Origin: Eledone cirrhosa
Taxonomy: Eukaryota
Assembly (NCBI GenBank): GCA_964016885.1
Contig: OZ024755.1
Span: 42,532,001-42,596,000 of the forward strand
DNA length: 64,000 nucleotides
Reading direction: 5' to 3'
Part shown: piece after piece, positions 1 through 64,000 of the stretch
How positions within the stretch are numbered: position 1 is the first letter of the stretch
Layout of the letters: each line of letters begins with the position of its first letter
Translations under genes and position numbers: made by a program
Notes under the pieces: generated by a model
Seen by the model: the letters and a program-made list of their open reading frames with translations, nothing else
What the model was told of the DNA's origin: nothing
Databases searched by the model: none

Positions 1-320
1 TGATGCGTGCAACAGATTGAGCACTAAACTGCTCCAGTTTACAACAACACACTAGTGTTGATATTAATACTATCACACAAATAAAACTACTATTAATATA
101 CATAGTTAATAAAGAAGCTTCCTTCTTCCTTTTTCTCCAATTTCATATTGGGCTGCTCTGTTGTGAGCTACTATCAACAACCATTCCTGACATTCCAATT
201 TTGTTAATTCAACCTAATTAGTCATTAAATATCTACTCTTCTCTTTGATATACTAGATCTAAACAACAATTGTATGGGTGAAGGGCAGCAATATACATAT
301 TAAGTACAAATACTGCAGTA

Positions 321-989
321 CAGTGAATCTTCACTTATCCGGACGGTCAAAACCAAACAGTTAGAAAAAGATCCGGTTAAGTGAAATATCCGGATAAGTG
401 AATTCTAAAATCCCATTGTTACATAATGCTCATGGTTTCTAATGTTTTGGCTTCTTTTAGTCAAAATAAAAGACAAATGCTAAGTAAAGAAAGTTTATTA
501 GAATAACAAAAGAACAGCTAGAATTTATAAGAAAATTAATTAAACAAACATAAGAATAACTAAAAACTTGGTAAAACTGAATTGAGTCAAACCATAAAAA
601 GTTAGTACTTTTTTAAAAATGAATAAATAGAAGTTTGTTTTCGCGCCGAAGCTCATCGTTCCGCTACCATTTCCCGCTACCATTTCCACACAACAGCTGA
701 ACGGTCAACCACCTCCCCCATGTTCATTGCACGTAAACATGGAATCATTCCCGTGTCCTCTTTTCCGATGAAATCCCGCAGCAATTGTTTTCTGTAAATC
801 CTCTTTAGTGTCTCCAAACCTCCCTGGTCCATTGGCTGAATAAGTGAGGTAACGTTCGCCCGAAGAAATGCTGCCCGAATCTGTCCATCTGCCAAAATCA
901 AGTCCTCCTCATCCGGAGGTAGTATAGAAATAGCCGTCCGGTAAATCGAATTTCGGAAAAGTGATATCCAGATAAGCGAAGATGCACTG
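321..989 (-). mobile_element. Internally deleted pogo/Tigger-like DNA transposon
   Basis: TIRs CAGTGAATCTTCACTTATCCGGA (321-343) and TCCAGATAAGCGAAGATGCACTG (967-989); TA on both sides (319-320, 990-991); ORF 677-901 has the DDE_1-type motif TSLIQPMDQGxxxxLKxxYR. Confidence 0.85.
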
Positions 990-1423
990 TACTTGTATCT
1001 GTGTTCACCCAGGATGCACTGTACTTGTATCTGTGTTCACCCAGGATGCGCTGAACCATCTCCAGTTTGTGAATTCATAGCACCACAAACAAATGCCACC
1101 CATACACGGCAATCACAGATATCGAACATGAATATTATCAGCCACAATTTCAACAGTAGACACTGCAAAGAACCACATATTAGCTTAAGATCACGCTAAT
1201 GCCCATTTTCAACTGTCCACATTGCTGTTTACGCTGCCCTGTGAAGGGCTGTAGCACAACTACATCATGGATGAATTCATTCATCTCATGTGTGACGATG
1301 TAGGCACTTTTTCAGTTGTTGGAAGGAAAGAATCTGGCAGCAAAGATGAATTTCAGAGTTTCACACAAAATCCAAAGCTCGGACACGGCAGAAAGGAAAC
1401 TGGTCCAAAACATCCATAAATCT

Positions 1424-1608
1424 GTCACTGACTGTCTACATTTCACGTCACTCTGACCATGTCACTCTGACTGGCTACATTTCATGTCACTCTGACTGGC
1501 TACATTTCATGTCACTCTGACTGGCTACATTTCATGTCACTCTGACTGGCTACATTTCACGTCACTCTGACCATGTCACTCTGACTGGCTACATTTCATG
1601 TCACTCTG
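1424..1608. repeat. ~25-bp minisatellite (TGTCACTCTGACTGGCTACATTTCA)
   Basis: About 6-7 direct tandem copies visible. Confidence 0.9.
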
Positions 1609-4167
1609 TGGTGTTAATGCTAGACAGAGAAGGTGGTGTTAATGAATGATTGATAGATCATAGCTGGCTTTGTAATATGGCGGATACAGAAAGAGATATT
1701 CTAGGTAAACACTATAGGGTCTTGCATGAATATATTGAGTGGGAAAAACTTTTAGGTAAATATAAATTAAATGTGTTTGTATTTATCTAAAATCCTTCCA
1801 TCATAATTTTGTGTAAGAACCTTTTTTAAGTTATGGTCCAAACAACAGCCTAAGAAATTTAGTTATATTACTAAATCCTTCCAAATTCTTGTTTATTTTC
1901 AAAATTAATTGCATATCCTAAGCAGTGTCTTTTATTAGAAATATGGGAACAAAATGGTTAAGTTAATGCTTGGAATACAAGAAAAGTTTCTTAGACAACA
2001 CTACATTGATATGTCAAGACTTAAATATGAACAGTATACATTGAAAGGTTTTGTTTCATGAAATCAAAGGTAGTTGGGTTGGGTTAGTATAAAAATGGAT
2101 ACATATATGTTGGATTACTTGTACAACAACACAACAAACGTTATAAGACCATTTTCTCAGCTCAAGTAGAGGTTAATCTTGCAAACCCCATGACAAGGTT
2201 CATACTAATTGTGCGGTCCGTCTAAAATCTGTCTCGCCCCCAGAGGCTCATCAGGCCAGAGTTTATCCCAGTTTCCATAGCATGAAGTGGCTGAGAGTAC
2301 ATGACTCCCCCCTGAAAAGGACGCTGGTTCTTCTTTTCAGCTGAGTATAATGGAGCAGCATGAAATGAAGTTTTTTGCTCAAGAACACAACACAGGAATT
2401 GAACTCCCTTTTTGCAGTAATGTTTTATGGCCAGATGCTCTTTCTGGCACCAACCAATTTAGTCACCTCAGAGATTCAGTGTACCTGTTCCATACAAGTA
2501 ACGTCAGATTACTTACAGGCTTATTTTCATTAGAAAGTAGCAAAAGTAACAAGTGGAAAGTGTAAAGATTTCTGTGAATATCAAGCAATTAAGTTAGATT
2601 TTCTTCTGTGAGTCATTTACTTTGAGATTATAGTGAAGATATATAAGACTTAGTTGGCTGGAATGGAATGGCAAGTAGAAGAAACTAAACAGGAAGACCT
2701 AGGAAAACCTAATGAAAGCTGAGTTTAGGATCTCAGGCTATAGAAGTCACTTGCCCACTGTGCCATGCAATGGAACTTGAACTGAAACCTCTCTATATAT
2801 AACCTGAAACCTGAGAGAGAAAGATTGTGTGCTCATGCACGGAGATGCTATAAAATCACCTTTATGTGTGTGAGCTTGCATGCGCGTGTAAGCATGTGTT
2901 ATCAAAATACTAAATAGGGACATCTAATGGCGTTACAGTTGTTGTAAGTCCAACACCCTAACCTAAGCCCCACACCTTCACATGGTTGTACGCCTGATAA
3001 AAGAACAAACAAGGAAATTGATTAGATAAAAATAACCAGAGAAACAGAAATCTTTTGAGTACCACAAGATAGGATTTAGTTCTTAGTTAAGCATTTTTTG
3101 CCAAGTTCATATTTTGCTGTAAACTCCTTGAGCCATTTATAATTTAAATCCTCAGCTCAAATTTGTCTTTCATTTTTCCAAGATCAATAAATTAAAGTAC
3201 TAGTCAAGTTGTGTCCTTGAGCAAGACACTTTATTTCATGTTGCACTAGTTCATTCAACTGCAGAAATGAGTTTCCATGCCATTGGTGCCAAACTGTATT
3301 GGCCTTTACCATTCCATTGGATAACATTGTATATAGTGTGTGTATTGTAACGCCACTGGAGCCAAGCTGAATCGGCCATTGCCTTTCCTTTGGACAACAT
3401 CAGTGGTGTGGAGTGGGGAGACTGGTATGCATGGGCAATTTTTGGTCTTCTACATCCTTGCTCAGACTTGTGCCTCGGAAGGGAACTTTTCTGATGCAAA
3501 TCCCATGGTCACTCATGACCAAAGGTCTCTGCCCTTGTCAAGTACTGGGTTTGATTTCATCACCTAACTCAACCCCACAAATTTGTGACCTAATGCCAGT
3601 TAGAAATCATGGGATTAGAGCCATCTTAACAGGATTATAGGCAATGGGTTCCATGTGTTAAGACAGTACTAGATGAGATATTTCATATGTATTGAATATA
3701 TATTTATTTCTTCCTCTAAAAGATGTGAAAAATAGTTGATGTACCTTGATGACTACATAGGAAATCTTAGGGGAAAATGTTGGTGACTGAAATTGTATAA
3801 CAGGAAATGAAGGCACAAGCATGTGTACATATACACACATATGTATAAAGAGTGGGTGTGTCTATGAATGTGTGTGAATATGTATGTGTGTGAGTGTATG
3901 TATATGTGAGTGTGTGTGTGCATGTACATATACACACACATGTACAAAGTAAGAGTAGGTGTGTTTGCGTTACAATTATAATGCTAATAATAGCCTGATT
4001 TTTATTTGTCATGCGAGAATAAGCTGAAAAATGTGACCAAAAGGGAGCGAGTTACATTGCTTTACTAGTGGGATGGGTGTATTACACTGACCTCTCCCTC
4101 ACTTCACAGTAAGATATGAACTTTTTAGAGCAGATATAGAACTTGAAATCGTCAGAAACATCATGCA

Positions 4168-4199
<32 letters not shown>

Positions 4200-4289
4200 A
4201 GAAAGAGGGTGTAGTAAGATACCAGGTAGACCATAACGCACCAGAGTATTCATTACTTAGAGTATACTCTACGTATAAAAAAAAAAAGG

Positions 4290-4498
4290 ATCGATCGACT
4301 TTCGTCCAATCGGACCAAGGAAACAATGTTTCCATCGGTCTTTCCAGTTGCAAATATTATCTATCGGTCGCAACTCCAGGTAGAAGGAGCAACCTGAAAT
4401 AAAGTGTCTTGCTCAAGGACATAACGCATTGCCCAGTCCAGGAATCGAACTCAACCTCTCGATTGTGAATTCAATTCTCTAACCAGTCAGCCACACAC
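4290..4498 (-). mobile_element. tRNA-derived SINE
   Basis: Minus strand has an A box (TGGCTGACTGG), a B box (GAGTTCGATTCC) and body TGTCCTTGAGCAAGACACTTTATTTC; related copies at ~20495-20715 and ~29025-29210. Confidence 0.7.
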
Positions 4499-4522
4499 CA
4501 TCACTATATATATATATTATAT

Positions 4523-4700
4523 ATAATATAAAATCAAAAGATGGTTAAAAGAGTTCCATGTATTTTAATAAAATACATGGAACTCTTTTAACCATCTTTT
4601 GATTTTATATTATTTATACTCCAGTTCTATGAACTGTTGAGTGCTACTTATCCGATATTTGCATTGCTTTATTGTGCTACAATAAAACTCACCTCCTACA
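4523..4700. mobile_element. Solo Penelope-like terminal (pLTR) fragment with perfect 45-bp fold-back
   Basis: Perfect inverted repeat 4523-4567/4569-4613; right arm matches the PLE 3' end 12819-12862, and its distal part (~4632-4700) matches the reverse complement of 10831-10899. Confidence 0.8.
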
Positions 4701-6284
<1,584 letters not shown>

Positions 6285-6421
6285 TATATATATATGGTTC
6301 GTTAGAATTATTGAGCGCTTGCCACACATCTCGGAAGTTGTTTTTCGCTAATTTCCAAAAGCCGAAATACGATTCTCGCTAATTTATATTTGTATATTTA
6401 TATATATATATATATATATAT

Positions 6422-8197
6422 TATGAGAGACTGATGAATGTGGAGAACGAATGGGAGAGAGAGAAATTACCCTTGGTGGATCCGACAGAGGGACCAGCTA
6501 TTGAGATTGACGAATATAGGGTCCAAGAGGCGATTAGGGAAATGAAAAATGGTAAGGCTGCCAGACCATCGGGAATAGTTGCTGAGATGCTGAAGGCATC
6601 AGGGGATGTAGGCACTAAACTGGTTGCACGCATCATCAATCAGGCTATATATGGTGGTGTCATACCCAAAGACTGGTGCAGCAGTATTCTCATAAATTGC
6701 TACAAAGGTAAAGGGGATGCTTTGGAGAGGAGCAATTATAGGGGTATAAAACTGATAGATCAGGTTATGAAAGTGGCAGAAAGGATTTTAGCACAACTAA
6801 TTAGAGAAAGGGTCAAACTAGATGAGATGCAGTTTGGTTTTGTGCCTGGGAAGAGTACAACAGATGCCCTCTTCTTGGTGAGACAATTGCAAGAGAGGTT
6901 CTTAGAGAAGAATAAGCCACTATACTTAGCCTTTGTTGACCTAGAGAAGGCCTTTGATAGGGTACCCCGATCTGTCATCTGGTGGTCCCTAAGGAAGCTA
7001 GGTGTTGAAGAATGGCTTGTGAGGACAGTGCAAACTTTGTACAGAGGTACTCTCAGTAAAGTCAGGGTAGAAATGGAGTTTAGTGAGGAATTCCAGATAC
7101 AAGTAGGGGTACATCAGGGTTCGGTCCTCAGCCCGCTCTTGTTCATTATAGTCCTCCAAGCCATAACAGAGGAGTTTAAGACTAGCTGTCCATGGGAACT
7201 TCTCTACGCTGACGATCTGGTTCTTATAGCAGAATCAGTAGAGGAGCTAGAGAATAAATTTCGGCTATGGAAACAGCAGTTGGAAGCAAGAGGACTGAGA
7301 GTGAATCTAGCTAAGACAAAAGTGTTGATGAGTAGAAAAGAGGACAAAACCCTGATTCCGTCAGGGAAATGGCCATGTTCGATATGCAGAAAAGGAACTG
7401 GCATAAATTCTATAAAATGCACACAATGCAGATCCTGGGTACACAAGAGATGTAGCGGGATAGCAGGCAAACTAACAGGTAGGGAGAAATATGTATGCAG
7501 TAGATGTACAGGGAAATTAGACAGTAGAAGTCGCACTGATAGACACATTTTTCAAATGCAAGAGGGCGCTATAGAAGTGATGGATAGCTTCTGGTACCTA
7601 GGAGATCAGATTAGCATGGGAGGAGGGTGTTCCGAGGCCATAATATCTAGAATAAGGACGGGTTGGATGAAGTTTAGGGAGCTGCTTCCTCTGTTGACGA
7701 AGAAGGGTTTCTCCCTGCGTACGAAAGGCCGGTTGTATGATGCCTGTGTGAGGAGCGCGATGCTGCATGGTAGTGAGACATGGGCAGCAACTGCAGAGGA
7801 TATGCGACGGCTGGAGAGAAATGAGGCAAGCATGCTCCATTGGATGTACAGTGTAAATGTGCGTGAACAACCCAGCATAAATGTGTTGAGAGAGAAACTG
7901 TGTCTGAGAGGGATAGAATGTAGTGTACGGGAGAGGAGACTGAGGTGGTTTGGACATGTGATGCGCATGGAGGATGACCGATGGGTGAAGAAGTGCCAGG
8001 AATTGCCAGTTGAAGGAAGACGTGGTAGAGGTAGACCAAGAAAAACATGGGCGGAGGTGGTGAGAACAGACCTCAGATCATTGAAGCTCACGGTGGAGAT
8101 GACGAGGGACCGTGACGAGTGCAGAGATGCTGTGCTGAATAAGACCCGTCCCACCCTTGCAAGCAGGGAAAAGCGGACGTAAAATGATGATGATGAT
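6422..8197 (+). mobile_element. RTE-clade LINE family A, 5'-truncated, inserted in (TA)n
   Basis: Open RT frame; ends CGGACGTAAAA(TGA)n; (TA)n on both sides. Confidence 0.93.
6434..8182 (+). CDS. LINE ORF2 fragment: reverse transcriptase, PHD-like finger and RTE C-terminal domain (no APE endonuclease, 5'-truncated)
   Basis: Motifs [42 protein letters not shown]; C4HC3 finger after the RT core. Confidence 0.9.
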
Positions 8198-9564
<1,367 letters not shown>

Positions 9565-9862
9565 TCATCATCATCATCATCATCATCATCATTTAACGTC
9601 CACTTTTCCTTGCTTGCAAGGGTGCGACGGGAACTGATTCTGGCTTGATTTCTACAGCTGGATGCCCTTCCTAACACCAACCTCATTTACAGTGAGTGCT
9701 GGGTGCTTTTTTGCCGTGGCACCTCCACGACCACTTTGCAGTGGAATGATAGGGACCCCAGTCATCTCATTTCTACAGCTGAGTAAACTGGAGCAATGTG
9801 AAATAAAGTGTCTTGCTCAAGGAAACAACACATCACCCGGTCTGAGAATTGAACTCACAACC
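9565..9862 (-). mobile_element. SINE with RTE-family-A tail (head partly lost)
   Basis: Tail closely matches LINE A 8145-8197; same family as 18093-18358 and 45362-45708. Confidence 0.8.
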
Positions 9863-10354
<492 letters not shown>

Positions 10355-10899
10355 AAATAAATAAATAGCTTAGAGTTTAGACTCAGAGAGGTCATTTACA
10401 ATCATTTCAGCTCTAGGAATCGCTTCTGAGCAGTATAAATTAATATTTGATGAACATTTACATGTTATAGTTGCAATTGACTAATAAGATCGCTAGAGTG
10501 AAAAATCTTAATTCAACAACATAAGGTCTGCCTGTACGATCTAAAAAATAATAAATCAATACTCACAGACTCATATGGGCAAAAAGCCTTGGTACCTAGA
10601 CACGTTTAAAATTCAAAATACAAACTTTTTCTGCAGATCGGTCAGAACTTCAAACATGTTTCACAAAGGATGGTATAATAGTAAAATAATTAACTAATTA
10701 GCAGTGAGTTAATCAACTTTTTCTGTGTTTATCAATAGGCACCCAGATAAAAATAAAATAACTCAACCTCAGAAAAATATCTAAGGTCTGGTTAGCGTAG
10801 CGAAAATACATATATATACATATATATATATGTAGGAGGTGAGTTTTATTGTAGTACAATAAAGCAATGCAGATATCGGATAAGAAGCACTCTACAGTT

Positions 10900-11763
10900 T
10901 GGTATAATGCTCCTTTCTCCATCTCTATTAATAACAATATTCCTAAATTATTTTTTAGTGCCTTAAATAAATGCTTCCCTCCCTCACATATCTATAGTAA
11001 AATATTTAACAAACACACCATCAAATTTTCGTATTCTACATCCTCCAATATTTCCAACATCATCTCTAAACACAACAACAAAATATTAAATACTAAATCT
11101 CTTCCTTCCAATATTGAATTTCATAATAACAGTAGTAGTACTCCCGACGTCATTGTAAACCCTAGGCTAACTTCTGTAAACCCAAATACAACGTCAAACA
11201 CAACTTCGCTAAATGTTCATAATCCAACTCTAAATCAAGAAACTATTATTCCTATTATTCCTATCGCAAACAACTTCTCCAATCCAATTCCTTCTATAGA
11301 TAACACTAGATCACTCATTAATAATCTCTCTAATTGCAACTGCCGCATTAAAAATAAATGTCCTCTCAACAACCATTGCCTCGATAAAAACTTAATTTAT
11401 GAATGTAAAATTATAACTAGCACCAATTCCTTCACCTATTTTGGCTCCACTTCCACCTCTTTTAAAGCTCGTCTCTATAATCATCATTCATCTTTCAAAT
11501 ACAAACTTAAAAGAACTAACACTGCTCTCTCAGAACTCATATGGTCCTTAAAAGACAAAAACATTAAATATAACATCTTTTGGAAAAAGATTTCTTCTGC
11601 ATCCTCATACTTGAACAGCTCTCTATCTAAAATCTGTAATCTCTGCCTAAATGAAAACTTTACCATTATCTCTAACCTAGATTCTATAATAAATAGACGC
11701 TCAGATTTGTTTTCTATCTGCCTGCATAAATTCCATAGAACTTTTCACAAAGTATACAGTTAA
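10900..11763 (+). CDS. PLE ORF C-terminal fragment: linker, Zn-binding CxC..C..C motif and GIY-YIG endonuclease
   Basis: WYNAPFS..KIFNKHTIKFSYS; CNCRIKNKCPLNNHC; LIY..YFGST..FKARLYNH; TALSELIW; CNLCLNE; IINRRSDL..CLH. Pattern typical of PLE (Neptune-like) GIY-YIG domains. Confidence 0.85.
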   Translation, partial: WYNAPFSISINNNIPKLFFSALNKCFPPSHIYSKIFNKHTIKFSYSTSSNISNIISKHNNKILNTKSLPSNIEFHNNSSSTPDVIVNPRLTSVNPNTTSNTTSLNVHNPTLNQETIIPIIPIANNFSNPIPSIDNTRSLINNLSNCNCRIKNKCPLNNHCLDKNLIYECKIITSTNSFTYFGSTSTSFKARLYNHHSSFKYKLKRTNTALSELIWSLKDKNIKYNIFWKKISSASSYLNSSLSKICNLCLNENFTIISNLDSIINRRSDLFSICLHKFHRTFHKVYS

Positions 11764-12755
11764 TATTCAATTCTTTATCAATTTAGAATCTTTTCTCAAA
11801 GGCACATATACATACACCTCTTTAAAATATACCCATCTACCTTACTTTAAAGGGCATTATACACTCTATAATACTCGTTTACTCATTACCCTCATTCTAT
11901 CTTCTCGTAAAATAATAACATTTGTTTTTGACATTTTGAATATTCATCCGCAATCATTATTATTTTTTCTCTCTATCATAAATCTTTTTAATCTCAATTT
12001 CATCCTTAATTTATTATTATTTTTTTTTCTCCCCATCAACGAACTCATTATTAATACATATCAATTCAATATACAAACTTTAACTTCACATTATTTTTCT
12101 CAAATCCTTCTACACACAAACCTTAACAATTTTTCTCTTCGTTAATTTTGAAATTGCCACAATACATACATTTCTTCTTTTGACGTTAGAATATTCACCC
12201 ACAATTATTATTTTTTTCTCTCTATCTTCATACATAATTTCCCTTCGTTAATTTTCAAATTCCTTTAATTTATACATTATCTTCCAACGGTTCCCAACCT
12301 CTCTATATTAAAACAATATATCTTTTTCTCAGTTATAAAAACTATCTCTTTCTCTCTATCACCCATCTCTCCCTCTCCACCTTCACTCTCATCTCCTCCC
12401 CCCTTTTTTTCATCCTTTCCACCCCACCCCACCCCCCTCCTTAAATAAAATATTTTTTCCTCGCACATATCCTCCCTTCGTTAATTTTCAAATTTTTAAT
12501 TTATACAGTATCTTCCAACGGTTTTCAACCCCTCTATGTAAAAAATATATCTCCTCTCAGTTATAAAAACTATCTCTTTCTCTCTATCACCCATCTCTCC
12601 CTCTCATCTCCTTCCCTTTTCATCATTTCCCCCCCCCCCCTCTCTAAATAAAATATTTTTCCCAATATCACACATCAATCTAAAACCACTTTTCATATGT
12701 TGATTTAAAACTGCACTATCAACAAGTGTTTTTTAGCCTTCATATCATGTTCTCC

Positions 12756-12826
12756 TGTTTTATCTGATGAAAACACAAATATTATTGCTTGATGATGTTT
12801 GTTTTTGAAATGCGCATAATAAAATA
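12756..12826 (+). ncRNA. Type I hammerhead ribozyme (PLE-associated, palindromic stem III)
   Basis: Stem I TGTTTTAT/ATAAAATA; core CTGATGA 12764-12770; ~16-bp stem II with one mismatch and G-U pairs; GAAA 12807-12810; stem III TGCGCA; AUA triplet, predicted cut after 12818. Confidence 0.8.
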
Positions 12827-12862
12827 TATGGAACTCCTTTAACCATCTTTTGATCTTATATT

Positions 12863-13141
12863 ACATATATATATATATACATATATGTATATATATATAT
12901 ACATATATATATATGTATATATATATATATACATATATATATATGTATATATATATATATACATATATATATATGTATATATATATATATACATATATAT
13001 ATATGTATATATATATATACATATATATATATGTATATATATATATATACATATATATGTATATATATATATATATACATATATATGTATATATATATAT
13101 ATATATACATATATATGTATATATATATACATATATATGTA

Positions 13142-13181
<40 letters not shown>

Positions 13182-13493
13182 CATATATATGTATATATAT
13201 ATATACATATATATGTATATATATATATACATATATATGTATATATATATATACATATATATGTATATATATATATACATATATATGTATATATATATAT
13301 ACGTATATATGTATATATATATATACATATATATGTATATATATATATACATATATATGTATATATATATATACATATATATGTATATATATATATACAT
13401 ATATATGTATATATATATATACATATATATGTATATATATATATACATATATATGTATATATATATATACATATGTATATATATATATACATA

Positions 13494-13537
<44 letters not shown>

Positions 13538-13932
13538 CATATGTATATATATATATATATACATATGTATATATATATATATATATACATATGTATATAT
13601 ATATATATATACATATATATGTATATATATATATATACATATATATGTATATATATATACATATATATGTATATATATATATATACATATATATTATATA
13701 TACATATATATGTATATTATATATATATATACATATATATGTATATATATATATATACATATATATGTATATATATATATATACATATATATGTATATAT
13801 ATATATATACATATATATGTATATATATATATACATATATATGTATATATATATATACATATATATGTATATATATATATACATATATATGTATATATAT
13901 ATATATACATATATATGTATATATATATATAC

Positions 13933-13963
<31 letters not shown>

Positions 13964-13980
13964 CATATATATGTATATGT

Positions 13981-14011
<31 letters not shown>

Positions 14012-14012
14012 C

Positions 14013-14043
<31 letters not shown>

Positions 14044-14154
14044 CATATATATGTATATGTATATATATATACATATATATGTATATGTATATATATATGT
14101 ATATGTATATATATATACATATAATACATATATATATATGTATATGTATATATA
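12863..14154. repeat. ~1.3-kb (TA)n tract with alternating CA/TG interruptions
   Basis: Direct reading. Confidence 0.97.
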
Positions 14155-16188
14155 TCATCATCATCATCATCAACGTTTAACGTCCGTGTTCCACGCTTGC
14201 ATGGGTTTGGACGGGGGTAGTCCCACTTGAGGCAAGAGTGATTGTCTTGCTCGCATAGGACTGTCTGGCAGGTTTTCTACAGTTGGATGCCCTTCCTAAC
14301 ACCAACCACATTTACAGTGTGGGTCTGGGAGGTTTTTACCGTGTTGCCTACACGGCCACATTACAGCGTGGACTGTGTGTTTTTTTGTCGTGACACCTAC
14401 ACGATCTCATTTGTTTCGGCCTGGATGGCGCGGCACCAACATAACTTTACATAGAACGGGGGTGGTGTGGATGGGGTGGGGGTGGTGGCGGGACGGGATG
14501 TATATTGTTAGAGATGCCTACTGGCAAGGCGGGTCTTCTCTGTTACTGAGTACCGCCAAAGGTCTCGGTCCAGTGACATTGTCTTGGAGAGGTGTAAGTG
14601 TGTGAGGTCGGAGTTTATCAGCTCATCCCATGTTTTTCTAGGTCTGCCTATTCCGTGGCTACCGTCTATCTTTATTGCCCTGCACTTTGTAATACAGCTA
14701 TCGACTTTCATGCGCATCACGTGTCCATACCAACGCAGCCTTCTCTCGAGTAAACAACATCTGATCCCTCTTATCTCTAATTTTTTCCTTAGTTCGTTTA
14801 TGCTTTGCCGTTCACGTATATTACTGTTACACATCCAGCGGAGCATGCAAGCTTCGTTCCTCTCTAGTCTGCGTATATCCTCTGCACACAATGCCCAGGT
14901 CTCACTACCATGCAACATTGCTGTTCGTATGCAGGCATCGTACAACCTGCCTTTCATTTTTAGGGAGAACCCTTTAGCAGCTAATAGTGGTATAAGCTCT
15001 CTGAACTTTTTCCAACCAGTTCTGACTCTAGCTACAGTACTTTCAGAGCACCCTCCCCCACTGCTGATTTTATCGCCCAGGTAACGGAAGCTGTCCACTA
15101 TTTCTATAGAACCCTCTGCACAATTGAAAGAGCTAGTATTTTGTGGGCACTTGCTGCTACTTATTGCACCAGAACACCGGCCACATGTAAAGTCTATGTT
15201 CTTAGTTAGCTTACCTGTGATCCCACTACATCTTTTATGCACCCATACTTTGCATTTAGGACATAAGATGGAGTTTCTACCTACGCCTTTCCTACATACC
15301 GAGCACGACCATTTCCCAGAAGGGACCGCCGCCTTGTTTTCTTTCCTACAAACTAGAACTTTGGTCTTAGCCAGGTTAATTTTAAGTCCTTTTGACTCTA
15401 GGCCGTGCTTCCATGTTTGGAATTTCTTCTCTAGCTCGGCCATTGATTCCGCTATGAGTGTCAGGTCGTCTGCGTATAGGAGTTCCCATGGGCAGCCTGT
15501 CTTGAACTCCTCTGTTATAGCCTGAAGGGCAATAATAAATAGTAGGGGGCTGAGAACAGAGCCCTGATGGACGCCAACTTTTACGCTAAACTCTTCACTA
15601 TATTCGTTGTTAATTCTAACCTTGCTGACTGTTTCTTTATACATGGCTTGTATAGCCCTCACAAGCCATTCGTCAACGCCTAGTTTTCTAAGAGCCCACC
15701 AGATAATGGAGCGGGGGACTCTGTCGAAGGCTTTCTCCAGGTCGACAAAAGCTAAGTAGAGGGGTTTACCTTTAGCTAGGTACTTCTCCTGTAGTTGTCG
15801 TACTATGAAAAGAGCGTCTGTGGTGCTTTTGCCTGACACAAACCCGAACTGCATTTCATCTAGGTCAATTCTCTCTCTGATTAGTTGCGCTATTACTTTT
15901 TCCGTGACCTTCATGACCTGGTCGATTAATTTAATGCCTCTATAGTTACTCCTATCTAGGGCGTCTCCTTTACCCTTATAACAGTTAACGATGATGCTGC
16001 TATGCCAGTCCTTCGGAACAACCCCATTCTGTACGACTTGGTTAACTATGCGGGTGACCATGGTGTGTCCCACCGTGCCAGATGCCTTCAGCATCTCAGC
16101 AACTATTTCCGAAGGCCCAGCCGCCTTACTCGTCTTCATATCCTTGATTGCCTTACTTATTATACTCCCCTCGACTAACACTGCTGAT
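14155..16188 (-). mobile_element. RTE-clade LINE family B, 5'-truncated, with ~350-bp 3' UTR
   Basis: Open RT frame; (GAT)n tail; flanked by (TA)n. Confidence 0.93.
14508..16187 (-). CDS. LINE ORF2 fragment: RT, PHD-like finger and C-terminal domain
   Basis: [33 protein letters not shown]; the N-terminal YI run of ORF 14508-16814 is microsatellite read-through. Confidence 0.9.
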
Positions 16189-16189
16189 G

Positions 16190-16225
<36 letters not shown>

Positions 16226-16226
16226 C

Positions 16227-16272
<46 letters not shown>

Positions 16273-16540
16273 GTATATATATACATATATGTATATGTAT
16301 ATATATACATATATGTATATGTATATATATACATATATGTATATGTATATATATACATATATGTATATGTATATATATATATATACATATATATGTATAT
16401 ATATATATACATATATGTATATATATATATATATATACATATATATGTATATATATATATACATATATATGTATATATATATATACATATATGTATATGT
16501 ATATATATATATATACATATATATGTATATATATATATAC

Positions 16541-16721
<181 letters not shown>

Positions 16722-16794
16722 TATACATATATGTATATGTATATATGTATATATATATATACATATATGTATATGTATATATATATATACATAT

Positions 16795-17142
16795 ATCATC
16801 ATCATCATCAACATTTAACGTCCGTGTTCCACGCTTGCATGGGTTTGGACGGGGGTAGTCCCACTTGAGGCAAGAGTGATTGTCTCGCTCGCATAGGACT
16901 GTCTGGCAGGTTTTCTACAGTTGGATGCCCTTCCTAACACCAACCACATTTACAGTGTGGGTCTGGAGGTTTTTACCGTGTTGCCTACACGGCCACATTA
17001 CAGCGTGGACTGTGTGTTTTTTTGTCGTGACACCTACACGATCTCATTTGTTTCGGCCTGGATGGCGCGGCACCAACATAACTTTACATAGAACGGGGTG
17101 GTGTGGTGGCGGGACGGGGTGTATTTTGTTAGAGATGCCTAC
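16795..17142 (-). mobile_element. 3' UTR-only copy of RTE family B
   Basis: Nearly identical to 14155-14521; flanked by (TA)n tracts 16189-16794 and 17143-18092. Confidence 0.85.
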
Positions 17143-17221
17143 GTATATGTATATATATATATACATATATATATATACATATATGTATATGTATATATAT
17201 ATATATACATATATGTATATG

Positions 17222-17389
<168 letters not shown>

Positions 17390-17422
17390 CACATATATAT
17401 ATATATATGTATATATATATAC

Positions 17423-17453
<31 letters not shown>

Positions 17454-17454
17454 C

Positions 17455-17534
<80 letters not shown>

Positions 17535-17541
17535 GTATATG

Positions 17542-17589
<48 letters not shown>

Positions 17590-17590
17590 C

Positions 17591-17623
<33 letters not shown>

Positions 17624-17678
17624 CATATATACATATATATATATACATATATATATATATGTATATATATATATACAT

Positions 17679-17775
<97 letters not shown>

Positions 17776-17815
17776 CATATATATATATATGTATATATAT
17801 ATATATGTATATATG

Positions 17816-17846
<31 letters not shown>

Positions 17847-17892
17847 GTATATATATACATATACATATATATATATGTATATATACATATAC

Positions 17893-18070
<178 letters not shown>

Positions 18071-18092
18071 GTGTATATATATATATATATAT

Positions 18093-18358
18093 GCTTGCAA
18101 GGGTGGGACGGGAACTGATTCTGGCTTGATTTCTACAGCTGGATGCCCTTCCTAACACCAACCTCATTTACAGTGAGTGCTGGGTCCTTTTTTGTCGTGG
18201 CACCTGCACGACCACTTTGCTGTGGAATGATATGGACCCCAGTCCCTATCATCTCATTTCTACAGCTGAGTAAACAACACATCACCCGGTCTGAGAATTG
18301 AACTCACAACCTTTCGATTGCAAGGCCAATGCTCTAACCACTAAGCCATGTGCCTCCA
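18093..18358 (-). mobile_element. tRNA-headed SINE with RTE-A-like 3' part
   Basis: A box TGGCTTAGTGG, B box GAGTTCAATTC, AGGAAGGGCATCCAGC body. Confidence 0.8.
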
Positions 18359-18364
18359 TTGGAT

Positions 18365-19330
18365 ACATAATAATAAACAACTACTAATATAATACAAACT
18401 TACATAACTGTTAGAGATTTAAATAATTTAAATTATTGAAGAAAGAAGTGAAAGACAGAGAGAGAAACAGATGAAGGAAAAGAGAGTGACTAGAAGTATA
18501 GTAATATCTTATGCACGAAAGCAAAAGAAAATTGATTAAGGATAGAGAGACGAGGAGAAAATAATTCTTATAGTATAAAGCATAGGGAAGGAGATTTGTA
18601 TTGTCGTGGATAAATAGCGTATAATTAGATGATGCAAAAATATATATATAAATAAATATATATTTGGGCTTAGCTTTGTGAATGAATAATTTCGAATCGT
18701 TAATTATCTAAAAATAATCAATCAATCAAAATATCAAATATATCTGGGTGTAGTTATATGAGGGTTTATTTTAGAATCCTAAAGTTAATTAGAAATAGTC
18801 TATTAATCAATTATATATATATCCCAGCGTATCTGGATGACCGTTAAATTTTGAATCTTTATGTTAGTTCAAAATAGTGAATTAATCTAAAGGCTTAATA
18901 TTTCAGGCTATAAAATTTATAAGTATTTATATTATAGTATAATATCATATTTAAAGTATTTGCAAACATGAGAAAGAAGAGACTTAATATTTTCTTCACC
19001 CCAAAGGTAATTCAAATTAAATTATATTAAATTTTTTTTTTTTATATATTAAAGAGATTTTATATTAAAAAATAATCATTATATAATTTAGAAAATAATT
19101 ACAATTATAACTTTAAAAATTTAAAATTTAAAATTAGAATGCCCTTAAGTATCCAAAGGCATTATAAGTATACTTAAAAAGGATATTATTAAACTAGATA
19201 TACGCATGTCTAAATTTATACAGAGTACATTGTTTAAATTTAAGACGATATTAGTCAGTTATATATAATATAATAAATATAATTAGTTAAGAGTGTTAAA
19301 AATAAAGTTTTACATCAATTATTATATAAA
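18365..19330 (-). mobile_element. Probable PLE 3' UTR fragment
   Basis: ~18395-18800 is a diverged copy of ~19960-20345, which leads into a hammerhead-bearing terminus. Confidence 0.5.
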
Positions 19331-19331
19331 A

Positions 19332-19371
<40 letters not shown>

Positions 19372-19425
19372 TTATATATATATATATATAATATATATAT
19401 AATATATATATATTATATATATATA

Positions 19426-19560
19426 TGGTCCAGAAATAGCCGTCGAAACGGCTTGAGCTCTGCCGTCGGGGTCATACTTTTTCCTATTTCCCACTCTACT
19501 ACCCTAAGTATTGAGTACTCTGGTGCGTTATGGTCCATCTGGTTCCTTACCACAATTCCT
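19426..19560 (+). mobile_element. Short PLE-type terminal fragment (GTCGAAACGGC family)
   Basis: Same family as 23795-23991, 30011-30150, 58710-58850 and 4200-4262; flanked by TA. Confidence 0.6.
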
Positions 19561-19584
19561 TTGTTATATATATATTATATATAT

Positions 19585-20440
19585 ATTTAAAGGTTAAACA
19601 AGGTTCAATGAATAAATCAAAGAATGAGTTTTACAATAGATTAGAAGCACTCAACAGTATTGGTTTTCCGGAGTTATTAATATTGATTCAAAATATTAAT
19701 AAAAATAGACATTCGTGTGATCAAGTATATTTTATTATACATATTTCAGAGGTACTGAGCTATCTTCAACAGTATGTCCTCATCAGATAAAGTAAGATGA
19801 TGCATGGCATACTCTGACTTAGTAGATGGTTAAGATTCAGTCATGGTAGTGAATAAGATATGACAAAACTCAATATTTATATACCTTAAGATTGAGATAT
19901 GAAAAAACTTACATATAATACAGAGGGTGCGTGTGAGAAAGCTTAAAAATACATAATAGTAATTTACATAACTGTTAGAGATTCAAGTAATTTAAATTAT
20001 TGAAGAAAGAAAGAAGAAAGACAGAAATAAATGAGGAAAAATATAGTTACTAGAAGTATAGAAACCAAAAGAGAATTGATCAATGATAGAGAGACAAAGA
20101 GGAATAATTTTTATAGTATAAAGCATAGGGGAGGAGATTTGTATTGTCGTGGATGAATAGGGTGTGATTAGATGATGCAAAAATATATATATCTATATAA
20201 ATACATAAATATACATTTGGGCATAGCTTTGTGAAAGAGTAAACTCGAATCTTTGAATTATCTAGAAATAATCAATCAATCTAAATATTAAATATATCTG
20301 GGTGTAATTATGAGGGTTTAATTTCGAGTCCTTAGTTAATTAGAAATATACTAACAAGTATGTTAGAAATGTATATTATTCTCTTTGAGGCGTTTTAATT
20401 ACAGATTAGATTTATTTCTTGGTTATGAGTCTCAGATATT
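19585..20440 (-). mobile_element. PLE 3' UTR and pLTR with hammerhead
   Basis: Hammerhead at 19728-19795; downstream ACTGTTGAGTGCT..AAAACTCA motif shared with ~4632-4700. Confidence 0.65.
19728..19795 (-). ncRNA. Type I hammerhead ribozyme (slightly decayed)
   Basis: Minus strand: TTTAT-CTGATGA-[GGA..TACTG/CAGTA..TCT]-GAAA-TATGTA-TA|ATAAA; the ATGT loop may be a CpG-decayed ACGT palindrome. Confidence 0.7.
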
Positions 20441-20854
20441 GTTAATTAGACATGAAATATTTGATAGACATTGTTGTACTGTGTTGAATATAGTGAGAGT
20501 ATGTGGCTTAGTGGTTAAAGAGTTGGATTCACAATCTCATGATTGTAAGTTCAATTCCTGGGCCAGGCACTGATTTATGTCCTTCAGCAAAACACTATTT
20601 CATGCTGCTCCTTCTATCAGAAGTTGAAACCAGTAGATTATCAGCAATCGAGTAAACAATTCCAATGGAAACATCGTTTCCTTGGTCCAATCTGATGAGT
20701 TCCACCCCACTCATTTGTCAAATAAGATCTGGGATCTTGATTCAGATCAATAAAATGTTTTGTAACTGAGTAATTGTATTTGAGGGGGAGAGGGTCGTAT
20801 TTATTTACTTTCATTTTGATCATTAGTGGGGTTATAAGAGTAACATTTTAATTA

Positions 20855-21092
20855 CGGTATTACCCGGAGTCAAAGACGCTACTTTTTCTCTAAAATAAAT
20901 CTCCAAAATCTACATGTCCTGGAGGCCGAAGGTTGTTTATTATTTCATTTTCAAATGAAGTACCAGTAATGCACTGGGTAATTGCTGGCCTTGTGCCTAA
21001 AGTAGAAACAATTATTTCATTTTCAAATTTTTGGTTGTCAAAATTAGGGTGCATCCTCGAGGATGAAATGTCTTTGGCACCAGGAAATACGG
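20855..21092. mobile_element. Tc1/pogo-type MITE interrupted by a SINE 3' fragment
   Basis: TIRs CGGTATTACCCGGAGTCAAAGAC / GTCTTTGGCACCAGGAAATACGG; TA flanks; SINE piece ~20957-21010 bounded by duplicated ATTATTTCATTTTCAAAT. Confidence 0.75.
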
Positions 21093-21589
21093 TATATATT
21101 ATAGTACCATTCCTTTATTAGTATGTAGTCTAAGATCCCCATTGAAAAGTCCGTTTAATGTAGGTGTAATATGTTTAGTTGTGGAGGGTATTATACATTT
21201 TATTTACACAGTTTTCTTTAGATAAGTCTACATTAGTGTTTTAATATTTTATCTACACTGTTAATAGGTATAATTTAGATTTTAACCCTTTAGCATTTAA
21301 AGCAGCCATATCTGACCAGAATTCTCTCCCCTCTTTCTGTCCAAACCAGCAGTAACTGGTCACTAATACTTATGTTAAGGTATTGTTCTCAAAATAAATA
21401 ACATCAAAATCTCATAGATTTGATATTATGTGAGGTAATTATTTAAGATAAAACCTTTACTGTAACAATACAATAGTATATATATATATAGTAATGTAAA
21501 TACTAAAGGGTTAGTACAATAGTATATATATAGTAATGTAAATATTAAAGGGTTAATACAATAGTATATATACATGTATATATATATAG

Positions 21590-21788
21590 TAATAATAATA
21601 AATTTGAAGACTAAAATCCAAAGAGGGCTCGATAAGGATAAATACATATCAAATATATAAGAACCCTAGAGCAAATATTTATTAAAATAGCAGATTAAAG
21701 TTTAAGCAAAGAATCGCTGCTTTCACACTTAACGGGTTTCAGAAGATCCCATTAAGGGTGAAAGCAACGATTCTTTGCTTAAACTTTA

Positions 21789-21790
<2 letters not shown>
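21590..21790. mobile_element. Fold-back PLE-type terminal fragment
   Basis: ~43-bp inverted arms 21694-21736/21748-21790 (3 mismatches); centre has hammerhead-like CAGAAGA-TCCC..GGGT-GAAA. Confidence 0.55.
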
Positions 21791-21825
<35 letters not shown>

Positions 21826-21861
21826 GTAATGTAAATGTTAAATACAATAGTATATATATAT

Positions 21862-22938
21862 ACATCAAGGTTCGGTCCTCAGCCCGCTCTTGTTCATTAT
21901 AGTCCGCCAAGCCATAACAGAGGAGTTTAAGACTGGCTGTCCATTGGAACTTCTCTATGCTGACGATCTGGTTCTTATAGCAGAATCAGTAGAGGAGCTA
22001 GAGGATAAATTCTGGCTATGGAAACAGCAGTTGGAAGCAAGAGGACTGAGAGTGAACCTAGCTAAGACAAAAGTGTTGATGAGTAGAAGAGAGGACAATA
22101 CTTTGATTTCATCAGGGAAATGGCCATGTTCGATATGCAGATAAGGAACTGGCATAAATTCTATAAAATGCACACAATGCAGATCCTGGGTACACAAGAG
22201 ATGTAGCGGGATAGCAGGCAAACTAACAGGTAGGGAGAAATATGTATGCAATAGATGTACAGGGAAATTAGACAGTAGAAGTCGCATTGATAGACACACT
22301 TTTCAAATGCAGGCGGGTGCTATAGAAGTGGTGGATAGTTTCCGGTACCTAGGAGATCAGATTAGCATGGGAGTGGGGTGTTCCGAGGCCATAGTATCTA
22401 GAATAAGGACGGGTTGGAAGAAGTTTAGGGAGCTGCTTCCTCTGCTGACGAAGAAGGGTTTTCTCCCTGCATACGAAAGGCCGGTTATATGATGCCTGTG
22501 TGAGGAGCGCGATGCTGCATGGTAGTGAGACATGGGCAGCAACTGCAGAGGATATGCGACGGCTGGAGAGAAATGAGGCAAGCATGCTCCGTTGGATGTG
22601 CAGTGTCAATGTGCGTGAACAACCCAGCATGTATGTGTTGAGAGAGAAACTGTGTCTGAGAGGGATAGAATGTAGTGTATGGGAGTGGAGACTGAGGTGG
22701 TATGGACATGTGTTGCGCATGGAGGATGACCGATGGGTGAAGAAGTGCCAGGAAATGCCAGTTGAAGGAAAACATGGTAGACCACAAAAAACATGGGCGG
22801 AGGTGGTGAGAACAGACCTCAGATCGCTGAAGCTCACGGTGGAGTTGACAAAGGACCGTGACAAGTGGAGAGATGCTGTGCTGAATAAGATCCGTCCCAC
22901 CCTTGTAAGTAGGGAAGAGCGGACGTAAAATGATGATT
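21862..22938 (+). pseudogene. Second 5'-truncated RTE family A copy with a stop and a frameshift
   Basis: High similarity to 7110-8197; stop at 22142-22144; ORF broken into 21890-22144, 22307-22492 and 22500-22928. Confidence 0.9.
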
Positions 22939-23794
22939 ACGATATATATAATAATGTAAATGTTAATGGGTTCATTTTCCTTGATTAATGTTTTATGTTG
23001 GATATATCTATAGTTCATTATTTGTGGAGACTTTATTAGATGTTGGATATATGTTCAGGTGTGTGCTGGGTCTTGGCTTGCTTTTATTTTGATGATGGGT
23101 GGGGTTGTGAGAGAAACAAAAGTCTGCCCACCCTTGGCATATTCTCTACATTCACTGCCCATGCTTCACTATTGTCCACATCACACACAGACATCATACA
23201 GCTGGCTTTTCATTCATGAGAGAAACCTTTTGTTGTCAACAGAGGAAGTAACTCCCTGAATTTTTTCCATCCTCTTCTTGGAACAACTTCCTCCACTGTT
23301 AATTAGATCACCTTATTAGCAGAAGCTATCAACCTCTTTTATGGACCTTTCCTAAGATTGGAAAAGGTTTATTTCACTGATGCTGCCAACTATCCTGTCA
23401 ATACAAGATCCTCTCTTTCATTAGCTCTGATTGAATGACTTAACTATGAAACCTATTTTCACAGTAAAACTAAATATACATTTACCAAACATTTCGGCCG
23501 CTAGCACACTTCTTACTATATATCTTAATTACCAACACAACTACTAATTATATGCAAATTAATACATCCATTTCATAATAATACTAAGAGCAAATACATG
23601 TTTCTTTATGGTTGATTGAATGATATACACACCTGATGAAGGTCCAATTAGATCAGAAAACCTATTAAAAAGTGTTTATTATTCTTTCAATTTACAGGAA
23701 AATTTGTATTTTCTCATGTTTACATGTCTATATATTAAAAATGTGTGTATTTATATATACATTGCTGCAGTCTTAGTTACATACTCTGTATTTA

Positions 23795-23991
23795 GAAAAA
23801 GAGTCAGGACCCCAACGGCTGAGCTCCGGCCGTTTCGATAGCTAGTTCTGAATGCTCAGAACTAGCTGTCGAAACAGCCAGAGCTCAGCCGTCGGGGTCC
23901 TGACTCTCTTCCTATTACCCACTCTACTACCCATAGTATTGAGTACTCTGGTGCGTTATGATCCACCTGGTTCCTTACCACACTTCCTCCG
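23795..23991. mobile_element. Fold-back retroposed insertion with 13-bp TSD
   Basis: Inverted arms ~23797-23851/23856-23910; TSD TACTCTGTATTTA at 23782-23794 and 23992-24004. Confidence 0.8.
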
Positions 23992-24329
23992 TACTCTGTA
24001 TTTATACAGATATAACTTTATTAAAAATACATTTACTAAACACACAGGACTTGTGCAAGAGCATTACATTCAAGCACACAATCTATTTAAATGTTTAACC
24101 TATATGTGCCAGCTGTGGCCATATCCAGGTTGTTCAACTAACTAACTGCAACATGCTTCCCTTTAGTAGGACACCCACAGCTCTATCACAGCTGTCAACA
24201 TAGTTCAAAGTTGAACTCCTCTCATGCCAAACTACCTAAAATTTGTTTCTATCATACAAAACTGTTTTAAAGTGTTTATCATCATATTTAATATGCTAGT
24301 ACGTGCACCCTTAATGTTATTCAAGAAAT

Positions 24330-24900
24330 AAACCCTTTCATTACCATATTTCTAATGAAAGACACTGCCTATGTCATTAACCCTTTCATTACCATATTTC
24401 TAATGAAAGACACTGTCTATATCTTTAACCCTTTCATTACCATCTTTCTAATGAAAGACACTGTCTATATCTTTAACCCTTTCATTACCATCTTTCTAAT
24501 GAAAGACACTGTCTATGTCTTTAACTCTTTCATTACCATATTTCTAATGAAAGACACTATCTATGTCATTAACCCTTCATTACCATATTTCTAATGAAAG
24601 ACACTACCTATGTCATTAACCCTTCCATTACCATATTTCTATTGAAAGACACTACCTATGTCATTAACCCTTTCATTACCATATTTCTAATGAAAAACAC
24701 TACCTATTTCATTAACCCTTCATTACCATATTTCTATTGAAAGACACTGTCTATGTCATTAACACTTTCATTACCATATTTATAATGAAAGACACTGTCT
24801 ATGTCATTAACCCTTTCATTACCATATTTCTAATGAAAAACACTCTCTATGTCATTGACCCTTTCATTACCATATTTCTATTGAAAGGCACTGCCTATGA
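24330..24900 (+). repeat. ~12 x 48-bp tandem repeat of a piggyBac-like MITE terminus
   Basis: Unit TTAACCCTTTCATTACCATATTTCTAATGAAAGACACTGTCTATGTCA; a related single terminus lies in reverse at ~1890-1961. Confidence 0.8.
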
Positions 24901-26049
24901 TTTTCAAAAATGTTTAGAAATAGTCAAGAAATTGGATGGATTAAGTAATATAACTAATTTACTCATTATTAAGTTGGTGTTTGTAACATAACTTAAAGGT
25001 TCTTACATAAAATTATGATAGGTTTTTAGATAAATGTATACATTTTAAGCTTTCATTGCCATATATCTGATAAAAGACTGCCTATAATTTTCAAATTAAT
25101 TTGAAAATAATCAAGAATTTGAAGAGAGTATTATAACTAACTTTCTAATTAAATCGGTGTTTGGAACAAAGTTCTCCTTCATCCACTTATTCCTACGAGG
25201 GTCGTGGAGACAGAGTCCTCAAACACACCTTTCAGCAGGTCCAGTTAGAATCAACAGTCTCCATCTGATCTGGCTGGATCCCCAAACAGGACCTACCAAG
25301 CTTATGGATGTTATCCAACCATCTTGCTTGGGGTCTAACCCCATTGGTTTTTACCTATAAAATTGTCCTGGGACATTCTAACCACATGCCCATAACATCA
25401 GAGCTGTAATCTCTCAAATCAGAGAAGTAGTGGCTGTACCTGGAGTAACTCCCTGATCTCCAAACTATAAAGTTTCTTACATGAAATTATAATAGATAGT
25501 TTTTAGATAAATAGAAAAACTTAAAAATAAACGAGCTAAGTAGGTCAAGAGTTTTAGAAAGAAACATGAAAGACTGTGGAGATGGATTACAAGCCATCAT
25601 GCTTGACTGGGTGTGAGAGGATGTCAGAAAAAATGTATGATGTGAAATGTTGTCAGAAATGTTTGACCCACGTGCTATAACTTCTAACTACATTACTATG
25701 CACTCAATAACAGAGATAACACATCTTTTAATTTTCTCTAGACTGGTAGGGGTTATGCCTATGAAATGGAGATTTTTGACACCTCACTCACTCTAACTCC
25801 ATTAACAGTAACAGGTAAATAACTTCAATCAAGGCAGGATGACAGCTTACTATAGATATGGCTTACTATAGCCTATAAGGGATAGTTTACTATAGGCTTG
25901 GCTTACTATAGCCTATAAGACAGCTTACTATATATAGCCTATAAGAGACAGCTTACTATAGACATGGCTTATAGGAGCCTATAAAACAGCTTACTATAGA
26001 CATGGCTTATTACATTACTTAAAAAATAATATAACAGAAATAATATAAT

Positions 26050-26230
26050 AATTGTTTCTACTTTAGGCACAAGGCCAGCAATTACCCAGTGCATTACTGG
26101 TACTTTATTTTATCGACCCCGTAAGGATGAAAGGCAAAGTCAACCTCGGCGGGATTTGAACTCAGATCGTAAAGGGACGTAACTATGCTTGAAAGCATGG
26201 CGTCCGACCCTCTACCGATAGTGCCAATCC
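26050..26230 (-). mobile_element. CORE-type tRNA SINE (many copies in window)
   Basis: GAGTTCAAATCCCGCCGAGG..CCTTTCATCCTTACGGGGTCGATAAAATAAAGTACCAG; copies at ~27688-27870, 29465-29640, 30367-30550, 39620-39950, 45225-46035 (split), 53170-53492, 60360-60965, 61350-61452. Confidence 0.85.
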
Positions 26231-28824
26231 AAAAGCAGATAATACAAATATTATATGAGTTCTTGTTTTTATAATTTGTCTATGTTTGCATAAATTGGAT
26301 TAAGTCTGGGGCTTATACCAGTTTCATAGGCATTGAATCACAGAATAGATGGACAGAACTCCAATTCATAACAGAGCTAACCTCCTGCTGCTGCTGGTAC
26401 TAATTTTCAGCCGTGTGAACTGGATCAATGTGAAATGAAATGCCTTGCTCAAGGATACAGTGCACCACTTGGTCTGGGAATCAAACTTGAAACTTGTAAC
26501 CTTATGATGAAAAGCTTAATATCCTAACCACAATATAAAATTAAAATAAAGTTGGGAGTGGATTGTGTCAATATATGACACAAACACAAACTGTTAACTG
26601 TATCACATTTTTTCAGATGTCCCACCCATCCTTAAACTGAGGAGGTGGAAGATGTGGTTGGGACAGATAAGAGAAATATTTAATATCATCAAAATAGTGT
26701 CATGCCTGTTATTCAGCAGCAGTTGTAGGAATTGGCATATGCTGAGATAGCAGAAAGATGTAAAGACTAGAAGCTTAGTGGTTAGTGTGTTTAGCCCACA
26801 ATTGTAAGGCCGTAGGTTTCATTTCTGGCAGCACGTTGTTGTATCCTTGAGCAAGGTCCTTTATTCCACATTGCTCCAGCTCACTAAGCTGGCAAAAATG
26901 AGTTGTACCTGTATTTCAAAGGACCAGCCTTGTCACTCAGTGTGTCACACTGAATCCCCCTGTGAACTATACATTAGGGGTACATGGGGCTGTGGAATAC
27001 TCAGCCACTTTCATGGTAATTTCAAAAGCAAAGTGTTCCATTGTTTGTACAACTGAAAACACTGTCAGGAGCAATGGAGGTCCAACACAAGAAAAATAAT
27101 ATGTTGAAGCAGAGATGTGTTGAGAGAGAGAAAAAGTGAGTATAACAGGAAAGAAATATAGTGTAGGGAAGAGAAGGTTGCTCTGGTACAGACATGTAAT
27201 GTTTGGATGATGATTGTTGAGTGAAGAAGTACCAGAAGAAGGAAGCCATGGCAGAAGAAGAGGAAGATAGACCTGGACAGAGGTGGTGAAAGCTGATCTG
27301 AGGAAGGATGGTTGATGAAGATCACAAAGATGACAAAAGAAGTGGAGAGGACTCAGCTAAGCCATGCAGGCAAGGAAAAGTGGGTTGGAGGAGGACTGCT
27401 TAGTATCAACCCAAAATATCACACCAACCCACCCAAAACTACCTCTGGTTGTATGACAAAACCATTCATTTTAAACTAAAAATATCCATCATAGTTTTAT
27501 AAAATATTTCATTATTGTTCAAACATCTTGCAACTAAATCACTTCATGGTATTTTTTATTAAAAATTTATTTAAAATATATACTCAAATATAAGCTGATC
27601 CCCTTTTTATGTCTGAGAAAGGGACAAAAATCCAAACCACGTTTATAAGCCGAGGCAGCTAATCACCACATTGCTTAGATAATAATATAATTGTTTCTAT
27701 TTTTGGCACAAGGCCAGCAATTACCCAGTACATTACTGGTACTTTATTTTATCGACCCCATAAGGATGAAAGGCAAAGTTAACCTCGGCGGGATTTGAAC
27801 TCAGACCATAAAGGGCCATAACTCTGCTGCAAAGCATAGCGTCAGACCCTCTACCGATACTGCCAATTCACTGCTTAGATAATAATATAATGAAAATGAT
27901 TGAGTACTCAGGTGCACAACTTAGGTGCATGTATAGTACATAGAATAATTTACAAATAATGAACAGTGGATGAGTCATGATATACACACACAGACACACT
28001 GCGTGCGTGTGTAAGGAGGGGGAATATCAGGTGTAGTGTTGGCGAAGAACCAAGGAAGTTTTGTGTCCTGACAGCTAACAACTCTCGTATATAAGTCACC
28101 CTCCTCGTATATAAGCCACCCTCCTTGACCATTTTACCCTCGATGTTTTGCTCCCATATTCGAGAATAGTCAGTATATCTCGGCTGTTGTAGCGAGTGTC
28201 ACTAGCCATCATCCGGGGGGGATGGTTTTGCCGTCTTGTCAGCGGGGTGCAGCACTTCTGCCCTCTTGCCCTAGGTCCAAATCCCAATCACCCTTCCCTC
28301 TCTTCTGCGACACCAGAGTTCTTGCCATCCCCTCCCCTTCATGTTATTTTTCTTCTCTCTTTCTCTCCTCTTTTTTTTTCCTATATTTATTCTTTCTTTC
28401 CTTTTGTTTCCCCTTTTTTATTATTTCCATGTCACAATCGTCGTTCATATATTGCTTCTACATCAGAAATATGGCAATGAAATGCTTAACTTTAAAACTT
28501 GTCTACCACAGGTTTTCTCTATATAATAAAATATTTCTGTTATGTTGGACTCCAACTTATTATTATAGGCAGTATGTAATTATGGGAATTAAAAAGAATA
28601 GCAGTAAATATAATGAAACATTTTGTAAAGCTAACATTTGGATTTGAAAGTATGTGTTTGGGATTTATGAGTTCAAAGAAAGCCTCTTAGTTACTATTTT
28701 TAGCATCTAAACAATGATTTGAAAAAATTGCACTCAAACAAGATTATCAAAGAAATTAATAGGTAAATATTTCCTCGGATGAGAGGAAGAGGTCAAAAGT
28801 TAAAGATAAATATAAAAACAATAT

Positions 28825-28985
28825 CTATCTATCTAAGGCGGGTAAAATTCCCGAGATCCATGGACGAGTTCTTTCCAATGGTCTCTGTCCCTCATTATCG
28901 CTGCCATGTCCTGCATCTCCAAGAGACCTGTGTCTGTCCTTAGTGCATCAACATATGTTAACCACGGTCTTCCTCTTCCAGTGTG
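28825..28985 (-). mobile_element. 3' end of RTE-like LINE family C
   Basis: GRGRPWLTYVD..DRDHW; tail (TAGA)n; matches 41165-41330. Confidence 0.8.
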
Positions 28986-30010
28986 TAGATGAAAAGTTTG
29001 ATATGTTATACCAGTGGTATGATGAGGCACACGTGTGGCTTAGTGGCTAAAGAATTGGATTCATAATCATGAGACTGTGAATTTCATTCACAGACAGGAT
29101 GATGCATTATGTTCTTGAGCAAGACACTTTATTTCACGTTGCTCCTTCTGCCAGGAGTTGCGACCGATAGTTTCCTTGGTCCAGTTTGATGAGTTCCACC
29201 CCGGTATGCCAAGTCTGGCATCTTGTCTTTCGTTAAGATATCAACAGTCTACAATCTTTTGGTATAGTATGGACCCACAACTCCAGGGAATCATATGGGA
29301 GGGGAGACATACGGCAGGGCATTTTTAAGCCTAGCAGAGCCCATCTCTTCTCTATGCCTTCCAAATATTACACTACTTTTGCCATCTTGTCTGTAGGTGA
29401 GATATACTATCCAGCCATCAGTTGTACAGTTCCCACACCACTACTCTAGTTATATTGCTAATGGTTTCTGATTTAGGCACAAGGCCAGCAGTTTTGAGGG
29501 AGAGGAAGTCGATTAACTCGACCCAGTACGTTACTGGTACTTTATTTTATCGATCCTGTAAGGATGAAAGGTAAAGGTAACCTGTGGGATTTGAACTCAG
29601 AACAAATACTGCGACGTCCGACACTCTACCGACTCTGCTAATATTAAGTAGTCGTGGGGAGAGAGAGAGAGGTTAACCAGGCGTGGTCGATCTCTCAACA
29701 CGTCTGGTCTAGCTCACTAAACAAAATATGAGAAATTGACGCAGTATCGTTTAGCCCTAGGCCAGCTCCACTTAAAGCAGACTTGTGATCAAAAGTATTG
29801 ATTGAAGCCATGACAACGCCGTCTTTTTTTTCTTCTTTTTCTGGTTGTTGTTGTTGCAAAACGTGTAACCCCGGATTAGATTATCCAAGATCTCCCTTTT
29901 TTAAAAGAGGAAGATTTGGGGTGTTATTTCTAACATGTACAGGCTTCGGCTTTCTCGCTGGCTTGTCAAACATTTCATGATGCCTAAAGAACATAAACAG
30001 ACCTTCACTC

Positions 30011-30150
30011 CCAGAGTACTCAATACTTTGGGTAGTAGAGTCAGAACCGCGACGGCAGAGCTCTAGCCGTTTCGACGGCTATTTCTCGACTCCAGAAATA
30101 GCCGTCGAAACGGCTAGAGCTCTGCCGTCGGGGTCCTAAACCTCTTCCTA
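30011..30150. mobile_element. Fold-back copy of the GTCGAAACGGC family
   Basis: Inverted arms ~30050-30088/30095-30133 (CGACGGCAGAGCTCTAGCCGTTTCGACGGCTATTTCT and its complement). Confidence 0.75.
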
Positions 30151-30736
30151 TATATATACGTGTGTGTGGGTGCGTGTGTCTTTCTTTACCGTGTTTATAT
30201 ATATATATATAATGTAGTCTTCGATGGGAATTAACTATATAATATTTTGACCTCCATGGTTTTTCTTCATAACTTTCTTCATATAAATAAATATATATTT
30301 TTTTTTTACCGCAATTTTGTAGAAATGTTTTCAGGGTAGATTCGGATAATGTTCCTATTATGAATAATTGTTTCTACTTTTGGCACAAGGCCAGCAAATT
30401 ATCCAGTACATTACTGGTACTTTAATTTATCGACCCCGTAAGGTTGAAAGGCAAAGTTAACCTCGGCGGGATTTGAACTCAGAATGGCAAGGGCCGTAAC
30501 TCTATGCGTCAAAGCATAGCGTCCGACCTTCTACCGATACTGCCAATCCACCAATGATAATATAATTATTTTTAAATTCTTTATTATATAGCCCCCTCCG
30601 TTTCCTAGTTCCGATCTGTGTGTTATTAGATTCGCTAATTTGTTTCGTTATGCCGTCCAATTTCAAGGCGATAATTATATCAATCAAGATAATGTTATAT
30701 ATTTTAGACAGGAATTTAATGTAATTTATATAACTC

Positions 30737-30772
<36 letters not shown>

Positions 30773-31349
30773 ACTTGATAATGTATCTCTTCAAAAATTT
30801 CATTTAAAAATATGCAATTAAGAAAGATATGAAAAAAGTCGATGTTGGATGGAAATAAAGTCTAGTTATGTCGCTGAGCTATGTTCGTGAGAACCAAATC
30901 AGAGAAAAATATTTCCAATTAAAAAAAAAAAAACTTATTTAATAATTTTTAAATTTACTAAATTATTATGGCTAGAAGAGAGAGAAAAAAGACAGCAATG
31001 TTCAGTTTAAGGAGGAAACAAGAAGAAAAAAAAATGCGATGGAACTAGTCTAACCTCCGCAGACTCCTTTGATAGGAAACCGTCTAAAATCACTGTACCT
31101 AGGTTTACAATAAAAATATGTTTATGATATTTATTTAAAACCCTTCCATAATAATTTTCTGTAAGAACCTTTAAGTTATGTTTGTTCAAAATACCAGCTT
31201 ATTGCAGATTTGACATATATATATATAAATGTTGTACTTACAATAAGAGTTTCTGTCGGTAGACTGGTCTGAGATTCTCTCAGCTCGTAATATTGTCTGA
31301 CAAGAACTAATAACTGCTCCTACTAATACTCCTACAGTTTAGTCTAGAC

Positions 31350-31695
31350 CCTCCCTCTCTCTCCCTTCCAAGAGTCTACACTCCCTCCCTCCCTTTCTCT
31401 CTCTCTCTCTCCCAACAGTCTACTCTCTCCCTCCTTCTCTCTCTCCCTTCCAACAGTCTACACTCCCTCCCTCCCTTTCTCTCTTCCAACAGTCTACTCT
31501 CCCTCTCTCTCTCCCAACAGTCTACTCTCTCCCTCTCTCTCCCTTCCAAGAGTCTACACTCCCTCCCTCCCTTTCTCTCTCTCTCTCCCTTCCAAGAATC
31601 TACACTCCCTCCCTCCCTTTCTCTCTCTTCCAAGAGTTTACACTCCCTCCCTTTCTCCCTCTCTCCCTTCCAACAGTCTACACTCCCTCCCTCCT
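31350..31695. repeat. CT-rich minisatellite
   Basis: Recurring CCCTTCCAACAGTCTACACTCCCTCC. Confidence 0.85.
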
Positions 31696-31852
31696 ATACA
31701 GTTGTACCAACACTCTAGCTGTAAGGTAGTAAGCCGTCACAGTCCAACTCAGTTTCTTTGCTTCAGGTTCGCAGTTTTCACTTTGTTGATAAACTGTTTT
31801 TACCATTTCTAGACTTGGAAATGGAAAACCGTCTAAATCTCAGAGAATTAAT

Positions 31853-32017
31853 TACCACCACCACCACCATCACCACCACCATCACCTCCACCATCACCAC
31901 CACCATCACCTCCACCATCACCTCCACCATCACCTCCACCATCACCATCATCACCACCACAACCACAACCATCACCACCATCACCACCACCAACACCATC
32001 ACCATCATTATCATCAT
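31853..32017. repeat. (CAC/CAT)n trinucleotide tract
   Basis: Direct reading. Confidence 0.9.
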
Positions 32018-32789
32018 CTTTACCTTCTTAAATATCTCTCAGAATCTTTTAATTGCCATACCCACTCTCTTTTCATGTCTATTTATAACCCAGTTTAACA
32101 TGGGACAAATTTAATAATAAATTATATACATTTCACTAGAGCACAGGTTCTCAACCCATTTAGGCCAAACGCCCCCTTTTGTCCCTCGAAATGACGAAAC
32201 GCCCCTACCCTATTTTTCCATTTTTCAATATACTACTGATTTTGATATCTGTAGATTACTAAAAAATTGATTAACAATATTCCAAAGATACTATCACAGG
32301 CAGCTGAGGGTATAAATACATTCCTTGAAAGGAAATATATAAATTTTAAAAAAAAGGAACATAAATGTTCTTTTTTATGAATAAGGACCAGTTGAATTTG
32401 TTATATTCCCACCAGGCGATACCAGCTATTTTGAACATTTATACAAGAGCAACTCTGTCTATCCCAAGAGTGCTCTTATCTGGAAGAAAGTGGCAATTAT
32501 ATCATTTCAAGGCTTTCAATTTTCCCTTTAATGAAATGGACAGAATAAATGTTTATATCTAACTTGATGTCCCCTCTGCTTTGTGAGCTTAGAGACCATG
32601 GAAGAGAGTTTTCATGACCACGCGGGAGGGTAAATGGTAAAATATATACAACAAATGAGTAAGTGAATTGTAGTAGATGGTTTCCAGTCCAGTCAGACTG
32701 CAACTACAAATAAAAAAAATTGTTAGTTTGCTTTGTAACAATAGCATATTCAAGTTTTCGGATAAATTAACTTACTTTAACTTTGACCT

Positions 32790-33845
32790 CATTTCAATGG
32801 GACCCTTGAGCTTCATGGAGTCTAGCTAACTCTTTGACGCGAGGCTGAATTTTCCTAAGATGTAGCCAGAGATCTCCACGTGTAATTACATTGTAGCGGT
32901 TGCGAGACTTACTGTGCAGTCAGGAAACAGCACCAAACCTCCTCTCGACTAAGCATGAGCTTGGAAAAGGCAGAGCAAATCTCTTAGTCTCTGCATGTAG
33001 GTGTGGAAATTGACGCTGAATTTCCTCTTGCATCCCAAAAAGGGGTTCACCTATTTTGGGAAATCTAATTTTGATCATGTCATCTGCTTGAGTTCAATGA
33101 ATTCTTCCTGAAATATAACGTCCAAATCATCGACGTTAGCTATGAAGGGATATGCTATCCACATTGGGATGTCCATCGGCAAAAGGTCAACAAACCGTTC
33201 TCTCATGTTGTCTTGTAGTGAATGGAGGTGAGTGGTATAAATTTGGAGTTGGTCATTGCTTACAATGAACATTGGTGACACTAGGAAAATTATAGAATTC
33301 CCGTCAACAAAGATTCCTTTCGATGACATTCAATTTGGCCAGGAATGTTTTCACAGCATTCCTTGCTTTAAGCAAGATGATCTTCTTCCCCTGCAAAGCC
33401 AAAATGACGCTATTGTATTTGTCGAAGATGTTGGTGAGGTAGGCGCAATCTTGCCTCACATTGAGGGTTTTCTCGTACATTTCTGTGTTGCGTCCTCGCA
33501 GAAACTCAATGATAGAGTCGAAGAATTCAAAGAAGTGATTAAAGCACTTGCCCTTTGAAAGCCACCTCACCTCAGTATGAAGGAGCAACTTGACGAATTC
33601 TTCGTCATTATCTTGGCACAGTTGCCAGAAAATTTGTTCATTGAGGGAATGCCGTTTGATAAAATTGATGCCATCAATGGCCACCTGCAAGGACTTGCTT
33701 AGCGGCTTCCTGAGTTTCTTCGCAGCCAAGTGTTGTCGATGAATGACACTATGAACAGCAAATACATATAGATTTTCTCTCTTCAGAAGAGTGACGAAGC
33801 CCTTGTGTTGGCTGACCATTGCTCTTGCGTCGCCTGTAGCACATG
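32790..33845 (-). pseudogene. hAT transposase C-terminal half, frameshifted
   Basis: ORFs 33304-33819 and 33075-33329; VHSVIHRQHLAAK, HTEVRWLSKG, AYLTNIF. Confidence 0.85.
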
Positions 33846-33855
33846 ATACAATGAA

Positions 33856-34178
33856 TGTGTATTGTATGTGGTCCTAGATGTATGTATTACCTGCCTGTGT
33901 GTTGTATGTAGTCCTAGATGTGTGTATTACCTGCTTATGTGTTGTATGTGGTCCTAGATGTTTGTATTACCTGATTATGTGTTGTATGTGGTCCTAGATG
34001 TTTGTATTACCTGCTTATGTGTTGTATGTGGTCCTAGATGTGTGTGCTACCTCCTTATGTGTTGCATGTGGTCCTAGATGCGTGTATTACCTGCTTATGT
34101 GTTGTATGTGGTCCTAGATGTGTGTATTATCTGATTATGTGTTGTATGTAGTCCTAGATGTGTGTTCTACCCGCTTCT
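33856..34178. repeat. ~8 x 40-bp minisatellite inside the hAT element
   Basis: TGTGTTGTATGTGGTCCTAGATGTGTGTATTACCTGCTTA. Confidence 0.9.
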
Positions 34179-34663
34179 GTTTTTTCTTTTCTTTTTTTTT
34201 ATTTGTAATATTATTTATACAATAGGGAATAAAATAGATCTACATAGTGTTAACTCGTTACGGTTGAGTCAATAATTTCAGACATGAAATACATTGTTAT
34301 CGGTGAAGGAAAGATAAAATTCTAACTGGCTGCACTCAAAGTATCCTTGACCCAGTGGACTGTGGATTTTTCCATTTTTAGGATCTCAATTACTGGTTAA
34401 TGTCTCAATTACCGGACACGCCTGCACCCCTGCTCGCAGCTGCGGTCAGACTATAGTTATGCTGTCTGCAAGCTCATTCAAATGCATTCACACTGGCTGT
34501 CTCAAAGACATACAAATATGGCTTATAAAACTTACCAAAGTAAAGAGCCTTCCATCACTCCCCTAACGGGACCTTGCTCCCAAACGCCCCCCCCCCCCCC
34601 TGGAGTTCCCAAACGCCCCCCCGGGGGTGCATATGCCCCCCGTTGAGAACCTTTGCTCTAGAG

Positions 34664-35123
34664 CAACATATTCCATTGGTGGGCCACTTTTGAACATTGG
34701 AACAACTATCAGGGCCAGTCACCACCAAAAATATGTAAATCAGTGAATTGAGTCATAAATACATTGTGAGTACATTTTTAAACAATAAAGACAAATAACA
34801 GGGAACTGGGAAATTATGACACACAACCCTATCAGAACAACTATTAGGGCCATTAATATTTATTAAACACTATTCCATAGATTCACCACAACTTCTTTCC
34901 ATAACATGCAACTGGGAAATTATAACACATATAACCCTATCAGTGAAGCCCTTTAGTATAGGTCAACTAACTGAAGTATTACTGTTACGAAAAAAAATTC
35001 TAAATAAGCCTACAAGGTAAAAATTAAAAATGGTCATTGCGGGCCACTCTGACTGATCTGGCAGGCCGCATTGTGGCCTACGGGCCAGATTGTGGCCTGT
35101 GGGCCGCCTGTTGCATGCCCCTG
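34664..35123. mobile_element. hAT-type MITE abutting the previous element
   Basis: Right TIR GTTGCATGCCCCTG followed by CTCTACAC; subterminal GGGCC repeats; left TIR appears truncated to CAAC after CTCTAGAG. Confidence 0.55.
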
Positions 35124-35181
35124 CTCTACACGGTATCAAATTATTTATTTTGTGGTTGTAAATAGCATTACTGAGAACACT

Positions 35182-37384
35182 TTTAGCAGCATAATATATA
35201 AAAAGTTATTGAGACACGAGTAACATAATAATGATGTCAACAGCAGAAATTAGAGATGAAATGTATGTTTATTTTTGTTGTAGCACAAATAATGTTTGTT
35301 AACTTGTATGGTTGAAGTTACACATAAAATGAGGTTACAAAAGGGAATGTGCCATTGTGCCAGGCCCAAGGAAAGCCGGCAGGCCAAAGTGCAAAATCTC
35401 ACCGTCACATGTTGCTGGTTCGAAGTTCAGGGTGCGAGAGAGAGATTCTTCAAATCTTCGCGGGGAATTTCTCCCTCGGGGCGCGTAGGGATACATCCTC
35501 TTCTACTGGCGTTGATTGGCTGAGCTGAGCCAAATCACACACAGAGAATGTATGTGAGCCCGCGGAATGTAGGCCACTACAATACTCCCCCTCTAGACGT
35601 AAGATGATACAGATTATTGAATCAGCAGGAAAAAATGCTGAAAGAGCACATCAGTGAAAAAATAATTGAGCAGAAGGATGCATGCAAGAAAAAAGTGAGG
35701 CGCTAAGGGCTGTGTTGAGCTGCTGTAAATGACTAGCTGTTTTGTAGTTTATACGTGACCACCAAAGGTCTAACAGAAAACGGATAAAGTCTGACATGGG
35801 CGAAGTTGCTGTTCTTGCATTAAATATTAATGGTAAGTGTTGTACCAGTAGCTGTGGATGAAGCTATTATGGTAGTTTACCAGTGCTGGCAAGAAGATGA
35901 TGGGTAGGCGAGAAAATGTCGGCCTCCCAGATGTATTGCCAAAAGTGCTAGGGAGCCAGGAAAAAATGGCTGGTTGCTTTGAAAAGAAAAAAGCAAGTTG
36001 AATCTGTAGGTGGGTAGTAGTTGCAGTGTAAATTTCATAATTCCGGCGAATCCACAGAAGTGGTGGAAAGGCTGACAAGTCCAGTTCTATTTGTTGTTTT
36101 CCCAGTGAGTCGGGTAAGGTAACAAGATGGAGGTTGTTATGGACGATGAGTGTGCAACGAGATGCGAAACTGTTTGAGTTCAGTTGCAATTAGCATTCTC
36201 GTGTTGCGGTGCCTGTTTGAATCCAGGTGAATTAAGCTCTATGAGTCGCTAGCATGTGACGGCACCTCAACCAGGTGAAAAGGGATCTCGCAGAATACTA
36301 CGTTTGAAGAACATATACTAAGAACAACAACATGTTGGTGGGTGACAAAGAAATGTGTGCATATGCAGGCATGTAATACAGCAAAGAATATGTGTGGGTG
36401 CAGTCATATATACAATGATAGAAAAAAATGAATTCCCATATAATACAGTTTAAAAAAAATAAATGTCCAAAACAAATGCCTGAAAAAAAAAAAGGAAGAA
36501 AGAATTGTTTCTTTTCTTTTAACAAAAAGTTCGCTTTTCTTTTCCTTGAAATTTCTTTGGGATCGCTCTTACTAGGGAGCTAGTAGAGTTGTTGTTGTTA
36601 AAGCAAAGTCACAATGAATCTTCTGTAGAATCGAAGTCGAGCATTGAAGAACCTAGAGTCACCAATATGGCAGTCACGTCTGACGCCATAGTGGTGAGAA
36701 GACTGATGTCTTAATTTCTCGAGTCCTTGTGGTAACGAGACAGAAGGTATGGTGGTTGCGTCGGTAAAGTTACAAGCTGCCACATCGCCATTCCCTGGTG
36801 TTGGTTAGTAGTTAGCCATGTGTTGCTGCTGATGGCTAGTAGTAGAGAAGTACTTGATGGTAGCCGTTTTGAAATTTCCTCGTGGCGTAAATTTTTTTTT
36901 TTTATACATACACTGTCAATTTTAATCTCATTTCAAAAGGAATATGGTGAACTGAAAATATTCATCACGTCGGGGTCACCACTTTTAGAAGCATAGTATA
37001 TAAAAAGTTATTGAGACACGAGTAACATAATAATGATGTCAACAGCAGAAATTAGAGATGAAATGTATTCTTTATTTTTGTTGTAGCACAAATAATGTTT
37101 GTTAACTTGTATGGTTGAAGTTACACATAAAATGAGGTTACAAAAGGGAATGTGCCATTGTGCCAGGCCCAAGGAAAGCCGGCAGGCCAAAGTGCAAAAT
37201 CTCACCGTCACATGTTGCTGGTTCGAAGTTCAGAGTGCGAGAGAGAGATTCTTCAAATCTTCGCGGGGAATTTCTCCCTCAGGGCGCGTAGGGATACATC
37301 CTCTTCTACTGGCGTTGATTGGCTGAGCTGAGCCAAATCACGCACAGAGAATGTATGTGAGCCCGCGGAATGTAGGTTACTACA
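35182..37384 (-). mobile_element. Non-autonomous LTR retrotransposon (probable Gypsy derivative)
   Basis: Near-identical ~400-bp LTRs 35182-35581 and 36984-37384; PBS TGGTGACCCCGACGTGAT (36964-36981, complementary to the tRNA-Trp 3' end); PPT AGAGGGGGAGTAT (35582-35594); possible TSD CACT/CATT. Confidence 0.9.
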
Positions 37385-37679
37385 CATTGTTAACAAGATT
37401 TCACTGCAAAGATAAATGTTTTACAATACAGAAAACTGTTTAGCTAGCCATTTTAATTAATCTTTGTAATGTTTTTAAAAAATGTTCCTGGAAAGGTTTA
37501 TGTTTTTCAGAGTTCCCTGTGGTGCATGCAGAGACATAAATAAGAAAAATAGTTCGATTTAATCGACTGTCCCTCACTCTTGTGCCTAAAACAGAAACCA
37601 ATAATTCGCTATTACATTCCTGGTCAGAGGACAGTCGATTAAATCAAGATAAATTTTTGATATGTACACCGTTCCAGGT

Positions 37680-38062
37680 GAAGTTGAGAGTTTGACTAAT
37701 GCCTTAGTCTCAGTTACTGCCAATCACGAGTTGACGGAAGTCTCAGTTATTGACAATCTTGGGTTGACGGAAGTCTCAGTTACTGACAATGACGAGTTGA
37801 CGGAAGTCTCAGTTACTGACAATCACGAGTTGACAGAAGTCTCAGGTATTGACAATCTCAAGTTGACGGAAGTTCGGTTATTGACAATCTTGGGTTGACG
37901 GAAGTCTCAGGTATTGACAATCTCAGGTTGACGGAAGTTCGGTTATTGACAATCTTGGGTTGACGGAAGTCTCAGTTATTGGCAATCACAGGTTGATGGA
38001 AGTCTCAGTTATTGACAATCTTGGGTTGGCGGAAGTCTCAGTTGACAATTACGGGTTGACAG
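37680..38062. repeat. ~12 x 33-bp minisatellite
   Basis: GTTGACGGAAGTCTCAGTTATTGACAATCTTGG. Confidence 0.88.
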
Positions 38063-40492
38063 CAAAATGTTGGATTTCGTAGAGATAACTGTAAAACAAA
38101 TTTTGGCTGTATAAAACGAAAAGGTAAGAACAAGATATTTCGCTGATAAAAAATCCAACTTGAAAGAGACGCTGTTGCACTGTTATTGATTACCAATTGA
38201 TATGGAAACACTTATTGAGAAACATTTCAAATATATTCACATACAGTGCATGTAAGATGGCTAAAAGAATTTTATGAGCTATTACAAAATGGTAGCTGTC
38301 CTTAACACTTTCGCTGGGTTGAAATCCTATTTTTATTCCCAAGAATACGACCTGGGACTGATAAAACAATTCTTTGGAAATGATTTTAGGGAAATGTATT
38401 TATGGTTTGTATTAATGATTTGTAATCTCAATTCTAGCTTCTATTACCATAAATTAAATGAAAACCTTAGTTACATTAGCTACTTCTCTGACCTAGGAAT
38501 GTAACAAAGGCCGTAGACAATAGTGTAGCACAGAGGATCTCTAGACTTAGAGGATCTCAACAAATAGGGACATCTTCAATAGTAAAGCTACTTACTATAA
38601 TGATGCCTTAACTAGGGCAGGATACCAGGATAAAATAGAATACATAGGAAAAGATAGAATTAATTACACACCCATATATAAATATAAATAAACTCACAGT
38701 AACATTAGTCGGGAAACACTAATAGTATTACTACTACCACGAGATTAACCAGGAGGTCGGAGACAAGTAAACAAGCCCAGGGACACAACCCCACCACAAC
38801 ACTAGCTACAACACTAGACTTAACATCCGCATCCTTATCTCGTACAAGCCCAGGGATAATAATTGTATTTCTTTAAAGAAGGGACTCAAATTTCCTATTG
38901 CTTAGGGCCACAGCAGGTAAGAGTCCTGCCCTGATTGCTGAGAAAACACGAAGAAAATGGGGAATTAAGTGAAAAAGTGAAGAGAAAATTTAAAAGTTAC
39001 TTTCATTCAAGTTGTCTCTAATATCTAAGGAAAGAGAACTTTGAAGAGGTGGAAGACTTTGTAGTTAAATTCTTAGGACATGTCCTGGCCCAATGTTGGT
39101 GGAAGACTGTGTAGCTAAATTCTTGGGACAAATCCTGGCCCCATGTTGGGTAGTCTGCAGTAAAGATCAATCAAAGGATTGGAAAGTAAGTAGTAAATAT
39201 TGATAAATTATTAGTTGTTATTGCTCCTATGGCAGAAGTTTGGACAACTCGGAATCTTTAAGAATGAAGAAAAATGGTAGTTTTGGGGGGGGATTTTTCT
39301 CTCTTTTCTCATTGCAAAGAAATTTACATCTTAGTAAAACATCTTAGGTTAGATAACATTGTCTTCTGCGCCAGTTGAACAAATGTTTTCTGTAATATGT
39401 AATGTGTGGTTAGATGAAAGGGGTCAGTTTGATAGAAGCTACAAAGATCTTCCGATTATTAAAATAATCATTCCACAAAGCTGCTCAGGATTGAAATGAA
39501 TTTCTTTAAAAAATCATTTCAATTGAAAAAATTTGAAAATACTGACAATTGATTAAAATATCACCTGACAATAAAAACAGGTATTTAGTTTAATTTATTT
39601 TTTTATATCATTATATCAACGGATTGGCAGAGCGTCGGACACCCTGTTTCGCAGCAGAGAGTTACGGCCCTTTACGTTCTGAGTTCAAATCCCTCGATAA
39701 AGTACCAGTATGTACTGGGATCGATTTAATTGACTCTTCCCTTCCCTTCAAATTGTTGGCCTAGTGGATTGGCAGTATCGGTAGAGGGTCTGACGCTATG
39801 CTTTGCAAGCAAAGAGTTACGCCCCTTTATGGTTTGAGTTCAAATCCCGCCGAGGTTAACTTTGCCTTTCATCCTTACGGGGTCGATAAAATAAAGTACC
39901 AGTAATGTATTGGATAATTGCTGGCCTTGTGCCAAAAGTAGAAACAATTATTACATGTCAAGTAAAGAATAACTGTACACCTGTTACTACTGTCTCCACT
40001 CACCTGTTACTACTAGCAATTGCCCCAGGCCCCCTCCAGTGGGGTCCCCACCACAGACAGCCATAATAATTTACTTCTGCCCTCAGCCGGGTTCTTTAGT
40101 TTTAGGATGGTTAGAATTGTTTTAATTTAATACCTGTATGTATAACTTATCAATTTCAGTTACTTGTGCCAAGCTAACTTTGATATGTAAAATTAGGGAG
40201 GTTGCTGTGTATTCTAATTTTTTGTATATGAGGGGTTCCCCCCCAAAAAACCTGAAGTGCCCCGGGCTCCCCAAGGTCTGAATCTAACCCTGTACACAAT
40301 CATTTGATGTGAGATGCAAGAAAATCTCAATTTATCAAGATGAGGAAAACCTTTACATTACTTTCATAAATCTATAAACTTGCCTGGAAGGTGAACAGAA
40401 AAGAGTTACATTTGTTGGGTAGAAATCAGAATTTAAATGGTTTCACTGTTATTTCTGTCATTTTTGTCATTTTCTTGATTTTATATTTATAG

Positions 40493-41330
40493 GACTCTGG
40501 CTTTACTGTAACACCAGCTCAGAGCAGGAGAGTTAAGGCAAAAAAGATATCGGACGCTGAATTTGCTGACGACATAGTTTTGGTGACAAACACAGTGAAG
40601 GAGGCAGAGGATTTGATGCAGGAGGTTGAGACTGTCTTGATGAGTGTGGGGCTGAGAATGAGTGAGATTAAGACAAAATATCTGGTAGAGAATGTTGAGA
40701 AGCCAGAAGGGATTACTAATGTAGGCGGGAAGACACTAGAGTTGGTTGAGGACTTCCTGTATTTGGGAGCAAAGATTAGGAATACGGAGGATGATGTGGT
40801 TGAGAAGAAGAGCAAAGCCTGGGCAGCGTGCCACAGCTTGAGATCGGTGTGGAAGTCAGACCTTCGTGAAGACCTAAAGATCCGCCTCTTCATTGCTGTA
40901 GTGGAGTCTGTGCTGCTGTACGGGTCTGAGACTTAGACACTGACCAAGAAACTCACTCAGATGGTGGATGGGTGCTACATGAGAATGGTGAGGATGGCTC
41001 TGAACATTAATCAGTATACACTGAGGATGAAAAACTCAGAGATGTATGGGAGCCTCCCAAAGTCAGCTCAAAAGTGACACAGAGGAGACTGAGGTTAGCC
41101 GGACATGCCCACCGACATCCAGAGTTGACACTGCACTCAGTGCTCCTGTGGGAGCCCCTGCATGGACACACTGGAAGAGGAAGACCGAGGTTAACATATG
41201 TTAAGCTCTAAGGACAGACACTGGTCTGTTGGAGACGCAGGACATGGCAGCAATAATGAGGGACAGAGACCGCTGGAGAGAATTCATCCATGAATCTCGG
41301 GAATTTTACCCGCCCTAGATAGATAGATAT
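40493..41330 (+). mobile_element. 5'-truncated, decayed RTE-like LINE family C
   Basis: FADDIVL, VEDFLYLG, VESVLLYGSET*, RLAGH, GRGRP; (TAGA)n tail. Confidence 0.85.
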
Positions 41331-43389
41331 GTCTTCATTTGTTTGATGTTTTTTGGCCTTTTATTCATATCTAAAGAAATAAAATGTAGATGTTCAAACG
41401 AAACTGAGTTTGTGTTTACTATTTTTTCTGGCAATATTAAGACAACATGACCCTCGCCAAATATAACAAATAAAATGTAATTTGTTCTCTTGTGCAGAGC
41501 TTCGTTACAGTTTATAGTGTACATATGTATTACGAGACTAAAAAAGAAATGAAAAACATGATCAAACTGACATATTTAGAGTCAAAAGAAAACCAGTGTA
41601 GTAAAAACTAAATCACAATTATATTGAAACAAGTTATTGGATGGGCTTGAGCCCCATAGTGCTGGAAGACTTTCTTCCTGTGACCTTTTTCCTGGATTTA
41701 TCTAGAATTTCAGTTGTTTGAATATTAATACTAACATGGCAGCTGTTTTCTTTGATCTACTGTTATTAATATTAGTATAGGTAGGTATAGATTTCCCGTA
41801 ATGACTTTGTTTGACCAGCACTTTTATCATTGATTTGTTCTTAACAAGGCATGAAAATTGATTTAAAAAGCGTCAATAAAAAGTCGTCCAGTTCATGGTT
41901 AATCCACTCACACACAGCTAAATATATTTGTGTGTGGGTGTTGATTCTCAGTTCTGTCTTTTCGCTGAGTAGACGAATGGTTGACATGCTGGGATGTTTA
42001 TAGTAGTAACTACAATCCTAAAACAAGGGAAAACTATCTCCCGACGTCTAGATAATACGAGAGCTGTAACGAAGGAAAACAAAAAAAAATTAACTTTACG
42101 ACTCCAAACTTTTTAGACCATTGACCCCTTTATGGAATCCTTGATCCCTCATCAACCCCAGACTTGTACAAAAAATAAATTAATAATCAAACCCTGCTTT
42201 AAATATACATCACTATGGGAAAACTGCATACCATCCTGCGAAATTGTAAGCCCCCGAACTATCGTTTTCCTGCGCAAAATCAGTAAAGTGGTAGGTCCGC
42301 CTGAGGAAGGAGCCCCATGAGGGGGAGTATTTGTTTCAGTGAGTGTCGCTGACCATTCTCTGTGGCAATGCTTTCGCCATTTTGTGCGCAGGTCGCAGCT
42401 GGAGGATGCCACCCAGTTGGGGCAGTCGTTTCTATCGCTCCACTTTCCACACTTTAATATTTTTTATCTTTTAGGCGGGAAGTGGTCGTCAGTCATCCCG
42501 TCTAATTGGTTATGGTTTACTGGCACATTTCAAACAAGAAATAAAGACATACCCCAATTTATGTTACAAAAAACATTTTATATATGTAGGAGCCATTACA
42601 AAATATATACAAATACATTAATGCTCCTAGGTTGGGAATATATTTAAAACGTCAAATACTGCCACATGGTGTTGGTGTCGTCTCTTGAGCCGCTGCGTGA
42701 TTATCGCACGTCTATTGTCTCCAAGTGTTATTGTCCAAGTATTTGTCTCAGCCACTGACGTCAGAACTAAAGGCAGAACTAAAGGCAGTCGACGCTAGAT
42801 GGCGTGATCTTCTACAATCTCTTTGCTTCTACCTCTTTTTTCTTTTCCCTTTTTTTACTTACATTCAGATTGTTATTTTTAAAAGACAAAAGTCATTCAG
42901 GTGTATCGATAACCACACACTGGCTATTGTTATAGATGGCATCAGTCACAATACATTAAACAGATACACAGACATTAGAATTACACACACACATCTGTAT
43001 GTGTGAGTGTTTGTATCACTTGTGTGAGTATGTGTGTGTTTATATTTATACTTGCATGAGTGTACGTGTGTTTGTATAATATTTATATACTCATACATAT
43101 AAATGTATACATATTGCCCACATACACACATGCATATACTCACCACATTCACACACTAGTGAAACGAACTTTAGAAGGTTGGCGTCTGTTTTCTATAGTT
43201 TGTCACCACCCCGTCTTTCGTCAGTCATCCCAGATATTTCTTTCATTACGTAACACCAAATATATAAACTCACACTGGCTATTATTATAGTATGTATTAG
43301 CGGCTTATACACGTGTGGAAGTCATTGTGACCGCAAACATACAATAGTAAATATAGAGTAATGTAAATTACTACCACCCTACGGACAAC

Positions 43390-43925
43390 TGATGCTGCAT
43401 ACCAGGTCTGATCATGGAAGAGTCGAACTCCCACAGTCATCGCCTCCATCTCTTTCACCCTCCCCATCTCTCTGTATTATAAGCAAATCGGGTCCCATAT
43501 GCTGTCCTCCACACAGCCCCGGCGGACAGAATGGAGAAGGTGTTTCTCCGGATGATGGTAAGGGAGATGCGCTGGATGAGCCATTCCATCTCGCGAAGCT
43601 CACACCTGCGGCTGGCAAGCTCAGCGCCTATGGTGGTGAGTAGGGAGGTAGCCCTAGGGCCAAGGACACCAGAAGTCTCCACTGCTAAGGGCACGACCAC
43701 AAACCTGTCGGAGAGCAACTGATACTAGCAGAGTTTGCCCTCATCAGCCTGACGTGCAGCAGAACCTGGGTGCAGTCTGCACCAGGTTGCTGCTGGAGAA
43801 AGTGTCACTACAAGTGACATCCCAGACGAGGGGTTTGCCACCATAGAACGGGAAGATGGTCATACTGTCTGGTCTTTTGCTGTCCTTCGGTCCAGCCCCA
43901 CCAGCCCAAGATGGGAGGGAAAGCC
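43390..43925 (-). mobile_element. 3' fragment of a CRE-like non-LTR retrotransposon (restriction-like endonuclease domain)
   Basis: KRPDSMTIFPFYGGKPLVWDVTCSDT and FVVVPLAVETSGVLG..QRISLTIIRRN, typical of the PD..D RLE domain in CRE-clade elements. Confidence 0.75.
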
Positions 43926-43979
43926 TGCAGCATCCAAGCCATGCTTTATGACCTCGCTGAGGGTGGCATGGCATGGAAG

Positions 43980-45180
43980 GTCTACCAGTATAGAGTATCT
44001 CATATTTCAACATTGATTAAGATGGAGTGGTCATGTAGTGAGAATAGATGATGACCACATCCCTAGGCAGTTCCTGTATGGTGAACTGGTCAAAGGTAAA
44101 TGACCGGCGCACAAACCAAAATTGAGGTACAGGGATTGCATTAAAAGCACACTGAGGAAGATGAAAATATCGGAGAATGACTGGGAGAACCTCGCTCTAG
44201 ATAGAGTTTCCTGGGGGAAGGGAGAATTTGAAAGAAACTGTGTCGAGCATGAACAGCTCAAGCAGTGCGCTCAAAAGGGTGATGCTTTCGGAAAGCCAGA
44301 AAGGTGCCTCTGGGGTCAGCGGGACATATGGAAGAAGACAAAGGTAAAGGTGTACAAGGTATGTATGCTCTCTTCTCTTCTTTATGCTTGTGAGACCTGG
44401 GTTGCATATCGACACCATCTTAAACAATTGGAGTGTTTCCATCAGATGTGTCTCAGACAGATCCATGGCGTTCACTGGATGGACCACATCAGTGATGTCA
44501 AGATTTTGGAAAGCTCAATGTGTGACAGTATAGAAGCTCTTGTGTTTAAGCAACGACTCCGTTGGAGTGGTCACCTTGCCAGGATGAAGGATTCTAGAAT
44601 ACCAAAACAACTCTTTTATGGAGAGTTAGTTAAAGGAAAACGACCACCACATAAACCAAAAAAGAGGTATAAGGATTCCTTGAAAGCCTCTTTGAAAGAT
44701 GGTAACATCTCTGCTGATACATGGGAAAATGTTGCTGCTGATCATAATAAATGGAGAAAGACTGTATATGAAGGGAAAGTTGCCTTTGGGGCATCTCGAA
44801 TCGCATACGAGAAAGTAAAGCGGGATGTGAGGAAGGGCATTACTGCTGCATTTCCAGATAGTGAAGGTCCTCCTATGGCGCTGACATGCAGCATCTGTGC
44901 GAGACTCTGCCTCAGCAAAGCTGGACTCGAAAGTCATCTTCGCAGTATAAAGTAAGACCAGTGGTTGACTACCAGGCTGCTGTCGGAGATGTTACTCACC
45001 ATGCTTGCCAAGCATGTGGAAGAGAATATAAATCAGCAGGAGGGCTCAAACGACATGCAAAAGTACACAAACTCCAACCACAGCCGGCTATTCCCAGTGA
45101 ATGTGTTGGGTGCCAACTCTGTGCAAGACATTTTAGATCATTGGCTGGGCTAAAAATCCATATTTGATCACAGCACTGTT
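43980..45180 (+). mobile_element. Two fused RTE (BovB-like) LINE 3' fragments; the second ends in three C2H2-like fingers
   Basis: RWSGH..IPKQLFYGEL motif present twice; LLYACETW; CSICAR..ESHLRS, CQACGR..KRHAKVH, CQLCAR..KIHI. Confidence 0.8.
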
Positions 45181-45361
45181 AATTATTAATATATATAGGT
45201 GGTAGATTAATATATAAGGGTGGTAGATTGGCAGAATCGGTAGAGCGTCAGACACCATGCTTTCTAGCATAGTTACGTCCCTTTACAGTCTGAGTTCAAA
45301 TCCCGCCGAGGTTAACTTTACCTTTCATCCTTATGGGGTTGATAAAATAAAGTACCAGTAA

Positions 45362-45708
45362 TCATTATCATCATCATCATTTTACGTCCGCATTTTTCCC
45401 TGCTTGCAAGGGTGGGACGGGAACTGATTCTGGCTTGATTTCTACAGCTGGATGCCCTTCCTAACACCAACCTCATTTACAGTGAGTGCTGGGTGCTTTT
45501 TTTCCCGTGGCACCTCCACGACCACTTTTGCAGTGGAATGATAAGGACCCCAGTCCCTATCATCTCATTTCTACAGCTGAGTAAACTGGAGCAATGTGAA
45601 ATAAAGTGTCTTGCTCAAGGAAACAACACATCACCCGGTTTGAGAATTGAACTCACAACCTATCGATTGCAAGGCCAATGCTCTAACCACTAAGCCACGT
45701 GCCTCCAT
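45362..45708 (-). mobile_element. Apparently full-length tRNA-headed SINE with RTE-A tail
   Basis: A/B boxes; tail CCCGTCCCACCCTTGCAAGCAGGGAAAA..CGGACGTAAAA(TGA)n matches LINE A. Confidence 0.85.
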
Positions 45709-46097
45709 TCTTCACTGGGAATAGCCGGCTGTGGTTGGAGTTCATGTACTTTTGCATGTCGTTTGAGCCCTCCTGCTGATTTACATTCTCTACCACATGC
45801 TTGGCAAGCATGGTGAGTAACATCTCCGACAGCAGCCTGGTAGTCAACCACTGGTCTCACTTTATGACTGTGAAGATGACTTTCGAGCGCAGCTTTGCTG
45901 AGGCAGAGTCTCGCACAGACGCTGCGTGTCAGCGCCATAGGAGGACCTTCACTATCTGGAAATGCAGCAGTAATGCCCTTCCTCACATAATGTACTGGAT
46001 AATTGCTGGCCTTGTGCCTAAAGTAGAAACAATTAATATATATAGGTGTATATGTGTGTGTGTATGTATGTGTATGTATATGTATATGTGTATGTGT

Positions 46098-49000
46098 GTA
46101 TACATGTATATATGAGTGTTCTAGTAAAGGGAGGCTAGTAGAGGTAGCCTAGTAAACGTAGTCCAGTAAAGTTGGTCTAATAAAGGTAGTCTAGTAAAGG
46201 GGGCCTAGTAGAGGTAGTCGGGTAAATGTGGTCTTGTAAAAGTAGTCTAGTAAAGGTGGTCTAGTAAAGATAGTGTAGTAAATGTGGTCTAGTAAAGGTG
46301 GTCTAGTAAAGATAGTGTAGTAAATGTGGTCTAGTAAAGGTGGTCTAGTAAAGGTAGTCTAGTAAAGGTAGTCTAGTAAAGGTAGTCTAGTAAAGGTAGT
46401 CTAGTAAAGGTAGTCTAGTAAAGGTAGTCTAGTAAAGGTAGTCTGGTAAAGGTAGTCTGGTAAAGGTCATCTATTTGAGGTAGTCTGGTAAATATAATCT
46501 AGTAGAGGTGGTCTAGTAGAGGTGGTCTAGTAAAGGTGGTCTAGTAAAGGTCGTGTAGTAAAGATGGTCTAGCAAAGGTCGTCTACTAAAGGTGGTCTAG
46601 TAAAAGGGGTGTATTAGAGGTGGTCTAGTAAGGATAAACTAGTAAAGGTGGTCTAGCAAAGATAGTCTAGTAAAGGTGGCCTAGTAGAGATGGTCTAGTA
46701 GAGTTGCTCTAGTAAAGGTGGTCTAGTTGAGGTGGTCGAGTAAAGGTGGTGTAGTAAAGGTAATCTGGTAAAGGTGGTCTAGTAGAGGAGGTCTACTAAA
46801 GTAGTCTGGAAAAGGTAGTCTGGTAAAGGAGGTGTATTAAAGATGGGTTAGTAAAGGTACGCTAGTAGAGGTAGTCTAGTAAACGTGGTCTGGTAAAGGT
46901 AGTCTGGTAAACGTGGTGTAGTAACGGTGGTGTAGTAAAGGTAGTCTAGTAAAGGTGGTCTAATAATGATGGTCTAGTAAAGGTAGTCTAGTAAAGATGG
47001 TCTAGTAAAGGTAGTCTAGTAAAGGTGGGGTAATAAAGGTAGTCTAGTAAAGGTGGTCTAGTAAAGGCAGTCTAGTAAAGGTGGTCTTGTAAAGGTGGTG
47101 TAGTAAAAGTAGTGTAGTAGAGGGGGTCTAGTAAATGTAGTCTGGTAAAGGTGGTCTAGTAACGGTGTTCTAGTAAAGGTAGGCTAGTAGAGGTAGCCTA
47201 GTAAACGTAGTCTAGTAAAGTTGGTCTAATAAAGGTAGTCTAGTAAAGGTGATTGAGTAAAAGTAGTCTAGTAAAGGTGGCCTAGTAGAGGTAGTCTGGT
47301 AAATGTGGTCTTGTAAAAGTAGTCTAGTAAAGATGGTCTAGTAAAGATAGTGTAGTAAAGGTGGTCTAGTAAATTTGGTCTAGTAAAGATGGGCTAGTAA
47401 AGATGGTCTAGTAAAGGTAGTCTAGCAAAGGTAATCTAGTAAAGGTGGTCTATTAAAGGTAGTCTAGTAATGGTATTCTGGTAAAGGTGGTGTAGTTAAG
47501 GTGGTCTAGTAAAGGTGGCCTGGTAAAGGTGGTCTAGTAAAGGTGGTCTAGTAAATGAGGTGTAGTAAAGGTAGTCTAGTAAAGGTAGTTTGGTAATGGT
47601 TGTCTAATAAAGGTGGTCTAGTAAAGGTGATATAGTAAAGCTGGTATAGTAGAGGTGGTCTAGTAAAGGTAGGCTGCTAAAGGTAATCTAGTAGATGTAG
47701 TCTAGTAAAGGTATTCTAGTAAAGGTAGTCTAGTAGATAGTCTCGTAAAGTTAGTGTAGTAAAGGTGGTCTAGTAAAGGTAGTCTAGTAAAGGTGGTCTA
47801 GTCAAGGTGGTCTACTTAAGGTGGTCTGGTAAAGGTGGTTTAGTAAAGGTGGTCTAGTAAAGCTCGTCTAATAAAGGTGGTCTAGTAAAGGTGGTCTGGT
47901 AAAGGTGGTCTAGTAAAGGTTTTCTAGTAAAGGCGGTCTAGTAAAGGTAGTCTGGTAAAGGTGGTGTAGTAAATGTTGTCTAATAAAGCTGGGCTAGTAA
48001 ATGTGGTCTAGTAAAGGTGGTGTAGTAAAGATGGTCTGGAAAAGGTGCTGTAGTAAAGGTGGTCTAGTAGAGGTGGTCTAGTAAAGTGATCTAGTAAAGG
48101 TAGTCTAGTAAATGTGGTCTAGTAAAAGTAGTCTGGGAAAGGTGGTGTAGTAAAGGCAGTTAGGTAACGGTGGTCTAGTAAAGGTAGTCTAGTAAAGGTG
48201 GTCTAGTAAAGTTGGTCTAGTAAAGAGGGTCTACGAAAGTTAGGCTAGTAAAGTTGGTGTAGTAAATGTGGTCTAGTAGAGGTACTCTAGTAAAGGTAGT
48301 CTAGTAAATGTGGTCTTATAAAGGTGGTCTAGTAAAGGTGGTGTAGTAAAGCTAGTCTGGTAAATATAGTCTAGTAGGGTGTTGTAGTAAAAGTGTTCTG
48401 GTAAAGGTGGTCTATTAGAGGTGGTCTAGTAAAGGTGATGTAGTAAAGCTGGTGTAGTAGAGTTGGTCTAGTTAAGGTAGGCTGCTAAAGGTAATCTAGT
48501 AGATGAAGTCTTGTAAATGTATTCTAGTAAAGGTAGTCTAGTAGAGGTGGTCTGGTAGAGGTGGTCTGTAAATGTAGTCTATACAGGTATTCTAGTAAAG
48601 GTAATCTAGTACAGGTATTCTCATAAAGGTAGTGTAGTAAAGGTGCTCTAGTAAAGATAGTCTAGTAAAGGTGGTCTAGTAAAGGTGGTCTAGTAAAGGT
48701 GGTCGAGTTAAGGTGGTCTGGTAAAGGTGGGCTGGTAAAGGTGGTCTAGTAAAGGTGGACTAGTAAAGCTCGTCTAGTAAAGGTGGTCTAGTAAAGGTGG
48801 TCTGGTAAAGGTGGTCTAGTAATGGTGTTCTAGTAAAGGTGGTCTAGTAAAGGTAGTCTAGTAAAGGTAGTCCGGTAAAGGTGGTGTAGTAAAGGTTGTC
48901 AGGTAAAGGTGGCGTAGTAAAGTTGGTCTAGTAAATGTAGTGTAGTAAAGGTGGTCTAGTAAAGATGGTCTAGTAAAGGTAGTCTGGTAAAAGTGGTCAA

Positions 49001-52000
49001 GTAAACGTAGTTTAGTAAAGGTGGTCTGGCAAAGATAGTCTAGTAAAGGTGGTCTAGTAGAGCTGGTCTAATAAAAGTGCTCTAGTAAAGATAGTCTAGT
49101 AATGGTGGTCTAGCAAAGATAGTCTAGTAAAGGTGGTTTAGTAGAGGTGGTCTAGTAGAAGTGGTCTAGTAAAGGAGGTCTAGTAAAGGAGGTCTAGTAA
49201 AGGTAGTCTATTAAAGGTAGTCTAGTAAAGGTAGTCTACTAAAGGTGGTCTAGTAAAGCTGGACTAGTAGAGGTGGTCTAGTAAAGACAGTCTAGTAAAG
49301 GTGGTCAAGTAGAGGTGGTCTAGTAGAGATGGTCGAGTAAAGGTGGTGTAGTAAAGGTAATCTGGTAAATGTGGTCTAGCAGAGGTGGATCAGTAGAGGT
49401 GGTCTCGTACGGATAGTCTAGTAAAGGTGGTATAGTAAAGGTAGTTTAGTAAAGGTAGTCTATAAAGGTAGTCTAGTAAAGGTAGTCTAGTAAAGGTGGT
49501 TTAGTAGAGGTGGTCTAGTAGAGGTGGTCTAGTAAAGCTGGTCTGGCAAAGATAGTCTAGTAAAGGTGGTCTAGCAAAGATAGTCTAGTATAGGTGGGTT
49601 AGTAGAGGTAGTCTATTAAAGGTAGTCTACTAAAGGTGGTGTAGTAAAAATGGTCTAGTAGAAGTGTTCGAGTAAAGGTGGTGTAGTAAAGGTAATCTGG
49701 TAAAGGTGGTCTAGCAGAGGTGGACCAGTAGAGGTGGTCTCGTACAGATAGTCTGGTAAAGGTAGTCTAGTCAAGGTAGTCTATAAAGGTAATCTAGTAA
49801 AGTTAGTCTATTAAATGTAGTCTTGTAAAGGTGGTCTAGTATAGGTGGTCTAGTAGAGGTGGTCTAGTAAAGAGGGTCTAGTAGAGGTGGTCAAGTAAAG
49901 GTGGTCTAGTAGAGGTGGTCTAGTAAAGGTGGTCTAGTAAAGGCGGTGTAGTAAAGATGGTCTAGCAAAGGTGGTTTAGTAGAGGTGGTCTAGTAGAAGT
50001 GGTCTAGTAAAGGAGGTCTAGTAAAGGAGGTCTAGTAAAGGTAGTCTATTAAAGGTAGTCTAGTAAAGGTAGTCTACTAAAGGTGGTCTAGTAAAGCTGG
50101 ACTAGTAGAGGTGGTCTAGTAAAGACAGTCTAGTAAAGGTGGTCAAGTAGAGGTGGTCTAGTAGAGATGGTCGAGTAAAGGTGGTGTAGTAAAGGTAATC
50201 TGGTAAATGTGGTCTAGCAGAGGTGGATCAGTAGAGGTGGTCTCGTACGGATAGTCTAGTAAAGGTGGTATAGTAAAGGTAGTTTAGTAAAGGTAGTCTA
50301 TAAAGGTAGTCTAGTAAAGGTAGTCTAGTAAAGGTGGTTTAGTAGAGGTGGTCTAGTAGAGGTGGTCTAGTAAAGCTGGTCTGGCAAAGATAGTCTAGTA
50401 AAGGTGGTCTAGCAAAGATAGTCTAGTATAGGTGGGTTAGTAGAGGTAGTCTATTAAAGGTAGTCTACTAAAGGTGGTGTAGTAAAAATGGTCTAGTAGA
50501 AGTGTTCGAGTAAAGGTGGTGTAGTAAAGGTAATCTGGTAAAGGTGGTCTAGCAGAGGTGGACCAGTAGAGGTGGTCTCGTACAGATAGTCTGGTAAAGG
50601 TAGTCTAGTCAAGGTAGTCTATAAAGGTAATCTAGTAAAGTTAGTCTATTAAATGTAGTCTTGTAAAGGTGGTCTAGTATAGGTGGTCTAGTAGAGGTGG
50701 TCTAGTAAAGAGGGTCTAGTAGAGGTGGTCAAGTAAAGGTGGTCTAGTAGAGGTGGTCTAGTAAAGGTGGTCTAGTAAAGGCGGTGTAGTAAAGATGGTC
50801 TAGCAAAGGTGGTGTAGTAAAGGTGGTCTAGTAAAGGTAGTCTAGTAAAGATGGTCTACTAACGTTAGGCTAGTAAAGTTGGTCTAGTAAATGTGGTCTA
50901 GTAGAGGTAGTCTAGTAAAGGTGGTTTAGTAAATGTGGTCTAGTAAAAATAGTCTGGTAAAGGTGGTGTAGTAAAGGCAGTCAAGTAACGGTGGTCTAGT
51001 AAAGGTAGTCTAGTAAAGGTGGTCTAATAAAGATGATCTACTAAAGTTAGGCTAGTAAAGTTGGTCTAGTAAATGTGGTCTACTAGAGGTAGTCTAGTAG
51101 AGGTGGTCTAGTAAGTGTGGTCTAGTAAATGTGGTCTGGTAAAGGTGGTCTAGTAAAGCTGGTGAAGTAAACGTACTCTGGTAAAGGTGGTCTAGTAAAG
51201 GTAGTCTGGTAAAGATGGTCTAGTAGTGATAGTCTGGTAAAGGTGGTCTAGTAAAGGTAGTCTGGTAAAGTGGTGTAGTAGAGGTGGTCTGGTAAAGGTG
51301 GTCTATTAGAGGTCGTCTAGTAAAGGTGGTCTAGTAAAGTTGGTCTAGTAAAGGGAGTCTGGTAAAGGTTGTCTAGTAAATTTAGTCTGGTAAATGTGGT
51401 CTAGTAAACGTAGTCTAGTAAATGTAGCCTAGTAAATTTAGTCTTTTGGAGATAGTCTAGTAAAAGTAGTGTAGTAAAGGTGGTTTAGTAAAGATGGTCT
51501 TGTAAAGATGGTCTAATAAAGGTAGTCTGGTAAAGGTGGTCTAGTTAGGTAGTCTGGTAAATATAGTCTAGTAGAGGTGTTGTAGTAAAGGTGGTCTAGT
51601 ACAGGTAGTCTAGTAATGGTAGTGTATTAAAGGTGGTCTAGTAAATGTGGTCTAGTAAAGGTAGTCTAGTAAAGGTGGTCTAGTAAAGGTAGTCTACTAA
51701 AGGCAGTCTAGTAAAGGTAGTCTGGTAAAGGTGGTCTAGTAAGGGTGGTCTAGTAAAGGTAGTCTAATAGATAATAGAGGTGGTCTAGTAAAAGTAGTCT
51801 GGTAAATGTGGTCTAGTAAAGGTGGTCTAGTAAAAGTAATCTAGTAAAGGTGGTCTAGTAAAGGTAGTCTAGTAAAGCTGGGCTAGTAAAGGTAGTCTAG
51901 TAAAGGTGGCGTGGTAAACGTAGTCTGGTAAAGGTGGTGTAGTAACAGTGGTGTAGTAAAGGTAGTCTAGTAAAGGTGGTGTAATAAAGATGTTCTAGTA

Positions 52001-53145
52001 TAGGTAGTCTAGTAAAGGTGGTCTAGTAAAGGTGGTGTAGTAAAGATAGTGTAGTAGAGAGCGTTTAGTAAATGTAGTCTGGTAAATATGGTCTAGTAAA
52101 TGTGTTCTAATAAAAGTAGTTTAGTAGAGGTAGCTTAGTAAACGTAGTCAAGTAGAGATAGTCTAGTAAAGGTCGTGTAGAAAAGGTGGTCCAATAAAGG
52201 TAGTCTAGTAAAGGTGGTTGAGTATAGGTAGTTAGATAAAGGTGGCGTAGTTAAGGTGGTCTAGTAAAGGTGGTCTAGTAAAGGTGGTCTAGTAAATGTG
52301 GTGTAGTAAAGGTTGTCTAGTAAAGGTAGTCTGGTAATAGTAGTCTAGTAACGGTGGTCTAATTTAAGGTGGTGTAGTAAATCTGGTGTAGTAGAGTTGG
52401 TCTAGTAACAGTAGGCTGCTAAAGGTAGTCTGGTAAAGGTGGTGTAGGAAAGATGGTCTAGTAAATGTAGTCTAGTAAAGGTGGTCTAGTAAATGTGGTC
52501 TAGTAAAGGTAGTCTAATAAAGCTGGTATAGTAAACGTGGTCTAGTAAAGGTGGTCTGGTAAAGGTGGTCTAGTAAAGATGTTCTAGTAAAGATGGTCTA
52601 GTAAAGGTAGTCTGGTAAATGTGGTGTGGTAAATGTGGTGTAGTAAAGATGGTCTAGTAAATGTAGTCTAGTAAAGTGGTCTAGTAAAGGTAGTCCAGTA
52701 AAGGTGGTGTAGTAAAGGTAGTCTGGTAAAGGTGGCGTAGTAAAGTTGGTCTAGTAAAGGTAGTCTGGTACAGGTTGTCTGGTAAAGGTGGTGAAGTAAT
52801 GGTAGACTGGTAAAGGTGGTGTAGTAAAGATGGTCTAGTAAATGTAGTCTAGTAAAGGTAGTCTAGTAAAGGTGATCTGGAAAAGGTGGTGAAGTAATGG
52901 TAATCTGGAAAAGGTGGTGTGGTAAAGTTGGTCTTATAAAGGTAGTCTAGTAAAGGTGGTCTAGTAGAGGTGTTGTAGTAAAGGTGGTCTAGTAAAGGTA
53001 GTTTAGTAAAGGTAGTCTAGTAAAGGTAGTCTCGTAAAGGTGGTCTAGTAAAGGTGGTCTAGTAAAGGAGGTCTAGTAGAGGTAGTCTGGTAAAGGTAGT
53101 CTCGTAAAGGTAGTCTCGTAAAGGTGGTCTAGTAGAGGTGTTGTA
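46098..53145. repeat. ~7-kb satellite of 14-bp units (GGTRGTCTAGTAAA), ~500 diverged copies
   Basis: Direct reading; higher-order duplications, including an 838-bp tandem duplicate. Confidence 0.97.
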
Positions 53146-54033
53146 ATGAAAGTATTCCAGCTCACTGCTCACTCACTTCAAATCCTAACGAGGTCTACTT
53201 TGCCTTTCATCCTTCTGGGATCAATAAAATAAAGTACCAGTCAAATACTGGGGTCAATTTAATCGACTTCCTCTTCTTTTCAACTGCTATTTTGTCCTTA
53301 AACACGATGGATTGGCAGTAATTGGTAGAGCGTCGGATATGCTTTGTCACACAGAGTTACATCCCTTTAAGTTTTGAGTTCAAATCCCGCTGAGTTTAAC
53401 TTTGCCTTTCATCCTTATGTGGTCGATAAAATAAAGTACCAGTAATGCACTGGGATAATTGCTGGCCTTGCGCCAAAAGTAGAAACAATTATTATTTATC
53501 TGATTTTTACTTTTGCAAAAAAAAAAGAAAAGTAAATGAAAGAAAAAAGACAATTTAATAAATGTTTTCAATTTTATTTCTTTTTTGCTATTATATTCTT
53601 CTTTTATTATGGATGTTGTTTTCTATATATTGTAGAGTGGAAGATGACGAAACTGGAAGTGTGTAATACAATATGTGAAATCTGCAGTGAATATTTAATG
53701 AAAGACCATTGGATATATATTCCTAAATAAAGATGTGTTTAGTCTTGCTGTGAAATTAAGTCTACAAAAAACATGCAAGCATATACACACTAACATACAT
53801 AGAGATTATATACAAACAATATATATATATATACTAGTAAATAAGACAGTTATTGCTCCAACCTGTCTACTCACCATCAATAAGTACCCTAATATACATA
53901 CATTACATACATATATACACATACATTACATATATATATATACACATACATTACATATATATATACACATACATTACATATATATATACACATACATTAC
54001 ATATATATACACATACATTACATATATATATAC

Positions 54034-54157
54034 ACCTGAGGAAAGGCTTATGCCCGAAACGTCGTCCCCCACCTACCCCCCACTCTCCTGAGTGTGAATT
54101 TAATAAACATTTATTGTACTGCCTCTCTGTTCTGTCCCTGTTCAAATTTTTCATTAT
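54034..54157 (+). mobile_element. PLE-type terminus beginning with a minimal hammerhead core
   Basis: CTGAGGA-AAGGCTTATGCCC-GAAA-CG-TC followed by an AATAAA-containing tail; embedded in a TA/TACAT microsatellite; 5' stem I lost. Confidence 0.65.
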
Positions 54158-54304
54158 ATATATACACATACATTACATATATATATACATACATTACATA
54201 TATATATACACATACATTACATATATATATATACACATACATTACATATATATACAGTTATACTACAAGTCTATATACATACATTACAATACACATATAT
54301 ACTG

Positions 54305-56046
54305 TAGGTTTGTAGGTGTCATGACAGAAAACACCCAGTCCACACTGTAAAGTGGTCATGTAGGTGACACGACAGAAAACACCCAGTCCACACTGTAAAG
54401 TGGTCATGTAGGTGACACGACAGAAAACACCCAGTCCACACTGTAAAGTGGTCATGTAGGTGTCACGACAGAAAACACCCAGTCCACACTGTAAAGTGGT
54501 CATGTAGGTGACACGACAGAAAACACCCAGTCCACACTGTAAAGTGGTCATGTAGGTGTCACGACAGAAAACACCCAGTCCACACTGTAAAGTGGTCATG
54601 TAGGTGTCACGACAGAAAACACCCAGTCCACACTGTAAAGTGGTCATGTAGGTGTCACGGCAGAAAACACCCAGTCCACACTGTAAAGTGGTCATGTAGG
54701 TGTCACGACAGAAAACACCCAGTCCACACTGTAGAGTGGCCATGTAGGTGTCACGACAGAAAACACCCAGTCCACACTGTAAAGTGGTCATGTAGGTGAC
54801 ACGACAGAAAACACCCAGTCCACACTGTAAAGTGGTCATGTAGGTGTCACGACAGAAAACACCCAGTCCACACTGTAAAGTGGTCATGTAGGTGTCACGG
54901 CAGAAAACACCCAGTCCACACTGTAAAGTGGTCATGTAAGTGTCACGGCAGAAAATACCCAGTACACACTGTAAAGTGGTCATGTAGGTGTCACGGCAGA
55001 AAACACCCAGTCCACACTGTAAAGTGGTCATCTAGGTGTCACGACAGAAAACACCCAGTCCACACTGTAAAGTGGTCATGTAGGTGTCACGGCAGAAAAC
55101 ACCCAGTCCACACTGTAAAGTGGTCATGTAGGTGTCACGACAGAAAACACCCAGTCCACACTGTAGAGTGGCCATGTAGGTGTCACGACAGAAAACACCC
55201 AGTCCACACTGTAAAGTGGTCATGTAGGTGACACGACAGAAAACACCCAGTCCACACTGTAAAGTGGTCATGTAGGTGTCACGGCAGAAAACACCCAGTC
55301 CACACTGTAAAGTGGTCATGTAAGTGTCACGGCAGAAAACACCCAGTCCACACTGTAAAGTGGTCATGTAGGTGTCACGACAGAAAACACCCAGTACACA
55401 CTGTAGAGTGGTCATGTAGGTGACACAACAGAAAACACCCAGTACACACTGTAGAGTGGTCATGTAGGTGTCACGACAGAAAACACCCAGTCCCACACTG
55501 TAAAGTGGTCATGTAGGTGACACGACAGAAAACACCCAGTACACACTGTAGAGTGGTCATGTAGGTGTCACGACAGAAAACACCCAGTCCACACTGTAGA
55601 GTGGTCATGTAGGTGTCACGACAGAAAACACCCAGTACACACTGTAGAGTGGCCATGTAGGTGTCACGACAGAAAACACCCAGTCCACACTGTAGAGTGG
55701 CCATGTAGGTGTCACGACAGAAAACACCCAGTCCACACTGTAGAGTGGCCATGTAGGTGTCACGACAGAAAACACCCAGTCCACACTGTAAAGTGGTCAT
55801 GTAGGTGACACGACAGAAAACACCCAGTCCACACTGTAGAGTGGCCATGTAGGTGTCACGACAGAAAACACCCAGTCCACACTGTAAATGTGGTTGGCGT
55901 TAGGAAGGGCATCCAGCCGTTGAAACCTAGCCAGAAACAGTCCTAAATGAGTGAGACATGGTCATCTGACCCAACTTGCCTCAAATGGGACAAACCCGCC
56001 TAACCCATGCTAGCGTGGAAGATGGACATTAAATGATGATGATGAT
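54305..56046 (+). repeat. RTE-B-like 3' UTR element with ~33 x 48-bp internal minisatellite
   Basis: Unit GTAGGTGTCACGACAGAAAACACCCAGTCCACACTGTAAAGTGGTCAT; then AGGAAGGGCATCCAGC and a GGACATTAAA(TGA)n tail. Confidence 0.9.
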
Positions 56047-56419
56047 ATATATATGCAAACAAGTAGGACTATTAAACACACAAATTCAAATGTGGGCACC
56101 TAAAACAAATGTCCTGCTGTGTTGTGAGACAGGTCAGATAAGATTGTTGTGTTGTGAGTCAGGTCAGATAAAATTGTTGTGAGATAAGAGAATAAGTTAA
56201 CCTTCACAACGCTGAATTTATGTAATGAATTACTTCCCTTGATACTGCGTCATGTATTAAAGGGAGATTACTCTACTGGCAAAATAAGGCACCTAGAGCG
56301 CACTAAAGATGAAATAGAATTTCTTTGAGGTTTGTAGGTGGCCTTTTTTGTTTTGTTTTTCATAGAGACAGTGTAGGATGAGCTCCTGTACACCCCCTAC
56401 CTGATGTTGAAGTCTCTGT

Positions 56420-57685
56420 TCACCCACTACCTGATATTGAAGGATCTGTTTGAGTTTCTGAGTGATCTGATACAGTTGAATCCTTAGTACAAGTATTCAG
56501 GTACAGATTGCTTTTCTGGTGGATTTTCATATGTTTTGATAAATGTCCTGATTGTACAAAAGATTTCTCGCACACTGAACATGAGAATGGTTTTTCTCCT
56601 GTGTGTGTTCTTAGATGTTTTGTTAAGTGTCCTGACTGCACAAATTTCTTGTCACAAAGTGTACATACATAGGGTTTTTCCCCAGTGTGTGTCTTCAAGT
56701 GTTCACTTAAGTTCCCTGCATGAGAAAATGTTTTTTCACAATGATTGCACTCATAAATCCGTTCACCTGAATGCACACGTAAATGTCTCTTTAAAGAATC
56801 AGAACGTGGAAAAGTACTTGAACAAAAGTTACAGGAAAAGGGCCGTTCTGCAGTATGGATTCTCAAGTGCACAGTTAGGTTATTTGACTGAGAAAATGCT
56901 TTTGAGCAGAATTTACAAATATAGGGCTTTTCTCCTTTATGAATCCTAAGATGTTTGGTAAGATGACCCGACTGAGAGAATTTCTTGTTGCAGTATTCAC
57001 ATTCAAACGGTTTTTCTCCTGTATGTGTCTTAATATGTTCTGTAAGATTACCAGAGTGTGAAAAAGATTTGGGACACATCGTACAAGAGAAGCATTTTTC
57101 ACCAGTATGTGTTCTGACGTGGGTTGCTAAGTTGTCAGATCGAGAAAAGGCAAGTCCACAGCAAGGACACTCGTAAGGCTTTTCCGCAGTGTGTGTACGC
57201 ATATGTGCAGTGAGGTTATTAGACTGGGAGAACCGCTTTTGACAGAAACTACATTGATAAGGTTTCTCACCAGTATGAATTCGAAGATGTTTTGTTAAGT
57301 GACCTGACTGAGAAAATTTCTTGGAACAAAAATGGCAATTGTATGGCTTGGGCTGATCAATTTGTTTAGAATGAACTGTCTTTGAATTAGCTGAAGGTGG
57401 TAGGGATGGGTCTTGTAATGATGGTAGTGCTCCAGTATGGACTGACTGTGATGTAACTGATATCATTAAACTTCCACTATTATCCAATGACTGTGGTGAT
57501 ATCAAAGGATGTGATACTGGTGGGATGTAAGCAGACACAGCACAAGCAGTTTCAGTATATGAAATACCATAGAATTTACAAGGATCATTTCTGTTCTGAG
57601 TGGGGATCATATCCTGACTAAAGGGTCTGCTGAAACTCTTTGGTTGCAGTGAAGAATCAGCAATATTTTGGCTGATCGAATCCAT
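56420..57685 (-). CDS. C2H2 (Kruppel-type) zinc-finger protein, 421 aa, 10 tandem fingers, single coding exon
   Basis: Ten CxxC-x12-HxxxH fingers with TGEKP-type linkers; in-frame stop just upstream of the ATG; splice acceptor TCTTCTCTTTATTTCAG with exon starting at 57763. Confidence 0.93.
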   Translation of the reverse strand: MDSISQNIADSSLQPKSFSRPFSQDMIPTQNRNDPCKFYGISYTETACAVSAYIPPVSHPLISPQSLDNSGSLMISVTSQSVHTGALPSLQDPSLPPSANSKTVHSKQIDQPKPYNCHFCSKKFSQSGHLTKHLRIHTGEKPYQCSFCQKRFSQSNNLTAHMRTHTAEKPYECPCCGLAFSRSDNLATHVRTHTGEKCFSCTMCPKSFSHSGNLTEHIKTHTGEKPFECEYCNKKFSQSGHLTKHLRIHKGEKPYICKFCSKAFSQSNNLTVHLRIHTAERPFSCNFCSSTFPRSDSLKRHLRVHSGERIYECNHCEKTFSHAGNLSEHLKTHTGEKPYVCTLCDKKFVQSGHLTKHLRTHTGEKPFSCSVCEKSFVQSGHLSKHMKIHQKSNLYLNTCTKDSTVSDHSETQTDPSISGSG

Positions 57686-57874
57686 AATGTTTTAAAGAGT
57701 AGGGGAAGGTAGTTAATGTAATATCCTTTACTTCCAAATACACAACACTTCTGCTTGAACTATCTGAAATAAAGAGAAGAGAATATATATATGTAGATAT
57801 CACACTTTCTGAATATATATATAACAGCTAGATATTTATATATATATATCATGATGATGATGATGATGATATAA

Positions 57875-58693
57875 TCATCATGATCATCATCTTCGTTTAA
57901 CGTCCGTTTTCCACGCTAGCATGGATTAGACGGAAGTTGTCCCACTTGAGGCAAGGTTGGTCGGGTGACCATGTCTCGCTCATATAGGACTATCTGGCAG
58001 GTTTTCTACGGCTGGATGCCCTTCCTAACACCAACCACATTTACAGTGTGGAACTGGGAACTTTTTACTGTGTTACCTACACGACCACATTACAGCATGG
58101 ACTGTGTGATTTTTGTCGTGACACCTACACGAACTTGATCTCATTTTCTCGTGCTGTTGGTGGGAGTAGGAGGATAGGGTAGGGGTAGTAGATTGGGGTG
58201 TATATTTGGTTAAGAGGTGCCTACTGACTGTAGGTTTCGCTTTGTACATAGGCAAGGCGGGTCTTCTGTATTACTGCGTAGCGCCAAAGGTCTCAGTCCA
58301 GAGACATTGTCTTAGAGAGGTGCAAGTGTGTGAGGTCGGAATTTATCAGATCATCCCAGGTTTTTCTGGGTCTACCTACTCCGTAACTACCATCAATTTT
58401 GATCGCCCTGCACTTTTTTATGCAGCTGTCGTCTTTCATGCGCATCACGTGACCATACCAACGCAGTCTTCTCTCAAGTAAACAGCATCTGATCCCTCTT
58501 ATTCCTAATTTCTCACTTAGTTCATTTATGCTTTGCCGTTCACGTATATTACTATTACACATCCAATGGAGCATGCATGCTTCGTTCCTTTCCAGTCTAC
58601 GCAGGTCCTCTGCACGTAATGCCCATGTCTCACTGCCATGTAGCATTGCTGTTCGTATACAGGCATCATACAGCCTGCCTTTCATTTTTAGAG
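57875..58693 (-). mobile_element. 5'-truncated RTE family B copy (in the inferred intron of the ZNF gene)
   Basis: [29 protein letters not shown]; same 3' UTR and (GAT)n tail. Confidence 0.88.
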
Positions 58694-58709
58694 AGATATA
58701 TATATAAAT

Positions 58710-59014
58710 AACTAGCTGTTGAAATGGCCGGGGCTCAGCCATCGGGGTCCTGACTCTTTTCCTATTACCCACTCTACTACCCTAAGTATCGAGTACTCAG
58801 GTGTGTTATGGTCCACCTGATCCCTTACCACACTTCCTTCGCTACACTCCCTGGATATATATATATATAGTGGTAGAACACTGGAAGGTAATATCCGTAG
58901 TGGTAGAGCACTCAGTCCATGGGACGAGTTAGGTAGAAGTGGTTACACAACAGTTAGTTCACCATACCGAGAACAATTGTTTCACCTTAGCGGATCCTCA
59001 TATGAGCTGAGGAT
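58710..59014. mobile_element. Two adjacent PLE-type termini (58710-58850 +; 58870-59014 -)
   Basis: First belongs to the GTCGAAACGGC family; second has (A)TGAGGA-TCCGCTAAGGT-GAAA-CAATTG-TT on the minus strand and a short fold-back CTGAGGAT; TA spacers. Confidence 0.55.
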
Positions 59015-59186
59015 ATATATATATATATATATATATATTGTTATACTTTGGGAGGGTCATGTTGCCAATAAGGAACACACGCACCAGTTGCTTTCACTCC
59101 AATTTATTATAAATTAAATTTATAAATCTAAGAAATTTATAAATTTCCGGTTGGTTGGTTCCACAACCGGACGGTTGTTCATATAT

Positions 59187-59231
59187 TGTCAAAGTTCTTT
59201 CGGCACACATTCTGTGACCTCTTCAGTGACA
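59187..59231 (-). ncRNA. Minimal type I hammerhead ribozyme in a PLE-type terminus (~59038-59420)
   Basis: Minus strand: TGTCA-CTGAAGA-GG(T)CACA gaa TGTG(TG)CC-GAAA-GAAC-TT|TGACA; stem I is a perfect 5-bp pair. Confidence 0.72.
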
Positions 59232-59427
59232 GGGGATTCTTTTCTTAGTTTTTTGCCTCTCCTTTGTTCTGTCCTACGACATCTTTTTTTGTGTGCGTTG
59301 TGTGCTTAGTTTGTGCATGTGTTACATCCGGGTGTCTATGTGTTTTTATTTGTTTATTTATTTGTTTATTTACATGTTACTGGTTGGTTGTTTGTTCTGT
59401 GTGTGTGTGTTTTCATTTTGTGGGGGG

Positions 59428-60162
59428 GGGTGACAGGGTGTCAGAGAGTGGGAGGAGATGACAGGGTGACAGAGAGTGGGGGGAGATGACAGGGTGACAG
59501 ATAGTGGGGGGAGATGACAGGGTGTCAGAGAGTGGGAGGAGATGACAGGGTGACAGATAGTGGGGGGAAGATGACAGGGTGTCAGAGAGTGGGGGGGAGA
59601 TGACAGGGTATCAGATAGAGGGGGGAGATGACAGGGAGACAGGGGAGATGACAGGGTGTCAGAGAATGGGTGGGAGATGACAGGGTGACAGATAGTGGGG
59701 AGGGAGATGACAGGGTGACAGACAGTGGGGGAGATGACAGGGTGTCAGAGAGTGGGGGGAGATGACAGGGTGACAGCGAGTGGGGGGAGATGACAGGGTG
59801 ACAGCGAGTGGGGGGGGAGATGACAGGGTGACAGAGAATGGGGGGGAGATGACAGGGTGTCAGAGAGTGGGTAGGAGATGACAGGGTGACAGATAGTGGG
59901 TGGGAGATGACAGGGTGTCAGAGAGTGGGGGCAGATGACAGGGTGTCAGAGAGTGGGGGCAGATGACAGGGTGACAGACAGTGGGGGGAGATGACAGGGT
60001 GACAAATAGTGGAGAGGGAGATGACAGGGTGACAGAGAGTGGGGGCAGATGACAGGGTGTCAGAGAGTGGGGGGAAAGACAGGGCCACAGAGAGTGGGGG
60101 GTAATGACAGGGTGAAAGACAGTGGCGTGGGGGGAGATGACAGGGTGACAGAGAGTGGGGGG
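59428..60162. repeat. G-rich ~28-bp minisatellite (GAGATGACAGGGTGACAGAGAGTGGGG)
   Basis: Direct reading. Confidence 0.92.
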
Positions 60163-61629
60163 CATAACAGAAAATGAATAAAAAGGTAAGAAAGAAAATA
60201 TAAGCTAAGAAAGAAGGAGGGTGGGGGGCATACCTTAAAAATGTTTAAAGACAGGTGAAGCCTCTTGAGAGACAGAATGCAGCAGAACATCCCATTTTTA
60301 CAGCTCATACTTGACTGTGAGGTAAAAGACCCTTAAATATTGATAGGAAGTGATAAAGAGGAAGAATCGACCCCAATACTGGCCTGGGACTTTATCAACC
60401 TTTGAAAGGATGAAAAGCAAAGCTGACCTCAGTGGGATTTGAACTCAGAAATGTGAGCCGGAACCAAGGCATTTATACCCCGTTGCTCTAACGACTCTGC
60501 CAATTCTCCGCCATTTGTGAGACAACAAAAACGATACCTAAATTAATGTAGCTGGAGATAAGGCAGAGTGTAGGACTAAATACATCGTTTTAGTATTATT
60601 ATCATGAGTTGGTGGAGGATTGGCAGAGTTACGGCCCTTTAAGTTCTGAGTTCAAATCCCACCATGGTTAACTTTGCCTTTCATCCTTACGGGGTCGATA
60701 AAATAAAGTACCAGTAATACACTGGAGTAATTACTGGCCTTGTGCCAAAAGTAGAAACAATTATCATTATTATGGATTGGCAGTATCGCTAGAGCGTCAG
60801 ACATTATGCTTTGTGGCATAGAGATACGGCCCATTACATCCTGCTGAGATTAGCTTTACCTTTCATCTTTACGTGGTTGATAAAATAAAGTACCAGTAAT
60901 GGACTGGCGTCGATTTAATTGACTTTCCCCTCCCCTTCAAATTGCTGGCCTTGTAGAAACAATTATTCAATCACCAAAGAAAGATATCTTCAAACTGGGA
61001 GACCTTATGTAAATTATTGTCACAGAGTGAACTAAAGGTAACTGAGTACCAGGTGATGTCTTAATTAGGACGGTTGTGTCTGAAGATATGGCAGCCAAAT
61101 CTCCCTCAAATCACACCCTACAATGTAGAGCACGTCCAGAATACATTTAATGAGAGGTCTATTGGATTCGAGATAACTCGTGGCTAAATAAACAACATTT
61201 AAAAATCATTTTCACCCAGACTTTACTTTCAACAAGATTTCTGTGACAAGGAAGAAGGGAGATAACTCACAATGTCAAATTGACATCTACATTTTCTTCT
61301 TATTTTCCACACTGAACGCTATAAAGAAACTAACTATCTTCGGGGAAATATAATTGTTTCTACTTTTGGCACAAGGCCAGCAATTACCCCAGTGTATTAC
61401 TGGTACTTTATTTTATCGACCCCGTAAGGATGAAAGGCAAAGTTAACCTCGGTGTAATATAATGTTGATGTAAATTCTGAATCATAATCTGTTGGTATAA
61501 AAAAACAAAAGAAAAAACGTATGACAGCTTTAAACGGTATAAACGTGGAGGGCGCAGCAAGGGAGTGAAGACATTGTGTTGCTACTTATGTAGTCAGAGA
61601 TAGGCTACGGCTGCAAGCCCTTCCTATCA

Positions 61630-61995
61630 CTAACCACATTACAGGGTGTACTGGGTGTATTTTATCATGACACCAACACTACCACATCACAGAGTGTACT
61701 GGGTGTATTTTATCATGACACCACCACTACCACTTTACAGAGTGTACTGGGTATATTTTATCATGACACCAGCACTACCACTTTACAGGGTGTACTGGGT
61801 GAATTTTATCAAGACACCAGCACTACCTCATTACAGGGTGTACTGGGTGTATTTTATAATGACACCAACACTACCACATCACAGAGTGTACCGAGTGTAT
61901 TTTATCATGACACCAGCACTACCACTTTACAGGGTGTACTGGGTGTATTTTATCATGACACCAACAGTACCACATTACAGGGTGTACTGGGTACT
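61630..61995 (-). repeat. ~7 x 48-bp minisatellite related to the 54.3-kb unit
   Basis: CACATTACAGGGTGTACTGGGTGTATTTTATCATGACACC resembles the reverse complement of GGTGTCACGACAGAAAACACCCAGTCCACACTGTAA. Confidence 0.85.
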
Positions 61996-62027
61996 GTACC
62001 CCCTCCTCTACACTGCCCCCCCCCCCC

Positions 62028-62740
62028 CAGTGGTCAGTGTAGAGGTGTGGGGTTGCCTCTGTAGAGGTGGGGGTGGCCTGTGTAGAGGTGAGGGATGAGC
62101 CAGTGTAAAAGTGGGGGTGGCCTGTGTTGAGGTGGGGGTGGCCAGTGTTGAGATGGGGGTGGCCAGTGTTGAGGTGGGGGTGGCCTGTATAGAGGTGGGG
62201 GTGGCCAGTGGCCAATGTAGAGGTGGGGGTGGCCTGTGTGGAGGTGGGGGTGGCCAGTGTAGAGGTGGGGGTAGCCTGTGTAGAGGTGGGGGTGGCCTGT
62301 GTGAAGGTGGGGGTGGCCAGTGTAGAAGTGGAGGTAGCCTGTGTAGAGGTGGGGGTGGCCAGTGTAGAGGTGGAGGGTGGCCAGTGTAGAGGTGGGGGGT
62401 AGTCAGTGTAGAGGTGGGGGTGAGCCAGTGTAGAAGTGGGGGGTGGCCTGTGTAGAATGGGGGTGGCCAGTGTTGAGGTGGGGCGTAGTCAGTGTAGAAG
62501 TGGGGGTGAGCCAGTGTAGAAGTGGGGGGTGGCCTATGTAGAATGGGGTGGCCAGTGTTGAGGTGGGGGGTAGTCAGTGTAGAGGTGGGGGTGGCCTGTG
62601 TATACGTGGGGGGTGAGCCAGTGTAGAGGTGGGGGTTAGGCAATGTAGAGGTGCGGGGTTGTCTGTGTAGAGGTGGGGGCCTGTGTAGAGGTGGGGGTGA
62701 GCCAGTGTAGAAGTGGGGGTGGCCTGTGTAGAGGTGGGGA
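62028..62740. repeat. G-rich ~21-bp minisatellite (GTGTAGAGGTGGGGGTGGCCW)
   Basis: Direct reading. Confidence 0.92.
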
Positions 62741-62849
62741 TATACAGTGATGGCAGGAGTACTTTCTAAGGAGTGACAACATTGACAGTACGCCTAGGTC
62801 ATATTTAACTACTGGCAAGTGAAGTTTTTGTGGTACTGCATGTCACTAA

Positions 62850-63400
62850 TCATCGCGAACCTTTATCATCTCTTGTAACATTCAGCTTCACTAATCCATC
62901 CCATGTCTTCCAAGGTCTACCTTTTCCACAAGTTCTATCCACTGAAATTTCTCTGCATTTCTTTATTACAGCTCTCATCTTCCATCTCACATGTCCATAC
63001 CAAAGGTAGTCTTCTCTCTCGCACATCAGACCCTTATTACACATCCGCCAGAGAATGCTTATTTCCTTTCTTTCTAGCCTTTGCAGGTCTTCTGCAGTCA
63101 AAGTCCATGTTCCACTTCCATGTAGTATTGCAGTTCACACACAAGCATCTATCTACCCTTCACTCTAAAAGAAAAGCCCATTGTCAATGGTAGCACTTGC
63201 TCCTAAACTTCTTCCAACCCATTCTTATTCTGGTTACTTACAGAGCATTCCATTCCATTCCTTCTGTACTTGATGCCTGTTCCTTCCTGTCATGAGATCT
63301 CAAATGGCTTTTGAGTCCTGAAAGCCTGTGAAACACCCATCCACAAATAATACAATGATGTCTCATTTCGTTCTTGTTTCCATTTTGGATTTGCTTTTGA
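62850..63400 (-). mobile_element. Decayed RTE fragments (62850-63235) and an RTE 3' end with a C2H2-like finger (63235-63400)
   Basis: LWYGHV..GRPWKTW; CIICGWVFHRLSGLKSHLRSH followed by a TAAGTAA tail. Confidence 0.65.
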
Positions 63401-63919
63401 AAGGTACACCCTAGGGCATACAGGGCATTTGAAAGGTACACCTTAGGGCACACAAGGACATTTGAAAGGTACACCTTAGGGTATACAGGGCATTTGAAAG
63501 GTACACCTTAGGGCACACAAGGACATTTGAAAGGTACACCTTAGGGTATACAGGGCATTTGCAAGGTACACCTTAGGGCACACAAGGACATTTGAAAGGT
63601 ACACCTTAGGGTATACAGGGCATTTGAAAGGTACACCTTAGGGCACACAAGGACATTTGAAAGGTACACCTTAGGGTATACAGGGCATTTGAAAGGTACA
63701 CCTTAGGGCACACAAGGACATTTGAAAGGTACACTTTAGAGCACACAGGGCATTTGAAAGGTACACCTTAGGGAACACAGGGCATTTGAAAGGTACACCT
63801 TAGGGTATACAGGACATTTGAAAGGTACACTTTAGAGCACACAGGGCATTTGAAAGGTACACCTTAGGGAACACAGGGCATTTGAAAGGTACACCTTAGG
63901 GAACACAGGGCATTTGAAA
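63396..63919. repeat. 32/33-bp minisatellite with 65-bp dimeric higher-order period
   Basis: Alternating ..TTAGGGCACACAAGGACATTTGAAAGGTACACC and ..TTAGGGTATACAGGGCATTTGAAAGGTACACC. Confidence 0.9.
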
Positions 63920-64000
63920 CCAGCACTGGATAAGATTCATCATTATTACTGCTGGTCTCATTCTTCCACACTTTTCTTCAGTTCTGCATGTTTTACCCTC

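Follow-up and report, generated by a model that had tools for sequence, protein, structure and literature searches.

A head-to-head insertion of a Hydra-type Penelope-like element in Eledone cirrhosa and a possible genomic trace of hammerhead self-cleavage

Introduction

Inverted, 5′-truncated pLTRs with palindromic junctions have already been described for Penelope-like elements (PLEs) (PMC8557442, PMC3846280), as have pairs of hammerheads lying on opposite strands 100–700 bp apart (PMC4209133). PMC8557442 calls the role of the hammerheads of PLEs unclear; according to PMC4209133, evidence for their cleavage in vivo had been lacking, and hammerheads with a short palindromic stem III need a dimer. 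For another PLE, PMC11167929 reports that synthesis initiates at two internal sites and that both strands of the target are extended, and it traces the tail at one side to these two sites.

Here we analyse a 64,000-nt stretch of the Eledone cirrhosa genome (contig OZ024755.1; hereafter the window), in which a short fold-back at 4523–4700 ends close to the predicted cut of a PLE hammerhead, and compare it with its relatives throughout the 3.0 Gb assembly.

Results

The fold-back is a perfect 45-bp inverted repeat with arms at 4523–4567 and 4569–4613 and an unpaired A at 4568, as an earlier note on this DNA had described; the same note's remark that neither a ribozyme core nor an ORF adjoins the palindrome was also confirmed. 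Only two complex perfect inverted repeats (arms of at least 14 bp, loops of at most 10 nt) occur in the window, 4523–4613 among them. The palindrome folds with a z value of −17.5, and none of 200 shuffled sequences was as stable. A second perfect fold-back, at 30050–30130 (37-bp arms, 7-nt loop), belongs to another family; it resembles the 3′ half of a further hammerhead in having a GAGCTC palindrome after GAAA, and (TA)n lies on its right.

Element coordinates are counted from the predicted hammerhead cut, so that +1 is the first base 3′ of it (12819 and 4568 of the window) and −1 is 12818. The sequence at 4568–4618 matches 12819–12869 by 90%, and 4632–4700 matches 10899–10831, in inverted orientation, by 94%. 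The insert thus consists of a short inverted arm (4523–4567, minus strand), which covers pLTR +2 to about +46 and ends in (TA)n at the short end of the family, and a long arm (4568–4700, plus strand), which covers +1 to +133 and finishes at the family long end. The two meet in a TA-A-TA junction (4566–4570) with 2-nt microhomology, where the long arm can be read from −2 and the short arm from +2 (locus L001: ends +2/−2, overlap 2). As the TA at 4566–4567 matches pLTR −2/−1 as well, the long arm starts anywhere from −2 to +1; the earlier proposal that it begins right after the AUA cut is therefore one of several permitted positions.

On the left the insert is flanked by a (TA)n target remnant (4505–4522) and on the right by a (TA)n-type microsatellite (4701–5100), read to 5100 and running on beyond. 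No target-site duplication was discernible in the flanking sequence inspected. In short-read contigs from four runs the 4523–4700 palindrome is neither bridged nor contradicted; these contigs do contain the usual continuation of the family into the hammerhead upstream of 4566. A search of sequencing runs listed no RNA run that holds the sequence. Taken alone, 4523–4700 is an ordinary insertion, one among thousands of short head-to-head PLE insertions.

Several other features of the window were recorded. Positions 4300–4505 belong to a short repeat that is very abundant (high contig depth) and represent its 3′ part; the fold-back inserted into the (TA)n tail of this repeat. Copies of 5′-truncated LINEs lie inside long (TA)n-derived tracts at 6383–8182 (plus strand) and about 14508–16200 (minus strand); in the first copy, the one searched against Pfam, RT and PHD-finger domains were found. 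A 423-aa open frame at 56420–57691 (minus strand) encodes a tandem C2H2 zinc-finger array and is probably an exon of a host gene.

The family was characterised from a full-length copy (L241) with a unit of 3,709 bp, in which an 808-aa stop-to-stop frame with YRDD lies between two pLTRs. By eye, SDKT, RRLRWI (with I in place of the K of RWK), CNCPVKNKC, CNLC and CLH could be recognised, and no CCHH. A Pfam search of the PLE proteins of the family gave no RT or GIY-YIG match, and the domains were assigned from motifs. With a single ORF (RT and C-terminal endonuclease) between pLTRs, this motif set and insertion into (TA)n, the element is classified as a Hydra-clade PLE, an assignment made by motifs and targets rather than by a tree. 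The full-length copy has an ATG at +219 and its sequence continues past +133, which places +133 inside the 5′ UTR and not at an RNA 3′ end.

A second insertion of this family lies elsewhere in the window; it comprises an inverted long arm (+65 to +133; 10831–10899, minus strand, located by sequence match), a 5′-truncated ORF remnant of Hydra type (10900–11763, plus strand) with the CxCX5C linker and C-terminal endonuclease region, for which L241 is the full-length relative, and a pLTR stretch from −124 to +51 followed by (TA)n (12695–12869, plus strand). Here −124 is the 5′ edge of the family and its probable transcription start, and +51 is the short end. The inverted arm does not overlap the 2-kb direct arm of its own insertion, which ends at +51. 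The 3′ UTR of this PLE (11900–12660) contains internal direct repeats of ~60 and 200–230 bp.

Within the second insertion lies a type I hammerhead motif (12756–12826, plus strand), for which the canonical cut position, predicted from the motif, is after 12818. It is made up of the 5′ strand of stem I, CTGATGA (12764–12770), a 15-pair stem II, GAAA (12807–12810), a palindromic stem III, ATA (12816–12818) and the 3′ strand of stem I, so the motif pointed out in the earlier note, with its predicted cut, is real at the level of core and stems. In an alignment of 14 copies (95% identical) the CUGANGA, GAAA and NUH core and stems I–III are present throughout: CTGA(T/C)GA, GAAA and ATA are kept, N being T or C, and 98.4% of the stem cells are paired. 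There are 11 further pair types, arising from one-sided changes, mostly to G-U, and no two-sided compensatory change was seen among these copies. The short palindromic stem III is of the type that PMC4209133 describes as dimer-requiring. Rfam scans gave no hammerhead family among the matches listed (the best 150 of 256, and 86 of 86), which consisted of hairpin and microsatellite look-alikes.

The two-arm anatomy of 4523–4700 is the usual one in the family. At 157 of 185 junction loci, a long arm with its end at +133 lies head to head with a short arm that stops near +46 to +51, both ending in (TA)n, so that the inverted pLTR piece has a tail at one end only; one locus is long-long, two are short-short, and 25 have one arm unclassified. 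The arms differ at 1.9% of sites within a locus and at 8.0% between loci (149 loci), which indicates that both arms of a locus come from one source. Of 165 loci compared, the short arm reaches further upstream than the long arm in 100 and less far in 31; in the other 34 the two are equal.

To map where the arms meet, we counted junctions over the assembly by pairs of exact, facing 15-nt anchors, one per arm, the distance between them being termed the gap. This gave 5,719 head-to-head junctions with gaps up to 330, longer ones lying outside the count: 370 with gaps of 0–60, 1,421 with 61–200 and 3,928 with 201–330. In the last class, 25 of 50 listed junctions have the length expected of a symmetric turn near −124, which was confirmed in eight of nine such loci whose centre was read. 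By extrapolation from the listed junctions, symmetric turns near −124 number roughly 2,000 and represent the main turning point. This position is the 5′ edge of the pLTR. A G stands in front of −124 in 9 of 29 junction ends (seven of them unexplained by the partner arm) and a C in read-through copies; for this count 62 rows were sorted by hand and 10 were reassigned to the read-through class. The additional G at the pLTR edge suggests a capped RNA start, and −124 is thus likely to be the RNA start of the element. The −124 fold-backs (e.g., L269–L275; −124 corresponds to window position 12695) often carry one more G or a short untemplated stretch; they look like MITEs, yet are PLE products.

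Among 50 listed junctions with gaps of 61–200, 16 of the 100 arm ends fall at −119 to −128, 16 at −10 to −17, which is the 3′ foot of stem II, and one at +1; a further cluster of five was noted at −96. A total of 18,530 arms continue past the cut as far as −6, and 294 forward-strand arms (indels included), ~3%, fail between +6 and −3. When copies of 4568–4700 are taken by their 5′ ends, as the earlier note had proposed, the outcome is divided. None of the 29 best other copies of 4568–4690 begins at +1, whereas 117 arms genome-wide, before sorting, end at +1 against 96 and 48 at the AT-matched control positions +6 and −3. Sorting by hand resolved 100 listed +1 rows into 30 arms of the perfect class, eight with point changes or indels, ~12 abutting (TA)n and ~43 other joins. 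The corresponding figures were ~14 with point changes or indels, ~40 abutting (TA)n and ~34 other joins for the 96 rows at +6, and ~17, ~6 and ~20 for the 48 rows at −3. On these rows the asymmetric excess at +1 is modest, about 1.5 to 2.5 times.

Junctions near the cut were classed for gaps of 21–33 (50 of 65), 34–40 (50 of 58) and 41–48 (50 of 89), 144 of them by script and six by eye. Over seven 2-nt centres, 17 of the 23 perfect fold-backs among the junctions listed turn at +1/+2 (one with a substitution), compared with three at −2/−1, two at +6, one at +7/+8 and none at +2/+3, −3/−2 or −5/−4. The excess has p ~1e−8 if all centres are equally prone, an equality that the data do not establish, as the 2-nt classes are overdispersed. 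With near variants, the +1/+2 class makes up about 0.5% of the counted junctions. Its 17 fold-backs have different flanks and several subfamily letters; segmental duplication as a cause of the peak was rejected on account of the differing flanks. Extended pairing found no support either, as the register pairs at 5 of 12 positions and a centre with 6 of 12 has no cases. Fold-back centres in general are spread along the pLTR and lie mostly at −124 (the earlier note had named a random spread as evidence against its reading), whereas the perfect symmetric ones pile up at the predicted cut.

Among the junctions listed, the 2-nt-microhomology classes +6/+10 and −14/+5 have eight and six members, with no cut at either, and the class of the 4523–4700 copy, with eight listed, is no commoner than the +6/+10 class, which needs none. 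The 8-nt stem III palindrome accounts for 14 clean cases of 50 listed, and A-run/T-run joins for 22 of 50 listed (gap 41–48). At one locus (L330; G000:C19:31149465-31149536) the hammerhead core has been removed with precise limits, at +1 and at the partner strand of stem I, as if the enzyme had crossed over between these two points, and in four listed rows (of which L331 was read) +1 is joined to G plus −124.

Discussion

The insert at 4523–4700 is a head-to-head insertion of a Hydra-type PLE. Our results make it rather probable that it was formed from two cDNAs that were primed separately and joined at their 3′ ends, and that a minor class of such insertions in the family derives from self-cleaved RNA. 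In the proposed course of events, the protein of the element would cut (TA)n, and both ends of the break would prime internally on the RNA, at +133 and at about +50. The two cDNAs would come from one source element and often from one RNA; both would be extended in the direction of the RNA 5′ end, and for symmetric products they would probably share one RNA molecule. Their ends would be set by the end of the RNA (mostly the capped start at −124), by stalling of the enzyme at the foot of stem II, or by short palindromes prone to pairing. Finally, their 3′ ends would pair over 2–8 nt and be joined, in the case of 4523–4700 by a 2-nt microhomology.

If the 3′ ends of two cDNAs pair in this way, symmetric products should mark RNA 5′ ends or palindromes, and the +1/+2 class would be best explained by an RNA starting at +1, that is, by cut RNA. 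The pile-up of fold-backs, together with the 117 ends at +1 against 96 and 48, suggests that such RNA may be the source of a small fraction of insertions; the core-excised copy L330 also speaks for a cut. Judged from these sequence counts, the minor +1/+2 class of the family likely records self-cleavage. For the 4523–4700 copy itself, an origin from cut RNA (a blunt join between arms with their ends at +1 and +2) is conceivable and somewhat doubtful, because its TA junction fits uncut RNA too. The earlier suggestion of genomic evidence for cleavage in vivo may accordingly hold in part for the family, through its symmetric pile-up and +1 excess; the copy on which it was founded is outside the clean class. 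Taken as a whole, head-to-head junctions may well constitute a genomic map of RNA 5′ ends, in which the hammerhead cut at +1 reaches about 1% of the level of the capped start at −124; we lean slightly towards this view, by which a metazoan PLE hammerhead would cleave in the germ line and the cut, uncapped RNA would be copied twice by the protein of the element and integrated. Against a cleavage class stands the single +1 end among the 100 listed arm ends of the asymmetric junctions with gaps of 61–200. PMC11167929, on the one reconstituted system, also reports that hammerhead mutants insert normally in vitro and that no RNA-seq reads end at the cut.

The competitor to be taken most seriously, though we hold it somewhat less probable than not, accepts the same type of insertion and sees in the +1 excess a stall or jump of the reverse transcriptase on uncut RNA, at the three-way junction that tops stem I, or a microhomology preference that was not modelled; no cleavage would then be recorded. 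A stronger stop does exist at the stem II foot (−10 to −17, with 16 of 100 ends, and the 22 of 50 listed junctions of gap 41–48), the overdispersion of the 2-nt classes suits such a preference, the core excised at L330 could reflect a jump from one AT dinucleotide to another with no cut, and metazoan PLE hammerheads had low activity in vitro according to PMC4209133. Stalling does not readily account for the sharpness of the peak, however, as neighbouring 2-nt centres have 0, 0, 3 and 1 cases against 17 among the junctions listed. Moreover, both arms ending on the same base with a 2-nt overlap is the pattern seen at −124, the likely RNA 5′ end. A stem is expected to stop the enzyme at its foot and not at its top, which also counts against a stall at this place. 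A different course, in which a single cDNA primed at +133 folds, copies itself to ~+50 and joins the other target end, appears improbable. At equal 2-nt microhomology, a near-symmetric class holds about four times as many junctions as a distant one (4.2 vs. 1.15), and the two arms have private variants in common, both of which self-copying would explain; for palindromic junctions, self-priming has been proposed in PMC3846280. Yet a self-copy cannot outreach its template, and the short arm extends further upstream than the long one in 100 of 165 loci; in the second insertion (10831–12869) the arms fail to overlap at all, so its inverted arm is no self-copy. Self-copying is thereby excluded as the general route.

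The earlier note had gone further and taken the insert for a ~133-nt cleavage product that was copied into DNA and integrated as a ribozyme-defined mini-retroelement. A junction no more than 2 nt from the predicted cut and the family-level excess at +1 speak for a discrete unit spreading in this way, which we nevertheless think very unlikely and do not maintain: +133 is internal to the transcript, within a 5′ UTR whose ATG lies at +219; none of the 29 best copies starts at +1 and 18,530 arms pass the cut; the centres lie mostly at −124; the insert has the ordinary long-plus-short anatomy of 157 of 185 loci; and the +1 copies vary in their flanks and in their subfamily letters, as is expected of one-off products. 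Classification as a retrozyme or other stand-alone mini-retroelement was likewise rejected, given the missing core, the lack of tandem arrangement, the internal 3′ end and the mixed subfamilies. Perfect palindromes in low-complexity DNA are a familiar read artefact, and the short-read contigs leave the 4523–4700 junction neither bridged nor contradicted. Still, a fold-back artefact of the assembly or of long reads, or a palindrome formed after insertion, is hardly credible where arms end at unequal, fixed biological points, flanks are not mirrored, and substitutions separate the arms at many loci.

Insertion by two separately primed cDNAs therefore remains our preferred reading, and the junction counts bear on the origin of PLE inverted repeats by pointing to two cDNAs and not to self-priming. 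The inverted type of PLE insertion is known already; what is worth following is the family-level excess at the cut. In a search of the main texts of mostly open-access literature, we found no published report of PLE junctions piling up at the hammerhead cut. Should the +1 excess record cleavage, the cut would happen in the germ line and be rare among templates, and exact predictions would follow: a cap at −124, a 5′-OH at +1, and priming at +133 and about +50.

The comparisons below refer to the parts of each report that were accessible. The family agrees with the Hydra clade of PMC8557442 in DKT, the RW motif, the CxCX5C linker, the C-terminal CxxC and CxH, the (TA)n targets and the pLTR hammerhead; it differs in its 3.7-kb unit, compared with generally under 3 kb there, and in having RWI in place of RWK. 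With the inverted insertions of EN+ PLEs (PMC8557442, PMC3846280) it shares the head-to-head inverted pLTR piece, a palindromic or microhomology junction, the extension at one end, (TA)n targets and partial tandems. The tail is about 82 nt here and 30–40 nt there; in addition, junctions were counted here by position and peak mainly at −124 and to a minor extent at the hammerhead cut, and the data favour two cDNAs over self-priming. PAc, the Poseidon element of Anolis studied in vitro (PMC11167929), resembles our family in its two internal initiation sites 3′ of the hammerhead, in the extension of both target strands and in uncut RNA as the main template. No RNA-seq reads at the cut are reported for it and inverted junctions are not analysed in those parts of the paper, whereas a small genomic excess at the cut is seen here.

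The non-LTR retrozymes (bioRxiv 10.64898/2026.07.22.740005) are likewise short, non-coding, pLTR-derived sequences tied to type I hammerheads. They are tandem repeats with a whole ribozyme per unit, in contrast to the inverted and coreless 4523–4700. R2 with its HDV-like 5′ ribozyme (PMC3774820) provides a precedent for a self-cleaving ribozyme that can set the 5′ end of an inserted copy. There the ribozyme end is the normal 5′ junction, whereas the corresponding end in the present family accounts for at most about 0.5% of junctions, is that of a hammerhead, and lies within the 5′ UTR.
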